Assembly: GCA_045617905.1 (NCBI GenBank) | Contig: JAZLJO010000020.1 | Coordinates: forward strand, 12,818-76,817 | DNA from: Candidatus Enterousia sp. | GTDB lineage: Bacteria; Pseudomonadota; Alphaproteobacteria; Rs-D84 | Direction: 5' to 3' | Length of the DNA: 64,000 bases | Shown here: positions 1 through 64,000 of the stretch, piece by piece | Position numbering within the stretch: the first letter of the stretch is position 1 | Layout of the letters: every line of letters starts with the position of its first letter | Notes under the pieces: model-generated | The model's database searches: none | Seen by the model: only the letters and a program-made list of their open reading frames with translations | Told to the model about the DNA's origin: nothing | Position numbers and translations under genes: made by a program

Positions 1-1349
1 CCTGCGATTGTTTCTTTGGCACCATGTGCCAAACCACGCATATTATCCAACGCTAAATCAAACCCTTCGCGTATAACACCCCCATCACGAAAAAATGTGG
101 GTAAACTGTCCGATAATGCCCGTTGCATTATCAAACCCAATTCATCATGCGTTTGTATTTTTTCAAATTTTGCCATCAAATCAGAATCCAATCGCATTCC
201 CAACATCTTTATTTGTGGCAATTTTCCAATAAAATCACCAACATTACGCATATCACGCGGTGTTCCACGTCCAGACAACAAACGACTTAATGCACGTCCG
301 ACATCAGGAACAGATGATAAATTATTACCAACCAAATCCATCACTGTTAGATTTGATAACAAATGATTTATATGTTCCTGACGGCGATGTATTTCAACAC
401 AATCACCAGATAATGATCGCAAATAAGAACGCAATCGTCGTGCCCCAGCCGCTGTTTTTGTATTATCCAAAACATCTATTAGGCAAACACCACCATCATT
501 AATTGGTGAATCTATTTCAAGACTGCGCCATGTGGCAGAATCTATCAATAACTGACGCCCTGATTTATACACATATGGGGCACGAAATGTAATCAACGCA
601 TCACGTTGTGTATTTGACAAATATCCCGCCAACATTGCAATTGCATTTTCTGTATCCACCGCAAAATCATCAGAATTGACCGCCCCCGCAAACACACGCG
701 CAATAATTTGTTCAATATCTGCACGCCGATACAATTTTTCATACACAGGTGTTGTTTTAAAAATATCACGCAAATGTAGTATCGTTTCATCTTCGGCACA
801 TGATTCGGGATAAATAACCTCAGCCGGGTTAATACGAACCAAATCATCTAATATATCTGCTGTTTTTCCGATAAAAAATTCACCCGTAGATATATCACAC
901 CCGGCAATATCAAATATTCCATCCGACATTTTTACAACCGAAACCAAAAAATTTGATTTTTTTGGGCTTAATAAATTTTCATCTGTTAACGTCCCGGGGG
1001 TCAAAACACGAATAACCCGTCGATCAATAAATTTATGTCCACGCTCTTTAGCCTGCGCAGGTGTTTCCATTTGTTCAACCAGCGCAACATTAAAACCGGA
1101 ACGCACCAAACGGCCAAAATAATTATCAGCCGCATGCCACGGGATACCGCACATCGGTATATTTTCACCATCAGCATCTGTTCCACGTTGCGTTAAAACC
1201 AGTCCCAAGGCAGAACTAATCGTTTTTGCATCTTCAAAAAAAGATTCATAAAAATCCCCCAAACGAAACATTAACAATGCATCAGGATTTTCAGCCTTCA
1301 TATCAACATATTGTTGCATAACTGGACTTAATTTGCTTTTATCCGCCAC
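1..1349 (-). CDS. mutS: DNA mismatch repair protein MutS, N-terminal ~449 aa (rest lies beyond left edge)
   Basis: Hand translation of minus strand from GTG at 1349 (AGGGGG 5 nt upstream) gives KSKLSPVMQQYVDMKAENPDALLMFRLGDFYESFFEDA...IPMCGIPWHAADNYFGRLVRSGFNVALVEQ, the MutS mismatch-binding domain. Frame spot-checked open at 599-542 and 59-2. Absent from the ORF track because there is no stop inside the window. Confidence 0.85.
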   Translation of the reverse strand, partial: MADKSKLSPVMQQYVDMKAENPDALLMFRLGDFYESFFEDAKTISSALGLVLTQRGTDADGENIPMCGIPWHAADNYFGRLVRSGFNVALVEQMETPAQAKERGHKFIDRRVIRVLTPGTLTDENLLSPKKSNFLVSVVKMSDGIFDIAGCDISTGEFFIGKTADILDDLVRINPAEVIYPESCAEDETILHLRDIFKTTPVYEKLYRRADIEQIIARVFAGAVNSDDFAVDTENAIAMLAGYLSNTQRDALITFRAPYVYKSGRQLLIDSATWRSLEIDSPINDGGVCLIDVLDNTKTAAGARRLRSYLRSLSGDCVEIHRRQEHINHLLSNLTVMDLVGNNLSSVPDVGRALSRLLSGRGTPRDMRNVGDFIGKLPQIKMLGMRLDSDLMAKFEKIQTHDELGLIMQRALSDSLPTFFRDGGVIREGFDLALDNMRGLAHGAKETIA

Positions 1350-1358
1350 AACAGCCCC

Positions 1359-1559
1359 CTATGCCGCAGTTGAAACCTTTAACGTTTCAATTTTTAACTC
1401 AGCCTCTTTCAATAATTGTTCGCAATATGCTTTTAATTTAATCCCCTGCTCGTATGCTGCGACAGAATCTGCCAACGGTAATTCACCAGATTCCATTTTT
1501 TTTACCAATTCCACTAACTGTTTATACGCATCTTCAAAAGATAATTTATTTTCTTCCAT
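1359..1559 (-). CDS. xseB: exodeoxyribonuclease VII small subunit
   Basis: 66 aa. SFEDAYKQLVELVKKMESGELPLADSVAAYEQGIKL matches the XseB helical hairpin pattern. Its stop overlaps the mutS SD. Confidence 0.85.
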   Translation of the reverse strand: MEENKLSFEDAYKQLVELVKKMESGELPLADSVAAYEQGIKLKAYCEQLLKEAELKIETLKVSTAA

Positions 1560-1628
1560 AATTTATTTCCCCCGATTTAGTTGATAAAACGATACAAAAT
1601 AAAAAACCGAAAGGCAAGCACACACAAA

Positions 1629-1658
1629 TAAAAAAATACGCCGGTCACCCGACGTATT
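1629..1658 (-). terminator. intrinsic terminator downstream of pal
   Basis: Minus sense AATACG-TCGGGTGACCGG-CGTATT followed by TTTTTTT. Confidence 0.55.
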
Positions 1659-1675
1659 CACCACAACTATAACAA

Positions 1676-2092
1676 TTATTTAACTGTTGTTGTTGCATTA
1701 CGATTCCATTTCCATACAGATTCACCAGAACCCTTAACCATTGGACGTTCTTTACCGTATGAAATTGTAGAAATACGATTTGCTTCTACACCGTCTTCAA
1801 CCATAACGGATTTAGCAGCGTTTGCACGACGTGCACCCAATGCCAAGTTGTATTCTGTGGAACCACGTTCGTCACAATTACCAGCGATTTGGATTTTTGT
1901 ATCGGCGTGATTTTTCATATACAATGCCTGTCCCAACAAATTATCGCGTGCTTCATCAGAAATTTCTGAAGAATTCAATGCGAAGAATACACGTTGTTCA
2001 TTCATATCTGCAGGTTCTACAATCGAAGAACCGCCACATGCTGCCATCAAACCGGCAACACCGGCCAACATAGCAAAGTTTTTTACTTTCAT
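1676..2092 (-). CDS. pal: peptidoglycan-associated lipoprotein Pal (OmpA-like domain)
   Basis: Start moved to ATG 2092 (AAGGGAG SD), giving MKVKNFAMLAGVAGLMAACGG, a lipobox signal. OmpA-like motif NCDERGSTEYNLALGARRANA is present. Confidence 0.85.
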   Translation of the reverse strand: MKVKNFAMLAGVAGLMAACGGSSIVEPADMNEQRVFFALNSSEISDEARDNLLGQALYMKNHADTKIQIAGNCDERGSTEYNLALGARRANAAKSVMVEDGVEANRISTISYGKERPMVKGSGESVWKWNRNATTTVK

Positions 2093-2169
2093 GAAAATAC
2101 TCCCTTGAGTTTCTGTTGCTCGTGCTGTAGTGTATAATAAAATTGAAAAAAAATCAAGGGGAAACACTA

Positions 2170-2973
2170 ATGTCACGCAAAGAATTACAGGATTTAATTC
2201 TGGCCGGAGTCAATTGGGAATTAACAGACATACCATCTGTTATACAACAAACAACATTACCTAATACAAGCAACAATACACAAACGCCTAAAATCGACAA
2301 TATCATTTCCCCAGAATTTACATTAACAACATCTGGGCGCACACCAACAGCAATCGTTCCACCGATTGCACCGATTGCACCAATATCAAACAGTACTGCC
2401 CAATCAATGGCGGCACGCCCAACTGATATACCAAGTTTATTGCGTATGATTGGACAATTTTCGCATCCATTACGGGCCGGTGCAACAAATACCGTTTTAC
2501 CACATGTTGGCACAAACCAATCAGGTTTATTAATAATCACAGACCTTCCCAGCACAGACGATGATGAAACGGGTAATATTTTGTCCGGAAATTGTGGGGA
2601 ATTATTAGACAAAATGATTGGGGCAATCGGCATAGATCGTTCAAATGTATCAATAACACCATTGGTATTTTGGCGTACCCCTGGGGGGCGCACACCAAGT
2701 CGCGAAGAACTGGATTTAACACGTCCATTTATTAACCGCATAATTGAATTATTGCATCCAACAATAATTTTAACCTTAGGGACATTGGCAGCAATGGAAA
2801 TTTGTAATTCTAATTTACCAAAAGATCACGGGGTTATCAAAGATATCGAAAATGGGATAAAATGCATTCCAATTTTTCACCCAAATTATTTAATGTTGAA
2901 ACCTAACGCCAAACGAGATGCATGGGTGGCACTGCAACAGGTACAAATTTTGTTGAAAAGTCCCGAAAAATAG
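2170..2973 (+). CDS. uracil-DNA glycosylase superfamily protein (family-4-like, diverged motif A, Pro/Thr-rich N-terminal extension)
   Basis: C-terminal 180 aa are collinear with family-4 UDG (..ETGNILSGNCGELLDKMIGAIGI..FHPNYLMLKP). ATG 2170 follows AAGGGGA. The track start 2143 is a TTG. Confidence 0.65.
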   Translation: MSRKELQDLILAGVNWELTDIPSVIQQTTLPNTSNNTQTPKIDNIISPEFTLTTSGRTPTAIVPPIAPIAPISNSTAQSMAARPTDIPSLLRMIGQFSHPLRAGATNTVLPHVGTNQSGLLIITDLPSTDDDETGNILSGNCGELLDKMIGAIGIDRSNVSITPLVFWRTPGGRTPSREELDLTRPFINRIIELLHPTIILTLGTLAAMEICNSNLPKDHGVIKDIENGIKCIPIFHPNYLMLKPNAKRDAWVALQQVQILLKSPEK

Positions 2974-3012
2974 TTAATAATTTTCACACAAGCACTAATA
3001 AAGGAGCCTACA

Positions 3013-3561
3013 ATTAAACCAACATTAAACCGCGATAATCGCCGTGATGCGGGTCCACGTATAAATAACCGCATTTTTGCAAAATCAGTTCAAGTTATCA
3101 GCAATTCTGGACAAAATCTGGGTATAATGCCAATTGCACAGGCGTTGTCATTGGCGGCGGATGAAGAATTAGATTTGGTTGAAATCAACGCTACGGCCAC
3201 ACCACCAATTGTAAAAATTATGGATTATGGCAAATTTAAATATGATCAAAAGAAACGTGCAAACGAGGCCAAGAAAAACCAAAAAACAACCGAACTTCGT
3301 GAAGTTTGGGTAAAGCCGTTTATAGAAGAAAACGATTTAAACATCAAAATGAAAAAGGTTTTCGAATTTCTAAACGATGGCAACAAAGTAAAAATATCTG
3401 TTATGACGAAGGGCAATCGGCGTGTATTGGCCAAAGGTCGTGATGCGGTTCCAGGATTATTCGCACACATTATGGAATTAATAGGGTCCCAAGGAACATT
3501 GGAATCAAAATCAAAACCAGATGAAAGAACAAAATCGATTATCGTTGCACCCGCAAGATGA
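3013..3561 (+). CDS. infC: translation initiation factor IF-3, ATT (AUU) start
   Basis: The ORF track begins at an internal Met (3127). The frame is open upstream to ATT 3013, placed 6 nt after AAGGAG (3001-3006). The extended N-terminus KPTLNRDNRRDAGPRINNRIFAKSVQVISNSGQNLGIM matches the IF-3 N-domain. Confidence 0.85.
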   Translation: MKPTLNRDNRRDAGPRINNRIFAKSVQVISNSGQNLGIMPIAQALSLAADEELDLVEINATATPPIVKIMDYGKFKYDQKKRANEAKKNQKTTELREVWVKPFIEENDLNIKMKKVFEFLNDGNKVKISVMTKGNRRVLAKGRDAVPGLFAHIMELIGSQGTLESKSKPDERTKSIIVAPAR

Positions 3562-3565
3562 CAAA

Positions 3566-3589
3566 ATGCCCCATCGGGGCATTTTTTTG
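3566..3589 (+). terminator. intrinsic terminator after infC
   Basis: ATGCCCC-ATC-GGGGCAT followed by TTTTTTT. Confidence 0.6.
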
Positions 3590-3694
3590 AACCTTATTCC
3601 CCAAGAATTCGTTATTATAAAACATAAAAAGGGAAGGTTTTATGAATAAATTGATAATCAAATTAAAAAACGCCCCATTGGAGCGCTATCTATG

Positions 3695-3768
3695 TGGAGG
3701 CCCGGGTCGGAATCGAACCGGCATCCAAGGATTTGCAGTCCTCTGCATAACCACTCTGCCACCGAGCC
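3695..3768 (-). tRNA. tRNA-Cys (GCA)
   Basis: Reverse complement GGCTCGGTGGCAGAGTGGTTATGCAGAGGACTGCAAATCCTTGGATGCCGGTTCGATTCCGACCCGGGCCTCCA. It has a 7-bp acceptor stem (one U.G), anticodon loop CTGCAAA, GGTTCGATTCC T-arm and an encoded CCA. Confidence 0.9.
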
Positions 3769-3831
3769 ACATCTCTGCAGGACACATACTACGCAAAAAT
3801 ATTTTACAATTCAACAGAAAAATTATATAAT

Positions 3832-5187
3832 ATGAAAAAAACTTTGAAACATACAAATACGAGAGAGTTTGTAATGAAATTATTTCCATTATTGGCATGT
3901 CTGATACCATTTGTTGCAAACGGGGCAGATACAAATTGTGCCACCAGAAACAATGTCCCCAGTGGCAAACTGGCACTGCCTGAAATTATTGAATTGGGGC
4001 TTTGCCGTAATCCACAAACAACATCTGCATATTTGGCATCAGAATCCGCACGTTTCGCAAAAAATGCAGGATATGCAAATTATTTACCATCAGTTAATCT
4101 ATCCGCATCTGCATCTATTCCATATAATGATGGCAATCGTGGTGACACATCATATGGTGCCAGTATATCCGCATCATATTTGATTTTTGATTTTGGTAAA
4201 CGTTTGGCAGATTTAAATACATTAACAGAAACATGGCGGGCAAGTGGATTTGAATACGATGAAACCGTTCAAAATTATATTTATGGATTGATTGGTGCGT
4301 ATTACAATTTGTTGAATACAAATGCTGATGTTACCAGTGCCCAATCATTATTGACAGTTGCCAAAACAGCCAAAGACACCGCTGATAAAAAATTCAGGGC
4401 CGGTGTTGTTGCAAAATCTGATGTATTAAAAGCGGCAACTACATTGGCCAGTCGTGAACTAGATTTAGAACGTGCAAAAAACAACCGTGAAATTGCCAAA
4501 GGAACATTGTTGGCTAAGTTATCATTTTCCGCAGACCAAGATATCGATATCGCTGATATGCCTGCAGAATTCGGAACAACAGCAGAAATAAAAAATATTG
4601 ATAAATTAATTGAAATCGCACAAAAAAAACGCCCTGATTTATTACGTGCCACAGCAAATAAAAACGCAGCATGGCATCGACGTAATGCATCATTTTTAAA
4701 AAATTTACCCAGCATTTCTGCATCTGCAACCATAAATTGGAACGATACTGAAATCGATAACATTGGCGGTGATAAATATAACGCTAATATTTCAATTCGT
4801 GCTTCAATGCCAATATTTGCAGGATTTGCAAATATGTACGGCACACGACAGGCCCAGGCAAATTATAACCGTGCAACAGAACAAGAACGAGCAACCCAAG
4901 ATTCAGCAATTTTAGATATATTTACTGCATATCAAAATTACAAAACTGCACAAACCGTATTAACACAAACCAATACGTTATTGGCATCTGCCACAGAAAG
5001 TGAACGTGTTACCGCTGGTATGTATAAAGTTGGCAAAGCAACAATGTTGGATTGGCAAACCGCACAATCAGAATTGGTTTCTGCCCAAAAACAAAACAAT
5101 GCAGCAAAATACGATTTATTTACAAAACGTGCCGCCGTTGCGTTGGCTGTTGGTGAAATTCGAGTAGATATGGAAAAGGGAGAATAA
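3832..5187 (+). CDS. tolC: TolC-family outer membrane efflux protein
   Basis: 451 aa with a signal peptide (alternative start 3874, MKLFPLLACLIPFVANGA). It has two OEP-type repeats and sits directly upstream of macA/macB. Confidence 0.8.
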   Translation: MKKTLKHTNTREFVMKLFPLLACLIPFVANGADTNCATRNNVPSGKLALPEIIELGLCRNPQTTSAYLASESARFAKNAGYANYLPSVNLSASASIPYNDGNRGDTSYGASISASYLIFDFGKRLADLNTLTETWRASGFEYDETVQNYIYGLIGAYYNLLNTNADVTSAQSLLTVAKTAKDTADKKFRAGVVAKSDVLKAATTLASRELDLERAKNNREIAKGTLLAKLSFSADQDIDIADMPAEFGTTAEIKNIDKLIEIAQKKRPDLLRATANKNAAWHRRNASFLKNLPSISASATINWNDTEIDNIGGDKYNANISIRASMPIFAGFANMYGTRQAQANYNRATEQERATQDSAILDIFTAYQNYKTAQTVLTQTNTLLASATESERVTAGMYKVGKATMLDWQTAQSELVSAQKQNNAAKYDLFTKRAAVALAVGEIRVDMEKGE

Positions 5188-5191
5188 TATA

Positions 5192-6400
5192 ATGAAACAA
5201 AACAACGTATCACAAAAAACATCACGCTTTACACGAATATTCAAATGGTTTTGGCATCGCAAATTGTGGGTTATTGGCAGTATCGTTACAATATTTGTTA
5301 GTTTATTCTTATTTGGTGGAAAAACAAATACACCCAAAAGTGAATTCTCGACAATTACAATTGTACGTGGTGATTTACGTCAAGCAGTAACAGCAACAGG
5401 TGAAATTCAACCGGTCAACACCGTTAGTGTCGGTTCACAGGTATCGGGAACAATTGAAGAAATCTTTGTTGATTATAACTCTAAGGTCAAAAAGGGCCAA
5501 GTTTTATTAAAAATTGAACCATCTGTATTACAGGCATCTGTGGCCGAAGCCAAGGCCGCATTAGTCAGTGCCGAATCACAACGCAACTATGCAAAAAATG
5601 AATATAAACGTAATAAAACCCTGTATGCAGATGGCTTTATTGCCCGTGCTGAAATGGAACAATCGCAAACAGCATACGAACAGGCCGAGCAATCTGTTAA
5701 TCGTATGAAATCTCAATATGATCGCGCCGTTACTAATTTAGGATATGCAACAATTACATCCCCGGTTGATGGTACCGTAATTTCACGCAAAGTAGACAAA
5801 GGTCAAACCGTTGCAGCATCTTTCCAAACCCCAGACTTATTTGAAATCGCTGAAGATTTATCAAAAATGCAAATAGAAACATCCGTTTCTGAGGCAGATA
5901 TCGGCGTTATCAAAGAAGGTCAAGATGTTAAATTTACCGTTGATGCATACCCTAATCAAGAATTTAAAGGAACGGTTCGCCAAATTCGTTTATCACCAAC
6001 AACCACATCAAATGTTGTTGTTTATACCGTCGTTATCGATGTAGATAATTCTGATTTGCGTTTAATGCCGGGTATGACAGCATTTGTTACGATCATTGTT
6101 TCTGAAAAATTTAATATATTTAAAATACGCAACGCAGGATTATTATTACGCAGTTTTGATGGGATTATTCCTAATCCGGGTGACGCCACCACCAGTAAAT
6201 TCTTAGCCGTTTTACGCGACAACAAACCTGTATTGATTCCATTTACAAAAGGGTTAGTTACAGCAACCGAAACCGAAATTATTTCGGATGACATCCACGA
6301 TGGTGATAAGGTAATTGTTGGAAAAATTGGGCAAACAACAAATACAACTTCACAAACAATGAAACGCGGTATGCGCGGCGGTGCGGGACGCCCAATGTAA
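5192..6400 (+). CDS. macA: HlyD/MacA-family periplasmic adaptor (membrane fusion protein)
   Basis: N-terminal TM segment, a coiled-coil hairpin (AEAKAALVSAESQRNYAKNEYKR...) and beta-barrel motifs (ITSPVDGTVISRKV). GGGAG SD. Confidence 0.8.
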   Translation: MKQNNVSQKTSRFTRIFKWFWHRKLWVIGSIVTIFVSLFLFGGKTNTPKSEFSTITIVRGDLRQAVTATGEIQPVNTVSVGSQVSGTIEEIFVDYNSKVKKGQVLLKIEPSVLQASVAEAKAALVSAESQRNYAKNEYKRNKTLYADGFIARAEMEQSQTAYEQAEQSVNRMKSQYDRAVTNLGYATITSPVDGTVISRKVDKGQTVAASFQTPDLFEIAEDLSKMQIETSVSEADIGVIKEGQDVKFTVDAYPNQEFKGTVRQIRLSPTTTSNVVVYTVVIDVDNSDLRLMPGMTAFVTIIVSEKFNIFKIRNAGLLLRSFDGIIPNPGDATTSKFLAVLRDNKPVLIPFTKGLVTATETEIISDDIHDGDKVIVGKIGQTTNTTSQTMKRGMRGGAGRPM

Positions 6401-6405
6401 ATAGA

Positions 6406-6429
6406 ACGCACCAAAATGGTGCGTTTTTT
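6406..6429 (+). terminator. terminator-like hairpin between macA and macB
   Basis: ACGCACC-AAAAT-GGTGCGT followed by TTTTT. It lies inside an apparent operon. Confidence 0.4.
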
Positions 6430-6446
6430 ATCCGAAGGATAATATA

Positions 6447-7172
6447 ATGAAAAAAAATAAAACAGACACAATTATATCTATGCAAAAAATCTGCAAAAGT
6501 TTTCCTTTAGAAATGGGTGGGGAACAGCAGGTATTGTTCGACATTAATTTTGACGTACACGTTGGTGAATTTGTTGCAATCATGGGGCCATCTGGTTCCG
6601 GGAAATCGACCTGTATGAATATAATCGGCGCATTAGACACGCCATCATCTGGCACATATGAATTATATGGTCGTGATATAACAAATATGAGCGCTGATGA
6701 ATTGGCAACCATCCGTAATGAATTTATCGGTTTTGTATTTCAGCAATTTAATTTGTTGGCAAAACGCAGTGTTTTAGACAACGTCATGTTACCATTGATG
6801 TACCGAGGCATGCCAATGTCAGAACGTATACGCCGTGCACGAGAAATGTTGTCACGTGTTGGCTTGGAACGTTTTGAAACATATTTACCAACACAATTAT
6901 CAGGTGGAATGAAACAACGCGTTGCAATTGCACGCGCGTTGGCAGGCGACCCAAAATTAATTTTAGCCGATGAACCAACCGGCGCATTAGACAGTAAAAT
7001 GGGACATGAAATTCTGACGTTTTTTAAACAATTAAACAAAGATTTAGGAATAACAATTGTTATGATTACCCATGAATTTGATATTGCCAAGTATGCCAAT
7101 CGCTTAATACACATACGTGATGGACATATCAATTATGATGGTCCGATTCCAAAAGATGAACGAAATTTATAA
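6447..7172 (+). CDS. macB: MacB/LolD-type ABC transporter ATP-binding protein
   Basis: Walker A GPSGSGKST, signature LSGGMKQRVAIARA, Walker B LILADEPTGALD. Confidence 0.85.
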   Translation: MKKNKTDTIISMQKICKSFPLEMGGEQQVLFDINFDVHVGEFVAIMGPSGSGKSTCMNIIGALDTPSSGTYELYGRDITNMSADELATIRNEFIGFVFQQFNLLAKRSVLDNVMLPLMYRGMPMSERIRRAREMLSRVGLERFETYLPTQLSGGMKQRVAIARALAGDPKLILADEPTGALDSKMGHEILTFFKQLNKDLGITIVMITHEFDIAKYANRLIHIRDGHINYDGPIPKDERNL

Positions 7173-7186
7173 CAACGGGGGATATA

Positions 7187-8404
7187 ATGACATTTAATGA
7201 CATATTAAAAGAATCATGGTTATCGGTTAGTGGTAATAAAATGCGTTCATTTTTGACCGTATTAGGCATTGTTATCGGCGTTATGGCCGTTGTTATTATG
7301 GTGGCGGTTGGTGAAACAGTTCAAAAACAAATAACGGATCAGTTTTCATCATTAGGAACAGGGACCGTTATAATTCGTGCGGGGGCCGCACAAAGTGCAG
7401 GTGTGCGTTCTGGCAATCGTATGACCCTAACAATTGATGATGCAGAGTATATTGCGAAATTACCTGATGTTGCTGCCGTAAGTCCTGTTCAAATGAGTGG
7501 TGCCCAAGTAATTTATGGCAACAAAAACTGGTCTACATCAATGGTTGGCGTATACCCTGGATACACAGATGTCCAAAACATTGAAATGGATAAAGGAACC
7601 TTTTTTGATCAGATTGCTGTTCGTAACGCATCAACACATGCAATTATCGGTCCAAACATCGCAAAAGAATTGGAATTACCCGCTGATCCAATTGGTCAAA
7701 TCGTCCGTATACAAAATACCCCCTTTACAATCATAGGCATCACAAAGGCCAAAGGGGAATCGGCCATGGGCAGCCAAGATGATTTGATATTTATACCAAT
7801 TACAACATTGAAAAAACGTCTGCAAGGCAGCCGTTTTCCAAATTCGGTCAGCATGGTAACACTAAAATTATATGCAGATGCAGATAATACCATTGTTATA
7901 AATCAAATAAGCACCATTTTACGCAATCGTCATAAATTAAAAGATTCTGACCCCGATGATTTTCAAATTCAAGATATGAAACAAATAATGGATACGATGA
8001 ATACAGTAACGGGATATTTAAAATTATTGTTAATTGCGATTGCGGCTGTATCTTTATTGGTCGGTGCCATTGGCATCATGAACATGATGTTAGTATCTGT
8101 TGCAGAACGCACACGTGAAATTGGTGTTCGCAAAGCAATTGGGGCACGCGAAAGTCAAATTATTATCCAGTTTTTATCAGAATCCATTTTGATTTCATTT
8201 ATTGGTTCCATGGCCGGGTTAATTTTCGGCATAGGTCTGTCCCAGGGTGTTGGCCGGTTATGGATGGGCTATAATGTTCCATTTTCTGTATGGCCCGTTA
8301 TATTATCCGTATCTGTTGCAGTAATTGTTGGTTTGGCATCTGGTGTTATGCCGGCATTAAAGGCGGCAAAACTAAATCCAATTGACAGCCTACGTTATGA
8401 ATAA
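7187..8404 (+). CDS. MacB-type ABC transporter permease (MacB periplasmic domain plus FtsX-like domain)
   Basis: 405 aa. N-terminal TM, a large periplasmic domain and three C-terminal TM segments ending ..AAKLNPIDSLRYE, typical of the FtsX/MacB family. Confidence 0.85.
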   Translation: MTFNDILKESWLSVSGNKMRSFLTVLGIVIGVMAVVIMVAVGETVQKQITDQFSSLGTGTVIIRAGAAQSAGVRSGNRMTLTIDDAEYIAKLPDVAAVSPVQMSGAQVIYGNKNWSTSMVGVYPGYTDVQNIEMDKGTFFDQIAVRNASTHAIIGPNIAKELELPADPIGQIVRIQNTPFTIIGITKAKGESAMGSQDDLIFIPITTLKKRLQGSRFPNSVSMVTLKLYADADNTIVINQISTILRNRHKLKDSDPDDFQIQDMKQIMDTMNTVTGYLKLLLIAIAAVSLLVGAIGIMNMMLVSVAERTREIGVRKAIGARESQIIIQFLSESILISFIGSMAGLIFGIGLSQGVGRLWMGYNVPFSVWPVILSVSVAVIVGLASGVMPALKAAKLNPIDSLRYE

Positions 8405-8410
8405 TATACA

Positions 8411-8432
8411 CGCCCCAACACGGGGCGTTTTT
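8411..8432 (+). terminator. intrinsic terminator after the macB permease
   Basis: CGCCCC-AACAC-GGGGCG followed by TTTTT. Confidence 0.65.
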
Positions 8433-8482
8433 ATTATGCATATACTTGTATATTAGATAAAACTGTTGTAGTATGCCATGAA

Positions 8483-9568
8483 ATGATTGAAAATATAACA
8501 TTAACAGATTTTCGCAACCATACATCATCCAGAATTAAAACTGGGGGACATCACAATATTATAATCACAGGCCCAAACGGTGCTGGTAAAACTGCAATAT
8601 TAGAAGCGGTATCAATATTGTCTGGCGATCGTGGTATGCGTGGTGCACCTATGGGGGAAATGTCTAGATTTGGGGTCAACAATGGATTTTCCATATTCGC
8701 AGAATTATCCGACGAAACACAAATATCTGTGTATTTCAATCCTGGGGACACAAACCGCCGTGCAAAAATTGATGGCGACAACGCAACATTATCTAATTTG
8801 GCAAATACATTGCGCATGGTTTGGATAACCCCACGTGAAGACAGAATCTTTGTTGACGGTGCATCTGAACGCCGAACATTTTTTGACCGTTTGGTATCCA
8901 GTTTTGATGCAAACCACCCAGGTCGGGTTGCCAAATTATCAAAATTATTATCCGAACGTGCATTTGCATTAAAAAACGGCCGTGATTCCCACTGGATTGA
9001 TGCATTAGATATGCAAATTTCTGGGGTTGCAATTACTATTGCCGATGCCCGGATAAAATATGCGGGTGAATTAAATTATTTCTTGACCGATTGTGCAATA
9101 TCTGTATCCGGGATAATTGAAACAATGTTATTAGAAGGTATTACAGCAGCCACAGCAGAACGCGAATATTTAAAATATTTAAATGAAAATCGTGAACTGA
9201 TTGGCGACAAAATGGTATTAGACGGCCCACACAAATCTGATTTTGGGGTTTTTAATCGTACATTAAATTTACCTGTGAATTTAACCAGTACCGGACAACA
9301 AAAAACCGTTTTATTAAATATAATTTTGGCCCACGCAAAATTAATTCATACAAAAACATCCAAACAACCAATAATTTTATTAGATGAAGCGGCCGCCCAT
9401 TTGGATGCCGCCGCACGTGCCAAATTATTTAATGAATTAGGGACCACAAATGCCCAAGTTTGGGCAACGGGTCTGGATCCAAATGTATTCAAAGACGTTC
9501 CAGACGCCACATTTGTTACTTGCACAAATGGGGCTATAAATAATATACTGTTATCGGAGATAAAATAA
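8483..9568 (+). CDS. recF: DNA replication and repair protein RecF
   Basis: IENITLTDFRNH..ITGPNGAGKTAILEA at the N-terminus, and SMC-like signature/Walker B (SxGQQK..LLDE) in the C-terminal part. Confidence 0.9.
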   Translation: MIENITLTDFRNHTSSRIKTGGHHNIIITGPNGAGKTAILEAVSILSGDRGMRGAPMGEMSRFGVNNGFSIFAELSDETQISVYFNPGDTNRRAKIDGDNATLSNLANTLRMVWITPREDRIFVDGASERRTFFDRLVSSFDANHPGRVAKLSKLLSERAFALKNGRDSHWIDALDMQISGVAITIADARIKYAGELNYFLTDCAISVSGIIETMLLEGITAATAEREYLKYLNENRELIGDKMVLDGPHKSDFGVFNRTLNLPVNLTSTGQQKTVLLNIILAHAKLIHTKTSKQPIILLDEAAAHLDAAARAKLFNELGTTNAQVWATGLDPNVFKDVPDATFVTCTNGAINNILLSEIK

Positions 9569-9571
9569 AAC

Positions 9572-10036
9572 ATGGCAAAAATTGATTATCAAAATTTATT
9601 GGATAACGCATTAAAATCTGTGGTTAAAGATGCATTAATACACGCACAATTTAACGGATTAGGCGATGGAACACATTTTTTTATAACGTTTAAAACACGT
9701 GCCCCGGGTGTTGTTTTACCAGATTTTTTGCGCATCAGATACCCAGACATAATGACAATTGTATTACAATATTCATTTAATAATTTAAATGTTTCTGATA
9801 AAGAATTCGGTGTTCAATTAACATTTGATGGCCGACCATTTTTTATCCGGGTTCCATTTTCTGCATTGATCGAATTTAAAGATCCATCTGTTGATTTTAT
9901 GTTATCATTTCATCCAAAGGGCACAGTTGCTGCCGATAACGATATGGAATTACCACTGGATGAAAATCCGGACACGACACCAGATACAGGCAGGGTTGTA
10001 TCACTGGATGAATTTAGACAGCGTAAAAACAATTAA
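9572..10036 (+). CDS. sspB: alpha-proteobacterial SspB-like ClpXP adaptor
   Basis: HFFITFKTRAPGVVLPDFLRIRYPDIMTIVLQYSF matches the SspB fold pattern. An acidic linker is followed by a C-terminal VVSLDEFRQRK tail resembling the ClpX-binding tail. Confidence 0.7.
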   Translation: MAKIDYQNLLDNALKSVVKDALIHAQFNGLGDGTHFFITFKTRAPGVVLPDFLRIRYPDIMTIVLQYSFNNLNVSDKEFGVQLTFDGRPFFIRVPFSALIEFKDPSVDFMLSFHPKGTVAADNDMELPLDENPDTTPDTGRVVSLDEFRQRKNN

Positions 10037-10213
10037 AACGGGGCATATACCTCGTTTTAATTATTTATCTTTACCATTTTTACACTTTTTATAAATTCCC
10101 TTTCTACATCCAATTTTACGAATTTTATCAAACAATACATTCAAGCGTATACAGAACCGCCTTTTGATTGACAAACAATGTTTTTATGTTACCTTTGTCC
10201 AAAGGTGTCCATT

Positions 10214-11173
10214 ATGAATATAATTGATAAATTTTTACCGATTGGAAAAATTATACGCGATTTTCCATATACACTGGTTTTTAAAACAACAAATTATTGT
10301 TGGTACAATTGCCCCCATTGCTGTGAAAGTGCCAATGCAAAACAACCAAAAAATTTTATTTCTAATCAAATTATTGAAAATTATCTGTATCAAGCCATAA
10401 GCGACCCACTTTTTTCAGGAAATGTGGTATTTACGGGTGGGGAAATAATGGCCTCATATTTATTTGAAAATGCTGACTATGTTCCATATTTATTGGATAA
10501 ATCGTTAAAAATGGGTTTAAGTGTCGATATAAAAACAAATGCCGGATGGGCAAAATCCAAATTTTGCAATAAAATTTTTTATGATTTAAATTCTGTAATC
10601 GCGAAATATCCGGATAATGAACTGTCTGTATCACTATCATTAGACAAATATCACAAAAATTGTTTTGATAATAATTATACCGTTGTAAAACAATTTGCCA
10701 ATCTGGGCAACCACATACAATTTCACGTTAGTGGTTTTAAAGAAACCGAATATTTATTCAATGAATTAATGAATAAATTAATCAAATCCGGCATTAAAAC
10801 ATCAACCGCTTATACAGTTGATACGAATGGTAATTTGACAGAATCATTTTATATTTTAAATGATAATGTAAAAATATATTATACAAATGGCACATTATTC
10901 AATGGTGGACGTGCAAAAAATATAGAAAATGCATATAAAAATGAATTTCCAGAATTTTCATTTCTTAGTTCAGATTATAATGTTTTAATGGCCTTTGATT
11001 CATTTGGACATGTTACGTTGGGTGAAAATAACGGCAAAAAAATTTCTGCCAATTGGCAGGCACCATTTAATCGCATTTGGAACTTAAATTATATCCGAAA
11101 TAAATTAATCATTAATGCACAATTGACAGAAATTTATGCAAAAGCATTCAAGAATTGGCATTTTAACAGATAA
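10214..11173 (+). CDS. radical SAM enzyme, function unknown
   Basis: CWYNCPHC (CX3CX2C) near the N-terminus, FTGGE (GGE SAM motif) and DIKTNA. Start taken at ATG 10214 (MNIIDKF). The track start 10178 is an in-frame extension. Confidence 0.7.
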   Translation: MNIIDKFLPIGKIIRDFPYTLVFKTTNYCWYNCPHCCESANAKQPKNFISNQIIENYLYQAISDPLFSGNVVFTGGEIMASYLFENADYVPYLLDKSLKMGLSVDIKTNAGWAKSKFCNKIFYDLNSVIAKYPDNELSVSLSLDKYHKNCFDNNYTVVKQFANLGNHIQFHVSGFKETEYLFNELMNKLIKSGIKTSTAYTVDTNGNLTESFYILNDNVKIYYTNGTLFNGGRAKNIENAYKNEFPEFSFLSSDYNVLMAFDSFGHVTLGENNGKKISANWQAPFNRIWNLNYIRNKLIINAQLTEIYAKAFKNWHFNR

Positions 11174-11174
11174 A

Positions 11175-11834
11175 TCATATATTTTTATCTTTTGCACAAC
11201 ATAAATTTGCCACCGGACATTCAACACATTTTGGTCGTAACGCTTTACAGGTATATCGGCCATGCAAAACCATTACATGGTTTACAATTGCATGATATTT
11301 TTCGGGAATTTTTTTTAACAACTGTTTTTCTACCCGTTCCGGGGTGTTTGCATCGTTTGACACCCAACCAAACCTATGTGCCAAACGAAATACATGGGTA
11401 TCAACACCAATATTTGGTACACCCCATAATACATTCATAACAACATTTGCCGTTTTCTGTCCTATTCCGGGTAATTTCATCAATTCATCACGATTATGAT
11501 ATTTAATTGGGAAACAATAATTTGGGTTATCTGCCCCCTGCTCTGTCATTAATTGGGTGGCTAAACCGATAATACTTTTGGCCTTGTTATTAAAAAAAGA
11601 TATTACACAAATATACTTTTTTAAACCATCTTCGCCCAATTTAATCATCTGTGCCGGGGTTGCAGCAATCCGAAACAATCCTGGTGTAACCTGATTTACC
11701 TTTTTATCTGTTGCCTGGGCTGATAATATCACCGCCACCGCAAACGTAAATTCATTCACCGAATACAATTCCGATCGAATATCCATATTTATCGTTTGCG
11801 GGACGACGGTAAAAAAATTTTCTGGTGCCAACAC
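11175..11834 (-). CDS. nth: endonuclease III
   Basis: SAQATDKKVN, HhH-GPD LPGIGQKTANVV, DTHVFR, and Fe-S cluster loop CKALRPKCVECPVANLC. GTG start 3 nt after the ileS stop. Confidence 0.9.
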   Translation of the reverse strand: MLAPENFFTVVPQTINMDIRSELYSVNEFTFAVAVILSAQATDKKVNQVTPGLFRIAATPAQMIKLGEDGLKKYICVISFFNNKAKSIIGLATQLMTEQGADNPNYCFPIKYHNRDELMKLPGIGQKTANVVMNVLWGVPNIGVDTHVFRLAHRFGWVSNDANTPERVEKQLLKKIPEKYHAIVNHVMVLHGRYTCKALRPKCVECPVANLCCAKDKNI

Positions 11835-11837
11835 ACA

Positions 11838-14800
11838 TTATGCCTTGCGGATTGATATGGCAAACGGTCTGCCATCAATTTCAGTATGATGTTCCCCCGT
11901 ACCACACGATAATTCAAGTGCCAAAGTGTCACGCATTATACGTTCACGATATTTTTCAACCGCGTCTGCTAATACAGAATCTGCGGCATATTCTAATATA
12001 ATACGATCGGCAACATCCAAACCTATTTCTTTGCGCGTATCCTGAATGAAACGCAAAATATTGTTTGCATACCCTTCGGTCATTAATTCTGCATTTATAT
12101 TCGTATCCAAAACAACAACCGCCGTATTATCCGGCAAACCGGCGCCTGTAACACCGCTGCGAACGGTTAAACGGTTTTCAAATTCATCCGCATTTAATGA
12201 ATGTTGTCCAACAATTAATTTATCACCATCAATTGTGTATTCACCACGTTTAACCGCCGGTATTATATCCTTTAACGCACCACCCAAACGGGCACCAATT
12301 TTCGGCGTAATCAGATAAATAAAACTGTCTGCAACATCATGGAAAGTATCCGCAAAATCAACCGATTTAACATTCATTTCATCACGAATTATATTTGCAT
12401 ATTCAGTCAAACACGCACCATATACCGTCATAGATGACAACGGTAAACGATTTGGTAATTTATATTGTTCTCGTAATTGTTTACCAACAGATACAATTGA
12501 TTGCACGCGACGCATGTCATTTACGATTTTCTTATCATAAGATGCTGCGGTTGGAAAATCCGTTAAATGGACAGATTCATTTCCAGTCAGATTTTTATAA
12601 ATATATTCTGAAATGAACGGTGCAAACGGTGCCAAACAACGCGTTAACATAACCAAAACATAATGCAACACATTAAATGCCATTTGTTCTTCATCCCAGA
12701 AACGCGTACGTCCCAAACGGATATACCAGTTATTTAACACATCTAAAAACCGAACAAATTCTTTAATTGCAACATCTGGTTTATATTCATCCAGCGCACC
12801 GCCAACAACGTATATCAATTCATTTAATTCAGCCAAAATATACTTATCCAATGGATTTTCTGAATTCAAATCATCCGTGGCGGTAATATTTGCCGGATTT
12901 GCATACAATGTAAAGAAATGATATGCATTCCATAATGGGGTCAATATTGTTTTTGTCGATTCTGCAAATACCTTGCCAGCCTTGTCCACCGGAACCGGTT
13001 CCGCCTTCATAAAATTTGATCCCTGAATAAACAAACGAATCGCATCGGCACCAAATTGTTCAATTTGTTCGGATGGATCGGAATAATTTTTCAATGATTT
13101 TGAAAATTTCTTTTTATTTTCATCTACAACCAATCCATTTGCCGTCACACGACGAAACGCCGGTTTATCAAATAATGCCGTTGCCAAAACCATCAACGAA
13201 TTAAACCATCCGCGGGTCTGATCTTGGCCTTCGATAATATAATCCGCAGGGAATGTTTCTGCAAAACGTTCTGCATTTTCAAATGGATAATGTAACGACG
13301 CAAATGGCATTGAACCAGATTCAACCCAACAATCCAACACATCTGGGATTCGTTTCCACCCATCTTTTTCCAATTTATCCAATGTTGGACGATGCAAATC
13401 GTCCAATTTTACATTAAAAAATTCTTCGATTTCTTTGACCGAACCAAATACTTTGTATTCGCCATCTTTTTCCCAAATAGGTAATGGTGTTCCCCAGAAA
13501 CGGTTACGTGATATTGCCCACGGCCGTTCCCCTTCGATCCATGTACGGAAACGTTCACCGGCTGACATCCATTTGACCTGGGCATTATTTGCCAATAATC
13601 TGTCAGAAATTTTTGGAACATCAATATACCAAGAATCTGTGGCACGATATATTAATTTTTCTTTGCTGCGATCACCGTATGGATACGAATGTTTATATTG
13701 TTCTTTTTTTACCAAATGTCCATTATCACGTAAATGTTGTATAATTTTTGGATTAGCCACAAAAATATTTTCACCGGCCCAATCACGAACAGTATTATCA
13801 AAATTACCATAGTCATCAACATTTAAAATTACTGGGAATTTTGAATCCAGATTTTTGGCCGCCCAAAAGTCATCTTGGCCATATGCGGGTGCAATATGAA
13901 CAATACCCGTTCCATCAGAATCAGATACATAATCTGCCGGTATTACCTGATGTAATAAATCGGATATACCAACATAATAATCAAATATCGGTCTGTAATG
14001 CAAACCGACCAAATCAGCCCCCATAACTTCGCCGATTTTTGTTGCAGATGCCAATTGTTTATCGTATGCAGACAAACGTGATTCGGCAATAATGTAAACC
14101 AAACCGGCATCATCTTGCATGCGTAAATATTTCATTGATGGGTTAACCGCCAATGCACTGTTTGCCGGCAATGTCCACGGTGTCGTTGTCCACGCCAATA
14201 CCCGATCACCATTTTCCAATTCAAACCATACGGTTACAGCATCATCAACGACATCACGATAATCTTGGGATGCTTCGGAATTAGAAATAACCGTTCCATT
14301 TACCCAATCAAACGGATTAACGGAATAATCTTTGTACAGCAACCCTTTATCATACAATGTCTTGATGGCCCACATTACAGATTCCATATAGTTTTTATCC
14401 ATGGTTTTATAACCATACCCATCACCAATATCAACCCAACGACCCATACGGGCAATAAAATGTTCCCATTCATGGGTATATGTCAAAATATCATCGCGAC
14501 ACATATCACAAAATGCCGTAATTCCATCTGTGGCGACAATATCTTTGGCACTGCGGCCCTGCTTTTTTTCAACAGAATTTTCCGCCGGCAATCCATGACA
14601 ATCCCACCCCAGTTCACGACGAACATATCGGCCATGCATTGTTTGATAACGGCATACCATATCCTTAATAACCGTAACACCCAAATGTCCCCAATGGGGC
14701 AAACCATTTCCAAATGGTGGTCCATCATAAAACGAAAATGGATGTCCCAATTTCGTTTTATTTAATGTTTTATGAAAAATATCGTTTGCCTGCCAGAACG

Positions 14801-14861
14801 ACAACGTTTCTTTTTCCAACGCAGAAAAATCTACACGTGCCTCTGTCTTTGGGTATGCCAT
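11838..14861 (-). CDS. ileS: isoleucyl-tRNA synthetase, type 2 (eukaryote-like)
   Basis: Start moved to ATG 14861 (GGAG SD; MAYPKTEARVDF). HIGH-type PPFGNGLPHWGH and KMSKS-type KFSKSLKN are present. There is no C-terminal Zn-finger domain. Confidence 0.95.
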   Translation of the reverse strand: MAYPKTEARVDFSALEKETLSFWQANDIFHKTLNKTKLGHPFSFYDGPPFGNGLPHWGHLGVTVIKDMVCRYQTMHGRYVRRELGWDCHGLPAENSVEKKQGRSAKDIVATDGITAFCDMCRDDILTYTHEWEHFIARMGRWVDIGDGYGYKTMDKNYMESVMWAIKTLYDKGLLYKDYSVNPFDWVNGTVISNSEASQDYRDVVDDAVTVWFELENGDRVLAWTTTPWTLPANSALAVNPSMKYLRMQDDAGLVYIIAESRLSAYDKQLASATKIGEVMGADLVGLHYRPIFDYYVGISDLLHQVIPADYVSDSDGTGIVHIAPAYGQDDFWAAKNLDSKFPVILNVDDYGNFDNTVRDWAGENIFVANPKIIQHLRDNGHLVKKEQYKHSYPYGDRSKEKLIYRATDSWYIDVPKISDRLLANNAQVKWMSAGERFRTWIEGERPWAISRNRFWGTPLPIWEKDGEYKVFGSVKEIEEFFNVKLDDLHRPTLDKLEKDGWKRIPDVLDCWVESGSMPFASLHYPFENAERFAETFPADYIIEGQDQTRGWFNSLMVLATALFDKPAFRRVTANGLVVDENKKKFSKSLKNYSDPSEQIEQFGADAIRLFIQGSNFMKAEPVPVDKAGKVFAESTKTILTPLWNAYHFFTLYANPANITATDDLNSENPLDKYILAELNELIYVVGGALDEYKPDVAIKEFVRFLDVLNNWYIRLGRTRFWDEEQMAFNVLHYVLVMLTRCLAPFAPFISEYIYKNLTGNESVHLTDFPTAASYDKKIVNDMRRVQSIVSVGKQLREQYKLPNRLPLSSMTVYGACLTEYANIIRDEMNVKSVDFADTFHDVADSFIYLITPKIGARLGGALKDIIPAVKRGEYTIDGDKLIVGQHSLNADEFENRLTVRSGVTGAGLPDNTAVVVLDTNINAELMTEGYANNILRFIQDTRKEIGLDVADRIILEYAADSVLADAVEKYRERIMRDTLALELSCGTGEHHTEIDGRPFAISIRKA

Positions 14862-15022
14862 AATTTTAACTCCATACGTTTTATTATAAAAAAACAGGCG
14901 CCACATGCGCCCCAGCCATATGCAGAAGCGCATTGCCGGTTATTTAATAATAATTATTTTTGCTGTTTTCATCTTAGGATAATTTTAATATATGTTTTTA
15001 CAAATTTCCATAAAAATTTAAA

Positions 15023-15098
15023 TGGTGCCGGCCACAAGACTTGAACTTGCGACCCCTTCATTACGAATGAAGTGCTCTACCAGCTGAGCTAGGCCGGC
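15023..15098 (-). tRNA. tRNA-Thr (CGU)
   Basis: Reverse complement GCCGGCCTAGCTCAGCTGGTAGAGCACTTCATTCGTAATGAAGGGGTCGCAAGTTCAAGTCTTGTGGCCGGCACCA. Cloverleaf is complete, anticodon loop TTCGTAA. Confidence 0.9.
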
Positions 15099-15147
15099 AA
15101 CAGTTAAAACTATAATATATATTATTTCAATTTTCCACAGATTTTTT

Positions 15148-15221
15148 TATCACCAATTTCAGTGATACACAGTGATATACAGTGATACGCCTATCACTGT
15201 AACTATATTTTTGTATCACTG
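15148..15221. repeat. array of an 8-bp motif CAGTGATA (3 direct copies in 10-bp phase plus 2-3 inverted copies), operator/iteron-like
   Basis: CAGTGATA at 15160, 15170 and 15180. TATCACTG at 15192 and 15214. Partial TATCACC at 15148. These form palindromes TATCAC-N8-GTGATA (15148-67) and CAGTGATA-CGCC-TATCACTG (15180-99). Confidence 0.8.
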
Positions 15222-15235
15222 TATATTTCGCATTT

Positions 15236-18169
15236 TTAAAATAATGTTCCCCAACTTTTGTTTTTTGTTAATCTGGATATTTCCAATATTTGTTGAATAT
15301 CCGCATTTTGATTATTCATTGATTCAAAATTTTCTTGGGACAACAATACATAAACCCACTGTGAATTCATGCGTTCAGATTCCGGTAATTCATTTATTTT
15401 TGCAATCCAATCTATGGCCCCCAATTCTTTGGATTTAGTATCGGGATTATTTACACGATCATTTCCCTTGGTTTCAACAACATAAATTTTATTGCCAATT
15501 TTAATCATAAAATCTGGATAATATGTTGCCAACATGCCATCGGTCCGTAAATATCTGAAACGTGCAAAAGTGTGTTTATTTTCGTTAATTTTTATAACAC
15601 GTTCAACTGATGAATCATTATCACAGGCGATTAAGAAATTACGTTCCAATTCGCCTTTGTTCGACGGATAAAATGTTTTTTCATAAATTGATTTTTTGAT
15701 ATCCAGTGCATAATTATCACGTCCAACCATTTTATCAACCGATGAAAAATAATGTTTTTCAACGATTGCTTCTTTGACATCAATATTATTATGCATTTCA
15801 TATATAGCCTTGGACAATTCAGCCATGGTATGTTGAATTATTGTTGTTTTTGATAAAACCAATATTCGCCAATTGCCATCAATCATTGGATCAAATGACT
15901 GGTCAAACAAACGTGTTCGTATATATTTATCGATTGTACGAACAAGTAACGTTTGATCAATTTGCATTAATGGCATTTCTGTTTTATGACCATTCGATGC
16001 AACCTTTGCAAAATTGGTTGTTATCGCACTTAACATTTTTTGCAAATATTCATTATACGATTTTGCGGTAAATATATCGCCCCTCACTTTGTATTCACCA
16101 AATTTTGTATGAACCTGCATTTCGGTACCGATAAATCTGTCTGCGTCGTCATGTGGAACCATTGCCTTTAACTGTTCTAAATTCCAACCATCCAAAGGAC
16201 GCATATTATCAACCGATATTTCTTTGCCAGATAATGTTTCTTCTTTATCCTGGATAATATGTGGCCAAAACATATCATAATCGGCATAATTTTCTTTTAA
16301 TCCAACATTTATCATATCCCCCAATGCGGTTGTAGTATCACGTGGCCGTTCGTGTGTTTCGACGGCAACCATATCATGTCCCATTTGGTCATAAAATGAT
16401 TTAAATGCGGGATGTTCAACAACAAACAATGTATCCAAATAATTTGATGGGGCCTGCTTTAATTCATAGATATTACGTCTGTTTTCAGCCTTAATCTCGT
16501 CATATTCACGTCCACGCCACATTAAACGCAGACCACGTCCCAAAACCTGTTCCAGCAATATCGGGGCCTGTGATGAACGCAGTGGCACAATCACACAAAT
16601 ATTATTTACATCAAAGCCTTCGCGTAACATTAAAACACTGACCACAACCTTTGGATGTGATTGTTTATCCAATGTAAATAATTTTTGTTTTAAATTTAAC
16701 CATTCATCTTCTTTTAATTCGCCCTTTTTATTAGAATCAATTTGCATAATATCGTTATCCGATAAACCTTCGGATTTAAAGAAATCGCATACAAATGGTG
16801 AAACATCGGTATCTTCACAAACAACCATTAATTTCGGATGTTTGTTTATATCGTGTTTGGCAAAATCGTCTTCTAGGATTCGCAAACGCGACAGGCCCGC
16901 ACGCAACATTAAACGTTGTCCATCCGACAGACCGATTACTTTGCCGGCACTGTTACGAACAGATTTAAAATCAATTTCAGAATTTGCCAGCGACGCAATT
17001 TCTTTGCGTTCATCCAAAATAAATGTTTTTACAAATCCGGCACGCATGGCGGTTGTTAATTCAAAATTAACCACGATATGCGGAAAAAAATGTTTTGTTT
17101 CATTTTTACCACCACCGGTTACCGAATACGGGGTTGCAGAAAAATCAATTTGAATATAATTTGCATTTTTACCATTTGAAATGGTATTTAATGATTTTTG
17201 CCATTCAACGTCTTGGGTTATGCCATAACTTTTATTTTCATGAATATGATGGGCTTCGTCATTAAATACGCAAATATTTGGTAAATTTGATAAATATTCC
17301 AAAATACCACCACGCAATAATTTTGAATCCAATATATCCAATGCATTACCGGCGGTAATACCGGGGGAAACCGGTAAAATATCACGTGCCATAGTGCGTG
17401 TTTGTGACAAATCAAAATTATCAGTTTGCACGTCCGTTTGTTCATCATCGTCATCATCGCATAATGCGTGCCAATTTGTTACGGCAATTAAACCATCACC
17501 CGTTGTTTTTTTACCGATTTCGGTTTTATCGGCAACCGCATTTTGGACAAATGAATATATATCATGGCGATATTTTTCAGGAATAAATAAATCCTGATTG
17601 CTTTTTATATCCGACGTATCAAAATTTCTGTTACCGGGGGTAATTTCTTTGCCACGGAACGCATCCAACAACCGTTCATAAACAATTAAACCAGGTGCAA
17701 TTAACAAAAAGTTTTTTGTATATTTAACTCCATTATTTGTTTGATGTTTTGCATTTAAATATTGCCATACCAATAACGCATTTAACACCCATGTTTTTCC
17801 CGTCCCCGTTGCCATTTTTACACAATATTTTGGGCATTTATATTTTGGGTTGTTTACAACATTAATAAATTCAGTATCGGTTGGGACATTTTCACCAATT
17901 GCAGAATACATATCCGATACAGATGTTGATTTTAATATTTCATGAACATAAATAGTATTCAAAATTGCCTGGCGTTGGCCAGGATGAAAATTACGATCAC
18001 GAATATCACAAAACGATGAATCAAACCAATAACGCAACAGGTCTGCGGTTATTAGTGATACATTATTTATAAAATACCCAGATTCCCAATCCGCATTCAC
18101 CTGTTTTGTTAATTGGGCCGCAAATTGCAATGGAATATCACGTATTCCCGTATTTTTTGGTGCCGTCAT
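15236..18169 (-). CDS. res: type III restriction enzyme Res subunit (SF2 helicase plus C-terminal PD-(D/E)xK nuclease)
   Basis: Walker A MATGTGKTW, DEAH box FNDEAHHIH, helicase motif VI QVLGRGLR, and C-terminal nuclease motif YYPDFMIKIGNKIYVVETKG. ATG 18169 is preferred (GGGGG SD 5 nt upstream); ATG 18181 is an alternative. Confidence 0.9.
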   Translation of the reverse strand: MTAPKNTGIRDIPLQFAAQLTKQVNADWESGYFINNVSLITADLLRYWFDSSFCDIRDRNFHPGQRQAILNTIYVHEILKSTSVSDMYSAIGENVPTDTEFINVVNNPKYKCPKYCVKMATGTGKTWVLNALLVWQYLNAKHQTNNGVKYTKNFLLIAPGLIVYERLLDAFRGKEITPGNRNFDTSDIKSNQDLFIPEKYRHDIYSFVQNAVADKTEIGKKTTGDGLIAVTNWHALCDDDDDEQTDVQTDNFDLSQTRTMARDILPVSPGITAGNALDILDSKLLRGGILEYLSNLPNICVFNDEAHHIHENKSYGITQDVEWQKSLNTISNGKNANYIQIDFSATPYSVTGGGKNETKHFFPHIVVNFELTTAMRAGFVKTFILDERKEIASLANSEIDFKSVRNSAGKVIGLSDGQRLMLRAGLSRLRILEDDFAKHDINKHPKLMVVCEDTDVSPFVCDFFKSEGLSDNDIMQIDSNKKGELKEDEWLNLKQKLFTLDKQSHPKVVVSVLMLREGFDVNNICVIVPLRSSQAPILLEQVLGRGLRLMWRGREYDEIKAENRRNIYELKQAPSNYLDTLFVVEHPAFKSFYDQMGHDMVAVETHERPRDTTTALGDMINVGLKENYADYDMFWPHIIQDKEETLSGKEISVDNMRPLDGWNLEQLKAMVPHDDADRFIGTEMQVHTKFGEYKVRGDIFTAKSYNEYLQKMLSAITTNFAKVASNGHKTEMPLMQIDQTLLVRTIDKYIRTRLFDQSFDPMIDGNWRILVLSKTTIIQHTMAELSKAIYEMHNNIDVKEAIVEKHYFSSVDKMVGRDNYALDIKKSIYEKTFYPSNKGELERNFLIACDNDSSVERVIKINENKHTFARFRYLRTDGMLATYYPDFMIKIGNKIYVVETKGNDRVNNPDTKSKELGAIDWIAKINELPESERMNSQWVYVLLSQENFESMNNQNADIQQILEISRLTKNKSWGTLF

Positions 18170-18181
18170 TTTTACCCCCAT

Positions 18182-20185
18182 TTATAATTCAACAATTGCC
18201 ATTGATTCAAATCCGAAAACGTCAACCGCTTTGACACAGATTTTTCGTTTATGATTAACTTTGCCAACAATTATCTCGGCAGAATGCACGATGCGCAATG
18301 GGTCATCATCATTGGCGGTATTTTCACGATAATCCTGCCAAACACTGCGGAAAGTATTACCATCATAATCGGGGTCAATTGACCAATATTCAATTAAATC
18401 CAATGGGCTGGCCCCCATAATTTGTTGAACGGTTTCTTTGGATTTATCATCCAATGGCAGGTTATCTGGGGATAACAAAACATAGTTATCCAATGTAACA
18501 ATCAGTTTTTCTTTGCCGTCTTCGTTTGCGGGTTTTACAACAGGTTCTTTGATTGTTAAATATTGCAAAGAATTAAAGCGTATTTTTTTATTTTCAACCA
18601 AATCTTTGTAATCTTTCTTTTTCAGCAAATCCAATAAATCAGGTGGTATTACCAAAACATCAATGGATGATTTATCCAATGTCGCCAATTTATCACCAAT
18701 ATCAAAACTGAAATTCCACCCCAATATGATAACACGTTTCCATCCCCCCATAAATGCATCACGCATTTCCAGCGCACGTTCAATTGTATTCGCATTTGTT
18801 ATTTTATTGGGACTGTCCACGATTACCAATGTTGATTCATCGCGCATATGTCCAACATTTAATGGGGCATCCGCGTCATCAAATGGCAATGCCCCATACA
18901 GGCCCATAATAACCCGTGCCAGATCGGACACACGACGGAATTGTTTGTCAGACAAGAATGCCTCGCGCGAGTAATCGCCAATTGAATGATACAGGAACGG
19001 TTTACAATCGGGTATATCAATCAGGCGTTTGCGCATAATCATGGTGGACGGTTTACCCAAATCAGACGTTATCCAACGACGCCCTAATTTTTCCACAACG
19101 GCGGTGGTTGTTCCCGAACCACCAAAGAAATCCGCCACAATGGAATTTTCATTTGACGATGCTTTGATTATACGTTCCAATAATTTTTCTGGTTTTTGAG
19201 TATTGTAATGCACATTTTCTGCGGCAGTTCCTTGTACATTAATAATGTCTGACCAGATATCATCCAACGCAACCCCAGGCATATCGTTTAAATAAAATTT
19301 TATATTTATAATTCCATTTTTTGACACAACAACTCTATTTTCTAAATTCAATTGTACCATTGATTCATCCGATCTTGTCCCTTTTGGTTGTAATCTATAA
19401 CGTCCCCTTTCATCTTCGTATTTAAACGTAGAATTAATATAATCATCTGTGTAATCTTGGTATTGTCTATTAAAAATAAAATTCTGTGTTTTTACATAAT
19501 AAAAAATACAATCATGATTACGTCCGAATTGATTCGATTTTGCTTTTCCTCCTTTCATCGTATCACGTTTCCAGACAATCTCATTTCTGAAATTATCTTT
19601 TCCAAATATATCATCTAACATGACTTTCAAATAATGACCGGCGTGCCAATCACAATGAACGTAAATTGAACCTTGGTCGGACAACAATTCTTTCATCAGT
19701 ACCAAACGTGGATACAGCATTTTCAAATACGATATTGTGCCATCCGCCCATGTGTCGGAATATGCGAATTGTTCCAAAACGGTTGGTTTTTGTTCCACGT
19801 CCCCATTTGGCAAGGTTATTTTTGTTCGATAATCTGCCTTGGAATCAAAGGGCGGATCAATATAAATCAAATCAATTTTGCCACGCATACTTGGCAATCC
19901 GGTTGCTGGATCACCCGATAATAATGCCTGCATCGCAAACAGGTTATCGCCATGGATTAAACGATTAAACCAACCGTCCGCGTCACACAAGGCGCCGTCG
20001 GTTGGTGGACAACACGCCCTGATTTCACCACGGAACAGGCCACTGCTGTCACGGGCGGGTAAAACATATTCATTTGTTTGCAACATTAATTTATTATCAG
20101 ATTGTGCACGTTGTAATATTTTTTCAACCGTACGTTTACCCTGTGCAACAACATCCGGTAACATTTCAATCAGTGTTTTTGTCAT
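18182..20185 (-). CDS. mod: type III R-M Mod subunit (beta-class N6-adenine/N4-cytosine DNA methyltransferase)
   Basis: Motif IV IYIDPPF precedes motif I FFGGSGTT with a variable region between them, which is the Mod architecture. ATG 20185 lies 5 nt after GGGGG. The stop abuts res. Confidence 0.9.
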   Translation of the reverse strand: MTKTLIEMLPDVVAQGKRTVEKILQRAQSDNKLMLQTNEYVLPARDSSGLFRGEIRACCPPTDGALCDADGWFNRLIHGDNLFAMQALLSGDPATGLPSMRGKIDLIYIDPPFDSKADYRTKITLPNGDVEQKPTVLEQFAYSDTWADGTISYLKMLYPRLVLMKELLSDQGSIYVHCDWHAGHYLKVMLDDIFGKDNFRNEIVWKRDTMKGGKAKSNQFGRNHDCIFYYVKTQNFIFNRQYQDYTDDYINSTFKYEDERGRYRLQPKGTRSDESMVQLNLENRVVVSKNGIINIKFYLNDMPGVALDDIWSDIINVQGTAAENVHYNTQKPEKLLERIIKASSNENSIVADFFGGSGTTTAVVEKLGRRWITSDLGKPSTMIMRKRLIDIPDCKPFLYHSIGDYSREAFLSDKQFRRVSDLARVIMGLYGALPFDDADAPLNVGHMRDESTLVIVDSPNKITNANTIERALEMRDAFMGGWKRVIILGWNFSFDIGDKLATLDKSSIDVLVIPPDLLDLLKKKDYKDLVENKKIRFNSLQYLTIKEPVVKPANEDGKEKLIVTLDNYVLLSPDNLPLDDKSKETVQQIMGASPLDLIEYWSIDPDYDGNTFRSVWQDYRENTANDDDPLRIVHSAEIIVGKVNHKRKICVKAVDVFGFESMAIVEL

Positions 20186-20212
20186 ATTGCCCCCGTTTTG
20201 TGTTAAAACAAA

Positions 20213-20378
20213 AACCACCGGAAAAATCGGGTGGTTGGAGGTTCAGAACTATTATGCTATAAAAATAGTGTGCTTATTTTATGGGCATGCCCATATTATT
20301 CACAGCCCTCCAACCCTTTTAAGTTGGAGGTTTTTAACGTCCCCGCAGACGTATAGCATTCAGAGGTTCTGACACCCC
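20213..20378. repeat. structured GC-enriched element, copy A (between the mod start and the AT-rich module)
   Basis: Perfect stems: AACCACC/GGTGGTT (20213-19/20230-36), TCAGAAC/GTTCTGA (20243-49/20366-72), ATGCTATA/TATAGCAT (20254-61/20352-59), CCTCCAAC/GTTGGAGG (20307-14/20323-30). Central palindrome ATGGGCATGCCCAT (20281-94). Confidence 0.7.
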
Positions 20379-20454
20379 AATGGAAAAAATCATTCCATCG
20401 TTTTAATAATAAAAACAACCACACAAAAAATCAAATGAAAACGAATAAAAATAT

Positions 20455-20481
20455 CACCGTATAAATACAATCTATACGGTG
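20455..20481 (-). terminator. intrinsic terminator of the four-gene module
   Basis: Minus sense CACCGTATA-GATTGTATT-TATACGGTG followed by ATATTTTTATTCGTTTT. Confidence 0.6.
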
Positions 20482-20537
20482 TAAAAATGTATGCGAATTG
20501 ATTAATAAATTTCAATTATTTTGATTTTCATTTTTTT

Positions 20538-20858
20538 CTAGAATATTGCCAATATATCTATTTCGTTGATTATTTCATTTAATGATTTATTTGCAAATAA
20601 CTTTGCAGACAAAAACGATTCCGTCATATCTGTTTGATTATCAAATAATTCGTCATACAATTGTTGTGATATACTGTCGTGTTTATTTTTCGTAATCGTT
20701 TCTTCGGATGAATATTCGTATTTTGACAACATTATAAAATATTTATGATTTTCATTAATGCCACTGCTTATCAAATATACAAAATCATTATATTTAAATT
20801 CAATATCACACCCATAAAAGATTTCGTTATATAATTCTTGAATATCTAATTTCTTCAT
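20538..20858 (-). CDS. hypothetical protein, one copy of a repeated ~90-aa domain (immunity-protein-like by context)
   Basis: ATG 20858 follows GGGGCGGA (MKKLDIQELYNEIFYGCDIEFKYNDFVYLI). The track start 20879 is an extension. No family recognised. Confidence 0.55.
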   Translation of the reverse strand: MKKLDIQELYNEIFYGCDIEFKYNDFVYLISSGINENHKYFIMLSKYEYSSEETITKNKHDSISQQLYDELFDNQTDMTESFLSAKLFANKSLNEIINEIDILAIF

Positions 20859-20988
20859 TTTCCGCCCCATTTTTATCACGTTCTAAATACGCACTGGTTA
20901 ATATATAATATTTATCATTGTATAAAATCTCTATATCACCACCATGATATAATTCGTCATAAAATTCAGAAAATGTAAACCCTTGCAT
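20827..20988 (-). pseudogene. 53-codon truncated paralogue of the downstream gene
   Basis: Hand translation MQGFTFSEFYDELYHGGDIEILYNDKYYILTSAYLERDKNGAENEEIRYSRII. Residues 7-32 align about 13/32 identical with the N-terminus of the 20538-20858 product. Below the 60-aa track cutoff. Confidence 0.35.
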
Positions 20989-21010
20989 TTTATAATCCGT
21001 TTATATTCCA

Positions 21011-21577
21011 TCATTTTAATATAAAATATTGCTGATTGGTTGTTTGCATTATATTTTTTATTGTGATTTGCATATTAGGTATTATAACCGAACATAAATC
21101 ATTAAAGTCAGATATTGTACGTTCGTATATTATATTACATTTTTCATCGCGTATTTGCAGCAAACAAGGTTTGATTAAATAAATAACAATATTTTTGTAA
21201 AACAATACAAAACTTACATCGTCAATTTTTTTATTTTCCAAGATGGACACAAATCTATCAAATACATTTCTTTGTGATAAAAATTTTTCACGTTTGTATG
21301 TCATACCAAGTTCAATATCATTTTCTGATAATTTGCTTAATATTTCATGCATTGTTTTGCCAACATTTTCCATTGGAATGTTTAACATATCGTCAAAATT
21401 ATTCCAACTATATTCATATATTTTTTGTGGTTTTGTCTTAAAATATCCATATCCATAATAATTACCATGATAATCAAAATGAAAATCATTAAAATCAAAA
21501 CGAAACAATTCTATAAAATCCTGTTTTTGTTTTTCTTTATTTATGGCAACCAATAATTTATCTAATGCGTTTTTCAT
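21011..21577 (-). CDS. hypothetical protein with two copies of the same repeated domain
   Basis: 188 aa. The motifs FRFDFNDFHFDY and FVLFYKNIVIYLI resemble FKYNDFVYLI of the downstream gene. Its ATG overlaps the upstream stop (ATGA). Confidence 0.55.
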   Translation of the reverse strand: MKNALDKLLVAINKEKQKQDFIELFRFDFNDFHFDYHGNYYGYGYFKTKPQKIYEYSWNNFDDMLNIPMENVGKTMHEILSKLSENDIELGMTYKREKFLSQRNVFDRFVSILENKKIDDVSFVLFYKNIVIYLIKPCLLQIRDEKCNIIYERTISDFNDLCSVIIPNMQITIKNIMQTTNQQYFILK

Positions 21578-21978
21578 TTGTTATGCTCCTGTATCTTGCG
21601 TATTATATCACCATATTCTTTTAATTCGTTATCACTGATTTGCCTGCCATTATTTTTACGTATCATATAATCTCCATCTTTAACGAAATCATGAACATGG
21701 ATATTGCCTTTATTTAATTTATAATGATTTTCATGTCCAAAATCTATATCTATGACGGGAGCATGATTTTTATAAATACGCATTTGTGTATATTTATTAT
21801 TTTTATTTACGGCAATATAAACATCCGATTTGCCAGAATACTCAGGTAACCCTGCTGATGTTTTTCCTTTGGCTTTTATAACTTTTTTACCATAAAATAA
21901 ATTTGTTGTTTCAAACAATGTATCATCAGGATTTAGATATGTAAAATTATTGCTTTTAAAAGCACCGCGACCACCCAT
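21574..21978 (-). CDS. small His-rich hypothetical protein (candidate effector/toxin, unassigned)
   Basis: 134 aa starting MGGRGAFKSN, with the motif DIDFGHENHYKLNKGNIHVHDF. Translationally coupled at both ends (TAATG, ATGA). GGGGGA SD lies inside the upstream gene. Confidence 0.55.
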   Translation of the reverse strand: MGGRGAFKSNNFTYLNPDDTLFETTNLFYGKKVIKAKGKTSAGLPEYSGKSDVYIAVNKNNKYTQMRIYKNHAPVIDIDFGHENHYKLNKGNIHVHDFVKDGDYMIRKNNGRQISDNELKEYGDIIRKIQEHNK

Positions 21979-22649
21979 TATTTATCCCCCATATTTGAAT
22001 TTGATATCCAGTTGTAAGTTGTATTATGTATATGTAATATTGGTATAGAGCTGTATTTAACAGCAAAATTACCACCATACATAATAATTTTACATGGTTT
22101 CAATCTATTTAACATCTCAACAAAACCGTTTTGAAAAAATTGTTTAGAATTATTATTCTTAGATATACCAACTGTTGAGACCGCTATAACACCATGTTTA
22201 TAAATACCATTAAAACAAAAATCATAACTATTTTTTCCAGCCCATGAAACATTCGGTATAACATTTATGCCATTTTTTTGAAAAATAGTCCCAATTAACC
22301 GCGTTCTAAATATATTATATATTTGAATTGGTTTAGGCATATCTAACAGTATAGAAAAATCGGGTTCTATAACACATGGGAACTTTTGTAATATAGGTAT
22401 ATATTTATATGGATTATTCCAAACAGATTCTATCTTTCTATCTTCTTGAAAAAAATGAACTATTTTATTTTTTTCTTTTGTTTTATATATATCAGAAAAA
22501 GCGATCGCTTCATTCGGTATTTGATCAAAAAGTTGTTTTTTTAAAACAGGAATTTGATACTCATTTGTTAAATTTTCATAATCTATATCATTCATATGAT
22601 ATTTTTTATCAAAAAAAACACTAATATGTTGCTGCATTTTTATTCTCAT
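21978..22649 (-). CDS. DUF4417-like protein
   Basis: 223 aa. HFFQEDRKIESVWNNPYKYIPILQKFPCVIEPDFSILLDMPKPIQIYNIFRTRLIGTIFQKNGINVIPNVSWAG matches my memory of the DUF4417 (phage/MGE-associated) consensus. Not verifiable here. Confidence 0.6.
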   Translation of the reverse strand: MRIKMQQHISVFFDKKYHMNDIDYENLTNEYQIPVLKKQLFDQIPNEAIAFSDIYKTKEKNKIVHFFQEDRKIESVWNNPYKYIPILQKFPCVIEPDFSILLDMPKPIQIYNIFRTRLIGTIFQKNGINVIPNVSWAGKNSYDFCFNGIYKHGVIAVSTVGISKNNNSKQFFQNGFVEMLNRLKPCKIIMYGGNFAVKYSSIPILHIHNTTYNWISNSNMGDK

Positions 22650-22682
22650 TGTTTATTTATTAAGTTAAATGAGAACTGGGCG

Positions 22683-22860
22683 GTCGGGGTGTTAGAAAAA
22701 TCAAATCGTTAATGATCCCATTGGTTTTTGGGCATGCCTTGAACATATACCAACGGCACCCCGATCATAACATGTAAAAATGCATACAATCGGATTACGA
22801 TGCTTTTGCACCGAACGATTGGGACTTTTCTAAGGTCCCGAACCCAATTCCCATTGGATT
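22683..22860. repeat. structured GC-enriched element, copy B (upstream of the DUF4417 operon)
   Basis: 22683-22720 pairs with 22824-22860 (about 31 bp including 2 G.T), for example TTAGAAAA/TTTTCTAA, TCGGG/CCCGA, ATCGTT/AACGAT. Central GGGCATGCC at 22740-48. Confidence 0.7.
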
Positions 22861-22975
22861 CGCTACAAAACATATATTTATTTTATCAAAAAATCAATAC
22901 AAAAATATAAATATGTATTTTTACAGGATTTGTATCATATGTATTATTATCTAAATTGATGGTATTTTATATATT

Positions 22976-23620
22976 ATGCATACGATATTGGCATATTACG
23001 GTTTAATGATTATAAAATTAATCATGGCAATTGGGGTTGCCGTCATATATTTGCGTTATTTTACCGCGGCGGGTAATTTAAAACAAATGACCGCATTGGA
23101 TATTATTATTAATTTCTTGTTAAGTGCGATTCTGTCTGATTTTATTTTGGACCGCCATATTGGTATTATGGATTTTGTTATAATTGTAACGATTTATGGG
23201 GTTCTGCTGTATGCACTTAGCAAATTAACCCTGTATACAAATGTTGGACGACGCATATTTATTGGAACACCACATGTCATTATTCAAAATGGAAAATTGG
23301 ACACAGAACGCATGGCACGATTAAATATATCGGCCCATGATTTGGCAATGGCATTACGCAGACAACAAATTCAATCCATTCATGATGTTGAAACCGCCGA
23401 AATAGAACCAAATGGTGATTTTACCATTGTAAAAAAAGGCGACAGAAAATATTCTGTTGTAATTATTGATAATGGTAATATTGATAAATTTGGGCTGGCA
23501 AAAATTCAGAAAAACGAAAAATGGCTGCGTACACAATTACGACGAAAAAAAATAAAAGACATTGATGATATTTTAATTGCCCAATGGCACAGGGGACGAT
23601 TACAAATTGTAAAAAAGTAA
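22976..23620 (+). CDS. DUF421 (YetF-like) membrane protein
   Basis: Three N-terminal TM helices followed by a soluble domain (GTPHVIIQNGKLDTERMARLNISAHDLAMALRRQQIQSIHDVETAEIEPNGDFT), typical of the YetF/YdfS family. Confidence 0.7.
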   Translation: MHTILAYYGLMIIKLIMAIGVAVIYLRYFTAAGNLKQMTALDIIINFLLSAILSDFILDRHIGIMDFVIIVTIYGVLLYALSKLTLYTNVGRRIFIGTPHVIIQNGKLDTERMARLNISAHDLAMALRRQQIQSIHDVETAEIEPNGDFTIVKKGDRKYSVVIIDNGNIDKFGLAKIQKNEKWLRTQLRRKKIKDIDDILIAQWHRGRLQIVKK

Positions 23621-23642
23621 AAAACCGGCAATCACCGGTTTT
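23621..23642. terminator. bidirectional terminator between the DUF421 gene and mnmG
   Basis: AAAACCGG-CAATCA-CCGGTTTT, with A and T runs on either side. Confidence 0.6.
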
Positions 23643-23644
23643 TT

Positions 23645-25297
23645 TTATTTATTTCCACACTTTATTTTACGCATAACAACCATTATGCCGGCCGGTGTCA
23701 TTCCGGGGATACGCGATAATGCCGCAATATTTTCCGGACGTGTAATTGTCAATTTTTCAATTAATTCATTCGTTAACCCAGGCATATTTTTATATTCAAA
23801 ATCACGTGGGATTTTTAATTCCATATCACGTTTATATGCGTCCATTTCACGAATCGAACGTTGAATATATCCGGCATAAAATTTATCGTTTTCTAAAATT
23901 TTCTGCGAACGCATTGCATATTTTTCACGATACATATCATCAGAAATCATATTACAACGCACCGCCATTTGTCCCAATCGGACAATCGCGTTATCCGCAC
24001 GCAAATGTAATCTGTATTCCGCACGTGATGTAAACATACGATATGGTTCATCAACACCCAACGTTGTTATATCATCAATCAATACACCAATCATTGAATT
24101 TGTTCTGTTTATATCCAACATTTCACCACCAATCGCACGGGCGGCAGCATTGGCACCGGCAATTAAGCCTTGGGCGGCGGCCTCTTCATAACCACTGGTA
24201 CCGTTAATTTGACCTGCAAAAAACAATCCGGGGATATCTTTGGATTCTAAATGTGCATCCAATTTACGTGCATCAATTGCATCATATTCAATTGCATACC
24301 CATAACGTGCAATACGTGCATTTTCCAACCCCGGTATTGTTCGTATCCAAATATCTTGAATATCGGCACCAAAACTGGTTGAAATGCCATTGGGGTATAT
24401 TAAATCGCTGTCTAAGCCTTCGGGTTCTAAGAAAACATGATGCGATGTGTGATCAACGAATCGCATTACCTTGTCTTCTAAACTGGGGCAATATCGCGGT
24501 CCAATCCCTTCGATATCGCCATTATACATCGGTGCATTTGCAATATTATCACGTATAATTTGATGTGTTTTTTCGGTTGTATGCGTAATAAAACACACCG
24601 CTTCATAATTATTTTCGGCGGTGGCGGTGGAAAACCAATCATGTGGTTTGTCACCCGGTTGCAATTCACACACAGAAAAATCAATACTGTCACGATAAAT
24701 ACGTGCCGGTGTTCCGGTTTTTAAACGCATTAAACGAAAACCTGCCCTTTCCAACACAGGTGATATATGTGTATCCGGTGATTGATATTCACCATTATCC
24801 ATTAAACGCCCCGATGATATTTTTTCAGCGCCACGCGTTACCAAACCACGCAAAAATGTTCCAGTTGTAAAAATCAACGCATTTGATTGGTATTTATCGT
24901 TTACAACTTTGGCATCAATATCTAATTTTTCAACGGTATCAAAAACGATTGTCAAATTCTGATATTCTTTTAAAATTTTTATAACCGCCGCATGATACAA
25001 TTTTCTGTCAATCTGGGCACGTAATGCCTGGGTCGCCGCCCCATGTGATGCATTTAATGTTCTGAAATGAATACCGGCACAATCGGCCGCACGGGGCATA
25101 ACGCCACCAAACGCATCCATTTCTGCGACCATTTGGGATTTTCCCGGCCCACCAATACTGGGGTTGCAAGACATTGCACCCAAATCTGTTTCATGCATGG
25201 TCAACAACAACGTTTTTGCACCACGACGGGCCGCAGCGGCGGCCGCTTCAACCCCGGCATGTCCCCCACCAATAACAATCACATCAAATTTTTGCAT
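23645..25297 (-). CDS. mnmG: tRNA uridine 5-carboxymethylaminomethyl modification enzyme MnmG (GidA), short form
   Basis: FDVIVIGGGHAGVEAA, MSCNPSIGGPGK, GPRYCPSLEDK, FFAGQINGTSGYEEAAAQG. It is 550 aa, against about 620-630 aa in E. coli, which is 629 aa. Confidence 0.9.
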   Translation of the reverse strand: MQKFDVIVIGGGHAGVEAAAAAARRGAKTLLLTMHETDLGAMSCNPSIGGPGKSQMVAEMDAFGGVMPRAADCAGIHFRTLNASHGAATQALRAQIDRKLYHAAVIKILKEYQNLTIVFDTVEKLDIDAKVVNDKYQSNALIFTTGTFLRGLVTRGAEKISSGRLMDNGEYQSPDTHISPVLERAGFRLMRLKTGTPARIYRDSIDFSVCELQPGDKPHDWFSTATAENNYEAVCFITHTTEKTHQIIRDNIANAPMYNGDIEGIGPRYCPSLEDKVMRFVDHTSHHVFLEPEGLDSDLIYPNGISTSFGADIQDIWIRTIPGLENARIARYGYAIEYDAIDARKLDAHLESKDIPGLFFAGQINGTSGYEEAAAQGLIAGANAAARAIGGEMLDINRTNSMIGVLIDDITTLGVDEPYRMFTSRAEYRLHLRADNAIVRLGQMAVRCNMISDDMYREKYAMRSQKILENDKFYAGYIQRSIREMDAYKRDMELKIPRDFEYKNMPGLTNELIEKLTITRPENIAALSRIPGMTPAGIMVVMRKIKCGNK

Positions 25298-25303
25298 TTT
25301 TGT

Positions 25304-26032
25304 TTAAAACCGTCCCATTGCACCATTAACATTCAAAACCTGACCATTGATATATGAGGCCTCGCTGGACGCCAAAAACACACACGCATTTGCAATATCA
25401 TCCGGTTCACCAAAACGTCCGGCCGGAATTTGTGACAAATAAACCTTTTTTAAATCATCTGACAAAACGTCTGTCATTGGGGTTTTTATAAAACCGGGGG
25501 CAATACAATTTGCCGTAATACCACGGGATGCAACCTCGGCTGCAATGGATTTTGTCATTGCAATCATTCCACCTTTGGACGCAGCATAGTTCGCCTGGCC
25601 CGGGCCACCAATAACACCAATAATCGATGCCATATTAATAATACGCCCGCTGCGTTGTTTCATCATTGGCATAATTGCCGCACGACACATTTTAAAACAT
25701 GAACGTAAATTTGTATTTATAACATCATCAAATTGTTCATCTGTCATACGCATCAACAAAGTATCTTTGGTAATACCGGCATTGTTAACCAAAATATCAA
25801 TTTTGCCAGCTGCATCAATTGCATTCATAACCAATTCAACCGCCCCACCATCGGCCGCCAAATCGCACGGTATTTTGATGTATTCATCACCAAATTCGGC
25901 ATCCATTTTTGCCGTATTACGCCCCGACACAACAACCGTTGCACCCGCCTGTTTCATTTTACGCGCAATGGCACCACCAATTCCGCCGGTTGCACCGGTA
26001 ATCAAAACAACCTTACCTGTTAAATCAAACAT
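25304..26032 (-). CDS. fabG: 3-oxoacyl-ACP reductase
   Basis: Start at ATG 26032 (MFDLTGKVVLITGATGGIGGAIA). SDR motifs NNAG and YAASKGG are present. Adjacent to fabD. Confidence 0.9.
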   Translation of the reverse strand: MFDLTGKVVLITGATGGIGGAIARKMKQAGATVVVSGRNTAKMDAEFGDEYIKIPCDLAADGGAVELVMNAIDAAGKIDILVNNAGITKDTLLMRMTDEQFDDVINTNLRSCFKMCRAAIMPMMKQRSGRIINMASIIGVIGGPGQANYAASKGGMIAMTKSIAAEVASRGITANCIAPGFIKTPMTDVLSDDLKKVYLSQIPAGRFGEPDDIANACVFLASSEASYINGQVLNVNGAMGRF

Positions 26033-26033
26033 C

Positions 26034-26909
26034 TTATATCTCCAATTTCTTTGCATTAATTTCTGGACAAATACGTCCAATCAAACCTGTCAAAACAGCC
26101 CCAGGACCAATCTCTGTCGCATCGGTAATACCCAAGGCCGGCATATTTAAAACACTTTCACGCCAACGAACACCATGTGTCATCTGATATACCAATTCAT
26201 CACGAATTTCATTTATATCTGTCATCGGTTGCGCCGTTTTATTTGCAATCAATGGAACAGACGGTGCAGAAATCTTAACCTTTTCTAACGCATCACGCAT
26301 TGCATCGGCCGCCGATGCCTGCATACGACAGTGTACAGGGACAGATAACGCCAACGGCATTGCACGTTTTGCACCACTTGATTTGGCCAAATCCATTGTT
26401 TTTTCAACCGTATCACGTGCCCCAGAAATCACAACCTGACCAGGACAATTATCATTTGCAACATCACAATCGGTTTGGGCACAAATTTCACGAACCTGTT
26501 CAATGGTCAATCCCAAAATAACGGCCGTCAACCCATGTCCAACAGGAACCGCCGTTTGCATTGCATCACCACGTGTGCGTAATAAACGTGCAGCATCTGC
26601 AACACTTAATGCACCGGCTGCACATAATGCGGTATATTCACCCAAACTGTGTCCTGCAACAAATTCCGGCAACGAAACACCCGCCGCCCGCAACATTGCA
26701 ATTGATACAGTCATAATTGCAGGTTGAACATTACGGGTTAATGTTAAATCATCCGCAGGTCCATTAAAAATAATATCTGATAATTTTTCCCCCAGCGCAT
26801 CATCAACTTCGTCAAACACAGCACGTGCGATGGCATTATTTTCATACAAATCCCGTGCCATTCCCACAGATTGGGAACCCTGGCCTGGGAAAACAAAAAC
26901 TGATGACAT
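26034..26909 (-). CDS. fabD: malonyl-CoA:ACP transacylase
   Basis: VFPGQGSQ, GHSLGEYTAL, and the VPVHCRMQ region. AAGGA SD. Confidence 0.9.
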   Translation of the reverse strand: MSSVFVFPGQGSQSVGMARDLYENNAIARAVFDEVDDALGEKLSDIIFNGPADDLTLTRNVQPAIMTVSIAMLRAAGVSLPEFVAGHSLGEYTALCAAGALSVADAARLLRTRGDAMQTAVPVGHGLTAVILGLTIEQVREICAQTDCDVANDNCPGQVVISGARDTVEKTMDLAKSSGAKRAMPLALSVPVHCRMQASAADAMRDALEKVKISAPSVPLIANKTAQPMTDINEIRDELVYQMTHGVRWRESVLNMPALGITDATEIGPGAVLTGLIGRICPEINAKKLEI

Positions 26910-26947
26910 TTATTTTCCTTATATTTTTCTAAAAAACAACATGACAA

Positions 26948-27475
26948 TTATACTTTACGAATACTGAATTCGCAACCGCAATAATTCTGACGATAAAAAT
27001 CAGATTCACGACCGATTTTTTGTCGTAAAATTTCATCCCATTTGATTGATTTATACATCGGTCCCATTACATCGGCCCCAGCGGAATCAACCTGTGATTG
27101 ACTTTTGTGACGTGATACCCCCAACACAGATGCCACCGCATCAAAACCATTTGATTTGGCCCACTTTTTTGCATATTCAAATCTGAATTCAAAACATTTG
27201 CTGCATCGTAAGCCACGTTCTGGTTCATTTTCCAGTCCCACAACCGCATTACGCCACGCGTCATGATCATATTCACCAATTACGTATTTCACACCCAATT
27301 GTTGGCAATATTTTATCTGTTCGGTCAAACGTTTTTCATATTCAGATATTGGATAAATATTGGGGTTAAAAAACATTACAATAAAATCATCAACCCCATC
27401 AATTGCCCCATCGGCCAATTGACGAATCGCACCGGCACTGCATGGGGCACAACAAGATACCAAAACCAGTTTCAT
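26948..27475 (-). CDS. queH: epoxyqueuosine reductase QueH (DUF208)
   Basis: N-terminal SCCAPCS and C-terminal YRQNYCGCEFS are the QueH Cys motifs. Confidence 0.8.
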   Translation of the reverse strand: MKLVLVSCCAPCSAGAIRQLADGAIDGVDDFIVMFFNPNIYPISEYEKRLTEQIKYCQQLGVKYVIGEYDHDAWRNAVVGLENEPERGLRCSKCFEFRFEYAKKWAKSNGFDAVASVLGVSRHKSQSQVDSAGADVMGPMYKSIKWDEILRQKIGRESDFYRQNYCGCEFSIRKV

Positions 27476-27792
27476 TTATTTTTTAATTTATAATATTTTC
27501 TGATTTCAAAACACGCATTTTTACGTATGCAACGAAAAATTCCTATCTGCTGTGTTCTTAAACTGTCTTCTGTCAACGCGGGAATATCTATAATTACTTT
27601 TCTATTTTTATAGTCTTCGATTGTATTTGAATTTGTGACATTACGTACCCCTTGCAAAATATTACATTTCAACACATCTTCACAATTGCCCATTTTTATA
27701 CAATATTGACACCGAAAACTTATATGACAAGCACATTTTCCGTTTTCATTATGCATATTTATTTTAAACCCATCTACATTTTTTGAATCCAT
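27472..27792 (-). CDS. Cys-rich hypothetical protein
   Basis: 106 aa with 9 Cys (CACHISFRCQYCIKMGNCEDVLKC...). Start and stop overlap or abut metG and queH. No family recognised. Confidence 0.45.
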   Translation of the reverse strand: MDSKNVDGFKINMHNENGKCACHISFRCQYCIKMGNCEDVLKCNILQGVRNVTNSNTIEDYKNRKVIIDIPALTEDSLRTQQIGIFRCIRKNACFEIRKYYKLKNK

Positions 27793-27793
27793 T

Positions 27794-29797
27794 TTATTTA
27801 ACCTTTGTTTTATATTCTGTTCCTGGGGCTGTATCTGATTCTAATTCAATAATTATTTTGCCGTCATCACCCTGCCCCAATTCTGCGGCACTGCACATCA
27901 TACCAAACGATTCTGTACCCGCAACTGTTTTTTGACAAATCGGCTTTTTAATTGTGGGAACACATGCCCCAATTGGAGCCAAAACACCAATCATTCCAAC
28001 ACGAACATTTGGGGCACCACATACAATCTGTAAATTTTCACCTGTTCCGCAATCAACCGTTAATATGTGCAAATCTGCACGTGTGTTATGTTCTTTGACT
28101 TCTATGATCTTTGCCGCAACCAATTGTGGAATTTCTTTGCGTTTTGCATATTTGGCACTTAATTCTTTGACCCGATCATCATCAATACGGTTAAATAAAT
28201 TTTCAGGAACAACAAATTCAGCCCCATCAACAATACGATGCTCGTAATTGGCCGGCCATGATAAATCGAACGTATTTATAAATACTTTTTGCATTTTTTC
28301 TGCGGCATCTGGTATAAATGGTGCCGATACACGGGCAAACAAATCAATCATTTGAAAACATTCGTTCAAAACCGCACCAGCCAAAACCATATTACCATTT
28401 TTAACCAATGTCCACGGTTCCATTTTTGTCATATATTCATTTGCAATGGCAAACAATGAACGTAATGCCACAATGGACGCCCGAAATTCACATGCATCCA
28501 ATGCATTGGTTAATTCTGTAATTTTTGTATTTATTTGTGTTTCTAATTCTAAATCACGCGCACCCGCCGCAGGAACATTATTACCAAAATTTTTCGCCGT
28601 TAATTTACAAACCCGCGAAACAAAATTTCCCAACATTCCGTTCAAATCTTTGTTCACAATATCGGCAAAACGCGCAATTGTAAAATCACTGTCATCGGTT
28701 TCTGGGGCCGATGCAATTAATGCATAGCGCCACAAATCAGACGGAGCATCGGCAATGGCACTGTCTAAGAAAACACCATTACCCGTTGATTTTGATATTT
28801 TGTCCCCTTCGAAATTCAAAAAGTTCATAGATTTCAACATATCAACAGTTTTCCAATTGTCATTCATTGCCAATTGTTGTTGTGGAAAAAATACAGAATG
28901 GAATTTTACGTTATCTTTGCCCATAAATTGTGCGTAATAACAATCCGGATTTTTCCACCAATCAGCCCAATTTTTATTTGCAGCCTGTGAAATGGATACA
29001 TATCCCCACGGGGCATCAAACCAAACATAAAAAACCTTTGATTCATAACCCGGTTTATTAACAGGTACCCCCCACGGCAAATCACGTGTAATAGATGTAT
29101 CACGCAATGTATCATTTGCCCAGCCACGTGCAATTGCAGATGCCGTCTTTGACCATTTTGGGGCATGCACCTTTAACCATTGAGACCATTGATTTTGCAA
29201 TTTTGACGCACAAAAAAACAAATTTTTTGTTGGGCGCATTTCTATGTTTGTACTGCCTGATAATTCACTGCGTGGATTTTTTAATTCATTTGCCTCGTAC
29301 GTGGCACTGCATTTATCACATTGATCACCACGTGCATTTTCATACCCACATTTTGGACATGTCCCACGTAATTGCCGATCAGCCAAAAACATATTGTCAT
29401 CAACAGAAAATGGTTGCATTGTTTCGTGTTCCGCAATCAATCCCTGATTTTCCAAACGTAAAAACAATTCATGAATTAATTTTGTCTGCAAATCTGTATG
29501 TGTACGCCCATATAAATCAAATGACAGATTAAAATCATGCACCGCACGTAAATGTTTTTCGTAAAAACCGTTATTGTATTCAATAATTGATAAACCGGCC
29601 TTGGCCGCACCAACAACCGCCGGCGTTCCATGTTCATCGGCACCACAAACATATAAAACATCACGACCCATGGCACGACAAAAACGGGCATAAATATCAG
29701 ACGGCAACCAACATCCCACCAAATGTCCAATATGTAATTCACCATTAACATACGGCAACGCAGATGTTATTAAATATTTTTGTTTTTTATCTGTCAT
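27794..29797 (-). CDS. metG: methionyl-tRNA synthetase with C-terminal tRNA-binding (Trbp111/EMAPII-like) domain
   Basis: Start at ATG 29797 (GGGGGA SD). ALPYVNGELHIGH, Zn knuckles CPKCGYENARGDQCDKC, KISKSTGN, and C-terminal VCGAPNVRVGM. Confidence 0.95.
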   Translation of the reverse strand: MTDKKQKYLITSALPYVNGELHIGHLVGCWLPSDIYARFCRAMGRDVLYVCGADEHGTPAVVGAAKAGLSIIEYNNGFYEKHLRAVHDFNLSFDLYGRTHTDLQTKLIHELFLRLENQGLIAEHETMQPFSVDDNMFLADRQLRGTCPKCGYENARGDQCDKCSATYEANELKNPRSELSGSTNIEMRPTKNLFFCASKLQNQWSQWLKVHAPKWSKTASAIARGWANDTLRDTSITRDLPWGVPVNKPGYESKVFYVWFDAPWGYVSISQAANKNWADWWKNPDCYYAQFMGKDNVKFHSVFFPQQQLAMNDNWKTVDMLKSMNFLNFEGDKISKSTGNGVFLDSAIADAPSDLWRYALIASAPETDDSDFTIARFADIVNKDLNGMLGNFVSRVCKLTAKNFGNNVPAAGARDLELETQINTKITELTNALDACEFRASIVALRSLFAIANEYMTKMEPWTLVKNGNMVLAGAVLNECFQMIDLFARVSAPFIPDAAEKMQKVFINTFDLSWPANYEHRIVDGAEFVVPENLFNRIDDDRVKELSAKYAKRKEIPQLVAAKIIEVKEHNTRADLHILTVDCGTGENLQIVCGAPNVRVGMIGVLAPIGACVPTIKKPICQKTVAGTESFGMMCSAAELGQGDDGKIIIELESDTAPGTEYKTKVK

Positions 29798-29822
29798 TTT
29801 ATATCCCCCGATTAAATAAATA

Positions 29823-29841
29823 GGGTGCCCAACGGGCACCC
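29823..29841 (-). terminator. GC-rich hairpin between tRNA-Val and metG
   Basis: Minus sense GGGTGCCC-GTT-GGGCACCC followed by TATTTATTT. Confidence 0.5.
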
Positions 29842-29909
29842 CAGGAATCCCGTCATATTTTTTTAAAAAAATTATTTTTGCATTCGCATTATTTCAATTT
29901 TCTTTAATC

Positions 29910-29986
29910 TGGTGGGTGGTATTGGACTCGAACCAACGACCTTTACGATGTCAACGTAACGCTCTAACCAACTGAGCTAACCACCC
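29910..29986 (-). tRNA. tRNA-Val (GAC)
   Basis: Reverse complement GGGTGGTTAGCTCAGTTGGTTAGAGCGTTACGTTGACATCGTAAAGGTCGTTGGTTCGAGTCCAATACCACCCACCA. Anticodon loop TTGACAT. Confidence 0.9.
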
Positions 29987-30019
29987 AAAACCCACACTTC
30001 CGGGGATGCTATGTCCGTA

Positions 30020-30076
30020 AAACCAACGACCTTTACGATATCAACGTACGCGGCTTCCCAACTTTGCCAACCACCA
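30020..30076 (-). pseudogene. decayed partial copy of tRNA-Val (5-prime two-thirds)
   Basis: AACCAACGACCTTTACGATATCAACGTA matches 29932-29959 in 27 of 28 positions, after which similarity decays. No intact T-arm or acceptor stem. Confidence 0.7.
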
Positions 30077-30125
30077 AAAACAAATGGATTATATCAAAGA
30101 AAATACCGATTGCAATATTAATATT

Positions 30126-30157
30126 AAAAAATCCGTATTTTGATACGGATTTTTTTG
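30126..30157. terminator. orphan bidirectional terminator-like hairpin in non-coding DNA
   Basis: AAAAAA-ATCCGTAT-TTTG-ATACGGAT-TTTTTTT. Confidence 0.5.
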
Positions 30158-30378
30158 CACAATATTAACATTTGTTATCAAATATTACGTGGCTTATCAT
30201 TTCTATTTATTATTGTATTTTGTTTCTTTTCTGAATTTTAACATTTTTAATACCGTTGTTAAAACTGAATATTTTATCCGTTTTTTATTCAACCAAACGT
30301 TTTACTGTTTCTATATCACATACCCTTCCACCATATTTTATGTTTATGGCATAAGATAAATTTACTTAAATAAATAAA

Positions 30379-30394
30379 ACCGGCAGTTGCCGGT
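30379..30394 (-). terminator. terminator after parB
   Basis: ACCGGCA-GT-TGCCGGT with a T-rich tail on the minus strand. Confidence 0.6.
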
Positions 30395-30399
30395 TTTAT

Positions 30400-31278
30400 T
30401 TATTTCGTCAATTTATCAATCAATTCATGCATCTGGGTTCGTGATACAAACGATAAAATTATTTGTCCAGCCCCACCACGACGTTCCCGCAATTCAACAG
30501 AAACACCCAAAGCATTGCTGATTTTTGTTTCAATTTCTTGGACTGCATCTGATTTTATTGATTGATTGACATATGCACGGGTTCCCTTTTTACGTTCACC
30601 CTGTTTTACCAATTTTTGCGTATCCGATACGGATAATTTATTTAAAACAATTTGTTTAGCCAATTCAGCCGAATTTTCCGCCACCGCAATTGTACGTGCA
30701 TGTGATGCAGACAATTCACCGCTTTTAACCATTTCTAAAACTTCATTTGGCAATTCAGATATACGCAACGCATTACGAATATAACTGACGGATTTACCAA
30801 TTAAACGTGATACATCATCCAATTCATATCCACATTTATCCATTAAATTTTTATACGCAGCCGCCTCTTCAATTGGATTTAAATTTTCACGTTGAACATT
30901 TTCAATCAATGCAATTTCCATCGCATTTTCATTACTTAACGTTTTTACCAATGCTGGGATTTCCGCCAAGCCAGCCAATTTACTGGCCCGAAAGCGCCGT
31001 TCACCAGCAACAATTTCATACAAATAAGGTCTATTTTGAACACTGCGTAACAAAATTGGTTGCAAAACACCCTTTTCTTTGATTGATGCAGACAAATCCT
31101 GTAATTCTTCATCAGAAAACGTTTTACGTGGTTGGTCGGGATTTGCACCAATTTGTACCAAAGGTATCTGTTTTACAACAACACGTTCTGCACCGGATAA
31201 AACCGATATATTTGTTGCAACACCCATTTCTTGTTTTATTTCCGCCAATCCGCGTCCCAACCCAAATTTAGACGACAT
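30400..31278 (-). CDS. parB: chromosome partitioning protein ParB
   Basis: PDQPRKTF, GVLQPILLR, IVAGERRFRASKLAGL, and an HTH region. Confidence 0.9.
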   Translation of the reverse strand: MSSKFGLGRGLAEIKQEMGVATNISVLSGAERVVVKQIPLVQIGANPDQPRKTFSDEELQDLSASIKEKGVLQPILLRSVQNRPYLYEIVAGERRFRASKLAGLAEIPALVKTLSNENAMEIALIENVQRENLNPIEEAAAYKNLMDKCGYELDDVSRLIGKSVSYIRNALRISELPNEVLEMVKSGELSASHARTIAVAENSAELAKQIVLNKLSVSDTQKLVKQGERKKGTRAYVNQSIKSDAVQEIETKISNALGVSVELRERRGGAGQIILSFVSRTQMHELIDKLTK

Positions 31279-31279
31279 T

Positions 31280-32050
31280 TTACTCTCCTTCTGTTTTTTG
31301 AACTATTTCTGTTGCAACACGCAAATACGCCTGCGCACCAGGTGATTGAAAATCATACAACAACGCAGGTTTGCCATGACTCGGTGCCTCTGATATACGA
31401 ATATTACGTGGAACAACCGTTTTAAACACTTTATCACCAAACATTTCACGTAATTCATCTTCAACCGCGCGGGTAATTCCATAACGTTTATCATACATCG
31501 TCAACAAAATCCCCAATATTTCTAATTTTGGATTATATTTTGTCTTAACTTCTTGAATCGAAGTTTCCAATTGTGATAAACCCTCCAACGAATAAAATTC
31601 ACATTGTGATGGAATAACAACACTATCTGCCGTTGTTAAAGCATTCAAAGTTAAAAATCCCAATGCCGGCGGACAATCCAACAATATATAATCATAAAAT
31701 TCTGCAACAGAAGCCAAAGCATCACGCAAACGAAATGCATTATTTGTAACATCCAACAATTCAATTTCCGCATTTCCCAACGCCATTGACGCAGGCATCA
31801 TATGCAACCCCTGAACCGCAGTTGACAATATATTATCCCCAGCAGTTGCAGTCCCCATAATAACACCATAAACACTTTGCGGATGCGATGCACGATTAAA
31901 CCCCAATCCAGTTCCAGCATTTCCCTGCGGATCCAAATCAACCAACAAAACACGTTTTTTTATTGCCGCCAATGACGTTGCAATATTTATCGCGGTTGTA
32001 GTTTTTCCAACACCACCCTTTTGATTTGCAAATGCAATTATTTTTACCAT
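31280..32050 (-). CDS. parA: chromosome partitioning ATPase ParA (Soj)
   Basis: Deviant Walker A NQKGGVGKTTTAINIA, followed by DLDPQGN. Confidence 0.9.
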   Translation of the reverse strand: MVKIIAFANQKGGVGKTTTAINIATSLAAIKKRVLLVDLDPQGNAGTGLGFNRASHPQSVYGVIMGTATAGDNILSTAVQGLHMMPASMALGNAEIELLDVTNNAFRLRDALASVAEFYDYILLDCPPALGFLTLNALTTADSVVIPSQCEFYSLEGLSQLETSIQEVKTKYNPKLEILGILLTMYDKRYGITRAVEDELREMFGDKVFKTVVPRNIRISEAPSHGKPALLYDFQSPGAQAYLRVATEIVQKTEGE

Positions 32051-32161
32051 TTCACCCTTCCCTTTTTATTTTAACACCAATAAGATATAAAACAAAAACA
32101 GAATAGTCAAGCAACCTATTAAGAAAAATATTTTTTAACTAAAAACAATAAATTACACACC

Positions 32162-32175
32162 ATTTCATATGAAAT
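32162..32175. promoter_or_regulatory. parS-like 14-bp palindrome, copy 1
   Basis: ATTTCATATGAAAT, compared with canonical parS tGTTTCACGTGAAACa (core TTTCA..TGAAA retained). Confidence 0.45.
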
Positions 32176-32250
32176 TAACTCTTAACAAGTCATTTTTATA
32201 ACATTATTATAAAAAACATAAAACCAGCTAAAAACAACCGGTTTTTATCG

Positions 32251-32264
32251 ATTTCATATGAAAT
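32251..32264. promoter_or_regulatory. parS-like 14-bp palindrome, copy 2
   Basis: An identical ATTTCATATGAAAT 89 bp from copy 1, abutting the rsmG stop. Confidence 0.45.
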
Positions 32265-32824
32265 TATTTTATATCGGAGATTATCGTAATAAAACCATCG
32301 CCTGTTTTTGACGGAATTAATTCATACTTAAATTTATATTTATGTTTGGCTTCATTTATCTCTGCCATAACTTCCCGGCCTTTTAATAAAAACAACCGGT
32401 ATTTTGTTTTACCAACATAGTCTAAAATTTTTATTAACGATGCAAATGCACGGGCGGTAAAAACCGGCTGTTTTTCATTATATGGCATATTCTTAACAAA
32501 GTCTTCTAAACGACCATGATAAATTTGCAAATTCGGCAAATTCAATTGTTTTTTTAATTCTGTTAAAAAAGCAACCTTTTTACCAATCGATTCAACACAT
32601 GTTACATTCCACCCCAAAATCGCCAAAACAACACCAGGAAAACCTGCACCGCTGCCTAAATCAATAACATCAACATCATATGGCAAAACATCTGCTAATT
32701 GTGCAGAATCTGCAAAATGTCGTCCCGCCACATCATTCAATGTACTGGGGGCGACCAAATTCATCCGTTTTGACCACTGTTGCAACAACGATTCGTATTG
32801 TTCAAATTTGACTTTATTGTTCAT
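32264..32824 (-). CDS. rsmG: 16S rRNA m7G527 methyltransferase RsmG (GidB)
   Basis: DLGSGAGFPGVVLAI SAM motif, 186 aa, directly upstream of parAB. Confidence 0.85.
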   Translation of the reverse strand: MNNKVKFEQYESLLQQWSKRMNLVAPSTLNDVAGRHFADSAQLADVLPYDVDVIDLGSGAGFPGVVLAILGWNVTCVESIGKKVAFLTELKKQLNLPNLQIYHGRLEDFVKNMPYNEKQPVFTARAFASLIKILDYVGKTKYRLFLLKGREVMAEINEAKHKYKFKYELIPSKTGDGFITIISDIK

Positions 32825-32845
32825 AAGCGGTATTCTATCATAATC

Positions 32846-34453
32846 ATGATAAAAAAAGAAAATTTATTTATTGGTGTATGTTTAGGGTTAATTTTGATTA
32901 GCCTGGGCACAAATATTTTACATAATGAAAATCGTATTAATGTTTTTCAACAACAACCAACAAAATACGGTTCGTTTTTGGCTGCCCAACATGCAATTAC
33001 CGTTAATGACTTTGGTGCAGCGGCACATTTTGCAAATGATTTATCAGATGTAAATTATCCAATGGTGCAAAACACCAAATATATTGCAGAATTTTTAAAT
33101 GGCAATATGTCACCTGATGTTGAGGTATTAAAAAATGAAAAGAATACCGCATCCCGAATGATATATGATGCATTTTTGGTTAATAATGATAATTGGACTG
33201 AATTATACACACGCCACAAATCAGATTTTTCTGCATTGGCTGCACCACTGCGAATATGGGCATCTGTTGCAACAGGACATACATCAGACGCATTAAGTTT
33301 TATTGAAAAATTACCAACGAACGATTCATGGAAGTCTTTTATTCGTGGTCAAATTTTCGCAGAAAACGGTGATTTAGAACGTGCCACAACAGAATTTGAT
33401 AATGTAACCACCGATTTTATGAACATAAATGATTACATATATATAATGTCATTTTATCGTGACAACGGTATGCTGGAACGCGCAGATGATTTACGTAACG
33501 ATTTTACATCCAGACCTGGTGGGGTATTTATGACGAATTTTGATAATATACCCAACTGGACCAATTACATCGGATATAAAAATGCATTGGCATTTGATAT
33601 GATACAAACAGTATCACACAGTCAAATAATGATGTATTCCGATTTAATGTTGTTAATGTTACGTTTTGCAGAAATAACCAGTCCATCATTTACATCTGAA
33701 AATGATACAATAAATTATTATCTGGGACAGTTTTTCTTTAATAACGGTGGAAATTATCAATCTTTTTTTAATACAATTGATTCGAACAGTCCATATTATT
33801 TATTTACGGTTATGCGGGTGGCAGAAAAAACCGATAATTTGGATACATTAAAATCAGTAGTACAACAAAATCCATTATTTGTTCCTGGAATTAATAAACT
33901 TATTGCAACCAATATAAAAAATGGAAAAAAGCACCAGGCGCTTCGTATAATAAATGCGGCACTGAATAACCAAAACATATCTGATACGATACGTGCATTT
34001 TTTATAAAAAATCGTGCAAATATACATTTCATGTTTGACGATCTTTCGGCCGCCCAATCAGATATCCAGACTGCATCAAAAATATTAGCCGCAGATTCTG
34101 AAATATTGTCATTACAGGCAAAAATATGGGCATTACAGGGACGAGAATTAGAAAATGCATACGATTATGCAATGAAACTGGTCCGACATTCACCAACCGA
34201 TATTAACGCATGGAATACATTGGGGTTGGTTATTGCCACACGCGAAGGTCCAAATGCGGCCCTGGAAATACTAGAACGTATCGGTCAAGCTTCAGTAGCC
34301 AATTCTGCTTTATTTGAATATTTGGGTGATTTATACACAAAAACAGGAAATATTCGAATGGCCCGCGAATCATACGCGCGTGCAATAGAATTATCTGATG
34401 ATGGATTAATTATTGTACAAAAAATAAATAAAAAATTACGGGATTTAAAATGA
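32846..34453 (+). CDS. membrane-anchored TPR-repeat protein
   Basis: Start at ATG 32846 (MIKKENLFIGVCLGLILISLG TM). C-terminal TPR units (AWNTLGLVIA..., LGDLYTKTGNIRMARESYARAIEL). Confidence 0.6.
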   Translation: MIKKENLFIGVCLGLILISLGTNILHNENRINVFQQQPTKYGSFLAAQHAITVNDFGAAAHFANDLSDVNYPMVQNTKYIAEFLNGNMSPDVEVLKNEKNTASRMIYDAFLVNNDNWTELYTRHKSDFSALAAPLRIWASVATGHTSDALSFIEKLPTNDSWKSFIRGQIFAENGDLERATTEFDNVTTDFMNINDYIYIMSFYRDNGMLERADDLRNDFTSRPGGVFMTNFDNIPNWTNYIGYKNALAFDMIQTVSHSQIMMYSDLMLLMLRFAEITSPSFTSENDTINYYLGQFFFNNGGNYQSFFNTIDSNSPYYLFTVMRVAEKTDNLDTLKSVVQQNPLFVPGINKLIATNIKNGKKHQALRIINAALNNQNISDTIRAFFIKNRANIHFMFDDLSAAQSDIQTASKILAADSEILSLQAKIWALQGRELENAYDYAMKLVRHSPTDINAWNTLGLVIATREGPNAALEILERIGQASVANSALFEYLGDLYTKTGNIRMARESYARAIELSDDGLIIVQKINKKLRDLK

Positions 34454-35325
34454 ATGTTGGAATTATCGGGGCCGGTGCATGGGGCAGTGCATTGGCAATA
34501 AACGCAACACGCAGCAATTGCGATGTTATATTATGGGCATATAACGGTGAATACCGGTTATTTGATGGTGTTGAAATACCAAAAAATATAAAAATTTGCC
34601 AAGATTTAGCAGATTTAAAAATATGTGACATATGGTTAATTGTAACCCCAGCCGCATTTTTTCGCGAAACAATTCGTAACGCATCCAAATTTTATAACAA
34701 ACAACCGGTTATTATCTGCACAAAGGGTGCCGAAATTCAACAAGACAATTTATACTTTATGTCTGAAATTTTGCGTCAAGAATTACCACAATGCCAAAAT
34801 TTTGGAACATTGGCCGGTCCACAATTCGCCCAAGAGGTTGCGATGGATGTGCCAACAGGATCAACATTAGCAACAAATAGTGATTTTGCACAAAAAATGG
34901 GCACAGATGCATTAAACCATATTTATTTAAGCCACAGTACTGATATAATTGGAACAGAAATATGCAGTGTTGGTAAAAATGCGGTTGCATTAATCTGTGG
35001 TTATATGAAAATTAGTTCACGTGGCGAAAACGAACGTGCATTAATATTTACACGTGCGTGGAACGAAGTTATTAAAATTGGTTTGGCCATGGGTGGACAA
35101 ATCCAATCATTTTTAGATTTTTGTGGTATAGGTGATTTATTTTTGACAGCAACATCTGAAACCAGTCGCAATTTTTCAGCCGGTCTATCTATCGCCAAAC
35201 ATGAATCTGTTACAGATTCAACAGTCGAAGGTATTTCTGCATTAAAAGCATTGGTTCATCGCGCACAACAATTGAGTATAGAAACCCCAGTATTATCAAA
35301 TATGAAAAAAATAATGAATATATAA
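34450..35325 (+). CDS. gpsA: NAD(P)H-dependent glycerol-3-phosphate dehydrogenase
   Basis: MNVGIIGAGAWGSALA, the GPQFAQEV region, and KNAVALICG. ATGA overlap with the upstream stop. Confidence 0.85.
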   Translation: MNVGIIGAGAWGSALAINATRSNCDVILWAYNGEYRLFDGVEIPKNIKICQDLADLKICDIWLIVTPAAFFRETIRNASKFYNKQPVIICTKGAEIQQDNLYFMSEILRQELPQCQNFGTLAGPQFAQEVAMDVPTGSTLATNSDFAQKMGTDALNHIYLSHSTDIIGTEICSVGKNAVALICGYMKISSRGENERALIFTRAWNEVIKIGLAMGGQIQSFLDFCGIGDLFLTATSETSRNFSAGLSIAKHESVTDSTVEGISALKALVHRAQQLSIETPVLSNMKKIMNI

Positions 35326-35482
35326 ATGATATAAAAACGTATTTTTACGTTAATAAAACGATGCATAAAAATACGTTTTTATATAAAATATATTCTAAAA
35401 AATCTAAGATTTCTAATATCTATAAAAAAACGACAAAAAACGCATACGCGGCAACAAGTTCCAGTATATATAATAGTTATTA

Positions 35483-36511
35483 TTAAAAAATAGTCTTTAA
35501 TCCAAACATCAAAAATGATTTATTTGATGAAAAACCGGTTGAAAACCAAGCCTCTACGTTTTCACTGTATTTATATCTGAATGATGCAACCAGCGTATTA
35601 TCAATATAATTTTCAAAATTATGGTGCCAAATACCAGTATCTGATAAGATATACGACATCGACAAACTGTAATTTAATATATCGTAACTAAGCCCAGCAC
35701 CGGCTGACAAACCGTCTGAAATAACACCCATTGGGTCTTTATCATAAATTACACGCGTATTTAAACCAAAAATCCAACTGTTATACTGCAAATTCATCCC
35801 CATAGAGGCCTGCATCCGCCAATCAGCATTAACGTCATATGAAAAATAATCAGGTCTATAATGATCTGGCGTTTTTGTAAATGACGAAGCAAACGAATAC
35901 ACAGATTTTAATTTTCCAGTCGGACGTCTTATTTTTAATCCGAAATCCACAGTATAGTCATAGTCATCTGTTATTCCAGCCACCGATACACCATATTGCA
36001 CCCCCGAAAATGGAACAGATACAATATTTGCACGTAACGCCTTGTATCCCGTAGTTAAAACTGTATCCCCAATAATCGGACCACGCTGTGAAATTTTGTC
36101 ATAAAATAACGGTCTATCATTTATACGTAATGCCCCAACATCCGGCAGCCCAACCCCAAGTTTACGCGCCACAGATTCCATCATTCCAAATTCAATACGA
36201 AAAAAACTGCGATTTTCAAAAAAAACAAATGCTTCACGCATGAAATTATCTTCATTAATCGCAACATCATCAATTGCATAAACCAAGCCAAACGAATATT
36301 GCCGGTCGGCACGATAAAGCATTTGACCACGCAAACGCCAATCCCCAATAAAATCCGGTTTTTTTGTATCATTTTTCATAAAACCTGCTGTTCCATACCC
36401 AGTTAATCCGAACGAATAATGCCCGATATTATATTGGAATGCATCCGCAGAACAGATAACACCACCAAACAATATAATATAATAAAATAAACACCGACTA
36501 TAAAAACTCAT
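35483..36511 (-). CDS. outer-membrane beta-barrel (porin-like) protein
   Basis: Signal peptide ..VICSADA, an alternating beta-strand pattern, and a C-terminal ..FGLKTIF (terminal Phe). Confidence 0.6.
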   Translation of the reverse strand: MSFYSRCLFYYIILFGGVICSADAFQYNIGHYSFGLTGYGTAGFMKNDTKKPDFIGDWRLRGQMLYRADRQYSFGLVYAIDDVAINEDNFMREAFVFFENRSFFRIEFGMMESVARKLGVGLPDVGALRINDRPLFYDKISQRGPIIGDTVLTTGYKALRANIVSVPFSGVQYGVSVAGITDDYDYTVDFGLKIRRPTGKLKSVYSFASSFTKTPDHYRPDYFSYDVNADWRMQASMGMNLQYNSWIFGLNTRVIYDKDPMGVISDGLSAGAGLSYDILNYSLSMSYILSDTGIWHHNFENYIDNTLVASFRYKYSENVEAWFSTGFSSNKSFLMFGLKTIF

Positions 36512-36520
36512 ACGATTACC

Positions 36521-37429
36521 TTATTCTTGACTATCTTCTAAAACAGCGGCTTTTAATTTTGAAAATGCACGTTCTTCAATTTGTCGAACCCGCTCACGTG
36601 AAATACTGTATTTTTGAGACAATGCCTCTAATGTCAAAACAGGATCACTTAATCTTCGTGCAACCAAAATTTCACGATCGCGTTGGGGCAGGGCATTTAA
36701 ATGCCGACGTAACAAATCATATCCACGTCGTTTAAATTCTACGTTTTCCATAACATCGGCAACATTTTCACGGTTATCCGGCAAATTTGATAAAATATCA
36801 TGCGTTTCATCATCAGAATAGGCCGGTGTATTTAATGAAACATCACGTGCACCGATTCGTGTTGACATACGCTGGACATCAGTTTCAGGAACCGCCAGAT
36901 ATTCCGCAACACGTTTTGTTTGCTCGTCTGACATGTTGTTGTCCATTATCCCTAATGCCCGTTTTGCACGTGCAAGATTAAAAAATACACGTTTTTGATT
37001 TGCAGATGTACCAATTTTTACAATAGACCAATTATTCAATATTGTTTCGTAAATTTCCGCCCGAATCCAGAACATTGCATATGTTGAAAAACGAAAACCT
37101 TTTTCAGGATCAAATTTTTGTATTGCCTGCATTAACCCCATATTGCCACTGGCCACCAATTCCTGCACAGGGATACCATAATTTTTAAAATCATATGCAA
37201 CCGACACAACCAATCGTAAATGACTGGCCACCAATTTTTCTGCGGCAAATTTATCCTGATTTTTAACCCACGCAACCGCATATTGATATTCCTCTTCTGC
37301 AGTTAAAATGGGAAACTGTTGTATCATTTTTAAATATTTAGAAAAACTTACATCATCCCCGACCCCACGTCCGGCATCTAAACTGGGGGCAGAATAAACA
37401 GTCAAAGCGTTCTTGATTTGCTTTTTCAT
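36521..37429 (-). CDS. rpoH: RNA polymerase sigma-32 (heat shock sigma factor)
   Basis: Region 2 GNMGLMQAIQKFDPEKGFRFSTYAMFWIRAEI and an RpoH-box-like QKRVFFNLARAKR. Confidence 0.9.
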   Translation of the reverse strand: MKKQIKNALTVYSAPSLDAGRGVGDDVSFSKYLKMIQQFPILTAEEEYQYAVAWVKNQDKFAAEKLVASHLRLVVSVAYDFKNYGIPVQELVASGNMGLMQAIQKFDPEKGFRFSTYAMFWIRAEIYETILNNWSIVKIGTSANQKRVFFNLARAKRALGIMDNNMSDEQTKRVAEYLAVPETDVQRMSTRIGARDVSLNTPAYSDDETHDILSNLPDNRENVADVMENVEFKRRGYDLLRRHLNALPQRDREILVARRLSDPVLTLEALSQKYSISRERVRQIEERAFSKLKAAVLEDSQE

Positions 37430-37482
37430 AACTTTTATAGTATAGAATCATCATTATACTATGTCAAACAGGAGATTATTCG

Positions 37483-38133
37483 ATGACATCAATATTGGAA
37501 AGAAACAATAAAATAAATCAACCAAAGAAAACACGCGAAGAATACGCCGAAGACGCATTGTATCGTGAGGTTTGGGAAGAGGTTAATAACGAAAAAACCA
37601 CTAAATTTATAAAAAAGTATGCCAAGCACATGCTTGGGGCTGCGTTAATTATTGTTGCCATTGCCGCATCAATTCAAATTACTGTTAACATACATAACAA
37701 CAGTAAAATTAAATATGCAGGACTGTATGAAAATGGTATCGTTAATGCGGATGCTGCCGTCTTAGAATCTATTTCAAAAAATTCCCAAGGGGCAATTGCA
37801 GATTTAGCATTGTTTCAATCTTATTTATTGGACAAAGATATAGAAAAATTAGAAAAATTGGCAGAACACGGTTCAACACGCGATTTTCGAGATTTAGCAA
37901 AAATGCATATTGTTGGATTACGTGGAGACGATATGACCGCACATGAAGTTGCAAGTTATTTAAATAGTGCAAACACAAAAAAATCACCATTTTATTACAC
38001 ATCACGTTTAACAGTGGCACGTAAATATTTAAGCGATGGCGATCGTGACGCAGCCAACCGTATATTGGATGAAATAATAAATGATACCAATACACCGGCC
38101 ACAATTTCCGCAAGTGCCCAAACATTAAAATAG
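37483..38133 (+). CDS. YfgM-like membrane-anchored TPR-like protein
   Basis: One TM segment followed by a helical domain. Its position upstream of bamB-der mirrors E. coli yfgM-bamB-der. Confidence 0.5.
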   Translation: MTSILERNNKINQPKKTREEYAEDALYREVWEEVNNEKTTKFIKKYAKHMLGAALIIVAIAASIQITVNIHNNSKIKYAGLYENGIVNADAAVLESISKNSQGAIADLALFQSYLLDKDIEKLEKLAEHGSTRDFRDLAKMHIVGLRGDDMTAHEVASYLNSANTKKSPFYYTSRLTVARKYLSDGDRDAANRILDEIINDTNTPATISASAQTLK

Positions 38134-38151
38134 GGTAATAGGGGGGATAAA

Positions 38152-38889
38152 ATGAAAAACTTTGTTTCAATTCTAGGATGTTTAGCCGGATTATGTGCCT
38201 GTTCAAGTCACGATCCGATATTACCGGGAACAAGAACCGCAGTATTTAGCACAACACAAAAAAATATATTAAATATAAATATTGAACAATTGCCAGAAAC
38301 ATCGTTAAAACCATCTGCAGAACAAGACGAAAAATGCACATACACCCAAGACCAAGAAAACGTCATTTGGGACGGAGAAAAAAGAGTTTTTAGCGGTTTT
38401 CCAACCGGCAATTCTGTAAAAAGTGTAAAAAAACCTGTCTGTAATGGAAATTATATATACGCAGGTTTAACAACCGGTGAATTAGTAAAAATTGATGCAA
38501 AAAATCGCCAAATTGCCTGGATAGCAGACATATATCGCAACAGCAATATGACAGGTGGTGCAACAATTGTAGATATAATTGCCCCAATTGTAATAAATGG
38601 TACTAATGTATATGCGGGTGGTTTAGGGGATGCTTTATGCAAAATTAATGATAAAACGGGGACCAAAATATGGTGCACCGATATTAGTGTTGGATTACCT
38701 TTTATTGTTACACAAAATGCGATTTTTGTTGTATCCACGGACGATAATTTATATGCAATTCGCCCCAATGATGGTGCGATTTATTGGACGTCGTCAATAA
38801 AAAAGCAAAACACACCCGAATATCATAATAAAACCATACATGTTGGCAATCAAATATTTGATGCAACAACGGGTAAATTAATGAAATAG
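38152..38889 (+). CDS. bamB: BamB-like outer-membrane assembly lipoprotein (short, 245 aa)
   Basis: Lipobox LAGLCAC. PQQ-like blades (GELVKIDAKNRQIAW, ALCKINDKTGTKIW, NLYAIRPNDGAIYW). Confidence 0.7.
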   Translation: MKNFVSILGCLAGLCACSSHDPILPGTRTAVFSTTQKNILNINIEQLPETSLKPSAEQDEKCTYTQDQENVIWDGEKRVFSGFPTGNSVKSVKKPVCNGNYIYAGLTTGELVKIDAKNRQIAWIADIYRNSNMTGGATIVDIIAPIVINGTNVYAGGLGDALCKINDKTGTKIWCTDISVGLPFIVTQNAIFVVSTDDNLYAIRPNDGAIYWTSSIKKQNTPEYHNKTIHVGNQIFDATTGKLMK

Positions 38890-38902
38890 ACATGAGTTTA
38901 AT

Positions 38903-38934
38903 AAAAAAAATCCCGTTTCAACGGGATTTTTTTT
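38903..38934. terminator. bidirectional terminator
   Basis: AAAAAAAA-TCCCGT-TTCA-ACGGGA-TTTTTTTT. Confidence 0.65.
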
Positions 38935-39529
38935 ATATCAAACATGACAGTGTTGCACCAGAATTTTTTAACCAAAACCAACCTATACGATAATCTGTTG
39001 CATAAACAGTTATCAAAAACAGAGATAATATTCCAATAACAACGATTATGTCACTTTTTTTACCGCGCATACAATACAGCGATATATTATAAAACAAAAA
39101 TAAAATGTATACATCTACAATTAAACTAATAACCCACATTGATGTACAATTAAATGCCAACGAATTTAATACCAAAATAACCGGATAAAGAAAGAATATT
39201 GAGGCCAAACCTTTAATTGCAATTTCCCAATCACGTTCACCACCGGTTATTTCGGATAACAACATCATCAGCCCCCCCAATACGAACAACATCGCAACCG
39301 CCAATACTGGAATTATTACAATTGCCGTAAAAACCGAACTTATCGTAACCGTTGCACCACCAACCAATCGTATCAATAATACAGATATACCACCTAATAA
39401 ACCATACAAAAAGGCCTGTAACATAGATTCATCCATATTTCCATCGGCAACAATTTTTGTAAAATAACGTCTTGGATTAATCAAAATATTTTTTACATGC
39501 GAAAAAACACTTATTGTTTTATTAAACAT
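38933..39529 (-). CDS. Yip1-like multi-pass membrane protein
   Basis: 198 aa with five predicted TM helices after an N-terminal ..NPRRYF.. segment. Assignment is weak. Confidence 0.4.
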   Translation of the reverse strand: MFNKTISVFSHVKNILINPRRYFTKIVADGNMDESMLQAFLYGLLGGISVLLIRLVGGATVTISSVFTAIVIIPVLAVAMLFVLGGLMMLLSEITGGERDWEIAIKGLASIFFLYPVILVLNSLAFNCTSMWVISLIVDVYILFLFYNISLYCMRGKKSDIIVVIGILSLFLITVYATDYRIGWFWLKNSGATLSCLI

Positions 39530-39583
39530 TTATACACCTCTATTTGATTATTTGTATTTTTGCTTTATAATAATAAAAAATCA

Positions 39584-40936
39584 ATGGAAAAAACAATGAT
39601 AAAAGTAACTATTGCTGGACGACCAAATACTGGTAAATCTACACTGTTTAATGGATTAACCAATACCCGCGATGCACTTGTCCATGATAGACCGGGTGTT
39701 ACGCGTGATTGTATATGTGGAATATTTGCAGACAGACCATATTCTTTGTGTGATACCGCCGGTTTAGAAAAAGCATCAAACGGTATTGCGTCTGATTCAA
39801 CTAATATGGCTATTTCTGCCATTACAGATGCAGATGCCGTGTTATTTGTTGTGGATGGCCGTACAGGTTTAACAGATGAAGATTTGCAATGGGCACGTTT
39901 GGTGCACCGTAAAACACATGCCCCTGTATTATTGTTAGCAAACAAGGCGGAATCTGCAAAACGTATGACAGATATCCAAGAATTTTATAAATTAGGTTTT
40001 GGAGAACCTGTAAAAATATCTGCAGAACACAAGACTGGTTTTAACGCTATTTACGATTTTTTGGATAAAATAGCCGAAAAATCACCTGATAAAGCAATTG
40101 AACAAAATATACAAATTGAAGATAATAAATTAAAAGTTGCTATTTTAGGTCAACCAAATGTTGGTAAATCTACACTGGTAAACCGCATATTAGGTGAAAA
40201 TCGACAAATCGTACGTAATGAACCCGGTGTTACACGTGATACAGTAAAAATTCCGACACACTTTTATGGACGTGAAATTTTATTAATGGATACTGCAGGC
40301 CTACGACGTAAAGCTGGTGTTACAGATGATGTTGAAACACTGTCCGCATTAAAATCATTGGATGCAATCGAACGTGCAAATGTTGTTATTTTAGTGGTTG
40401 ATGCCACCCGCAATATTGAAAATCAGGCACTGGGGATTGCAGCCCGTGTTTACAATGCTGGGAAAATTTTGTGTTTGGCATTAAATAAATGGGATTTAGT
40501 AAATCCAGCGGAACGTGATGAAAAATTATTAAAATTAAAACATCAATTCACAAATTCATTTCACCAGATTATAAAACCAATGATTTTGGCTATATCTGCA
40601 GAAACCGGAACCGGTGTTCAAAACATGTTCCGTCGCATTTACGAACAATGGGATATATCAAATGCCCAGGCACCAACCAGTTTAATTAACCGCATCATAG
40701 AAAATTTAGTAACAACAAGACAACCACCAATGTCACGCTTAAAACGCCCCATGAAAATAAAATTTGCACGTCAAACAGGGCGTCACCCAATGCGAATAAC
40801 GATAAATGTTGGGGGGGCGTCTGACATACCAGAATCATATACCCGGTATTTACGACGTGGCTTGGCAACCGAATTAAAATGGGATCATTTGCCAATTGTT
40901 ATTGAATATAAAAAAGATGAAAATCCGTTTGATTAA
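39584..40936 (+). CDS. der: ribosome-associated GTPase Der (EngA), tandem GTPase domains plus KH-like domain
   Basis: GRPNTGKSTLFN and GQPNVGKSTLVN G1 motifs, DTAG twice, NKxD twice. Start is uncertain (ATG 39584 or 39596; track TTG 39560). Confidence 0.9.
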   Translation: MEKTMIKVTIAGRPNTGKSTLFNGLTNTRDALVHDRPGVTRDCICGIFADRPYSLCDTAGLEKASNGIASDSTNMAISAITDADAVLFVVDGRTGLTDEDLQWARLVHRKTHAPVLLLANKAESAKRMTDIQEFYKLGFGEPVKISAEHKTGFNAIYDFLDKIAEKSPDKAIEQNIQIEDNKLKVAILGQPNVGKSTLVNRILGENRQIVRNEPGVTRDTVKIPTHFYGREILLMDTAGLRRKAGVTDDVETLSALKSLDAIERANVVILVVDATRNIENQALGIAARVYNAGKILCLALNKWDLVNPAERDEKLLKLKHQFTNSFHQIIKPMILAISAETGTGVQNMFRRIYEQWDISNAQAPTSLINRIIENLVTTRQPPMSRLKRPMKIKFARQTGRHPMRITINVGGASDIPESYTRYLRRGLATELKWDHLPIVIEYKKDENPFD

Positions 40937-40954
40937 ACAAATCGTTTTTACACC

Positions 40955-40984
40955 AAAAACGGGGACAATATCTGCCCCCGTTTT
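40955..40984. terminator. bidirectional terminator between der and pheT
   Basis: AAAACGGGG-ACAATATCTG-CCCCGTTTT. Confidence 0.55.
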
Positions 40985-41000
40985 CTTATGATAATTATCA

Positions 41001-43301
41001 TTATTTATCACGAATAATTGCACCGCATTCAGATGAAACTGCGGTAATTATATTATCTTGCATTTTTAACAATTCAACATCCGTCATATTTTCATGTGGA
41101 ATAATTGTTATTGTAAATGCAACCGATTTTTTACCATTTCCCATATCAAATGTATCAAAAACAACAATATTTTTTATACGTGAATCTGTTTTTGCCGCAA
41201 CTGATACCAATTTATCTGCAGGCGTATCCGTATCAACAATAAAAGCAAAATCGCGCTTTATTGGTTGAAAATCAGATAAATCTTCACAATATTGTGATAT
41301 TTTTTTCGGCAAAACCGAGATGTCATCAACAATCGCAATACATACATTTGTTTTAATTTTCATTGCACGTGCAACAGATGGATGTAATTCACCAAATTCC
41401 GCGACAATAACATCGCCAGAAACGATTCGTCCATATCTGAACGGATGTGCCCAACGTGGGGCATTATCTGTCTGTACATCAAAATTTTGGTTATTTAACA
41501 AGGCAATAATATCCGCTTTGGTATCATAAACATCAACCGAACGATTACGACGTTGCCAATGTTTTGGCGACGTGTCACCTGTACGAACAATACAAATCTG
41601 TGTATGTTGTTCTTTTGGGTTATTCCCATCAAATACAGTCCCTAATTCAAACAGATTTAAATCCGGATATCCTCGTTTTTCATTGTCTACAACAAACGTT
41701 AACATATTTCCCAACAATGTATTTCGTGCTGTATTTAATTCTGATGTAATAGGATTAGCAACCATGATAGACGGTTTATCAAACAATAATGCTTCAACCT
41801 TTGAATCACCAAACCCAAAAGATTTGCATTCATTTAAACCACGTGCAGCCAATTTTAATTTTAAATCAATATCTTGTGCATTATGCTTTGCTGTAAAATC
41901 CGCATGACATTTAGCAGAAGTCGCCATTTTATCATACCCATAAATACGCATTAATTCTGCAACAATATTTTCAGGTATTTCTATATCAACACGTGCTGAT
42001 GTTGGTATAATTTCCCAAACATCACCATTATCAGAAATATTATAACCCAAATTTTCTAAAATTTCACGTTGTTTGGCCGTTGGTATATCAACACCCGTTT
42101 TTGTATGTAATAATCCCGGCGTATATGTTATTTTTCGCGTTTCTAATGGAATTTGTCCAGCAATACCACATCCAGTAATTTTGCCACCACAAAGATCCGT
42201 TATCATTTCAATCGCTTGATGCATTGCAATACCGGAAATTGTTGGATCAATTCCACGTTCATAACGATATGATGCATCTGTTGATATTCCAAAACGTTTC
42301 GACGTTTTTCGGACAGATACCGGATCAAAATACGCACTTTCTAATATAATATTTTTGGTATTATCTGTTGTACAACCACGTGCACCACCAATAACACCCG
42401 CCAAAGCCAAAACACCATTGTCATCTGCAATGACGATATCATTCACAGTTAATTTATGGGTATTTCCAAATAAATCTGTAAAATCTTCACCATCTATTGC
42501 CATACGTATTTTAATATTTCCATAAACTTCATCTGCATCAAAACAATGCATTGGTTGCCCCATGTCATAACAAATGTAATTTGTTGTATCTATTGGAGCA
42601 TTTTTTGGATTTATACCAATTGCTGTTAAACGTGCTGCTATTTTTTGGACAGACGCACGAACAGTTATATCTGAAATTTCACAAAACCGATAAATTGCAC
42701 ATTTATCTGTTTCAATAATTGCCTGGCGTACTGATTTTGGGGTATCTTTGGATGGGATTTCTGGCAAAACATATTTACCTGCACCACAAACACTCAAATC
42801 ATGTGCAATTCCACGAACAGACAAATAATCTGGCCTATTTGGGGTAATTCCGGCTTCAAAAACAATCGTTTTTTCTAGAATAGAAGAACCTAATTCTGTA
42901 TCATCCGGCAATTCTATAATACCACTGTTATCAGTATTTATTCCCAATTCAAAACCACTGCACATCATACCATTCGATTCAACACCACGTAATTTCCCAT
43001 TGCGAATTTCACGTCCCTGAATAACACATCCAGGTTTTGCCAAAGCAGAAATCAATCCAATACGAGCATTTGGTGCACCACAAACAACCTGACGCACAGA
43101 AACCCCATCATCAACCTGTAAAACATGTAAATGATCACTGCCTGTTATCGGCTGGCAATCAACAATTTTTGCGGCCACAGGTACAACCATTTCTGAAACA
43201 GAATCGACCTCTAAACCAGTACGTGTTAAAATATCGGCAATTTGTTCTGGTGACATATCAGTTTGTAAATAATCAGTCAACCAATCATAAGTCCATTTCA
43301 T
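41001..43301 (-). CDS. pheT: phenylalanyl-tRNA synthetase beta subunit
   Basis: N-terminal tRNA-binding domain (VVCGAPNARIGL), B3/4 and B5 domains. 766 aa, downstream of pheS. Confidence 0.9.
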   Translation of the reverse strand: MKWTYDWLTDYLQTDMSPEQIADILTRTGLEVDSVSEMVVPVAAKIVDCQPITGSDHLHVLQVDDGVSVRQVVCGAPNARIGLISALAKPGCVIQGREIRNGKLRGVESNGMMCSGFELGINTDNSGIIELPDDTELGSSILEKTIVFEAGITPNRPDYLSVRGIAHDLSVCGAGKYVLPEIPSKDTPKSVRQAIIETDKCAIYRFCEISDITVRASVQKIAARLTAIGINPKNAPIDTTNYICYDMGQPMHCFDADEVYGNIKIRMAIDGEDFTDLFGNTHKLTVNDIVIADDNGVLALAGVIGGARGCTTDNTKNIILESAYFDPVSVRKTSKRFGISTDASYRYERGIDPTISGIAMHQAIEMITDLCGGKITGCGIAGQIPLETRKITYTPGLLHTKTGVDIPTAKQREILENLGYNISDNGDVWEIIPTSARVDIEIPENIVAELMRIYGYDKMATSAKCHADFTAKHNAQDIDLKLKLAARGLNECKSFGFGDSKVEALLFDKPSIMVANPITSELNTARNTLLGNMLTFVVDNEKRGYPDLNLFELGTVFDGNNPKEQHTQICIVRTGDTSPKHWQRRNRSVDVYDTKADIIALLNNQNFDVQTDNAPRWAHPFRYGRIVSGDVIVAEFGELHPSVARAMKIKTNVCIAIVDDISVLPKKISQYCEDLSDFQPIKRDFAFIVDTDTPADKLVSVAAKTDSRIKNIVVFDTFDMGNGKKSVAFTITIIPHENMTDVELLKMQDNIITAVSSECGAIIRDK

Positions 43302-43314
43302 ATTATATACTCCT

Positions 43315-44262
43315 TTATTTACCAGCCATTTTTAACCAACGAACGTCACCGTCATAAAACTTTCTTATGTCATCGAAACCATATTTTAACATTGCCAATC
43401 TATCCCAACCAAAACCGAAAGCATATCCCTGGTATTCATCTGGATTAATATTACAATTTTTTAAAACATTTGGATGAACCATACCGGCGCCCATAATTTC
43501 TAACCATTTATCACCGTGCCATTTCATATCAATTTCAATACTTGGTTCTGTAAAAGGGAAATATGACGGCCGAATACGTAATTCAATATTATCTAAATTA
43601 AAAAACTTTTGTAAAAATGCACGAACATCAGCAACCAAATCCGACATTGTTATATTTTTACCAATATTTAATCCCTCAATTTGATGGAACATTGGACTGT
43701 GTGTAGCATCCATTTCTTTGCGATAGGTCGCCCCGATACCAAACATTTTAATTGGCCCACAAGATTCATCCATACTGCGAATTTGAATTGCGGACGTTTG
43801 TGTACGCATAACATTACCATTTGGCAGAAAAAATGTATCCTGCATATCACGTGCTGGATGATATGATGGAGTATTTAGTGCAGTAAAATTATGCCAATCA
43901 TCTTCAATTTCCGGTCCTGTACGTAATTCATAACCAAAAGATTCTAAAATATATGATATATCCGCCAATGAACGGGTTAACGGATGCAAAGTTCCAAAAT
44001 TTTCAGATTCAGGATTTAACGTCATATCTAACTTTTGTTTTTCCAATCCCGCCATCATAACAGCATTTTCTATCTCTATTTGACGATTTTTAAAGGCATC
44101 ACGCAATGCGGTATTTTCCAAATTTAATGCCGCACGTTGTTCATTGTCCAGATTTTTCATTTCCTTTAATTTGACCGTCATTGTCCCATTTTTTCCAAAT
44201 ACAGATGTATACAACGCCTGTAATTCTTCCAAAGTGTTTACATTTCTAATTTGTTCCTGCAT
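43315..44262 (-). CDS. pheS: phenylalanyl-tRNA synthetase alpha subunit
   Basis: HPLTRSLADI, HPARDMQDTFF, class II motifs FRKEMDATHSPMFHQIEG and GAGMVHPNVL..GFGWDRLAM. Confidence 0.9.
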   Translation of the reverse strand: MQEQIRNVNTLEELQALYTSVFGKNGTMTVKLKEMKNLDNEQRAALNLENTALRDAFKNRQIEIENAVMMAGLEKQKLDMTLNPESENFGTLHPLTRSLADISYILESFGYELRTGPEIEDDWHNFTALNTPSYHPARDMQDTFFLPNGNVMRTQTSAIQIRSMDESCGPIKMFGIGATYRKEMDATHSPMFHQIEGLNIGKNITMSDLVADVRAFLQKFFNLDNIELRIRPSYFPFTEPSIEIDMKWHGDKWLEIMGAGMVHPNVLKNCNINPDEYQGYAFGFGWDRLAMLKYGFDDIRKFYDGDVRWLKMAGK

Positions 44263-44283
44263 AACTTATACCTTTAAAAAATT

Positions 44284-44305
44284 AAAAAAGCCGTCATTTG
44301 ACGGC
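44284..44305 (-). terminator. terminator/attenuator-like hairpin between rplT and pheS
   Basis: Minus sense GCCGTC-AAAT-GACGGC followed by TTTTTT. Confidence 0.5.
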
Positions 44306-44342
44306 TTTTATTATTACAAAACAAGCATTCGCCGCCAAGGGT

Positions 44343-44711
44343 TTATTTCGCATCGGCACCGATAAATCGTTTTGCAGTTTCAACCAATTTCGCAAAATTT
44401 GCATCACCAGCGTATGCCATTTCGGCTAATACTTTACGATCCAGAACAACACCGGCCTTTTTCAAACCATTCATGAACTGGCTGTATGTCAATCCGTTAC
44501 CACGAACTGCAGCATTGATACGAACGATCCATAAACTGCGAAATTCACGTTTTTTAACGCGACGATCACGATAAGCATACTGCCCCGCTTTTTCCGTTTT
44601 TTCACGTGCAGCGCGATATGTCGTGCTATGACGTCCCAAGTATCCCTTGGCACGTGCCAATATTTTACTATGTTTCTGTTTTACGGTTGTACCGCGTTTT
44701 ACTCTTGCCAT
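44343..44711 (-). CDS. rplT: 50S ribosomal protein L20
   Basis: [24 protein letters not shown].... Confidence 0.95.
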
Positions 44712-44724
44712 AATTTAACCCCTT

Positions 44725-44928
44725 TTATTTCAAACCATATGGGGCCAAGATTTTAGCCTGTCCAACCATATTATCATTCAAATATTGTGGTTTTGAACCC
44801 GCATTATTTGCACGTGCAGACTTGTGACGTAACAATTTTTTGTGGGCATTTCTGGCAACGCGAATTTTACCGGTTGCAGTCATAGATGCGCGCTTTTTCA
44901 AGTACGACTTTGTTTTTAATTTTGGCAT
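44725..44928 (-). CDS. rpmI: 50S ribosomal protein L35
   Basis: Start at ATG 44928 (AGAGGTG SD), giving MPKLKTKSYLKKRASMTATGKIRV. Confidence 0.9.
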   Translation of the reverse strand: MPKLKTKSYLKKRASMTATGKIRVARNAHKKLLRHKSARANNAGSKPQYLNDNMVGQAKILAPYGLK

Positions 44929-45063
44929 TTTCACCTCTTTTTGTTTACCCTGATGGCAATGCCGTGCCACTTTGGATGTTTACTGAAAGTAACGCTGTTA
45001 TTCTGGCATAATAAAACAAAAAATCAAGTTTTTATTGAATGTTTTCTTTTTATAGATTAAACT

Positions 45064-45894
45064 ATGTATGAAATGATTTATAATAAAATATCTTCCCGTG
45101 TGCAATCACTTATAAAATCTGCCGCAATGGCGGCGATTATGCCTGTATTATTTATTTATATAATGATTGCCAAACCAGATTACACAATAATGAATGCATT
45201 GGCACATATTGTTCTGCCTGCCGCTGAAACAATTGGGGATATAGTGACTTGGCCTGTTCGGGCATTTGGTGGTCGTGTACAAAAATTACACGAGCTGTCT
45301 GAATTACGTACCGAAAACGAAGAATTACACAAACAACTGCAAGCAGCGTTGCGTAACCAGGTTTCATGTGATATTGCAATACGTGAAAACCAAAAGATGG
45401 CACGTGAATTGGATATCGTACAAAACGAACCTTATGATGTTGTTCTGGCTGATATCGTGCATGATAATACTGCATTTCACCACAGCAATTTCTTTATAAA
45501 CAAGGGATCAAATCACGGTTTATCCAAAGGTATGATAGCTGTATCACTAGATGGAACGTTGGTCGGTATAATAATTGATTCTGGAAAAACATTTTCTAGG
45601 GTACGTGCAATTAATGATTCTGAATCAAACATAGCAGTTCGTATAGTTGGCTCTGAAATTTATGGCTTTATGTCAGGTAACGGTGGTCAACAACCGACAA
45701 TTGGTTTTTTCAGTGATCCTGATTATCAACCAACATCTGGTACAAAATTAGTCACAAGCAATATTAGTGGTATTTTACCGGCAGGTATTCCTGTTGGAAC
45801 GATTATTAATAATACTGATGTTGATATTGTTCATGTTAGCCGTTTATCGCGTGTAATGATTTTAAAGTTCAACATCCAAAATGAATACAAATGA
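45064..45894 (+). CDS. mreC: rod shape-determining protein MreC
   Basis: TM segment, coiled coil (ELRTENEELHKQLQ), beta-barrel motifs, and LVTSNISGILPAGIPVGTI. Confidence 0.85.
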   Translation: MYEMIYNKISSRVQSLIKSAAMAAIMPVLFIYIMIAKPDYTIMNALAHIVLPAAETIGDIVTWPVRAFGGRVQKLHELSELRTENEELHKQLQAALRNQVSCDIAIRENQKMARELDIVQNEPYDVVLADIVHDNTAFHHSNFFINKGSNHGLSKGMIAVSLDGTLVGIIIDSGKTFSRVRAINDSESNIAVRIVGSEIYGFMSGNGGQQPTIGFFSDPDYQPTSGTKLVTSNISGILPAGIPVGTIINNTDVDIVHVSRLSRVMILKFNIQNEYK

Positions 45895-46349
45895 AAAATA
45901 GTGTTAAACAATTTTTTTTAACTATATTTCCATTTTTGACAACGCTTGTTTTATGGCGGTTATCTGGGCCGTTTTGGAATCCTGCGGGAATTTTAGCGAT
46001 AATTCCAATTTTTTATTGCTCGTTTGTTAAACCTGTTCCATGGTTTTCAGGGATTTCTATTTTGTTTTGCTTTCTAATTGACTATAAATTTAACACATTA
46101 GTGTATTGGACGGTATTATACTGTTTAACATATGCCATAAATGGTTTTCAGGGATTTATAGATTTACCACGTGCCAAAAATCGTGCAATTGTTGCTTTTA
46201 TGATATTTTTTGGAATAGGGGTTCTGATTTTATCATGTTTCCATGTCAGTTTATCAAATGTAATTCGTGCATTATGGATATTTTGTTGGACATCGATATT
46301 ATACATACCAATTACAGGTCTGATTGCAAGGGTTTGCGATGATAGATAA
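45891..46349 (+). CDS. mreD: rod shape-determining protein MreD
   Basis: 152 aa, five TM helices, located between mreC and mrdA. Identity rests mainly on position. Confidence 0.65.
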   Translation: MKNSVKQFFLTIFPFLTTLVLWRLSGPFWNPAGILAIIPIFYCSFVKPVPWFSGISILFCFLIDYKFNTLVYWTVLYCLTYAINGFQGFIDLPRAKNRAIVAFMIFFGIGVLILSCFHVSLSNVIRALWIFCWTSILYIPITGLIARVCDDR

Positions 46350-48114
46350 AGAAGTTGCCCGCGTATTTGATCGACGTGCCGCATTGTTTTTAACAGGCGG
46401 AACTGTATTGACATCGATATTAATATTGCGAATGTTACAAATGCAATTGTTTAATTACCAAGAATACACAAAAAAAAGTGAGAATAATTTATTTCGTATT
46501 CAGATAAACATGCCAGAACGCGGCAAAATACTGTCGGCATCTGGTAAACCAATTTCACGGGATGCAAAAATTTACAGAATATATATAATCCCCGAAGAAT
46601 CAAAAGATTTAAACAAATTAATTGATGAAATTACATCAGAACTAAATCTTAGTGCAAAAAAAGTAAAAAAAATACGTGAACGCATAAAAAAACAACCACG
46701 TTTTCAACCTGTATTGGTCAGTGAAAATTCAGAATGGACAAAATTAGCAAAATTACGTGCAAAAAATTTACCAGGTTTACGTATAGACAGCGGTTTTGTT
46801 CGATTATATGAACTGGGACCGGCCGGTGCACAAATATTTGGATATATAGGTTCACCTGAAAAATCTGTACCAAATGCACCGTTTTTTACAACAGGAATAA
46901 CAGGTTTAGAAAAGAAATTTAATGATCAATTAACAGGTACACTTGGACAAACCGTAATGATTACAAATGCGGTTGGACGTGTTACTGGTGAAGATAAATC
47001 ACAATATATTGCAACAATTCCTGGACAGAATTTACAAACAACCATAAAAGATAATGTTCAACGGGCATTATATGACGCATTGGTACCACATAAAGCAGGA
47101 TGCGGTGTTGCGTTGGATATAGAAACAGGCGATATATTAGCAATGGTATCTATTCCAAGTTTTGATCCAAATATATTTAGTGCCGATGACGGTGGTGAAT
47201 ACATATCACAGTTACGTCGTGATCCGGCAAATCCATTTATGAATAAAACTTTGGAAGGTTTATACCCACCAGGATCAACGTTTAAAATTGTTGTTGCACT
47301 GGCGGCATTAGAATCCGGGGCAATATCACCAAATGAAAAAATATTCTGTCCGGGCCATTGGGATTACGGTGATCACAGATACCATTGTTGGGAATCATAT
47401 GGACATGGTTGGGTTGATTTGGCTGGTGCATTAAAACATTCATGCGACACTTATTTTTATCAGGTTGCATTAAGGATTGGCATTGATTCAATTAAAGCGA
47501 TGGCCATAAAATTAGGTTTTACAGAAAAATACATGGAAGAAATAATTTCACGTGAAATGCCAGGAATAATCCCAGACAGGTATTGGAAAGAGCGTAAAAT
47601 TGGTAGTCGCTGGGTTCATGGTGATACAATTATTTCTGGTATCGGGCAGGGATTTATTTTAGCAAATTGTCTTCAATTATCAGTTATGATGGCACGCACA
47701 GCATCAAATAGAATTGTTGTTCCACGTTTAATTCATTCCGATGAAAGACAATCGTTTGCACCATTAGGTTTGCAAAAAAAGAATATAAATTATGTTTTAA
47801 TGGGCTTAGAACAAGTTACCCGCCCCGGTGGAACAGCTGCTGGCAGTGCAATAAATGTTGATGGTATGAAAATGGGCGGAAAAACTGGAACTTCACAGGT
47901 TCGCAGTATTTCTAAGGCAGAACGAGCATCCGGTGTTCTAACAAATGAACAATTAAAATGGAATATGCGAAATCATGGTTTATTCGTTGGATATGCCCCA
48001 ACAAATAAACCAAGATACGCTGTATGCGTAATAACAGAACATTCCGGTGGCAGTGGTCCTGCCGCACATGCCGCAGCCGCGGCAATGACTGAATTGTTAA
48101 AAGGACGCAAATAA
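46339..48114 (+). CDS. mrdA: penicillin-binding protein 2 (elongasome transpeptidase)
   Basis: SXXK at PGSTFKIV; C-terminal KMGGKTGTSQ (KTG). ATG 46339 is preferred over track TTG 46324. Confidence 0.9.
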   Translation: MIDKEVARVFDRRAALFLTGGTVLTSILILRMLQMQLFNYQEYTKKSENNLFRIQINMPERGKILSASGKPISRDAKIYRIYIIPEESKDLNKLIDEITSELNLSAKKVKKIRERIKKQPRFQPVLVSENSEWTKLAKLRAKNLPGLRIDSGFVRLYELGPAGAQIFGYIGSPEKSVPNAPFFTTGITGLEKKFNDQLTGTLGQTVMITNAVGRVTGEDKSQYIATIPGQNLQTTIKDNVQRALYDALVPHKAGCGVALDIETGDILAMVSIPSFDPNIFSADDGGEYISQLRRDPANPFMNKTLEGLYPPGSTFKIVVALAALESGAISPNEKIFCPGHWDYGDHRYHCWESYGHGWVDLAGALKHSCDTYFYQVALRIGIDSIKAMAIKLGFTEKYMEEIISREMPGIIPDRYWKERKIGSRWVHGDTIISGIGQGFILANCLQLSVMMARTASNRIVVPRLIHSDERQSFAPLGLQKKNINYVLMGLEQVTRPGGTAAGSAINVDGMKMGGKTGTSQVRSISKAERASGVLTNEQLKWNMRNHGLFVGYAPTNKPRYAVCVITEHSGGSGPAAHAAAAAMTELLKGRK

Positions 48115-48115
48115 A

Positions 48116-49261
48116 ATGTCACGTCAAACACGCGTATCAAATGCAGATAAAATGACATTTTCTGAAAAAATGGATCGTTTTTCATGGGGTACATTTATCC
48201 CTATGTTTTTGGTATTATCATTATCAATAATTGTTCTTTTTTCTGCCGGTGGTGGTGGATGGCGACCATTTGCATTATCTCAACTTAGCAAAATTGTATT
48301 AGGGTTTATTGTATTTTGTATTGCAGCATTTAGTAATATAAAAACATGGATAAAGTCTGCATATGTTATTTATGCAATCGCATTATTGATGATTGTTTTG
48401 GTAACCTTTGTTGGACATACAGGTATGGGTGCTCAACGTTGGTTAAACCTTGGTATTATACACGTCCAACCATCTGAATTTATAAAAATTGCCTTGGTGT
48501 TGGTTTTAGCAAGATATTTTGCATGGATGAATTCTGTTGAATTATCACAAATTAAAAACTATTTAATCCCATCCGTATTATTATTAATACCATTTGGATT
48601 GATTGTTATACAACCAGATTTGGGTACAGCGATGTCACTTGGAATGATTACAGTTGGAATGTTTTATATTGCCGGATTACCGAAAAAATGGTTTATTATT
48701 GCATCTATATTGGGGGTATTAGCAATGCCTGTCGTATGGTTTGGTGGACTGCATGATTATCAACGTTCACGTATCATAACATTTATTAATCCAGAAAAAG
48801 ATGCCCGTGGTGCCGGTTATCAAATAAATCAGGCAAAAATTGCATTCGGCAGTGGCGGTATTACAGGTAAAGGATACATTAATGGTTCACAAGCCCAACA
48901 ATCATTTTTACCAGAAAAACATACCGATTTTATATTTACAATGTTAGGAGAAGAATTTGGATTTATAGGTGCTTTTTCGTTGTTAACATTGTATACAATC
49001 ATCATTCTTGTTCTATTTTGGTGTGCAAAAACGTGCAGGAACCGATTTGGACAATTAGTATGCATTGGTTTTATGTTGAACTTTTTCATTTATTATTTTA
49101 TAAATATATCCATGGTTTTGGGACTGATGCCAACAGTTGGAGTGCCGTTGCCATTAATGTCATTTGGCGGCAGTAGTCTTTTATCACTGATGTTTGGATT
49201 CGGTTTATGCCAAAACGCACATATTCACAAAGACCAACAATTATCCGCAAAAGGAAGTTAA
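48116..49261 (+). CDS. rodA: SEDS peptidoglycan polymerase RodA
   Basis: FtsW/RodA/SpoVE family pattern (HVQPSEFIKIALVL, QPDLGTA, LPEKHTDFIF, PLPLMSFGGSS). Follows mrdA. Confidence 0.9.
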   Translation: MSRQTRVSNADKMTFSEKMDRFSWGTFIPMFLVLSLSIIVLFSAGGGGWRPFALSQLSKIVLGFIVFCIAAFSNIKTWIKSAYVIYAIALLMIVLVTFVGHTGMGAQRWLNLGIIHVQPSEFIKIALVLVLARYFAWMNSVELSQIKNYLIPSVLLLIPFGLIVIQPDLGTAMSLGMITVGMFYIAGLPKKWFIIASILGVLAMPVVWFGGLHDYQRSRIITFINPEKDARGAGYQINQAKIAFGSGGITGKGYINGSQAQQSFLPEKHTDFIFTMLGEEFGFIGAFSLLTLYTIIILVLFWCAKTCRNRFGQLVCIGFMLNFFIYYFINISMVLGLMPTVGVPLPLMSFGGSSLLSLMFGFGLCQNAHIHKDQQLSAKGS

Positions 49262-49264
49262 ATT

Positions 49265-51544
49265 ATGAATCTATTGATTGTTGAATCACCGTCCAAAGCA
49301 AAAACAATTGAAAAATATTTGGGAAGTGGGTGGCGTGTTATCGCATCTGTTGGTCATGTTCGTGATTTGGTTCCAGAAAATGGCAGTGTTGATACAGAAA
49401 ATAACTTTGCTATGCGTTGGCAAATAATGCCTGGTAAAGAAAAACAAATTAAATTAATCATAGATGAATTAAAAAAAGCAGATAATGTTTATTTGGCGTC
49501 TGACCCTGATAGAGAAGGTGAAGCTATAGCCTGGCATATATTGGATATATTGAAATCAAAAAAGGTTTTAGCCAATAAAAATGTTTATCGGGTTGCATTT
49601 CACGAAATAACAAAAAAAGCGGTACAAAACGCAATTGAGCATCCACGTGAAATCGATTTAAATCTGGTTGATGCATACATGGTTAGACGTGCATTAGATT
49701 ATTTAATTGGTTTTGGTATATCGCCATTATTATGGCGTCGCAATTTGGGTAAATCCGCCGGTCGTGTACAATCTGTGGCAGTAAAACTGGTTGTTGATCG
49801 TGAGCGTGAAATTGAATCATTTACCCCCATTGAATATTGGTCACTAGATGCCGAATGTATCGCAAATAACACAACATTTTCCGCAATGTTATCTAAATTC
49901 AATGGCAACAAAATAGATAAGATGTCCATATCAACCAATGATCAAATGAATAACATTTTATCAACAATTGGAAAACCAGCAATTATTGGAAAAATATTAT
50001 CTGTGGACAAGAAAAAAACATCCAGACATGCAGCAGCACCGTTTACAACCAGTACTTTACAACAAGAAGCCGCACGTAAATTATTTTTTTCATCAAAAAG
50101 AACTATGTCAGCGGCACAAAAATTATATGAACAGGGTTTAATTACATATATGCGAACTGATGCAACGAATTTATCAGCTGATGCTGTAAATGATATTCGT
50201 AATTATATCTCAGATGAATATGGTGATAAATTTATCCCCAAAACACCAAATATATATATAACGAAATCAAAAAATGCCCAGGAAGCACACGAAGCAATTC
50301 GTCCGACACATTTTGACGGATCTGTTAACAATTTATCTGGTGATGAAGAAAAATTATATAACCTTATCTGGAAACGAACCATAGCATGCCAAATGTCAAA
50401 TGCAGAATTTGACAGCGTATCTGTTGATATTGAAACAGAAAATAAATCTGGGGTTTTTCATGCGGTTGGAACAACCAGAACATTTGATGGCTTTATGCGT
50501 GTATATATTGAAGATAAAGACGATTCTACTGATTCTGATACATCTATATTACCGCCATTATCTGTTGGTGATAATGTTAGTATAACAAAACTTATACCGG
50601 AACAACATTTTACACAGCCACCCGCACGTTTTACCGAAGCATCACTGGTAAAAAAGTTAGAAGAATTAGGAATAGGGCGCCCATCAACATACGCGACAAT
50701 TATGTCAACGATTGTTGATAGGAAATATGTTGAACAAGATAAACAACGCAGGTTTCACCCAACACCAGGAGGCTGGGTAATTTCTGCATATCTATCAAAG
50801 TATTTTGCAGATTTGGTAGACGTGAATTTTACAGCAAAAACAGAAGACACTTTAGATGATGTCTCAAATGGAAAACAGGAACGACTTGCCGCATTAGAAA
50901 ATTTTTGGATTCCTACAAATACAATGATTTCAGGGGCACGTGATGTAAAAACAACAGAAATTATTGATACAATTAATAATATTATGAATTTACACTTATT
51001 CCCAGATGGAAATAATAAATGTCCAAAGTGTGGTGGAAAACTTGGAATAAAATTATCAAAATTTGGTGCATTTGTTGGGTGCGAAAATTATCCAGATTGT
51101 GATTATACACGCCATTTATCTGATACTGTAAAAAATGAAAATATTACAGATGAATCCGGTACACCAACAAAGCCGTCACAAACATCTGTTGATTTAGGTA
51201 ATGGCATATCATTTCGTATTGGACGTTTTGGCCCATATGTAACAAACGGTGAAAAAAACGTTCCAGCTAAACAATATACAGCCGAAACAATAACTATAGA
51301 TATTGCCAATGAATTATTGTCTGGTATATCGAAAAAAGCAGATCCTATTGAAATAGGTATAAATCCTGCAACAAAACAAATGATTTATTTTTATCCAACA
51401 GGTAGATATGGTGCATACATTTCATCAAACAAAGTCAATGTCAGCGTTAAAGAACAACCGAACATAGAAACGGCCATAGATTTAATAAATAATAAAAAGC
51501 CGTCAAATCGTTCGACAAAATTTAAACATAAAACAGAAAAATAA
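49265..51544 (+). CDS. topA: DNA topoisomerase I
   Basis: TOPRIM LLIVESPSKAKTIEKYLG, DPDREGEAIAWH, the active-site region ITYMRTD, and C-terminal Zn ribbon CPKCGG...CENYPDC. Confidence 0.95.
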   Translation: MNLLIVESPSKAKTIEKYLGSGWRVIASVGHVRDLVPENGSVDTENNFAMRWQIMPGKEKQIKLIIDELKKADNVYLASDPDREGEAIAWHILDILKSKKVLANKNVYRVAFHEITKKAVQNAIEHPREIDLNLVDAYMVRRALDYLIGFGISPLLWRRNLGKSAGRVQSVAVKLVVDREREIESFTPIEYWSLDAECIANNTTFSAMLSKFNGNKIDKMSISTNDQMNNILSTIGKPAIIGKILSVDKKKTSRHAAAPFTTSTLQQEAARKLFFSSKRTMSAAQKLYEQGLITYMRTDATNLSADAVNDIRNYISDEYGDKFIPKTPNIYITKSKNAQEAHEAIRPTHFDGSVNNLSGDEEKLYNLIWKRTIACQMSNAEFDSVSVDIETENKSGVFHAVGTTRTFDGFMRVYIEDKDDSTDSDTSILPPLSVGDNVSITKLIPEQHFTQPPARFTEASLVKKLEELGIGRPSTYATIMSTIVDRKYVEQDKQRRFHPTPGGWVISAYLSKYFADLVDVNFTAKTEDTLDDVSNGKQERLAALENFWIPTNTMISGARDVKTTEIIDTINNIMNLHLFPDGNNKCPKCGGKLGIKLSKFGAFVGCENYPDCDYTRHLSDTVKNENITDESGTPTKPSQTSVDLGNGISFRIGRFGPYVTNGEKNVPAKQYTAETITIDIANELLSGISKKADPIEIGINPATKQMIYFYPTGRYGAYISSNKVNVSVKEQPNIETAIDLINNKKPSNRSTKFKHKTEK

Positions 51545-53178
51545 TGGCATCGTCAAAATATGGATATTCATCAAATTTTACAGACGATTTGCGTGCACGC
51601 CTATCTATTGTTGACGTTGTTGGTCGTCGTATTCCATTAACAAAAAAGGGACAAAATTATTGGGGATGTTGCCCATTTCATAATGAAAAAACCCCAAGTT
51701 TTTCTGTAAACGAAGAAAAAGGGTTCTATCACTGTTTTGGTTGTGGTGAACACGGAGATATTATTTCTTTTACAATGAAATCTGAAAATTTAGATTTCCG
51801 TGCCGCAATAGCAGAACTTGCCGATATTGCCGGCTTAAAAATGCCAGAATATAAGCCAAAACCGGCCGCTCAGCTTGCCCGTGAAGAATCATATTTTCAA
51901 ATTATGAAAAATGCTGCGGATATATACAGCCAATATTTATATTCACCAGATGGCGCACATGCATTGGAATACATACGTAGTCGTGGTTTTAACGATGAAA
52001 TGATAAAAAAATACCATATTGGATATGCGCCAAAAAATAATATTATTTCAACAAAATTTATTAATTCAAAACAAGATACATTAATTGCAACCGGTCTTTG
52101 CCGCCGTGGTGATTACGGTATGTACGATTTTTTTCGTGACAAATTGATGTTCCCTATATTTTCTGCCACCGGTCAAATAGTTGCATTTTCTGGACGTTCT
52201 TTGGATGGAAGTGAACCAAAATATATAAATACATCCGATACAGAAATATTTCATAAACGACAAACAATATTTGGATTAAATTTTGCACGTGATGCAATAC
52301 ATCGTGCAAATCGCAGCATTATTGTCGAAGGTCAAATAGATGCCATACAAATGCAATACAACGGTTTTGGTGAAACTGTTGCCCCATTGGGAACAGCATT
52401 AACAGAAGAACATATTGCAATATTATGTAAATCGAATCGAAATATAACATTTTGTTTTGATGGTGATGGGGCGGGCCAAAAAGCAGCCGCCCGTGCTGCG
52501 AATATTGTAATGCCGTTTGTACGCGATAATTCTGAAATAAAATTTGCATTTGTGACCGGTGGCAAAGACCCAGATGAAGTTTTAAAAAAATCCGGTCCCG
52601 ATGTAATGCGAAAAATTATTGATAACGCAACAAGTTTGGTAGACTTTTTATGGGAAATAACAAATAAAAATTATAATACATCAACACCAGGCGGCAGAAC
52701 ACAAGCAGAAAAATTTTTAAACGATTTGATAAACAAAATTACAGATAATAATCTGCGTCGTGAATATAATCACGAATATAATGCCAAAAAATTTAATAAT
52801 TGGCATAAATGGAAAAAAAATACAGAAAACACGCCGGAAATAAAATTACCAGAAATTGATTTATTAGCACAAAATACGTTAATATATATAGTAAATAAAT
52901 TTCCAGAAGTTGCTGAAAGATATTGCGATTTTTTATCAACATTAAACATAAACTATGATAATGAATCTATATCTGATTTGAATTTTGACCAATCATCTGC
53001 CGAAAAATTCATAGTTTCATTAAAAATAAAAAAATATTTAGAAAAATTAAACAATCAAAAAAAAGAAATGGTTATTGCCGGTTTATCTGGTGATTCATCT
53101 GTAATAGAAAAAATAACACAAATTGATAATGAAATAAATAAATCTGTAAAAAAATTAGAAGATTTATCATCAATTTAA
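51544..53178 (+). CDS. dnaG: DNA primase
   Basis: Zn finger CPFHNEKTPSFSVNEEKGFYHCFGCGEHGD and TOPRIM VEGQIDAI..DGDGAGQKAA. Confidence 0.95.
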   Translation: MASSKYGYSSNFTDDLRARLSIVDVVGRRIPLTKKGQNYWGCCPFHNEKTPSFSVNEEKGFYHCFGCGEHGDIISFTMKSENLDFRAAIAELADIAGLKMPEYKPKPAAQLAREESYFQIMKNAADIYSQYLYSPDGAHALEYIRSRGFNDEMIKKYHIGYAPKNNIISTKFINSKQDTLIATGLCRRGDYGMYDFFRDKLMFPIFSATGQIVAFSGRSLDGSEPKYINTSDTEIFHKRQTIFGLNFARDAIHRANRSIIVEGQIDAIQMQYNGFGETVAPLGTALTEEHIAILCKSNRNITFCFDGDGAGQKAAARAANIVMPFVRDNSEIKFAFVTGGKDPDEVLKKSGPDVMRKIIDNATSLVDFLWEITNKNYNTSTPGGRTQAEKFLNDLINKITDNNLRREYNHEYNAKKFNNWHKWKKNTENTPEIKLPEIDLLAQNTLIYIVNKFPEVAERYCDFLSTLNINYDNESISDLNFDQSSAEKFIVSLKIKKYLEKLNNQKKEMVIAGLSGDSSVIEKITQIDNEINKSVKKLEDLSSI

Positions 53179-53179
53179 A

Positions 53180-53458
53180 ATGAATAATTTAATCAAAAAT
53201 ATTAATTTAATCCACACAACTGAAATGGGATATCAAAGAATCATTAAAAATATCGGTGTTTTTGATACAAATATACAAAAAAACCGGGAATTAATTTTGA
53301 ATTTTTGTAAACAAATTGTAAAAAATTCAAAATCAAAAACTATAATTATCGGTAAAAATTATTATATTTCAAATAACAATATCACACTAACTATAAACAG
53401 ACACAGTTTTACAATTATTACCGCAAAAAATACCGGCAATTTTAACAAAATTGTATAA
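53180..53458 (+). CDS. DUF3781-like small protein
   Basis: IHTTEMGYQRIIKNI...GKNYYI...LTINRHSFTIITA matches my memory of the DUF3781 pattern. Confidence 0.5.
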   Translation: MNNLIKNINLIHTTEMGYQRIIKNIGVFDTNIQKNRELILNFCKQIVKNSKSKTIIIGKNYYISNNNITLTINRHSFTIITAKNTGNFNKIV

Positions 53459-53480
53459 AAAAGCCGGTATTTTAATTTTT

Positions 53481-54560
53481 TTATTTATTAAACAAAAAAT
53501 GGCAAATATCACCATCCTGCATAACGTATTCTTTACCAACTAAACGCATTTTGCCGGCTTCTTTTACTGCAACCTCTCCACCTAATTCTATATAATCTGA
53601 TGGTGAAATTATTTCTGCACGAATAAATCCCTTTTCAAAATCTGTATGAATTTTACCAGCTGCCTGTGGTGCAGTCATACCACGGGTTATTGTCCATGCA
53701 TGTGCTTCTTTTGGACCAACTGTATAAAATGTTTGTAAACCTAATGTTTCGTATCCAGTTTTTATAACCTGATCTAAACCTGATTGATTCAAGCCCAACT
53801 CATTTAAAAACATTTTACGTTCATCTGTATCAACAATTTGCGCAATTTCCATTTCTATTTTTGAAGAAATAACCAATACCGCATTAGTATTACCAAATTT
53901 TTGTTTAACCATATCCGAATAAATATTTCCGGTTGCGGCAGATTTTTCTTCAACGTTACACACATAAATGACCGGTTTAGCTGTTAACAAATTAAATGGG
54001 GATGCTTCGACATCAGATTTCCGTGCCGGTATTCCATTTTCTAAATCACTTTTTATCTTATTAGCATCAGCCAATAATTTTATAGCAACCTTATCTAATC
54101 CGTGAGCTTTTTTTTCCAAATTCTTAATTTGTTTTTCTAAACTTTCCAAATCAGCCAAAGCTAATTCTGTTTCAATTGTATCAATATCTGATATAGGATC
54201 TATTTTTCCATTAACGTGAACTATATCATCATTTTCAAAACAACGCACAACGTGAATAATTGCATCAGTTGATAAAATATTTCCCAAGAATTTATTTCCT
54301 AACCCTTCACCAGATGATGCCCCCTTAACCAAACCGGCAATATCAACAATTTCTAATTGGGTTGGTATAATTTTTGCAGAATTATCAACAGCAGCCAAAT
54401 TTAACAACGTTTCATCAGGGACAACTACACGTCCTGTATTCGGTTCAATCGTACAAAACGGATAATTTTGTGCATCAGCCGCCGCACTTTGTGTTAACGC
54501 ATTAAATAACGTAGACTTTCCAACGTTTGGTAAACCAACAATTCCACAATTGAATCCCAT
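53481..54560 (-). CDS. ychF: ribosome-binding ATPase YchF
   Basis: GIVGLPNVGKSTLFNALT, and a C-terminal TGS-like domain ending ..YVMQDGDICHFLFN. Confidence 0.95.
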   Translation of the reverse strand: MGFNCGIVGLPNVGKSTLFNALTQSAAADAQNYPFCTIEPNTGRVVVPDETLLNLAAVDNSAKIIPTQLEIVDIAGLVKGASSGEGLGNKFLGNILSTDAIIHVVRCFENDDIVHVNGKIDPISDIDTIETELALADLESLEKQIKNLEKKAHGLDKVAIKLLADANKIKSDLENGIPARKSDVEASPFNLLTAKPVIYVCNVEEKSAATGNIYSDMVKQKFGNTNAVLVISSKIEMEIAQIVDTDERKMFLNELGLNQSGLDQVIKTGYETLGLQTFYTVGPKEAHAWTITRGMTAPQAAGKIHTDFEKGFIRAEIISPSDYIELGGEVAVKEAGKMRLVGKEYVMQDGDICHFLFNK

Positions 54561-54578
54561 TTATAAATCCTTTATAAT

Positions 54579-55268
54579 GTGATTAATATGTCACACATAT
54601 GGAATGAATTCAACATAAAAACATTTCCTGCGGAAACAATTGTTTTCCGCAATGGTATATATTGTCCAGAATCATCAACACTAAAAAATACAATTATTGA
54701 TTGTAATTACGATAAACCAGTACATATAGTATATATTGGTGAAGTATTTGGTAAAAATACACTAGATATAAATATCATTGTCCAAAATCAACCAGTATAT
54801 TTAAGTATGAATATAAAAAATAATACAGATGCAAAAATATATCTAAAAATTAATAACCACGGTAAAAATTCAGAATTTCGTGGACATGTTATGTTAGAAA
54901 ATTCGAAGAATTTAACATTTGATTGCACAGGTATTCATGATTGTTCAAATACAACAATTTTATTAAAAGCAAAACTAATTGCAAATACCAACAGTAATTC
55001 AAAATTAACTGGTAATTCAATAATTTCACCAAATACAGAAAATGTAATAAACGATATCGGTTTTTCAGCAATAACGACAAAAAATGCAAAAATAGAATTT
55101 AATCCAAACCAGCATATATCATCAATACCCAAATCAGCTGATCACAGTGCGTCAATAAATAATCTGTCTGGATTTCAAATTCAATTTTTACATAATTCCG
55201 GTTTATCTGATCAAGAAATCGATACCATAAAACGCGAAGCTTTCAAAAACGACTTTTCTCTATTTTAA
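54579..55268 (+). CDS. SufB/SufD-like beta-helix protein (stand-alone, divergent)
   Basis: C-terminal ..ADHSASINNLSGFQIQFLHNSGLSDQEIDTIKREAF resembles the SufBD motif [21 protein letters not shown]. No other suf genes are nearby. GTG 54579 or ATG 54588. Confidence 0.45.
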   Translation: MINMSHIWNEFNIKTFPAETIVFRNGIYCPESSTLKNTIIDCNYDKPVHIVYIGEVFGKNTLDINIIVQNQPVYLSMNIKNNTDAKIYLKINNHGKNSEFRGHVMLENSKNLTFDCTGIHDCSNTTILLKAKLIANTNSNSKLTGNSIISPNTENVINDIGFSAITTKNAKIEFNPNQHISSIPKSADHSASINNLSGFQIQFLHNSGLSDQEIDTIKREAFKNDFSLF

Positions 55269-55352
55269 TACATAATTATTAAAAAAACCGACACTAACGT
55301 GCCGGCATAAAAGACAAAATCAATATTATAACAATATATAATATATGATCTA

Positions 55353-55487
55353 TTATTTCTTTTTGAACCCCTGTTTGGCCTTGAACTTAGGATTTTCAGG
55401 GTCGATTAAAATAACCTGTTTTCCACGGCGAATTTGTTTAACGTTACCGCGTTTTTTCCAAGCCTTTAAAGAACTTAAAAATTTCAT
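55353..55487 (-). CDS. rpmJ: 50S ribosomal protein L36, Zn-independent (YkgO-like) type
   Basis: Hand translation MKFLSSLKAWKKRGNVKQIRRGKQVILIDPENPKFKAKQGFKKK (44 aa, no Cys). Below the track cutoff. Opposite the spurious + ORF 55345-55530. Confidence 0.8.
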   Translation of the reverse strand: MKFLSSLKAWKKRGNVKQIRRGKQVILIDPENPKFKAKQGFKKK

Positions 55488-55747
55488 ATTTGGATCCTTT
55501 TTGCCTTGGCATTATAAACGCTTTTTATAAAAAATCAAATTAATATTATATTTTTTGTTGTTATTGTTGGGATTGTTCATTTTGTTGATAATACTTTTCA
55601 TTTATTTATAAACAGTTTTTCAACAATTTTTTATATAATTTAAGGCATTTTTATTAAATTTGTTAAAAAACTGTGTATTTTATAAACATGTTAAAAAATA
55701 TATCTTTTTTTACAAAATTAACCAAATTTTGAAAAAAATTTTTATGC

Positions 55748-55776
55748 TTGTTGAAAAATGTCGAAATTGGTATAAT
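55748..55776 (+). promoter_or_regulatory. sigma-70-type promoter with extended -10 upstream of virB3
   Basis: TTGTTG (55748-53), a 17-nt spacer, then TGgTATAAT (55768-76). GGGGGG SD at 55791 and ATG at 55808. Confidence 0.5.
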
Positions 55777-55807
55777 TCAAACATTAACAGGGGGGGATTT
55801 TACAATT

Positions 55808-56098
55808 ATGCGACAACCAGTACTGAAAGCATTGGCAAATCCAGCACGTATATTTTTTGTACCGTACACGTTGGCGGTGTTGAATTTTGCAGTTCAGTTT
55901 TTGGTATTTATTATTGTTATGGTATCGGAATTAATATTATGGCATGAAGCACCAAACCCACTTTGGTTTTTGTTATCAGTTATAGGTGTTCATTTAATAC
56001 TGATGCCATTTGCAAAACGTGATCCACAATTGGGACAGATTTTGGCATCAAAATTCCAACTGTTTAAACAAAAAATCCCGGGGAGATTAATTGCATAA
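55808..56098 (+). CDS. virB3: type IV secretion system protein VirB3
   Basis: MRQPVLKALANPARIFFVPYTLAVLNF.. followed by two TM helices, the VirB3/TrbD pattern. Start taken at the ATG after the SD, not track 55748. Confidence 0.8.
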   Translation: MRQPVLKALANPARIFFVPYTLAVLNFAVQFLVFIIVMVSELILWHEAPNPLWFLLSVIGVHLILMPFAKRDPQLGQILASKFQLFKQKIPGRLIA

Positions 56099-56099
56099 C

Positions 56100-58517
56100 A
56101 TGAATAATTTTTTTGAATACTTTGCAGGTAGTGGATTTCCGATGACTATGCTTGTTTTATCTATGGCAGTCATACTGGTTTTTATTGCGTTGATGATATA
56201 TTTACCTGTTTTAACACGGCGTATTTTGCCAAAATTTGGATATGGTAGTTATTCTCAGTATTTACCATTTAATACTGTATACAATGATAATTCGTTACAA
56301 TTGATTAATGGTGCATTGGTGCGTGTTTATCGTGTTGCAGGTATACAAACAAGTATGCAAAATCCAACAGCACACGAAAAATTTTTGGATTTACGTGCCA
56401 GTTTATTTAATCAAATTCGTGATCCAAATGTAATAATTCGTTTTTTTACTGTTCGTAATGCGTCTGATGAAAATACAGATTATGAATTTGATCAACCGGT
56501 ATTACAAAAAATATACGATAAATGGCAATCACGGGGGTTGCGGATATTTTTAAATGATTATTATATTGTTTTATCTGTTTATGGTGCGAATTCACGTGAA
56601 AAACTGAATCAATATGGAAATTATATAGAATCTGTTTTAGCAGCATATAAACCGACATTATTGAAAAATAATTTAACAGATAATATGGCACGTTTTTTTG
56701 GTCGGATTTTATCACCAATTACAAAACCACAGCCCATTGTATGTGATAACAGTATTGCAGATGTTACAACTGTTGATGATATTAAATTTTTAAAAAATGG
56801 TTATGTTCAATATACCAGTGGTGATAAAAATTCATTTTCTGCAATGATATCATTTAAAATATCCCCAGATTATATGGATGAAGAATTCTTTTCGGCAATT
56901 TCAACAATACAAACAGAAATGATTTGTATGAATGCATTTCATATAATGGGAACAGCGGATATTCAAAATGTTTTACGTCAACGACGTGCGACGGCAAATG
57001 ATGATAATTTTGAAACAACAGAACAACAAATTGATGTTGCAAAAAATGCAATGGATGAAAATATTGTTGGAAATCAAAATTTGGTTAATTATTACCCATT
57101 ATTTGTTTTGTATGCAGACAATATTGATGAATTAAATAAATATATTGATGAATTTAAAAAAATATCTGCATCATATGGTGTATCACCGATTGTTGAAACA
57201 TATGCAGCAAAAGTTTCGTGGTTTTCATTAATTCCTGGTTTTGATACATTTCCACGCAGTTTCAAAATGTTATCAAAAACGGCTGCCACCAGTATACCAA
57301 TGGATTCACAACCACGTGGTGTTGCAAATTCTGATTGGGGATCAGGACCATTAGTTGTTTTTCCAACAGCCCAGGGAACACCGTATCAATTTCAATTTCA
57401 TGTATCAGATAAACCGGCCGCTGTTGGACATACAATGACAATTGGACCAACGGGCGGTGGTAAGACAACATTATTCAGTTTTTTAATTTCACAATCATTA
57501 CGTCACCCAAAATTAAAGGCATTTTTCTTTGATCGTAATCATGGTGCCGAAATATTTACATTGGCGGTTGGTGGTAAATACATTACAATGCAGGGACGGG
57601 AAAAAAATGAATCTGGTATATCATTTCAAACCCGTTTAAATCCATTAAAAATGTCTGATACGGCGGCAAATCGTGCATTTTTGCGTCGTTGGTTTTCAAT
57701 AATTACGGGTGCAACGGACCCAGAATCTGCTGATGAAATTGCACGTGCAGTATCTGTTAATTTTGATTATTTATCTGAAAAAGACAGATTATTAAAAAAT
57801 TTATGGGAAAGTTGTTTTTCTGCATCCGGCAATGTCAGATCACAATTAAAAAAATGGATTGATCCATTACAATACGGGGATATGTTTAATGAAGAAAATG
57901 ATACACTGGATTTACAATCACGATTAACAACATTTGATTTTACGGATGTTTTACAGGATGAAACATTGGCCCCAGCAGTGTTATCGTATATATTACACAG
58001 AATAAACAATATTACAGTATCCGGTGGTAACCCATCACTGATAATGATTGATGAAACGGCACCAATGTTAGAAAATAAAATGTTTCGTGATAATTTTATT
58101 GCTGGTTTACAAGAGGGGCGAAAAAATCGTCAGGCATATATGGTGGCATTCCAACGTGCAAATATTTTAGATAAATTGGGCATAGGTGATGTTGCACGTG
58201 GGCAAATTCAAACGGTAATGTTTTTCAGGAATCCTGCAGCGGATGCAAATGATTATTCACATTGGAATTTAAATCCGTTGGAAATGGATTTTATACGTGG
58301 ACGTGCATATCCAAATTTGAAACGTGCGGTGTTGTTATCCCGTCCTGTAACCGGTGAATCTGTAATATTGAATACGGAATTGGGTGGTTTGGGTAATATG
58401 TTACGGTTATTTGAATCAGGTCGTCCATCTGTATTATTGGCCGAAGAATTGTATTCACAATACGGTAATGCATTTGTTTCCGAATATTTAAAAAAACAGG
58501 GGGCAGGTGACCTGTAA
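56100..58517 (+). CDS. virB4: type IV secretion system ATPase VirB4
   Basis: About 805 aa. Walker A GPTGGGKTT and Walker B-like SLIMIDETAP. Follows virB3. ATG 56100 or TTG 56091. Confidence 0.9.
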   Translation: MNNFFEYFAGSGFPMTMLVLSMAVILVFIALMIYLPVLTRRILPKFGYGSYSQYLPFNTVYNDNSLQLINGALVRVYRVAGIQTSMQNPTAHEKFLDLRASLFNQIRDPNVIIRFFTVRNASDENTDYEFDQPVLQKIYDKWQSRGLRIFLNDYYIVLSVYGANSREKLNQYGNYIESVLAAYKPTLLKNNLTDNMARFFGRILSPITKPQPIVCDNSIADVTTVDDIKFLKNGYVQYTSGDKNSFSAMISFKISPDYMDEEFFSAISTIQTEMICMNAFHIMGTADIQNVLRQRRATANDDNFETTEQQIDVAKNAMDENIVGNQNLVNYYPLFVLYADNIDELNKYIDEFKKISASYGVSPIVETYAAKVSWFSLIPGFDTFPRSFKMLSKTAATSIPMDSQPRGVANSDWGSGPLVVFPTAQGTPYQFQFHVSDKPAAVGHTMTIGPTGGGKTTLFSFLISQSLRHPKLKAFFFDRNHGAEIFTLAVGGKYITMQGREKNESGISFQTRLNPLKMSDTAANRAFLRRWFSIITGATDPESADEIARAVSVNFDYLSEKDRLLKNLWESCFSASGNVRSQLKKWIDPLQYGDMFNEENDTLDLQSRLTTFDFTDVLQDETLAPAVLSYILHRINNITVSGGNPSLIMIDETAPMLENKMFRDNFIAGLQEGRKNRQAYMVAFQRANILDKLGIGDVARGQIQTVMFFRNPAADANDYSHWNLNPLEMDFIRGRAYPNLKRAVLLSRPVTGESVILNTELGGLGNMLRLFESGRPSVLLAEELYSQYGNAFVSEYLKKQGAGDL

Positions 58518-58525
58518 TAATAAAA

Positions 58526-59146
58526 ATGTTTTGGTCAAAAATATTGATATTATTCATGTTTTTTTTACCATTTGTTTCAAATGCATCAGATGATTGTTTA
58601 GCGTATAAATTACATCCAAATGTAAATATAATAACCCCGGTATGGACAAAACAGGTTGTTCAACCATTACGTGAAATGGATTTATTACATGGAAATGTAA
58701 TTGCAACAATGACCGATAATTATGAAATAATTGCCGATATTACACAAATTGAAGATGGTTATTGTGTTTCATTAAAAAGTGTAGATGCATCTGTAGGATA
58801 CAGTGATTTTTTGGTTCAAATTGATATACGACATATACCAGATACATGTTCATATAACGCAATATTAACACACGAAGATGAACATATACGTGCATACATG
58901 TCGATTATGGATGAATTTAATAATGATTTAAAAAAATCAATACAAATTGCATCCGATTCAATAACACCAATATTTGTTCGTGATGCCACAGATATTGATA
59001 CGGCGGTTGATAAAATGAACGAAGATTTGCGTTCACATCCAGATTTAATATTGATTATGCAAAAAATAAAGGCTGTCGAAGAAATACGTAATCGTCGTGT
59101 TGATATTAATGATACAGGGGCTGCATTAAAAAGATGTATTTTATAG
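58526..59146 (+). CDS. secreted HExxH protein (possible DUF922-like Zn-protease)
   Basis: Signal peptide MFWSKILILFMFFLPFVSNA, then ...CVSLKSVDASVGYSDFLVQIDIRHIPDTCSYNAILTHEDEHIRAY. Confidence 0.4.
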   Translation: MFWSKILILFMFFLPFVSNASDDCLAYKLHPNVNIITPVWTKQVVQPLREMDLLHGNVIATMTDNYEIIADITQIEDGYCVSLKSVDASVGYSDFLVQIDIRHIPDTCSYNAILTHEDEHIRAYMSIMDEFNNDLKKSIQIASDSITPIFVRDATDIDTAVDKMNEDLRSHPDLILIMQKIKAVEEIRNRRVDINDTGAALKRCIL

Positions 59147-59232
59147 TTTTACGTTTTTTTTGATAATAATTTTTTATCTTTCATGTAACAGAAAATTATG
59201 ATAATATTTTATTATATAGATTAAGAGAGAAT

Positions 59233-60987
59233 ATGATACCATTGCCGAAAATTTTACCAATTGCATTTGCGTTGGCCACGTATGGTGTACATGCGTCGCC
59301 TGTGCCAACGACGGCCGGTGATAATTTGACTGCATTTAACAGTAATAATGGTTTAGGAATTGGTAATAATTGGAATTCAATGGTCAGCGGCCGCAGTTCT
59401 GCCACCACCGCACCAGAGGCAAATTTTGGAAATTGTAATGCGATAATTATGCGTTGTGCGACACCAAAATGTTCGTCGGGTGGGTGTACAGATATGTCTG
59501 TGGCGTCATCAATTGTTGCCGGATGTGTTGCATCCAAAGAAGAATGTCAAAAATATGGCGATGAATTAGTTAATTATATTGCAGCACAATTGGTTGCAAA
59601 TTCCACAGCACGTGCGAATCAAATGGCGGCAGATGCACAAAATTCTGCGGCACAAATGGCGGCCCAACAAAGTGCACAACAAATTCAACAAATGCAACAG
59701 CAGATGCAACAAATGCAGCAAGAAATGGCAGCACAAAATCAGGCAACTGTTTCACAATTGCAAAACGCATTAGAAGAACAAAAACGTGTTGCCGCCCAGG
59801 CTCAGGCGGCGGCCATTGCCCAGGCAACAAATCCAATAAATGTATCAGATTCACAGATTAATGCGGCACAAAATGGTGTTTCATCAGATGTTTTGATTCG
59901 TGAACAAATTTCAGGCCAGATTTTATCAAAAATAGAAAATGCTGAAACGCAATTAAAAACATTAAAGGCCGTAATGAAAACAACATTTGATTATGCGGGC
60001 TGTGATTCAACGGGCAGTAATTGTACTGGACCAAAACGTGTGAAAAAATTTAAACAAAATGCAATGGAATTTTTTGATCCGTATGAAAACGTTTTGGATG
60101 AATTATACGATGCATTGACATTGGCACAAACGGTTGGTGTTGATTTAACGAATATTTATTTAATGTTAAATGGCACATGCAATGTATGGGGCGAATATGT
60201 GTGTTCTAATGTTGGTGCAGGTAGAAAAATTGAAGAAGAAGTGAAAGAAGGAAATTGTAGATTAATTAAATTATTAAATAACGAAGATGATGTAAAAACA
60301 AGTTGGTTAAACCCAGAAAATGGTAGGGGTGGCGAGGTTCGTATTGCCTGCGCGTCAGAGGCATTAGAAACATCCACATTATTTAAAAACCGCAGAAAGG
60401 CATCAAATATAGATATTGAAACGTTAAAACGTATCATTGAACAGGACAGCATCCGTTCAGGCCGCAATAAAAAATTGGAAAATGATGATATTGTAAAATA
60501 TTGTGCAATAACATCACATGATTATGGAAATTTATTAAAATATACGGCATCAAAAAAATTACCAGACAAAATTTGTATTAGCGAGTCTGGTTTAAAAAGT
60601 TCGCATGATTATATTGCAAATGATAGTTCTATAATGGAGAATAGAAGAAATCTTTGTGAGGAAAAAATAGTTGAAAAAGAACTTGTGTACGACGATGATG
60701 ATAATTATGAAATAGTGGAAATTCAACCGGCAAAGAATGATGCTATATGGTCTGAATATTTGGGACAGTGTTTTTGTTATGATTCTAATGAATCTAGTTT
60801 AGATTACAGCATATATAAATGTGATAAAAATAATAGCATTATTAGAAAGAATGTATATGAACAAAAGTTTTGTGAAGGAGCAGGTGGAGTTTATACAAAT
60901 GGAGAATGTGATTGTAGTAAATTTTTAAAAAATAAAGATAAAGATGCATTTGATAGATGTAATGGGAAAATACAAAAAGATTATTAA
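59233..60987 (+). CDS. secreted Cys-rich protein with Gln-rich coiled-coil segment
   Basis: Signal peptide ..ATYGVHA, more than 25 Cys, and AAQQSAQQIQQMQQQMQQMQQEMAAQNQ. No TM helices, so not VirB6. Confidence 0.5.
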   Translation: MIPLPKILPIAFALATYGVHASPVPTTAGDNLTAFNSNNGLGIGNNWNSMVSGRSSATTAPEANFGNCNAIIMRCATPKCSSGGCTDMSVASSIVAGCVASKEECQKYGDELVNYIAAQLVANSTARANQMAADAQNSAAQMAAQQSAQQIQQMQQQMQQMQQEMAAQNQATVSQLQNALEEQKRVAAQAQAAAIAQATNPINVSDSQINAAQNGVSSDVLIREQISGQILSKIENAETQLKTLKAVMKTTFDYAGCDSTGSNCTGPKRVKKFKQNAMEFFDPYENVLDELYDALTLAQTVGVDLTNIYLMLNGTCNVWGEYVCSNVGAGRKIEEEVKEGNCRLIKLLNNEDDVKTSWLNPENGRGGEVRIACASEALETSTLFKNRRKASNIDIETLKRIIEQDSIRSGRNKKLENDDIVKYCAITSHDYGNLLKYTASKKLPDKICISESGLKSSHDYIANDSSIMENRRNLCEEKIVEKELVYDDDDNYEIVEIQPAKNDAIWSEYLGQCFCYDSNESSLDYSIYKCDKNNSIIRKNVYEQKFCEGAGGVYTNGECDCSKFLKNKDKDAFDRCNGKIQKDY

Positions 60988-60990
60988 ATA

Positions 60991-61704
60991 ATGTCGCAAT
61001 ATAAAATGAATTTTTATAAATCTGTTGTAAGCAAATTTTTTGCGGTGATTTTGTTGTGTTTTTGTATTTATTCACCGGTAAATGCAGAAAACAAAACCGG
61101 TTGTGATGACGATAATAATTCATATATAAATCCAACATTGGCGATATGCAGTACGCATGTTTATAATATCGGCAATACAGGAAATGTTACAACGTTCACA
61201 GAACGCGAATTAATGAATGAAGTTGTTGCTTTAAAAACAACCGTTGTTACACAACAAATGAAAAAACAATACGATTTTTTAGAGGCCACCCTTCGTCGTT
61301 TAAAGGCACAATTGGAAAAATCGGTTTTACAGGCTAAATTAGAGGCCAACGGTGCCGAAACATCCGATTCGAAAAACGCAAATAATATAATGCAACAATT
61401 CGAAAATTGTTCGGCATATAGTCTTGAAGATGCGGCAAAATGTTTCAAAAGAAACATAGATAAAATGCAATCATACATAAATGCGAAAAATGTTAATAAA
61501 AGTGTATTATTTAAAAAAATGTTAACAGATTGTAAAATGGCGGCCAGCAAAGCGAGTGATACTGCAAATGAATGTGAAACAAAATGTAATAAGGATTTAA
61601 AAAACAATAAAGAATCCATAGAATCATGTATAGATATACTTAATAATGAAGTATCTAAAATGTATGATGAGGTTGAGAAACGAAAGTATTATAATAATAA
61701 ATAA
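60991..61704 (+). CDS. secreted helical Cys-containing protein (possible VirB5/TrbJ-like; very tentative)
   Basis: Signal peptide ..CIYSPVNA, 237 aa, and a coiled-coil stretch LRRLKAQLEKSVLQAKLEA. Size and position fit VirB5, but no motif was recognised. Confidence 0.35.
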   Translation: MSQYKMNFYKSVVSKFFAVILLCFCIYSPVNAENKTGCDDDNNSYINPTLAICSTHVYNIGNTGNVTTFTERELMNEVVALKTTVVTQQMKKQYDFLEATLRRLKAQLEKSVLQAKLEANGAETSDSKNANNIMQQFENCSAYSLEDAAKCFKRNIDKMQSYINAKNVNKSVLFKKMLTDCKMAASKASDTANECETKCNKDLKNNKESIESCIDILNNEVSKMYDEVEKRKYYNNK

Positions 61705-61735
61705 AAAAATATCCCAATTTTTTGGGATATTTTTT
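61703..61735. terminator. bidirectional terminator
   Basis: AAAAAA-ATATCCCAA-TTTT-TTGGGATAT-TTTTT. Confidence 0.65.
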
Positions 61736-61736
61736 A

Positions 61737-63833
61737 TTAATCAAATTTTATAAATTCTTTGGCAACCTTTTTTATCCCACGCGTTCCAAATGCAATTGTT
61801 AATATATCACCACCATCTTCTAAAACAACACCATGGCCCATTTCAATATGTGAAACCAATTTACCAACCAACGATTTTTTTACCGTTTCGGTTGTTTTTA
61901 CGTGTTTATATGTTTTTTGTGTATCGTATGATGGTGTATAACTGCGGGCGTATGGATTTACAGCAGCACCCTGAAAGTCTAAAAATTTATTATCCATTTC
62001 GGTTATAAACCGTGATGGTGAATTATATTTGATTTCACCAAAAATTAATCGTTGCATGGCGTTTGATATAATTACGCGTTTACGGCCGCGTGTTATCGCA
62101 ACGTATGCTAATCGGCGTTCTTCTTCTAAACTGCCGTCATTTGTGGATTTTTCGTTTGGAAATATACCATCTTCCCATGCCGGTAAAAATACTGTATCAA
62201 ATTCCAACCCTTTTGCGGCGTGTATCGTCATAATGCTTACCGCATCATTATTATTTTCAGCATCATCAGAATCATTATCATCTGTCATCATTAATGCAGC
62301 ATGTTCTAAAAAATCAGCCAATGTATCGTATTTTGAAATCACGTTCGTTATTAATTCACGAATGTTATCCAATCGATCAGATGCATCCGGATCTTTGGAT
62401 TCGCGCCACATTTTTATATAACCAGATTTATCCAATAATGTTTGTGCGGCATCCTTTGGTGAAACCAAATCCCACGTAAAATCAAATGCATTTAAAAAAT
62501 CATTTGCAGCCGCCCGTAATTTTGGCGCCAATTGTGCTGATTTTAAACCAGACATTAAATTTGAACCACATGATCGCAGACGTGCAATCGCCGCGGGCCC
62601 AAAACCACGTCGTGGTTTTGCAATAACGCGTAAAAATGATAAATCATCAAATGGATATACCAATAACCGTAAATATGCAATTGCATCACGTATTTCTGTA
62701 CGATCATAGAATTTTGTTGCACCAACCAATTTATATGGTAATCCGCGTGATGCAAATTCTTCTTCAAATAATCGTGATAATGCACCCGCGCGAATTAAAA
62801 CAGCATGAGTATTATATGGTAAATCATTTGGTTTTCGTTCAATTGCATCGGCGATAACACGGACCTCGTCCCGATCGGATGGGACGGTTAAAACATACAC
62901 CGGTTCCCCATTATTTTGTTCATTTGCGGCACGTAAATCTTTGCCCAAACGTCCTTGGTTGTGACGAATTAACGAATTGGCAGCCCCTAAAATATTTGAT
63001 GTGCTGCGATAATTTATTTCCAAACGAATTACTGTTGCACCAGGAAAAGTTTTTTCAAATTCTAAAATGTTTTTAATCTCGGCACCACGCCACGAATATA
63101 TGGATTGATCATCATCACCGACACAACATATATTTGGCATATCAATATCACGTGTTAACATTTCTAATAATTGCATCTGGGCACGATTGGTATCTTGAAA
63201 TTCATCAACTAAGATATATTTAAATTGTTTTTTATATCGTTCCAAAATATCTGGAGATGTATCGAATAATTTTAATACCATAAATATCAAATCACCAAAA
63301 TCAACCGCACCCAAACGTGACATTTCCGCATTATATGCATTTATGATTTTTGTTGTGATTGTATTACCGTCACCGATATTATTTACCAAACCACGATCTT
63401 TTATTGTGGAAATTCGTTCAACCCAATCAGATGGATTATAATCCTTGATATCCAACCCCATTTCCGTCAAAACACCCTTTAAAACGGTTTTTTGCTCGTC
63501 CGGTCCGTAAATTAGGAAATCTGGCCGTAATCCAGCAGCACCAGCATTTGCACGCAATATACGTAAACAGATTGAATGAAATGTTCCACACCACAATCCT
63601 GCCGATTTTTCATTTGTAAATGCAGCAATCCGTGTTTTCATTTCATTTGCGGCCTTGTTTGTAAATGTTAATGCCAATATTTGCCACGGCATGGCCAGAC
63701 CACGGGCCAAAATATATGCAATCCGGGTTGTTAATACACACGTTTTACCAGTTCCTGCCCCAGATAATACCAATAATGGACCATCGGTTGTTTCGACCGC
63801 CAATTTTTGATTTGGATTAAGATTTTCTAGCAT
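61737..63833 (-). CDS. uvrD: UvrD/Rep/PcrA-family DNA helicase
   Basis: Start at ATG 63833 (MLENLNPNQKLAV). GAGTGKT, VDEFQDTN, YRS, and TIHAAKGLEF. Confidence 0.9.
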   Translation of the reverse strand: MLENLNPNQKLAVETTDGPLLVLSGAGTGKTCVLTTRIAYILARGLAMPWQILALTFTNKAANEMKTRIAAFTNEKSAGLWCGTFHSICLRILRANAGAAGLRPDFLIYGPDEQKTVLKGVLTEMGLDIKDYNPSDWVERISTIKDRGLVNNIGDGNTITTKIINAYNAEMSRLGAVDFGDLIFMVLKLFDTSPDILERYKKQFKYILVDEFQDTNRAQMQLLEMLTRDIDMPNICCVGDDDQSIYSWRGAEIKNILEFEKTFPGATVIRLEINYRSTSNILGAANSLIRHNQGRLGKDLRAANEQNNGEPVYVLTVPSDRDEVRVIADAIERKPNDLPYNTHAVLIRAGALSRLFEEEFASRGLPYKLVGATKFYDRTEIRDAIAYLRLLVYPFDDLSFLRVIAKPRRGFGPAAIARLRSCGSNLMSGLKSAQLAPKLRAAANDFLNAFDFTWDLVSPKDAAQTLLDKSGYIKMWRESKDPDASDRLDNIRELITNVISKYDTLADFLEHAALMMTDDNDSDDAENNNDAVSIMTIHAAKGLEFDTVFLPAWEDGIFPNEKSTNDGSLEEERRLAYVAITRGRKRVIISNAMQRLIFGEIKYNSPSRFITEMDNKFLDFQGAAVNPYARSYTPSYDTQKTYKHVKTTETVKKSLVGKLVSHIEMGHGVVLEDGGDILTIAFGTRGIKKVAKEFIKFD

Positions 63834-63899
63834 TAAATTCACCCAATGATTATAATGCATATCGCAATTGTTATCAAAAGTTATTTTATGGGGGTAAAG

Positions 63900-64000
63900 A
63901 TGGCACGTGTTATATGTTTTGATATCGAAACAACGGGATTAGATTATTTAAAGGGTGACCGTTGTATCGAAATTGGGGCCGTTGAAATGATAGATGGACA
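63900..64000 (+). CDS. dnaQ: DNA polymerase III epsilon subunit (3-prime to 5-prime exonuclease), N-terminal fragment at the window edge
   Basis: MARVICFDIETTGLDYLKGDRCIEIGAVEMIDG is the Exo I motif DxETTG..IEIGAV. Confidence 0.7.
   Translation, partial: MARVICFDIETTGLDYLKGDRCIEIGAVEMIDG

Follow-up and report, generated by a model that had tools for sequence, protein, structure and literature searches.

A candidate two-state leader RNA, related to sRNA-Xcc1, precedes a type III mod-res operon

How hosts are kept safe from type III restriction-modification systems is poorly understood beyond phase variation, and a review of restriction-modification regulation describes no type III mechanism other than phase variation and mentions a leader attenuator for no such system (PMC3874152). 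In the window, that is, the whole 64,000-nucleotide stretch of DNA analysed here, a type III mod-res operon on the minus strand is preceded by a region in which a sequence-only reading had noticed four segments able to form mutually exclusive hairpins, and had proposed attenuator or riboswitch logic for them. The question raised by this locus is whether these hairpins control the operon and, if so, by which kind of device. We consider it reasonably probable that they form the expression platform of a cis-acting leader with two states, and that this leader governs read-through into mod-res; a concrete RNA device would then lie directly before this operon.

The operon (15236..20185) encodes proteins with N6_N4_Mtase and ResIII Pfam domains, and was recognized by PADLOC as MTase_III (1.8e-82) and REase_III (8e-25). 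The features that define the transcription unit are the following:

20434-20406, minus strand: candidate sigma-70-like leader promoter, from a promoter scan and the same relative position in homologues
20404-20205, minus strand: whole structured leader RNA, a 5'-extended Xcc1-like RNA, delimited by covariance model R1
20194-20190, minus strand: Shine-Dalgarno sequence GGGGG
20185-20183, minus strand: mod start codon
20185-18182, minus strand: type III mod (Pfam, PADLOC)
18181-15236, minus strand: res (Pfam, PADLOC)

The putative promoter is composed of a -35 box TTGATT (20434-20429), a 17-nt spacer and a -10 box TATTAT (20411-20406), and transcription probably starts near 20399; homologous leaders have TTGAAA-18-TATGTT at the same relative position. 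The operon upstream is closed by a terminator (20481-20455) and the leader starts from a promoter of its own, so the leader seems to be a separate transcription unit. A protein regulator conserved among the neighbouring genes was not found; the neighbours vary and have no Pfam domains.

The coordinates attributed to the four segments are all correct in the minus sense, and the distance from the end of stem 3:4 to the mod ATG (20185) is indeed 27 nt. The extent of the element had to be revised: the hairpins first recognized, in approximately 150 nt, belong to its 3' half, and the actual element, with a 5' arm, has approximately 200 nt. A covariance model of the homologous leaders, R1, aligns to 20404-20205 with 48.3 bits (E 1e-13), and the folding z-score is -3.1 for a 176-nt stretch of the region and -5.5 for the full leader (20404-20186). 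We identified the following parts:

20400-20378, minus strand: 5' hairpin P1h, CGAUGGAA ... UUCCAUUG, in the minimum-free-energy fold
20380-20352, minus strand: 5' arm, with the three 5' strands LRa, LRb and LRc
20380-20375, minus strand: LRa 5' strand, UUGGGG
20372-20366, minus strand: LRb 5' strand, UCAGAAC
20359-20352, minus strand: LRc 5' strand, AUGCUAUA
20352-20337, minus strand: short hairpin P2, ACGUC ... GACGU
20330-20307, minus strand: hairpin P3, segments 1:2, with 5 of 7 pairs changed on both sides among the homologues
20330-20323, minus strand: segment 1, CCTCCAAC
20315-20307, minus strand: segment 2, GGTTGGAGG
20305-20268, minus strand: hairpin P4, internal loops A-rich and conserved, inner stem GGGCAUGCCC (20292-20283)
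20268-20249, minus strand: hairpin P5, fold B only, CUAUU ... AAUAG
20249-20243, minus strand: LRb 3' strand, GUUCUGA
20241-20233, minus strand: segment 3, CCTCCAACC, also written CCUCCAACC
20240-20235, minus strand: LRa 3' strand, CUCCAA
20236-20205, minus strand: terminator hairpin T with U-tract (20214-20205)
20236-20230 and 20219-20213, minus strand: terminator arms AACCACC and GGTGGTT (T, pairing 3:4), followed by TTTGTTTT

The flagged segments are beyond chance, as judged by covariation and by a repeat count: exact GTTGGAGG occurs four times in the 64-kb window (0.56 expected; 0/100 shuffles reach four), and three of these copies are inside the leader, within approximately 100 nt.

These parts can be arranged in two exclusive folds. 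In the closed fold (fold A), the 5' arm would zip onto 20261-20235, forming an interrupted rod of approximately 21 bp (LRa, LRb and LRc) that closes a junction of P2, P3 and P4; the arm is a second competitor for segment 3, the contested C-tract, which is bound by this arm in fold A but by segment 2 in fold B. In fold B, the Xcc1 fold, a helix formed by segments 2:3 (9 bp in the window, 9–11 bp in relatives) would enclose P4 and P5. Hairpin P4 is present in both folds, the P5 loop UAUAGCAU (20261-20254) is the LRc 3' strand of fold A, and P2, short in the window, is a long hairpin of 40–50 nt in the relatives. A further complementarity was observed between the 3' side of P1h with the next G-tract (CCAUUGGGG) and the terminator loop with its 3' strand (UUCCGGUGG), the duplex having -12.4 kcal/mol, a value reached by 4% of shuffles; this complementarity is present in most leader types, with a compensatory change from GGGA:UCCC to GGAA:UUCC at locus L016. 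Two other arrangements were considered and rejected. One was a pseudoknot joining the P5 loop to the junction; the minimum-free-energy folds have instead a nested extension of the rod, with P5 in the other fold. The other, dropped as a defining feature, was mimicry of an RNase P substrate (a tRNA-like acceptor stem followed by NCCA), as L011 and L013 read GUC and not GCC.

A homologous leader was identified at 18 loci with Mod orthologues (Mod identity 68–82% for the genome loci), in several differing genomic neighbourhoods and always adjoining the gene it precedes; among the 98 loci searched, no distant Mod homologue has it. Covariation was counted on 17 aligned homologous leaders, with 500 shuffles and slid controls. 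For fold A (LRa, LRb, P3 and T), 97.2% of the cells are paired and both partners vary in 15 of 24 pairs, values reached by 0/500 shuffles, the slid controls being 36–56% paired; in LRb, all six pairs have both-side changes over the 17 leaders. The fold B helix is also 97.2% paired, with both-side changes at 6 of its 9 pairs (0/500 shuffles). This second signal is independent of the first. One 2:3 pair lies outside P3 and LRa (GC 6, AU 4, GU 3, UA 3), and the alignment used for the fold B test was fitted to fold A and not to fold B. LRc and P5 were judged by direct complementarity and not by column counts, since the MAFFT alignments (A1–A3) misalign P2, P4, P5 and LRc for some types. The LRc sequence differs in every leader type and its complementarity is always kept (AUGCUAUA:UAUAGCAU in the window and GUUUUUAUC:GAUAAAAAC, AAUAUAUU:AAUAUAUU, CACCUAAAAG:CUUUUAGGUG, GCUUUAUC:GAUAAAGC and GAGUAUG:CAUACUC in the other types), and the P5 stem varies between types yet pairs (AAUCA:UGAUU, GAGCA:UGCUC, CUAUU:AAUAG). 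Constrained folding of 10 leader types placed P4 and P5 inside the 2:3 stem, with a single hairpin in L009. Pairings 1:2, 2:3 and 3:4 are thus each kept by compensatory changes in the leaders of Mod orthologues, and these patterns indicate that the two exclusive folds have both been preserved by evolution as conserved structures. Exact mutations follow from the folds that covariation supports.

Hairpin T has a 7-bp GC-rich stem and is followed by 8–9 U in 12 nt in 10/10 leader types, the distance from the stem to the AUG being 25–27 nt in nine types and 49 nt in L082. Because of this short distance, there is no space for a mod promoter after T and, therefore, mod expression should depend on the events at T. 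A simple terminator scan (loop limit 3–8 nt) did not list this hairpin, an omission attributed to its interrupted stem, as the contiguous 7-bp stem leaves a 10-nt loop; RNAfold forms it in every fold. Computed energies favour fold A, which has -68.1 kcal/mol in the window, against -52.2 kcal/mol for a forced fold B; with the 3' strand of T still to be transcribed, they have -57.7 and -48.0 kcal/mol, respectively. Fold A is more stable by 10–20 kcal/mol in the six leader types computed (6/6), so termination is the predicted default; it is the pairing of the 5' arm that makes the terminator fold thermodynamically favoured. The antiterminator 2:3 overlaps the 5' strand of T by 4 of 7 nt in the window and by 3–5 nt in relatives. 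The logic of terminator, antiterminator and anti-antiterminator suggested from the sequence is, thus, borne out as conserved structure by covariation and by the conserved U-tract.

From these folds, termination and read-through at T would proceed as follows. The leader RNA would run from approximately 20399 to 20205 on the minus strand. In fold A, the 5' arm would hold the C-tract of segment 3, leaving the 5' strand of T free, so that T and the U-tract form and transcription stops 19–27 nt before the mod start codon. In fold B, the 2:3 helix would take 4 of the 7 nt of the T 5' strand (3–5 in relatives) and RNA polymerase would read through; P3, which sequesters segment 2, is proposed to act as anti-antiterminator. 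Given the stability of fold A, fold B may rarely form without a helper and, fold A being the thermodynamic default, read-through would require the 5' arm to be delayed or occupied. The c4 antisense RNAs of phages P1 and P7 have specificity determinants that are hypervariable yet complementary. Since the arm sequences of the leaders are likewise hypervariable yet always complementary, our best guess for the input of the switch is RNA-RNA kinetics: pairings would compete while the RNA is being transcribed, and the stable Xcc1-like core of the leader might modulate this in trans by binding the 5' arm of nascent leaders. We also envisage, as an unlikely extension, a self-sensing switch, in which a core released from earlier transcripts would bind the 5' arm of nascent leaders in trans by means of its P5 loop and tail, which are specific to each lineage, and so prevent fold A and termination. 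Should this hold, it would constitute an RNA-only positive feedback with bistable type III expression (ON/OFF cells or delayed establishment), a module that serves mobile elements generally as gatekeeper of toxic operons and a functional equivalent of the invertible promoter that orthologous mod genes in sister genomes have at the position of the leader.

A second copy of the element is present in the window, leading a DUF4417 operon:

22897-22642, minus strand: copy 2 with its promoter (-35 box 22897-22892, -10 box 22874-22869)
22865-22666, minus strand: copy 2 RNA (covariance model R1, 61 bits, E 1e-17)

Its promoter, TTGATT-17-TATGTT, is at the matching relative position. Copy 2 has neither segment 1 nor a terminator, and a hairpin between GUUCUCAUU (22676-22668) and AAUGAGAAU (22650-22642) covers the Shine-Dalgarno sequence and the region of the first ATG; the orthologous leader at locus L255 (74 bits) has compensatory changes. 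Since copy 2 keeps the A/B switch without a terminator, the switch is not intrinsically a transcription attenuator, and its output module seems to vary between a terminator and masking of the ribosome-binding site. No DUF4417 relatives were found in viral contigs, and the RNA is absent from the more distant DUF4417 genes of the phage-like contigs L257 and L258.

The output at mod could then also be mainly translational, because alternative pairings with the Shine-Dalgarno sequence exist: C-rich elements (the CCUCC of segment 3 or the terminator loop) would mask the mod GGGG(G) and the 5' hairpin region would compete for them, as in the DUF4417 leader, T being merely structural. Copy 2 and L255 conserve a set of three elements, namely x1 in the 5' hairpin, x' located after segment 3, and x2 at the Shine-Dalgarno sequence, with the x':x2 hairpin covering the ribosome-binding site, and the full-length minimum-free-energy fold of the window pairs CCUCC of segment 3 with the Shine-Dalgarno GGGGG. 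Between the terminator loop and the ribosome-binding site, strong pairing was computed for L016 (-17.1 kcal/mol, 0/500 shuffles) and L006 (-14.6, fraction 0.016), but this pairing is not significant in the window (0.21), L011 (0.35) or L164 (0.32), and was rejected as a universal feature. As conservation of the U-tract is specific to the mod leaders, and the tract is absent where control is clearly translational, we regard this explanation as distinctly unlikely for mod. A different possibility is that the element is a stand-alone Xcc1-like sRNA gene, with its own promoter and with T as its terminator, rather than a regulator of mod; fold A would be a precursor, fold B a mature core of approximately 90 nt acting in trans, and mod-res would be expressed by leak-through. 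The discrete 88-nt sRNA-Xcc1 that accumulates in Xanthomonas (PMC2996969) is consistent with this, as are the arm sequences, hypervariable like specificity determinants, and the relative in Stx phages, whose P5 loop is complementary to the Shine-Dalgarno sequence of the antirepressor gene antA and also to a copy of that sequence further upstream, a classic antisense layout. However, the LRc 5' strand does not recur, either exactly or with one mismatch, near the mod or res ribosome-binding site at 10 loci, nor do the arm sequences recur elsewhere in the 64-kb window, and no trans target or input signal was identified; the leader is, moreover, always joined to its gene across several neighbourhoods and leaves no room for a mod promoter after T. 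We thus hold an sRNA gene to be unlikely.

A metabolite riboswitch (of SAM, for example), with the multi-helix junction as aptamer, would agree with a large structured RNA whose closing helix adjoins a terminator and with the conserved A-rich internal loops of P4. This part of the initial proposal did not hold: nothing indicates a metabolite riboswitch, no riboswitch family of Rfam was matched at E up to 10, sequence is hypervariable in the helices that adjoin the junction most closely, and the same RNA family precedes unrelated genes (mod-res, DUF4417, the AntA antirepressor and symE) with no shared metabolite logic, which makes it very improbable. The alternative of a plus-strand sRNA ending at the 20307-20330 hairpin, which exists with its TTTTT tail as described, was dropped, since the A-run before segment 1, the source of the plus-strand T-run, is missing in all relatives. 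Similarly, a leader-peptide attenuator could be read from mini-ORF ATGGGCATGCCCATAAAATAA, located 12 nt after GGAGG, but its ATG is absent from the relatives, and an origin of the segments by chance is ruled out by covariation and motif statistics; we give hardly any weight to these three readings. A two-state leader controlling read-through into mod-res remains our preferred reading.

The relationship of this leader to known RNAs is suggested by its core. The outer stem of the Rfam sRNA-Xcc1 model (RF02221) aligns to segments 2:3 of the mod leader at locus L007 (34.6 bits, E 1.8e-4), a score below the Rfam gathering score of 53; in the window (20170-20440), no Xcc1 match was obtained at E up to 10. 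At the gathering score, Rfam scans of the window and nine related loci retrieved only tRNAs, and permissive scans of the window leader gave nothing meaningful. The Stx-prophage locus L178 is a bona fide sRNA-Xcc1 member (69.1 bits), and R1, built from mod leaders only, matches it weakly over 203 nt (20.4 bits, E 5e-5 to 7e-4), including a P2-like hairpin and T; in fact, L178 and the leaders share this P2-like hairpin and the T stem GACCGCC...GGCGGUU. In Stx phages, antA is preceded by full-length relatives of the leader, in which the T stem sequence is present without a U-tract, so the hairpin appears to have there a role other than termination. A blastn search of the L007 leader against phages and plasmids gave no match; a pattern scan of viral contigs retrieved 90 matches, mostly unrelated, approximately 19 being the Stx-prophage Xcc1 locus. 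The arrangement is not peculiar to restriction-modification systems: its core has the sRNA-Xcc1 architecture, and relatives precede DUF4417 and antirepressor genes. We take the mod leader to be a relative of the phage and integron sRNA-Xcc1 RNAs. If so, sRNA-Xcc1 would be recast as the core of a longer two-state leader, placed by mobile elements before potentially harmful genes such as antirepressors, symE, DUF4417 operons and restriction-modification systems.

With sRNA-Xcc1, the mod leader shares an outer stem (2:3) that closes P4, with its A-rich internal loops, and P5, an N-CC tail (CCUCCAACC-A-CCC in the window), a place on a mobile element immediately before a gene that may do harm and, for the L007 leader, an alignment to the Rfam model over its full length. 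It differs in size (approximately 200 nt against the 87 nt of the Rfam model), in the competing fold that its 5' arm, P2 and P3 make possible, in the U-tract terminator and in the downstream gene, which is a type III mod-res and not symE or an antirepressor; symE is preceded by the same RNA family (bioRxiv 10.1101/2025.06.18.660453). The literature consulted presents sRNA-Xcc1 as an sRNA of unknown function that acts in trans, and not as a two-state leader.

The c4 antisense RNA of the P1/P7 immI operon (RF01695; a1b1 - c4 - a2b2) is similar in having upstream sites complementary to its core, as here, in every type, the P5 loop and the stretch after it are paired by the LRb and LRc 5' strands, in complementary pairs that differ between lineages and in lying within the leader of its downstream operon; the full layout is present in the Stx-phage relative (P5 loop against the upstream copy and the antA Shine-Dalgarno sequence). 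The mod leaders differ from c4 in having no downstream a2b2-type copy at the mod or res ribosome-binding site, and in their output, which is apparently an intrinsic terminator instead of translational repression followed by Rho-dependent termination. The Rfam C4 model gave no match here, and the sole isrK match had 16 bits on the wrong strand. Classical attenuators and the antisense-driven attenuation of plasmid rep genes (pT181, pIP501) also combine a terminator, an overlapping antiterminator and an anti-antiterminator, and in them, too, RNA-RNA pairing may decide the outcome. In contrast to classical attenuators, this leader has no leader peptide and no tRNA, protein or ligand sensor, and, unlike pT181 and pIP501, it has no countertranscript from the opposite strand, the competitor being the 5' arm of the same RNA. 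With the known regulators of restriction-modification systems (C proteins, the EcoRI and Eco29kI antisense RNAs and phase-variable type III mod genes), the leader would share the limitation or timing of a potentially self-toxic operon, achieved by a different mechanism.

The abutting type III mod and res genes of the window are preceded by a leader of about 200 nt, which holds two conserved, mutually exclusive folds and, immediately before mod, a conserved terminator-like hairpin with a U-tract. Since the upstream operon has its own terminator and the leader its own promoter, the leader constitutes a separate unit of about 215 nt. On re-reading the sequence, the four segments, the arms of the terminator hairpin (T, segments 3:4) and the U-run, from which an attenuator had been proposed in the sequence-only reading, were all found in minus sense where that reading had placed them:

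20481-20455, minus strand, terminator of the upstream operon
20434-20406, minus strand, sigma-70-like promoter, TTGATT-17-TATTAT
20330-20323, minus strand, segment 1, CCTCCAAC
20315-20307, minus strand, segment 2, GGTTGGAGG
20241-20233, minus strand, segment 3, CCTCCAACC
20236-20230 with 20219-20213, minus strand, hairpin T (AACCACC with GGTGGTT), overlapping segment 3 and followed by the U-run
20185-18182, minus strand, type III mod
18181-15236, minus strand, type III res

The mod ATG (20185) lies 27 nt past the T stem. The proposed coexistence of hairpins 1:2 (P3) and 3:4 was reproduced by RNAfold, which forms both at once (z = -3.1). The 8-mer GTTGGAGG occurs four times in the window (0.56 expected), three of the copies being inside one 100-nt stretch of the leader. 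Between yetF/mnmG and mod-res, the region 20500-22700 has 24-30% GC, against about 38% around it, and a tRNA-Thr gene (15023-15098) lies just beyond the res end, a layout suggestive of a defence or mobile island.

Gut alphaproteobacterial assemblies, several of them labelled Candidatus Enterousia, gave Mod relatives with 68-82% identity, and other public assemblies gave further ones. Upstream of these mod genes, two arrangements occur: class A, with a homologous leader, and class B, with an invertible segment and the gene of a serine recombinase in its place. A covariance model built on the class A leaders (R1) matches the window mod leader at 20404-20205, minus strand (48 bits, E 1e-13). The conservation upstream of mod homologues, suggested earlier as a check, was observed in 18 of the 98 Mod loci searched, where the leader is homologous; the distant Mod homologues among these loci gave no R1 match. 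The leaders sort into about eight sequence types. In the closest Mod relatives, L160-L163 (78% identity), mod and res are separated by one or two additional small ORFs (124-125 aa and 55 aa), without Pfam domain.

In fold A, the sequence that follows the leader's 5' hairpin (P1h) pairs with segment 3 and the bases immediately before it, generating an interrupted three-part rod, which encloses a junction of hairpins P2, P3 and P4 and is directly followed by T:

20380-20375 with 20240-20235, minus strand, LRa, UUGGGG:CUCCAA
20372-20366 with 20249-20243, minus strand, LRb, UCAGAAC:GUUCUGA
20359-20352 with 20261-20254, minus strand, LRc, AUGCUAUA:UAUAGCAU

In an alignment of 17 leaders, LRa, LRb, P3 and T are together 97.2% paired, with both sides changed at 15 of 24 pairs; none of 500 shuffles reached this pairing score, and slid controls were only 36-56% paired. 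LRb covaries at all six pairs, and LRc differs in sequence in every leader type, with constant complementarity over 7-11 bp. We also noticed that P1h and its loop (CCAAUGGGA in relatives) are complementary over 9-15 bp to the T loop and first 3'-strand bases (UCCCGUUGG), in the window (20378-20400 with 20213-20223) and in five related loci (L006, L009, L011, L016 and L164), with a compensatory change, GGAA:UUCC, in L016. This could be a loop-loop contact stabilising fold A, or a second antiterminator.

Fold B is formed by the segment 2:3 helix (9 bp in the window, 9-11 bp in relatives), enclosing hairpins P4 and P5. In the same alignment, which had been fitted to fold A and not to fold B, this helix is 97.2% paired, with both sides changed at six of nine pairs and no equal among 500 shuffles. 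One of its pairs, outside both P3 and LRa, occurs as GC (6), AU (4), GU (3) and UA (3), and cannot be explained by fold A. P5, which exists only in fold B and whose loop doubles as the LRc 3' strand in fold A, stays paired despite stem changes. Both folds have thus been maintained by evolution, and the mutual exclusivity of the hairpins had been correctly recognised. The tip of P4 is a perfect 14-bp palindrome in the window (20279-20292, ATGGGCATGCCCAT); since other sequences occupy the same hairpin in relatives, it appears to act as an RNA stem and not as a conserved DNA operator.

Comparison of the alternative fold energies, as the sequence-only reading had recommended, placed fold A below fold B in all six leader types computed, by 10-20 kcal/mol in full leaders and 5-18 in cut transcripts. 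The window mod leader has fold A as its minimum-free-energy structure, at -68.1 kcal/mol against -52.2 when fold B is forced, and a transcript ending just before the T 3' strand gives -57.7 and -48.0 kcal/mol, respectively. Termination is therefore the predicted thermodynamic default, and fold B would require a kinetic window or a helper on the 5' arm (the 5' strands of LRa, LRb and LRc). Of the seven T-stem nucleotides, fold B takes four in the window, and as many as five (GACCG) in types with an 11-bp helix. All ten leader types examined have 8-9 U within 12 nt after the T stem, which in nine of the ten ends 25-27 nt before the AUG, leaving no room for a separate mod promoter downstream of T. 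A simple terminator scan of the window did not list T, which we attribute to its interrupted stem.

R1 also identified a second copy of the leader family in the window (22865-22666, minus strand; 61 bits, E 1e-17):

22642-22897, minus strand, copy 2 including promoter and masking hairpin, leading a low-GC operon that begins with a DUF4417 gene
22649-21978, minus strand, DUF4417 gene
21978-21574, 21577-21011 and 20879-20538, minus strand, three further ORFs of this operon, without Pfam domains

The true DUF4417 start is likely the ATG at 22637, matching a 219-aa database protein (P0121). Copy 2 has P1h, LRa, LRb, LRc, P2, P4 (with GGCATGCC at its tip), P5 and segments 2 and 3, and lacks segment 1 and T; past segment 3, GUUCUCAUU and AAUGAGAAU pair into a hairpin that masks the region of the Shine-Dalgarno and first ATG, and whose 5' strand is also complementary to the P1h region. 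The arm sequences differ between the two copies. Another genome has an orthologous DUF4417 leader (L255; R1 74 bits), located directly after mnmG. It retains the 5' hairpin, the 3' element and the Shine-Dalgarno as a set of three, and differs from copy 2 by compensatory changes, both in LRc (AAUCGUU:AACGAUU to UCAUAUU:AAUAUGA) and in the stem of segments 2:3 (U-A to G-C). The switch domain is thus modular, with a terminator before mod-res and ribosome-binding-site masking elsewhere.

In the class B orthologues (L001, L003, L004, L005, L015 and L160), mod is preceded by the gene of a resolvase/invertase-like serine recombinase and by a segment of 93 bp (about 650-745 in L001, about 3870-3965 in L004). 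L004 has this segment in the opposite orientation to L001, L003 and L005 (~96% identity once reverse-complemented, counted by eye), with identical flanks. The segment resembles an invertible promoter for phase-variable mod-res expression; such a promoter at the same position in sister genomes suggests selection for switchable expression of this restriction-modification system.

The Rfam model of sRNA-Xcc1 (RF02221), an 88-nt RNA in Xanthomonas (PMC2996969) that also precedes symE in integron cassettes (bioRxiv 10.1101/2025.06.18.660453) and, in APSE phage, an ORF6N gene (bioRxiv 10.1101/2020.03.17.996009), aligns end to end with segment 2, P4, P5 and segment 3 of the related locus L007, below threshold (34.6 bits vs 53, E 1.8e-4); it did not match the window's own mod leader. 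A prophage locus from a pattern scan, L178 (4140-4365), holds a bona fide sRNA-Xcc1 (69 bits), flanked by genes for a serine recombinase and an AntA antirepressor. Its 226 nt recur in 105 phage records, for the most part from Stx-converting phages (e.g. AP004402.1 31181-31406); one of these records has sRNA-Xcc1 annotated there. The locus forms a leader some 200 nt long, of which the Rfam model spans only the 87-nt core. The Shine-Dalgarno region of antA, CAAAUAAGGAG, and a copy of it lying upstream, CAAAUAAG, are both complementary to the P5 loop of this leader (CUUCUUAUUUG).

We propose that fold A would let T form and stop transcription, whereas fold B would disable T and allow read-through into mod-res. 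Kinetic competition while the leader is being transcribed is the input we favour, possibly adjusted in trans by a stable core RNA pairing with the 5' arm of nascent leaders, because the arm pairs are hypervariable yet always complementary and other family members use RNA-RNA pairing; a protein input, or a purely fixed partition between the folds, is also conceivable. An independent sRNA gene, with mod expressed through leak-through, we consider unlikely. A mainly translational control, in which C-tracts mask the mod Shine-Dalgarno, is less probable still, as pairing between the T loop and the ribosome-binding site reaches significance in L016 and L006 and fails to do so in the window, and a metabolite riboswitch is very improbable, given the unrelated genes downstream of the family and the lack of a riboswitch match in Rfam. 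The plus-strand hairpin at 20307-20330 with its TTTTT tail, noted earlier as a possible sRNA end, is present, but as an sRNA feature it is not conserved in relatives; a leader-peptide reading was rejected on the same ground.

Both sRNA-Xcc1 and c4-like RNAs, as well as terminator/antiterminator attenuators, are already known. The literature searched gave no description of the full-length two-state leader and its 5' arm, of the coupling of an sRNA-Xcc1-like leader to an intrinsic terminator, or of its placement ahead of a type III restriction-modification operon, and no precedent for an attenuator leader in such systems, in line with the earlier impression. L178 resembles the mod leaders in its T stem (GACCGCC...GGCGGUU), P2-like hairpin and segment-1-like partner of segment 2, and differs in lacking the U-tract. 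We take the complementarities of its P5 loop to form the a1b1 - c4 - a2b2 layout of the c4 antisense RNA of phage P1/P7 immI; this layout is unannotated in most of the 105 phage records. A second copy of the arm sequences, sought downstream in the mod leaders, was not found, so that c4-type blocking of the ribosome-binding site does not apply to the mod arm pair: in comparison with the c4 system, the mod leaders have a terminator in place of the downstream arm copy.

Follow-up and report, generated by a model that had tools for sequence, protein, structure and literature searches.

We identified two copies of a large folded leader RNA, not described before, on the minus strand of a stretch of Candidatus Enterousia DNA (64,000 nucleotides, hereafter the window). 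Element A (20203..20400) precedes mod-res and element B (22664..22862) precedes the DUF4417 operon. We predict, with a probability of about 0.65, that A and B are paralogous promoter-plus-5'-leader RNAs of a family that acts as a transcription attenuator; the evidence for this reading is comparative and thermodynamic throughout. A G-rich strand (R2) can pair with an upstream strand (R1) or with a downstream strand (R3). With R1:R2 and the terminator formed, which is also the minimum free energy (MFE) state, the gene would be off; with R2:R3 formed, transcription would read through into the gene. A large 5' domain with GNRA loops and a pseudoknot may set the balance upon a signal of some kind (small molecule, protein or RNA).

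Two homologous elements on the minus strand

An earlier note on this DNA had described two diverged copies of a structured element in the same orientation. The copies, their common orientation and their homologous structure are confirmed, and several details need correction. An nhmmer profile built from 118 sequences, none from the window, matches B (22863-22672, minus strand, E=2.5e-34) and A (20339-20181, minus strand, E=1.4e-5), with no further match in the window. A covariance model (CM) of the 3' domain, built from 94 sequences with window sequences excluded, finds exactly the same two sites in the 64 kb (A, 20332-20203 on the minus strand, 40.7 bits, E=1.2e-8; B, 22782-22664 on the minus strand, 38.1 bits, E=5.5e-8), and the next match scores 15.7 bits (E=0.03). 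The best segment in a direct BLAST of A against B is 14 nt long (E=0.046), which is near noise. Thus, the homology of the two is visible only via the family. Folded by MFE, A, B and two relatives reach z-scores between -5.2 and -6.3, and the closed-plus-terminator state is reproduced. A and B are paralogous, homologous structured elements transcribed from the minus strand.

In minus sense the elements lie before mod-res (A) and the DUF4417 operon (B), as had been noted, and both genes are on the minus strand. The architecture had been laid out on the plus strand; the functional sense is the minus strand. The extents given previously were too short, with A running from ~20400 to 20203 and B from ~22862 to 22664. 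The pair brackets an AT-rich module only because A and B are the leaders of two consecutive operons. An intrinsic terminator closing the DUF4417 operon (20455..20481, minus strand; terminator scan, 12-bp stem then T-run) separates the module from the promoter of A.

The leader family comprises 137 matches (130 distinct) of 200-250 nt, and its size is a lower bound, at least 130 leaders. Copies come from MAGs of Ca. Enterousia-like gut Alphaproteobacteria and from metagenomes of gut, rumen and termite origin, and they abound in gut Alphaproteobacteria with reduced genomes (Ca. Enterousia / Rs-D84 type). No published name for this Enterousia-type leader RNA family was found. An ORF on the same strand starts close to the 3' end in all copies with sufficient sequence downstream (128 of the 137 matches); for the remaining nine, the contig ends within 71 nt. 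None of the 128 testable copies is inverted relative to its gene. The genes behind the leaders are highly diverse (surface proteins, outer-membrane proteins, glycosyltransferases, DNA methylases and nucleases, mostly without Pfam match). These associations give no clue to a ligand, as such diversity suggests no metabolite. In 12 species without other shared synteny, the leader accompanies mod.

Fold and switch strands of the family

The earlier note had set further homologues and compensatory changes as a test, and both were found, the former as 130 distinct copies. In a 61-pair structure over 101 aligned copies, compensatory double changes occur in 46 of the 61 pairs (736 cells), a level reached by 0 of 500 shuffles. 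Cells are paired in 93.9% of cases, versus 82.5% in shuffles and 34-47% in slid controls. On the gene-sense strand there are 682 G-U cells versus 74 A-C cells (about nine to one). Thus, the pairing is functional on one strand only. The result is a compact multi-helix fold with a conserved, covarying structured domain that is sensor-like.

The 5' domain (~110 nt; P1, P2, P2a and P2b) is tied to the 3' end by two adjacent long-range helices. In one, a hexamer in the P2 loop pairs with a hexamer adjoining an invariant AAC; in the other, helix H (H5:H3), double changes occur in all 6 of 6 pairs. The "arms" seen previously as inverted complements are these long-range helices plus a GGGG:CCCC pairing, and the claim of complementarity stands. 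The arms helix is 97.2% paired in 101 homologues and shows four pair types at its three central positions. At column pair 49/304 of this helix, 82 sequences have GC and 8 have AU. The arms are interrupted by an asymmetric internal loop (CUG opposite ACU), which is conserved. The central palindrome described before is present as the tip of hairpin P3b. In the family P3b is a covarying 3-bp stem (first pair GC in 54, CG in 41), and the palindrome itself is not conserved. The P3 internal loop UAUAnAAnA/GAAA is conserved, with UAUAnAAnA in most copies. The family does not conserve the AUG of the P1 loop; thus, a leader peptide is excluded. Some helices overlap (P2 with a junction:R3 pairing, and the P4 hairpin of an Rfam model with H3), which makes the set of conformers given here provisional.

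The hexamer and H5 form 94 different combinations among 99 sequences, with free variation only in the central triplet of the hexamer, and A and B differ in this "address".

Each copy carries its own promoter, outside the arms. The RNA 5' end is at hairpin P1, 6-7 nt past a conserved extended -10 box, and TATAAT is found at -12/-13 in 56 of 100. The family terminator is 96.9% paired, with 71 GC and 24 AU at column pair 309/331, and 94 of 99 copies have a U-tract. In 84 of the 101 aligned copies, a start codon preceded by a Shine-Dalgarno (SD) sequence follows the terminator at a median of 27 nt. This leaves no room for a second promoter, and thus the downstream gene has no promoter of its own.

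R2 is complementary to both R1 and R3, and the two pairings are mutually exclusive. Compensatory changes back each of the competing helices. The GACC of R3 is common to the R2:R3 helix and the 5' strand of the intrinsic terminator. R2:R3 was picked independently by RNAalifold and is 95% paired, which 0 of 500 shuffles reach. Its covariation rests on one column pair (218/300: AU 52, GU 25, UA 17, GC 5) plus A, and the near-invariance of R2 and R3 is in part a product of the pattern used to search metagenomes, in which GGGG and CCCYGA were fixed. A and the family, but not B, have a terminator and an antiterminator that exclude each other, both with double changes. Classical 1:2/2:3/3:4 attenuators and T-box leaders likewise have a strand common to antiterminator and terminator just before the start codon, and the size, GNRA loops and pseudoknot of the family resemble complex aptamers. 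Unlike in riboswitches and T-boxes, no ligand, tRNA or leader peptide was identified for the leader, and its regulon is not metabolic; Rfam riboswitch and T-box models gave no match.

Elements A and B

Element A (CM, nhmmer and MFE fold) is a complete leader RNA, with its 5' end at ~20400 and its U-tract ending at 20203. Its MFE is -71.3 kcal/mol (z=-5.7) and the fold reproduces the family architecture. A promoter scan places its promoter at 20406..20434 (minus strand), with -35 TTGATT (20434-20429), a 17-nt spacer and -10 TATTAT (20411-20406), a position that agrees with the 6-7 nt between promoter end and P1 in the family. The P1 hairpin AUGGAA-UGAUUUU-UUCCAU (20380..20398, minus strand) was read from the sequence and is in the MFE fold. 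Previous coordinates for the arms and palindrome of A (20237-49, 20283-91 and 20366-78) are correct. On the minus strand, the "right arm" (20366..20378) consists of GGGG (junction plus P2 5' strand), UG and the hexamer segment UCAGAAC (20372-20366), and pairs with 20249-20237 in the MFE fold. H5 AUGCUAU (20353..20359, minus strand), the 5' strand of the second long-range helix, is complementary to H3 AUAGCAU (20254..20260, minus strand), its 3' strand, and the helix is in the MFE fold. MAFFT misaligns the 5' half of A, and the pairings UCAGAAC:GUUCUGA and AUGCUAU:AUAGCAU are taken from the sequence and the MFE fold.

The switch strands of A are all on the minus strand. R1 CCUCCAAC (20323..20330), the candidate anti-antiterminator strand, forms 8/8 pairs with R2 GGUUGGAGG (20307..20315), the putative switch strand, which also forms 8/8 pairs with R3 CCUCCAACC (20241-20233). 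Compared with the family consensus GGUCGGGG/CCCCGACC, R2 of A shows two double changes that are compensatory, and R1, R2 and R3 have all changed jointly (CCUCCAAC / GGUUGGAGG / CCUCCAACC). R3 is part of the "left arm" (20233..20249), after the hexamer partner GUUCUGA (20249-20243) and AAC. The intrinsic terminator (20203..20236) is formed by AACCACC (20236-20230), a 10-nt loop, GGUGGUU (20219-20213) and UUUGUUUU, with 7/7 pairs. Its 5' strand overlaps R3, and the CM aligns it to the family terminator. The mod ATG is at 20185, 27 nt past the terminator stem, which is the family median. From these features, A is predicted to be a complete switch controlling mod-res. P3a has 5/8 pairs in A, and the P3b tip GGG-CAUG-CCC (20283..20292, minus strand) is the central palindrome. 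A plus-strand "terminator" call at 20307-20330 is a wrong-strand reading of the R1:R2 hairpin of A.

Element B (nhmmer, CM, MFE z=-6.2) is full-length up to R3, and lacks R1 and the 3' strand of the terminator. The coordinates previously given for B are all 10 nt too high; the left arm is at 22686-98, GGGCATGCC at 22730-38 and the right arm at 22827-39. The proposal that all four arms read GGrGnkTyAGAAm does not hold, as the fourth (GGGACCTTAGAAA) misfits even with one mismatch. A putative promoter (22869..22897, minus strand), with -35 TTGATT (22897-22892), a 17-nt spacer and -10 TATGTT (22874-22869), is in the family register, with 8/12 matches that place it below detection by the consensus scan. 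The P1 hairpin GAAUCCAA-UGGGAA-UUGGGUUC (22840..22861, minus strand; 8/8 pairs) is the same as the family consensus. The P2 hairpin GGGAC/GUCCC (22821..22839, minus strand), with loop hexamer UAGAAA (22832-22827), contains the right arm (22827-22839). Other helices are also well preserved (hexamer 6/6, H 6/6, P2a 6/6, P3a 8/8). R2 GAUCGGGG (22759..22766, minus strand) forms 7/8 pairs with R3, and the palindrome is again the P3b tip (GGCAUGCCC; 22730..22739, minus strand). The 3' segment (22682..22708, minus strand) comprises H3 CGAUUUG (22708-22702), hexamer partner UUUCUA (22698-22693), AAC and R3 CCCCGACC (22689-22682), and contains the left arm (22686-22698).

In the alignment, the terminator 3' strand is missing from B. 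B lost it, together with R1, at the junction of the AT-rich module, and kept the sensor and R2:R3. Thus, attenuation cannot be the mode of action of B. A replacement 3' end read from the sequence (22643..22675, minus strand) is a hairpin without a U-tract, formed by UUCUCAUU (22675-22668) and AAUGAGAA (22650-22643), that spans the first AUG (22649) of the DUF4417 ORF. This hairpin may control translation. B is probably either locked on or acting via the hairpin over the DUF4417 start codon.

Known relatives and alternative readings

By model alignment, the 3' core of the leader (R2, P3 and R3) is distantly homologous to Rfam sRNA-Xcc1 (RF02221). The statement that no Rfam family is recognizable holds at curated thresholds: a scan of the window gave no match at gathering level, and RF02221 is absent at E<=10 for A and B. 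It overlooked a sub-threshold kinship, as relatives in the family score 32.6-48.8 bits against RF02221, below the 53-bit gathering threshold (lowest E 5e-8, in a search of small size). The positive control, a copy from an E. coli prophage, scores 79.6 bits. Core and model align over the full length of the model (positions 1-87) and share the closing stem (R2:R3 of the leader), the P3 hairpin with its conserved AUAcAAuA / GAA internal loop, a small apical stem and a C-rich 3' tail with which a terminator begins. The closing stem and AUAcAA/GAA hairpin are present in one relative (L116) by model alignment and in A and B by helix pairing. Unlike sRNA-Xcc1, the leader has the ~110-nt 5' domain, which pairs with the region of the Rfam model's second hairpin, as well as R1 and a canonical terminator. 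According to two later papers that cite it (PMC12444791 and PMC7313666), Chen and colleagues reported sRNA-Xcc1 in 2011 as a trans-acting sRNA, whereas the architecture of the leader family is that of a cis-acting leader.

Four explanations had been offered for the elements. A shared cis-regulatory leader RNA is borne out by the promoter just before the first hairpin, the covariation, the G-U excess and the terminator 27 nt before the start. An sRNA gene is half right, in that the 3' core is related to sRNA-Xcc1 but is built into a leader. MITE/RPE-like elements and recombination sites fail.

We consider it unlikely that the leaders are self-addressed antisense RNAs of the c4 type. The 5' domain or terminated leader would then pair in trans with nascent transcripts of its own locus, the hexamer + H5 address meeting the H3-hexamer site; this would give per-gene negative feedback, with near-unique addresses avoiding cross-talk. 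In P1 immI, the a' and b' segments of c4 pair with a2 and b2. The family resembles P1/P7 c4 (C4 RF01695, isrK RF01394) in being leader-embedded, in having two adjacent short segments complementary to two downstream segments, and in that these pairs vary between copies yet stay matched. The near-unique combinations, the single free triplet and the differing addresses of A and B also fit, and bona fide sRNA-Xcc1 occupies a c4-like site, upstream of ORF6N prophage genes. However, the partners lie ~200 nt apart within one leader and the cis fold is the MFE, so cis pairing is simpler, and neutral compensatory drift can yield the diversity of addresses. The target is inside the leader, upstream of the terminator, and not at a ribosome-binding site as in c4. 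On the transcribed strand, C4 and isrK (clan CL00128) have no match; the sole match, to isrK, lies on the plus strand of A and reaches 16.2 bits against a threshold of 50.

A broader and quite speculative proposal is that the leaders form a genome-wide layer of RNA control over accessory, "contingency-type" genes (surface proteins, glycosyltransferases, restriction-modification) in genomes of <1 Mb. The complex fold would sense a global signal, and the per-copy address (hexamer triplet plus H helix) would restrict each leader to self-recognition, with terminated leaders feeding back in trans as in c4. If true, sRNA-Xcc1 (Xanthomonas, Xylella and enterobacterial prophages) would be recast as the core of a cis/auto-regulatory leader, and not a conventional trans-acting sRNA.

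The leader could also be a constitutive 5' UTR module (promoter cassette, mRNA stabilizer or transcriptional insulator) that senses nothing, with the alternative pairings incidental. The extreme heterogeneity of downstream genes, the promoter on each copy and the fact that B works without a terminator are compatible with this. We judge the probability to be low, because a terminator right before the start codon (97% of copies) would silence the gene unless bypassed, compensatory changes keep both the terminator and the competing R2:R3, and, without switching, there is little reason for R1 to mimic R3.

Free-standing trans-acting sRNA genes, with the terminator as the sRNA end and unrelated neighbors, are very improbable. 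The resemblance of the 3' core to RF02221 favors them, but this is countered by the same-strand ORF near the 3' end in 128 of 137 matches, the closely spaced SD-preceded start and the association with mod in 12 species. Bona fide sRNA-Xcc1 is itself just upstream of, and on the same strand as, symE in mobile-DNA symE cassettes (PMC12444791) and antirepressor-like ORF6N genes in APSE and an E. coli prophage (PMC7313666 and our own analysis).

A DNA-level element (MITE, attC-like or other recombination site, or a segment inverted between the arms) can be dismissed almost entirely. In its favor, the arms form inverted repeats with a spacing of ~130-140 bp, a foreign AT-rich module lies between A and B, and related mod genes in other MAGs are under a true invertible promoter. 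Against it, the pairing is one-stranded, an asymmetric loop interrupts the arms, the promoter is outside them, no testable copy is inverted and the arm sequences of A and B differ. The individual candidates were rejected separately. MITE/REP-like elements do not fit 128 of 128 testable copies with a same-strand ORF at the 3' end plus promoter and terminator, nor just two copies in the 64 kb. For attC sites (cores RYYYAAC ... GTTRRRY), neither arm (GTTCTGA, GTTAGAA) fits GTTRRRY. An inverton is contradicted by a promoter upstream of both arms, the single orientation and the G-U asymmetry. A and B share neither the hexamer nor the helix sequences that a pair of recombination sites delimiting a cassette needs.

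The gene behind leader A is also the one controlled by invertible promoters in phasevarions, and the set of genes that follow the leaders (surface proteins, glycosyltransferases, DNA methylases) resembles typical phase-variable sets. Unlike these systems, the leader works as RNA and not as a DNA switch, occurs in one orientation only and has no adjacent recombinase. Five related MAG loci (L001, L003, L004, L005 and L015) have a serine recombinase gene and a 103-bp segment upstream of mod. This segment is inverted in L001 versus L004, and L003, L005 and L015 are collinear with L001.

Relatives of the two elements and their detection in the window

Homologues of mod that are 68-82% identical were found in animal-gut MAGs labelled Ca. 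Enterousia, Alphaproteobacteria or proteobacterium; these identities would place the window in their lineage. The members of Ca. Enterousia and of the order Rs-D84 live uncultured in the gut, and most have genomes smaller than 1 Mb (PMC12306168). At 12 mod loci, a conserved non-coding block of 250 nt lies upstream of mod and ends in a terminator, a Shine-Dalgarno (SD) sequence and the ATG. Of the two elements in the window, element B (minus strand) matches this block full length up to the terminator, and element A matches it over its 3' half. We enlarged the family set by two pattern scans. Viral contigs yielded three true copies (of the ten contigs that matched the first 3'-domain pattern, seven did so by chance in GC-rich coding DNA), and metagenomes yielded at least 120 loci, practically all with a homologue of 200-250 nt. 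The leader RNA class has at least 130 examples; a description of the extended leader was not found in Rfam 15 or in the literature searched.

A profile made from sequences outside the window recovered B (E=2.5e-34) and A (E=1.4e-5) from the 64 kb, with no other match. A covariance model of the 3' domain (94 non-window sequences) scored A at 40.7 bits and B at 38.1 bits (E about 1e-8), with the next match at 15.7. Because both searches recover both elements, the observation of two related copies is real and goes far past what chance would give. The window has these two copies and no third, each on the minus strand. Pairwise similarity between A and B is barely above noise: BLAST of A against B gave one match of 14 nt (E=0.046) and an inverted one of 12 nt, insufficient alone, and in a repeat search of 20150-22950 AT-rich chance repeats swamp any signal. 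The earlier note placed A correctly. Its coordinates for B must all be lowered by 10 nt (to 22686-98, 22730-38 and 22827-39), and the fourth of its repeated "arms" does not fit the consensus offered for them.

Architecture of the leader and the proposed switch

The anatomy was drawn from 101 aligned leaders (alignment A2), with the strands R1, R2 and R3 read from alignment columns. The family promoter has TTG at -36, TG at -15/-14 and TATAAT at -12/-13, numbered from the first base of P1. From 5' to 3' there follow the P1 hairpin, on which a GNRA loop (GAGA or GGGA) is usual; the P2 hairpin, whose loop carries a hexamer (U-NNN-AA); strand H5; a pair of variable hairpins, of which GAAA often closes the first; R1 (CCCUGAC) paired with R2 (GUCGGGG); and the P3 hairpin, in which the UAUAnAAnA / GAAA internal loop is conserved and the apical stem has 3 bp. 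Downstream of P3 come H3 (the partner of H5), the hexamer partner, an invariant AAC, R3 (CCCCGACC) and the terminator (GACCGCC ... GGCGGUU), with U-rich sequence after it in 94 of 99 copies.

The 61-pair structure is 93.9% paired, compared with 82.5% in column shuffles and 34-47% with slid partners, and double-sided changes occur in 46 pairs and 736 cells, a level reached by 0 of 500 shuffles. At each of the three central hexamer positions, three or four types of pair are represented about equally, and the junction covaries with R3 (G-C in 82 sequences, A-U in 8). Folding of A, B and two relatives independently of the alignment reproduced the outer helices, the inner hairpins and the terminator (z -5.2 to -6.3). 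The arms of the earlier note are a real helix, that of the junction GGGG and hexamer with the hexamer partner and CCCC (97% paired). The note's GGGCAUGCC "palindrome" is the 3-bp apical stem of P3, and the palindromy is not conserved.

G-U pairs far outnumber A-C pairs (682 vs 74), so the gene-sense strand is the folded strand, which points to RNA and not to duplex DNA. Readings at the DNA level (inverton, attC, MITE) are rejected, and with them the MITE and recombination sites that had been put forward as candidates. The finding is more interesting than a pair of repeats. A leader peptide is rejected because an AUG occurs in the P1 loop in only some copies, and many others have GAGA loops without it.

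The P2-loop hexamer occupies columns 56-61 of the alignment (window 22827-22832 and 20366-20372), where U-NNN-AA has almost invariant flanks. The columns hold 32 six-letter strings, mainly differing in the central triplet, a few of them with misalignment gaps. In outline the hexamer resembles an anticodon loop (U33, anticodon, A37, A38), possibly by coincidence.

R2 is complementary to both R1 and R3. Unguided RNAalifold picked R2:R3 as the closing stem, and pairing reaches 95% in the extended R2:R3 helix; at the column pair adjoining its G/C runs, 52 sequences have AU, 25 GU, 17 UA and 5 GC, which 0 of 500 shuffles reach. Double changes are found in four pairs of R1:R2 and in three of the terminator, where 71 sequences have GC at column pair 309/331 and 24 have AU. 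The GACC of R3 is common to R2:R3 and to the terminator stem, and the two helices are therefore mutually exclusive. From the end of the terminator stem to an SD-preceded start codon the median distance is 27 nt (in 84 of 101 copies), too short a spacing for another promoter to fit, so the downstream gene can be transcribed by read-through only.

The helices, the way they exclude one another and their spacing from the gene are established; that the balance between them is regulated is what we infer. The most likely mechanism, to which we assign a probability of roughly two in three, is that the leader would act by transcription attenuation via its complex fold. A self-addressed antisense action like that of c4 RNA, prompted by the 94 distinct combinations of hexamer and H5 in 99 copies, remains an alternative. 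So do a structural UTR that senses nothing and a free-standing sRNA.

Elements A and B at the window locus

The region around A and B comprises five minus-strand features and one plus-strand gene. The Type III restriction-modification pair res (15236-18181) and mod (18182-20185) and an AT-rich module of five genes (20538-22649; 2.1 kb, 23-29% GC in a context of roughly 38-40% GC) lie on the minus strand, and a divergent yetF-like gene (22976-23620) lies on the plus strand; mnmG (23645) also belongs to the region. A occupies the gap between the module and mod, and B that between the module and yetF. Between the module and A there is, on the minus strand, a separate terminator (20481-20455), as well as A's own promoter (20434-20406). 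That the two elements bracket the module means no more than that each leads one of two consecutive operons.

The module encodes four small proteins without a family and a nuclease-like DUF4417 protein (21978-22649) that matches the phage "nuclease" PHROG phrog_940 (E=6e-55). Searches of the module proteins against PADLOC gave no credible match, exact-protein look-ups for DUF4417 and YetF returned no record, and the DUF4417 module is present at 0 of 209 related loci. Synteny with the relatives is confined to mod-res; neither mnmG nor yetF is nearby in them. The module is probably a recently acquired cassette without an assigned function.

Element A (about 20400-20203) has all the elements of the leader, with a 5' half so diverged that structure alone reveals the kinship. 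Its hairpins are P1 AUGGAA/UUCCAU and P2 GGGG/CUCU, and its long-range helices are UCAGAAC:GUUCUGA (hexamer) and AUGCUAU:AUAGCAU (H5:H3). All three strands R1, R2 and R3 have changed jointly (CCUCCAAC, GGUUGGAGG and CCUCCAACC), the terminator is now AACCACC/GGUGGUU, and its stem ends exactly 27 nt from the mod ATG. A plus-strand "terminator" at 20307-20330, returned by a scan, is the R1:R2 hairpin on the wrong strand and a likely annotation trap.

Element B (about 22862-22664) is near consensus from P1 through R3, without R1 and without the 3' strand of the terminator. Past ...CCCCGACCGCC the sequence becomes AT-rich and forms an alternative hairpin (22675-22643) over the first AUG of the DUF4417 ORF, with no U-tract. 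Since this change follows CCCCGACCGCC, the junction with the foreign module falls at a point that belongs to the terminator loop of other copies, suggesting that leader B and the module were fused at the terminator hairpin or within it. B would then be a leader whose expression platform was replaced on module acquisition, and it would be locked on or have changed over to translational control. The transition from leader to module lies at 22664-22682. A 54-codon ORF (22709-22873, minus strand) without a family match overlaps the structured RNA of B and is a second likely annotation trap.

GC content is about 28-37% in most 300-nt windows across 14950-23650, compared with roughly 38-45% in the flanks. 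This low-GC stretch runs from just past tRNA-Thr (15023-15098) to mnmG. It takes in yetF and the DUF4417 module as well as res-mod, and could be a single composite island. The relatives have a gap of 370-720 nt between mod and res (e.g., L006:11923-12552, with equivalents in L003, L004, L007, L011, L013, L016 and L017); in the window, res directly follows mod (18181/18182).

Downstream genes and kinship with sRNA-Xcc1

Among the matches listed, all those with enough downstream sequence, 128 of 137, have a same-strand ORF start close to the 3' end, and the remaining nine are at most 71 nt from a contig end. Most of the downstream products of these listed matches lack a Pfam family and start with signal or lipoprotein peptides. 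Others are List-Bact repeat proteins (8), N6/N4 DNA methylases (4), outer-membrane beta-barrels (3), autotransporters, Big_2, PAP2 and TRL proteins, family-2 glycosyltransferases, one C5 methylase and one PLD nuclease. The set is one of envelope and DNA modification, with no metabolic theme pointing to a ligand. The leader precedes a restriction-modification system in the window and mostly surface or envelope proteins elsewhere, and adds a large, strongly covarying, pseudoknotted RNA class from an uncultured, genome-reduced gut lineage (Ca. Enterousia / Rs-D84).

At five MAG loci (L001, L003, L004, L005 and L015), a serine recombinase gene and a 103-bp segment are found upstream of mod instead. 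The segment is inverted between L001 (647-749) and L004 (about 9866-9968), where the flanks are collinear at 94-100% identity and the serine-recombinase ORF is directly upstream; L003, L005 and L015 are collinear with L001. It looks like an invertible promoter for mod, in the place where other relatives have the leader RNA. In other host-adapted bacteria, surface or envelope genes and restriction-modification genes are targets of phase variation. Because the leader precedes genes of this type, and an invertible promoter appears to serve the same mod in some relatives, the RNA may be an alternative answer to a regulatory problem met elsewhere by phase variation.

Rfam at curated thresholds identified no family in the window or in seven related loci, in line with the earlier note, and at E<=10 none in the window, with A and B undetected. 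At a relaxed threshold, however, the 3' core of many relatives spans the whole model of sRNA-Xcc1 (RF02221), at 32.6-48.8 bits (E down to 5e-8) against a gathering score of 53 bits. As this homology is sub-threshold, A and B are not assigned to RF02221. The common features are the closing stem (equivalent to R2:R3), P3 with its AUAcAA/GAA loop, and a C-rich tail. In the Rfam model there is also a P4 hairpin (AAUCA/UGAUU), which overlaps H3 and covaries in three sequences (AACA/UGUU). The leader is an sRNA-Xcc1-type core with a 5' domain, an anti-antiterminator strand and a terminator.

Bona fide copies of sRNA-Xcc1 have symE downstream on the same strand in Xanthomonas integron cassettes (PMC12444791) and an ORF6N gene in APSE phages (PMC7313666). 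In an E. coli E2855 prophage (NZ_AP018796.1; L210:1600-3565), sRNA-Xcc1 scores 79.6 bits and an ORF6N-domain gene lies 38 nt downstream. Copies directly before genes would fit a leader role for the sRNA-Xcc1 family too. A cis-regulatory role for sRNA-Xcc1 was not found in the literature searched; annotation routinely treats the RNA as a virulence-linked sRNA. Given its kinship with the leader and the consistent position of bona fide copies just upstream of genes, we predict that the family may instead consist of leader modules that act in cis or target themselves. In the E. coli prophage, a cell-division-inhibitor gene follows the ORF6N gene and a partial C4 antisense RNA match lies upstream of a Rha-family regulator, a layout reminiscent of phage immunity (immI-type) regions.

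Follow-up and report, generated by a model that had tools for sequence, protein, structure and literature searches.

The internal head proteins of phage T4 carry a short N-terminal capsid-targeting peptide that marks otherwise unrelated proteins, an ADP-ribosyltransferase among them, for packaging and injection, and this signal is read by the scaffold and the prohead protease. Polymorphic toxin loci of the CDI/Rhs type, as Zhang et al. are said to have described in 2012, contain orphan toxin tips and immunity arrays. The MuF toxins of temperate phages lie by packaging and head genes and join a constant N-terminal part to variable C-terminal toxins, including ADP-ribosyltransferases (ART) and BECR/DUF6883 domains, with a small downstream ORF that has been proposed to encode immunity (Jamet et al. 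2017, PMC5576092). Polyvalent proteins and solo effectors of phages and conjugative elements draw on PBECR RNases, ART, zincin peptidases, RadC/JAB and ParB domains, are encoded beside virion genes, and are thought to be delivered with DNA (Iyer et al. 2017, PMC5512222). The Bxa-type toxins of Bacteroidaceae are prophage-borne, are accompanied by cognate immunity proteins, and join toxins of diverse kinds to an N-terminal domain that is conserved yet dispensable (Alexei et al. 2024, PMC11699363). By literature term search, DUF4417, the domain family at the centre of the present work, is named in neither of the last two papers; the term is rare in the literature searched, and no function assigned to DUF4417 was found there.

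Here we analyse a cassette of small minus-strand genes in a 64,000-nucleotide stretch of DNA from Candidatus Enterousia sp. (the window; Table 1), whose flanks hold mnmG, yetF, a type III restriction-modification (R-M) system, tRNA-Thr and ileS. The genes are joined by overlapping stop and start codons, TAATG at 21978 between G1 and G2 and ATGA at 21574 between G2 and G3, and the module ends in a terminator-like hairpin with a 12-bp stem, a 3-nt loop and a T-rich tail. An earlier, sequence-only reading had described these overlaps and the module's own terminator correctly. It was also right that the module is more AT-rich than its surroundings (GC 0.24-0.29 versus 0.35-0.45) and that a type III R-M system and a tRNA-Thr gene are its neighbours, all three genes having been located. 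We treat the R-M system as context of the cassette; its membership in the module would be conjectural.

Table 1. Features of the cassette and its surroundings, in window coordinates.
Feature	Positions	Strand	Remarks
G1 (DUF4417)	21978-22649	minus	223 aa; database version from ATG at 22637, 219 aa
G2	21574-21978	minus	134 aa, basic, His-rich, MGGRG start
G3	21011-21577	minus	188 aa
53-aa ORF	20827-20988	minus	truncated paralogue of G4 N-terminus
G4	20538-20879	minus	106-113 aa; probable ATG start at 20858
Terminator-like hairpin	20455-20481	minus	module end
Element A	22680-22872	minus	structured, non-coding, directly upstream of G1
Element B	20231-20410	minus	between cassette and type III mod
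Type III mod	18182-20218	minus	Pfam N6_N4_Mtase 1e-42; PADLOC MTase_III 1.9e-82
Type III res	15236-18181	minus	Pfam ResIII 9e-14; PADLOC REase_III 8e-25
tRNA-Thr	15023-15098		in window flank

The cassette resembles each of the systems outlined above and differs from each. As with the T4 internal head proteins, a short N-terminal peptide rather than a domain, here MGGRG, stands on unrelated proteins; the two peptides are unrelated in sequence, however, the T4 recogniser is not DUF4417-like, and packaging of MGGRG proteins is hypothetical. CDI/Rhs-type loci are resembled by one relative (L029), in which a DUF6883 protein is accompanied by a displaced C-terminal fragment of G2 that has its own G3-like, immunity-like gene after it, and by the truncated gene and extra small acidic genes that follow the main pair in the window. 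In contrast to those loci, the cassette has no secretion-system domain and no long N-terminal delivery region, and its orphan array is short, with members that are only candidate immunity proteins. Its phage relatives, like MuF toxins, are encoded next to packaging and head genes, and the system as a whole shares the arrangement of a constant N-terminal part, variable C-terminal domains of the same kinds and a small downstream ORF. Unlike MuF toxins, G2 lacks a MuF (Phage_Mu_F-type) N-terminal domain detectable with Pfam, the constant part being the five-residue MGGRG and a flexible linker, and DUF4417, the invariant companion, is encoded by a gene of its own. A head-morphogenesis (pro)phage location, by which MuF toxins are recognised, is found for the phage relatives and not for the window copy, which lies outside a prophage; no other phage genes were found near it. 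With the polyvalent proteins the system shares its repertoire of domains and a place beside virion genes, but its products are small single-domain proteins where those are giant multidomain ones. Bxa-type toxins, comparable in the traits listed for them above, have a different N-terminal domain, and their activity and immunity were demonstrated by experiment, whereas those of the present cassette would be predictions.

The sequence-only reading proposed a module of four genes that would co-occur in other genomes. The order DUF4417, G2, G3, in which stop codons overlap or abut the next start, does recur in a rumen bacterium (L001), in Thermoguttaceae (L003/L004), in metagenomes (L007-L010) and in a close relative (L006/L012), and the trio as a whole is distributed over Planctomycetota, rumen and gut bacteria and viral contigs; G4 and the 53-aa ORF lack a clear counterpart elsewhere, and the unit that is conserved has three genes instead of four. 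The third small gene is present in chromosomal copies and missing in those immediately ahead of terminase genes of phages (Dorea, Javan377, L042), a distribution compatible with an immunity function that is needed only where expression is not terminal. Viral contigs of Bacteroidota type have a different gene of ~132 aa between DUF4417 and G2. The cassette has R-M genes after it in the window, L001 and L008, in L008 in the same order as in the window (cassette, type III mod, res), which agrees with the defence-island setting suggested earlier. Chromosomal copies of the trio also adjoin a RhuM-family gene and an AAA ATPase, and the upstream neighbours in L019 and L027 are XRE/ImmA-type regulators or PIN genes. 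Searches against PADLOC-DB v2.0.0 gave chance-level scores for G1 and G4 (E 0.004-0.009) and none for G2, G3 and the 53-aa ORF; because no PADLOC model matches, the cassette is not a known defence system. We found no evidence for the anti-restriction function that had been offered as an alternative.

The feature that ties the chromosomal and phage copies together is the MGGRG start. Among 3,521 ATG-started ORFs of at least 50 codons in the 364 kb examined, 20 begin with MGGRG, and all 20 adjoin a DUF4417 gene (18 downstream and 2 upstream of it, as tallied from coordinates). When loci were found by DUF4417 alone, 10 of the 16 had an MGGRG start, 2 had an internal GGRGA after an extension of ~65-73 aa, 1 had a variant and 3 had none. 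C. perfringens plasmids (where DUF4417 is accompanied by an amidoligase), Lactococcus proPhi6 and L039 lack an MGGRG gene, and for this reason we regard the tag rule as frequent rather than universal. What stands behind the tag varies. The G2 type is found in the window, in Streptococcus phage Javan377 and in Dorea phage DO134P1 (G2 profile 3e-10 to 3e-9), and phage A25 has a tblastn match to Javan377 gp22 (71% identity, E 7e-50) that overlaps the A25 DUF4417 gene. Elsewhere the tag precedes a DUF6883 domain (E 4e-14), a VIP2-type ADP-ribosyltransferase (ADPrib_exo_Tox, in Gordonia phage JSwag gp2, E 4e-21), a zincin-like domain (EagleEye) or a JAB-like motif, HxHPxGxxxSxxD. DUF6883 belongs to the BECR RNase class; fusions of it with Phage_Mu_F are frequent, and an immunity gene usually comes next (bioRxiv 10.64898/2026.08.28.747851). 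As in polymorphic toxins, we thus observe C-terminal domains that vary and are unrelated behind an N-terminal part that stays constant, and a small gene immediately downstream is seen as well, a G3 homologue abutting G2 in 8 loci, with the exception of the terminase-proximal phage copies. Loci in which the gene adjacent to DUF4417 places an MGGRG tag on interchangeable toxin domains constitute a widespread, apparently undescribed system.

G2 belongs to a family for which an exhaustive HMMER search recovered 96 representatives (clusters), with the motifs LPxxSNTS, QLRxY, DxDWGHxH and VHVH, and it lies beside DUF4417 in every locus examined. The earlier impression that gene 2 is a detached domain did not hold up: its relatives are standalone proteins of ~125-150 aa, and similar folds inside larger viral proteins appear by Foldseek only. 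In an AF2 model (pLDDT 83), residues 1-4 and 10-15 are predicted to be disordered and to precede a β-rich domain with a C-terminal helix. Foldseek returned no match for this model in the PDB (best E 0.24) and three viral proteins in BFVD (E~1e-4, TM~0.5), one of which is a 406-aa 'minor capsid protein'; through its database name, this last match may tie G2 to MuF toxins. Pfam, PHROG, NCBIfam and PADLOC assign G2 to no known toxin family, the only Pfam match being sub-threshold and ACP-like. Features of type II toxin-antitoxin systems were likewise missing, with no toxin family match for G2 and no HTH, RHH or AbrB-type domain in G3 or G4. Word-indexed homology searches with G2 and G3 gave essentially self matches only, and tblastn against phage genomes retrieved nothing with the window G2 and one record with the family consensus; relatives in known phages surfaced only through the G2 profile and DUF4417 neighbours. 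A 757-aa protein with 8 apparent G2-like stretches (P0013) was rejected as a G2 array, since it is a low-complexity repeat protein. Because of its conserved Asp/His cluster, the proposed effector G2 would probably be a metal-dependent toxin.

G3 consists of a conserved N-terminal domain of ~93 aa and a lineage-specific C-terminal half. The latter (residues 95-188) matches the N-domain profile at 9.3 bits, a score equalled by none of 2000 shuffles, and is a degenerate internal duplication. In 8 independent loci (L001, L003, L004, L006-L010), the gene directly after G2 encodes a homologue of 88-111 aa, and one protein, P0095, is a natural fusion of the two, with a G2 part (E 8e-26) and a G3 part (E 5e-9; 0 of 2000 shuffles as good). 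[quoted passage not shown] It would be unusual for a toxin to be fused with the protein that confers immunity to it, and two subunits of one complex would fit P0095 equally well.

Genes 3 and 4 and the truncated ORF had been read as copies of one repeated domain, a description that survives in part. The 53-aa ORF, which runs out of frame into the start of G4, is paralogous to the G4 N-terminus (BLASTP E=4e-8, 38% identity over 39 aa), and a degenerate repeat is present inside G3 as noted above, but homology between G3 and G4 was rejected by BLASTP, profile shuffles and hhalign. The G3-family profile scored 2.3 bits against G4, with 398 of 2000 shuffles as good, and was marginal against the 53-aa ORF (67 of 2000); hhalign of the G3 family with the G4-like group gave a probability below 1%. 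G4 itself is acidic (pI 4.4) and weakly matches phrog_3711 (E=5.6e-4). No clear homologue of it was found in other cassettes; the third gene of L019 does not match it (E=1.0), but its marginal BLASTP match to the 53-aa ORF (E=0.028) is the nearest resemblance elsewhere. We regard G4 as an additional gene of this lineage that may encode an orphan immunity-like protein.

Copies of a structured non-coding element bracket the cassette. Element A (~185-190 nt) is 91% identical to positions 2059-2250 of L012, while the adjacent mnmG has a dS of 1.54. It has a predicted minimum free energy of -63.2 kcal/mol (z=-4.6), and one 7-bp helix is kept by compensatory changes (AAUCGUU/AACGAUU versus UCAUAUU/AAUAUGA). 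Element B is a diverged second copy in the same orientation, matched over its full length by a covariance model built from the window and L012 (19.7 bits, E~8e-4 by a rough calibration); the likeness was missed by BLASTN, looked chance-like in MAFFT, and was recovered only with the covariance model. Rfam contains no family for either flank. Cassettes in other phyla lack element A, which therefore does not belong to the conserved system. It is specific to this lineage, where it may be a leader or regulatory RNA or may mark the boundary of the cassette.

On balance, we take the module to be a phage-derived, DUF4417-linked polymorphic effector-immunity cassette that now resides in a defence island of the chromosome. 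G1, an enzyme-like protein, would recognise the (M)GGRG tag and process, modify or load whichever protein bears it, and G2 would be the effector, with its flexible N-terminal tag ahead of a compact β-rich domain. G3, translationally coupled to G2, would bind and neutralise it, and the 53-aa ORF and G4 may be additional immunity-like genes left by recombination. In phages, the pair of DUF4417 and MGGRG genes at the boundary of packaging and head genes would probably supply an effector to the virion or to the infected cell, a role like that of the MuF fusion for the same kinds of toxin domain. On the chromosome, the cassette might act as a toxin-immunity unit (addiction or abortive-infection-like), as immunity against related phage-borne effectors, or as both. 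The conserved trio, the tag with its variable domains, the G2-G3 fusion, the distribution of the third gene, the purifying selection and the viral fold matches of G2 speak for this reading, as do the displaced fragment in L029 and the truncated ORF with G4 in the window, which may be hallmarks of a polymorphic locus; against it stand the lack of a known toxin fold or family for G2, the G2-type genes of lytic modules that have no small gene downstream and the different intervening gene of the Bacteroidota-type contigs. The earlier suggestions of toxin/immunity genes and of phage cargo both pointed in the right direction, since the family is centred on phages. Its synteny, the placement of DUF4417 beside MGGRG-tagged, swappable toxin-type domains, the small partner gene of chromosomal copies, the selection on the genes and the fusion are what we observe; toxicity, neutralisation, the action of DUF4417 and any defence phenotype we infer.

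The identity of G1 bears on a different explanation. The resemblance of gene 1 to DUF4417 noted earlier is confirmed by a Pfam match to PF14386 (E=3.8e-59, 199.7 bits versus a cut-off of 28.9, profile positions 4-175 of 183), with PHROG matches to phrog_8680 and phrog_940. Residues H65, D70, D97, S99, Q109, R115 and T159 are invariant or nearly so, and the AF2 model (pLDDT 84) describes an enzyme-like α/β protein, to which the action proposed above would be attributed purely by inference. At least 503 of 50,697 phage records contain DUF4417, among them those of the much-studied cluster A mycobacteriophages and of Streptococcus phage A25. In phages it sits just before the terminase genes and is often fused to a ParB/Srx-type domain in an architectural slot otherwise held by DNA methyltransferase domains. 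The conserved polar residues and ParB fusions could equally belong to a DNA-directed enzyme. DUF4417 could then be a TIM-barrel, TGT/DpdA-like, base-altering enzyme, with G2 and G3 as accessory or specificity subunits, working with or against the adjacent R-M system. Foldseek places tRNA-guanine transglycosylase (TGT) first for the G1 model (E 0.014-0.09, TM 0.38-0.43; best probability 0.85), followed by other weak matches to TIM barrels including Endo IV, and the pre-terminase site, common for phage DNA-modification genes, as well as the R-M genes after three of the cassettes, would agree with such a role. We nevertheless think it unlikely: TM values of 0.39-0.43 are weak, no Pfam TGT match or PDB sequence-profile match ties G1 to TGT, base-precursor biosynthesis genes are lacking nearby, the Thermoguttaceae copies have no R-M neighbours, and the unrelated ART, RNase and peptidase domains of the neighbouring gene are unlike accessory subunits of one DNA enzyme. 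PDB sequence-profile searches with G1 and G2 gave nothing significant; a match to 6ox6_B at E 0.57 was dismissed.

G1, G2 and G3 might instead form one complex, for example of sensor, effector and regulator, in a three-component defence of abortive-infection type of which the phage copies are counter-defence or exclusion versions. The non-phage chromosomal settings of the trio by R-M, RhuM-family and AAA ATPase genes, the regulators or PIN genes upstream in L019 and L027, the stable complex that the G2-G3 fusion suggests and purifying selection on all three genes are in keeping with this idea. It is made improbable by the lack of a PADLOC model match, by the dispensability of G3 in many loci, by the far greater frequency of DUF4417 and its tagged protein in phage late-gene regions than in defence islands, and by domain swapping behind a constant tag, which is typical of delivered effectors and not of a fixed complex. 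That the module no longer functions and is merely what is left of a degraded prophage or another mobile element could be argued from its very low GC content relative to the flanks, the truncated ORF, the missing phage neighbours and the degenerate C-terminal half of G3, which differs in the close relative. This is highly improbable, as the overlapping ORFs are intact, distant phyla keep the same trio at sites outside prophages, and dN/dS against that relative, for which synonymous sites in the flanks are saturated, is 0.24 for G1, 0.10 for G2 and 0.21 for G3 (mnmG, 0.15). The cassette is real, is under purifying selection and has retained function.

Beyond the reading of the window as an effector-immunity cassette, we advance more tentatively the notion that DUF4417 is the signature of an unrecognised, phylum-spanning phage effector system. 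The (M)GGRG motif, sometimes exposed after a pro-region of ~70 aa, might mark toxins and enzymes of various kinds to be processed, modified or loaded with the help of DUF4417, with DNA or the virion as possible destinations via ParB-fused forms, as a functional alternative to MuF fusion; bacteria might have captured such cassettes, the one in the window among them, with immunity genes as toxin-immunity or anti-effector defence units.

DUF4417 is a large family annotated without function, and the tag rule offers it a concrete, checkable job. The rule also corrects gene starts, the 'gp2 peptidase' of EagleEye probably beginning 366 nt upstream with MGGRG, and it exposes unannotated genes such as one in Javan377. 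As judged from their sequences, the MGGRG-tagged proteins look like a new family of polymorphic effectors, and the tag provides a handle for mining new toxin and immunity domains, for example the His-rich fold of G2, which has no solved relative. If the chromosomal copies guard against effectors that phages deliver, or work as abortive-infection modules, they would be a new entry among the genes of defence islands.

The cassette is an AT-rich run of minus-strand genes (GC 0.24-0.29, versus 0.35-0.45 in the flanking genes) that begins with a clear DUF4417 gene, G1 (PF14386, E=3.8e-59; also phrog_8680 and phrog_940), followed by a His-rich gene (G2), a partner gene (G3) and two extras, a 53-aa ORF and G4. 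Stop and start codons overlap as TAATG between G1 and G2 and as ATGA between G2 and G3. ORF, GC and Pfam data bear out the sequence-only reading in its account of the ORFs, overlaps, terminator-like hairpin, AT-richness, DUF4417 and the R-M and tRNA-Thr neighbours. Its interpretation, a four-gene toxin/immunity or defence/anti-defence module, was right as to kind but not as to extent, the module being three conserved genes with lineage-specific extras.

Features of the cassette and its surroundings, in window positions
Feature	Position	Strand	Remarks
mnmG			upstream of cassette, beyond yetF-type gene
yetF-type (yetF/DUF421) gene	22976-23620	plus	upstream of cassette
Element A	22680-22872	minus	structured, ~190 nt, upstream of G1
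G1	21978-22649	minus	ORF, 223 aa
G2	21574-21978	minus	ORF, 134 aa
G3	21011-21577	minus	ORF, 188 aa
53-aa ORF	20827-20988	minus	ORF
G4	20538-20879	minus	ORF; likely ATG start at 20858
Hairpin	20481-20455	minus	12-bp, T-rich tail
Element B	20231-20410	minus	between cassette and mod; diverged second copy of element A, same strand
Type III mod gene	18182-20218		downstream of cassette
res gene	15236-18181		downstream of cassette
tRNA-Thr	15023-15098		downstream of cassette

Word-indexed searches returned almost no matches for G2 and G3; when 1.84 billion cluster representatives were searched exhaustively with HMMER, 96 G2 relatives emerged. Leaving out the match P0013, a spurious repeat protein, and the 250-aa match P0095, the full-length relatives are standalone proteins of about 118-162 aa; motifs of the family are an initial MG(G/S)RG, LPxxSNTS, QLRxY, DxDWGHxH and VHVH. 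The loci recovered with G2 stem from one rumen bacterium, three Thermoguttaceae MAGs and four metagenome contigs in genome and metagenome collections. Wherever the contig is long enough, DUF4417 lies directly upstream of G2 and a G3 homologue (88-111 aa) directly downstream, with overlapping or abutting stops and starts. These loci hold no clear counterpart of G4 or the 53-aa ORF. Judged by gene order and homology, the conserved unit is the trio DUF4417-G2-G3.

The significance of the trio lies in a more general association. When DUF4417 genes were gathered independently of G2, from phage genomes, plasmids and contigs encoding DUF4417 homologues, an MGGRG start proved very frequent in the adjoining gene. 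Examples are Dorea phage DO134P1 gp18, Streptococcus phage Javan377 gp22 and the unannotated ORF preceding it, Mycobacterium phage Tourach gp118, Gordonia phage JSwag gp2, genes in the loci L014, L037/L038, L040/L041 and L042/L043, and a 79-aa ORF upstream of the DUF4417 gene on a Rubrobacter plasmid. Among all 3,521 ATG-started ORFs of at least 50 codons in 364 kb, 20 begin with MGGRG, and all 20 adjoin a DUF4417 gene (18 downstream and 2 upstream, by coordinates); from residue frequencies we estimate an expectation of ~2e-5 per ORF. The 16 loci found via DUF4417 alone comprise ten with an MGGRG start, two with an internal form, one with a variant (MGAGY) and three with no tag (Lactococcus proPhi6, L039 and one C. 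perfringens plasmid). The internal form reads LGGGRGANF in phiBHN167 gp19 and LDGGRGASS in a plasmid protein of Enterocloster bolteae; it lies behind some 65-73 residues and ahead of a JAB-like HxHPxGxxxSxxD domain. Within the G2 family, 83 of 95 representatives start with MG and 29 with MG[GSA]RG. The first ~15 residues of G2 are disordered in the AF2 model, which makes the tag a flexible handle rather than part of the fold.

Several individual loci deserve mention. EagleEye (NC_023564.1) contains an in-frame MGGRG ORF (1071-1910, starting MGGRGSGGGPGPGSG) that begins 366 nt upstream of the annotated GTG (1437) of its 'gp2 peptidase' and overlaps the end of gene 1, like JSwag gene 2; the annotated start is probably wrong. 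Javan377 (MK448744.1) encodes an unannotated 151-aa ORF (3099-3554, starting MGGRGAKSSGG) between its ParB-DUF4417 gene and gp22, giving two consecutive MGGRG genes, and in contig L042 a ParB-DUF4417 gene has a G2-like MGGRG gene on either side. The largest tagged protein seen, of ~890 aa, follows DUF4417 next to an SSB gene in L040 (3137-…) and L041 (1081-…) and has no Pfam match. The C. perfringens plasmid pNCTC3110etx (2402-4579) pairs DUF4417 with a downstream 470-aa amidoligase-family protein that lacks the MGGRG start, a different kind of partner that might bear on DUF4417 chemistry.

What follows the tag is variable. The G2-type domain of the window recurs in phrog_9479 proteins of Streptococcus and Dorea phages (E 3e-10 to 2.5e-8 with the G2 profile), and tblastn located relatives of Javan377 gp22 in 30 phage records, including phage A25, many of them overlapping the DUF4417 gene. 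Other tagged proteins carry a DUF6883 domain (locus L029, E 4e-14), an ADP-ribosyltransferase (JSwag gp2, ADPrib_exo_Tox at E 4e-21; a 99-aa gene comes next), a zincin-like domain (EagleEye, a weak ATLF match at E 1e-3), a JAB-like motif, or one of several domains without any match. According to a 2026 preprint (bioRxiv 10.64898/2026.08.28.747851), DUF6883 is a BECR-fold RNase toxin, often joined to Phage_Mu_F and with a DUF4926 immunity gene behind it. L029 also contains a displaced 65-aa C-terminal fragment of G2 (DIDWGHDH…VHVH) and then a 97-aa G3-like gene. This combination of a constant head with exchanged tips, one of them displaced, and small genes downstream is the signature of polymorphic toxin loci.

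DUF4417 occurs in 503 phage records, mainly of Mycobacterium, Streptococcus and Gordonia phages, and in 58 plasmids, 53 of them C. perfringens-type. In several viral contigs, as in Streptococcus, Lactococcus and Dorea phages, the DUF4417 pair sits immediately ahead of the genes for the small and large terminase. In Mycobacterium and Gordonia phages with matches inside the first ~1.3 kb of the record (EagleEye, JSwag and Che12, for example), which we take to be cluster A phages, the pair forms genes 1-2 at the genome end. In Bacteroidota-type viral contigs a different gene of ~132 aa separates DUF4417 from G2. One record labelled 'Bacteriophage sp.' (MT835546.1, unverified) has S1-domain, PSP1-like and DNA polymerase III delta'-like genes and an XRE/ImmA pair around its DUF4417 cassette, and looks like bacterial chromosome rather than phage; its third gene resembles the 53-aa ORF only weakly (E 0.028). 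[quoted passage not shown]

In a close relative of the window lineage (L012, L006) the cassette recurs immediately behind mnmG, with amino-acid identities of 77% (G1), 88% (G2) and 68% (G3). Cassette dS is 0.57-0.75, under half the mnmG value of 1.54 (window 21011-25297 against L012/L006), which suggests either exchange or transfer between the two lineages after their split or an estimate depressed by extreme AT bias. The two differ by an insertion or deletion: the opposite-strand yetF/DUF421 gene that separates mnmG from the cassette in the window is absent from this site in L012 (2015-2303), where mnmG adjoins the cassette together with element A. A cassette lies beside mnmG again in Mogibacterium sp. 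(JALFKS010000018.1, 5001-6240), where DUF4417, a truncated 49-aa MGAGY… ORF and a 124-aa gene are inserted between parAB and rsmG-mnmG-mnmE.

Element A is 91% identical to that of the close relative, though neighbouring synonymous sites are saturated; it folds at -63 kcal/mol (z=-4.6), and one 7-bp helix is kept through compensatory changes. Element B was found only via a covariance model built from element A (19.7 bits, E about 8e-4). That model detected no copies in cassettes of other phyla, and neither element matches Rfam. Two direct copies of a lineage-specific structured element of ~185 nt thus flank the cassette, each preceding a gene block (the cassette for element A, the type III R-M genes for element B), hinting at a leader RNA, a cassette boundary or a recombination element.

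The best-supported reading, which we consider somewhat probable, makes the window module a polymorphic effector–immunity cassette of phage origin. G2, with its MGGRG handle, would be the effector, and G3 would bind it or confer cognate immunity; the 53-aa ORF and G4 would be further immunity-like genes, and DUF4417 a putative tag-directed processing or loading factor. In phages, DUF4417 plus a tagged protein could be an alternative to MuF fusion of the same kinds of domains; on the chromosome, the cassette may act as a toxin–immunity or anti-effector unit within a defence island. A third small gene is present in chromosomal cassettes and absent from copies just before terminase genes. In P0095, G2 (E 8e-26) is naturally fused to a G3 domain (E 5e-9 with a G3 profile from which P0095 was left out; 0 of 2000 shuffles as good), which argues that G2 and G3 contact each other. 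Such a fusion of toxin to immunity protein is odd, and counts against the effector reading, as does the lack of a known toxin fold in G2. AF2 models G2 (pLDDT 83, pTM 0.78) as a β-rich domain plus a C-terminal helix; the model has no significant PDB neighbour. Three BFVD models match it (E~1e-4, TM~0.5; 99 columns aligned at rmsd~3 Å). One is of a 148-aa protein, one of a 367-aa 'phage protein' and the third of a 406-aa 'minor capsid protein', a database name that suggests a MuF-type fusion. D79, H82 and H94 are nearly invariant and, along with R67 and Y54, hint at a metal site.

Alternatively, the trio might be a DNA-modification module built on a tRNA-guanine transglycosylase-like DUF4417, which we regard as unlikely. 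The G1 model is an α/β protein (pLDDT 84, pTM 0.82) with conserved H65, D70, D97, S99, Q109, R115 and T159 in or near predicted strand segments; in the PDB it comes closest to tRNA-guanine transglycosylases and other TIM barrels, through weak matches (E 0.014-0.09, TM about 0.4) that provide a lead only. A three-subunit defence complex seems similarly doubtful.

No PADLOC model matched, so the cassette is not a catalogued defence system. R-M genes follow it in the window (type III), in L008 (type III) and in the rumen bacterium (a type II pair of methyltransferase and R.Pab1-family endonuclease), and the order cassette, type III mod, res is shared by the window (15236-20218) and L008 (2050-4868), an unrelated high-GC metagenome contig; this linkage may be functional or mere defence-island clustering. 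The sequence-only reading had derived G3 and G4 from one repeated domain, a homology that comparison does not support. G4 does have a truncated paralogue in the 53-aa ORF (E 4e-8). Within G3, the C-terminal half resembles the N-domain (9.3 bits, 0 of 2000 shuffles as good) and looks like a degenerate duplicate of it. That the cassette is an inert remnant we consider very improbable: Nei-Gojobori dN/dS between the window and its close relative is 0.24 for G1, 0.10 for G2 and 0.21 for the G3 N-domain (mnmG, 0.15), low values that place all three genes under purifying selection.

In kind, the cassette probably belongs with the polymorphic effector–immunity systems. Among the listed papers that contain 'MGGRG', no title concerned phages or toxins, and the rule that joins DUF4417 to MGGRG-tagged neighbours, which gives the window cassette its significance, appears to be undescribed.
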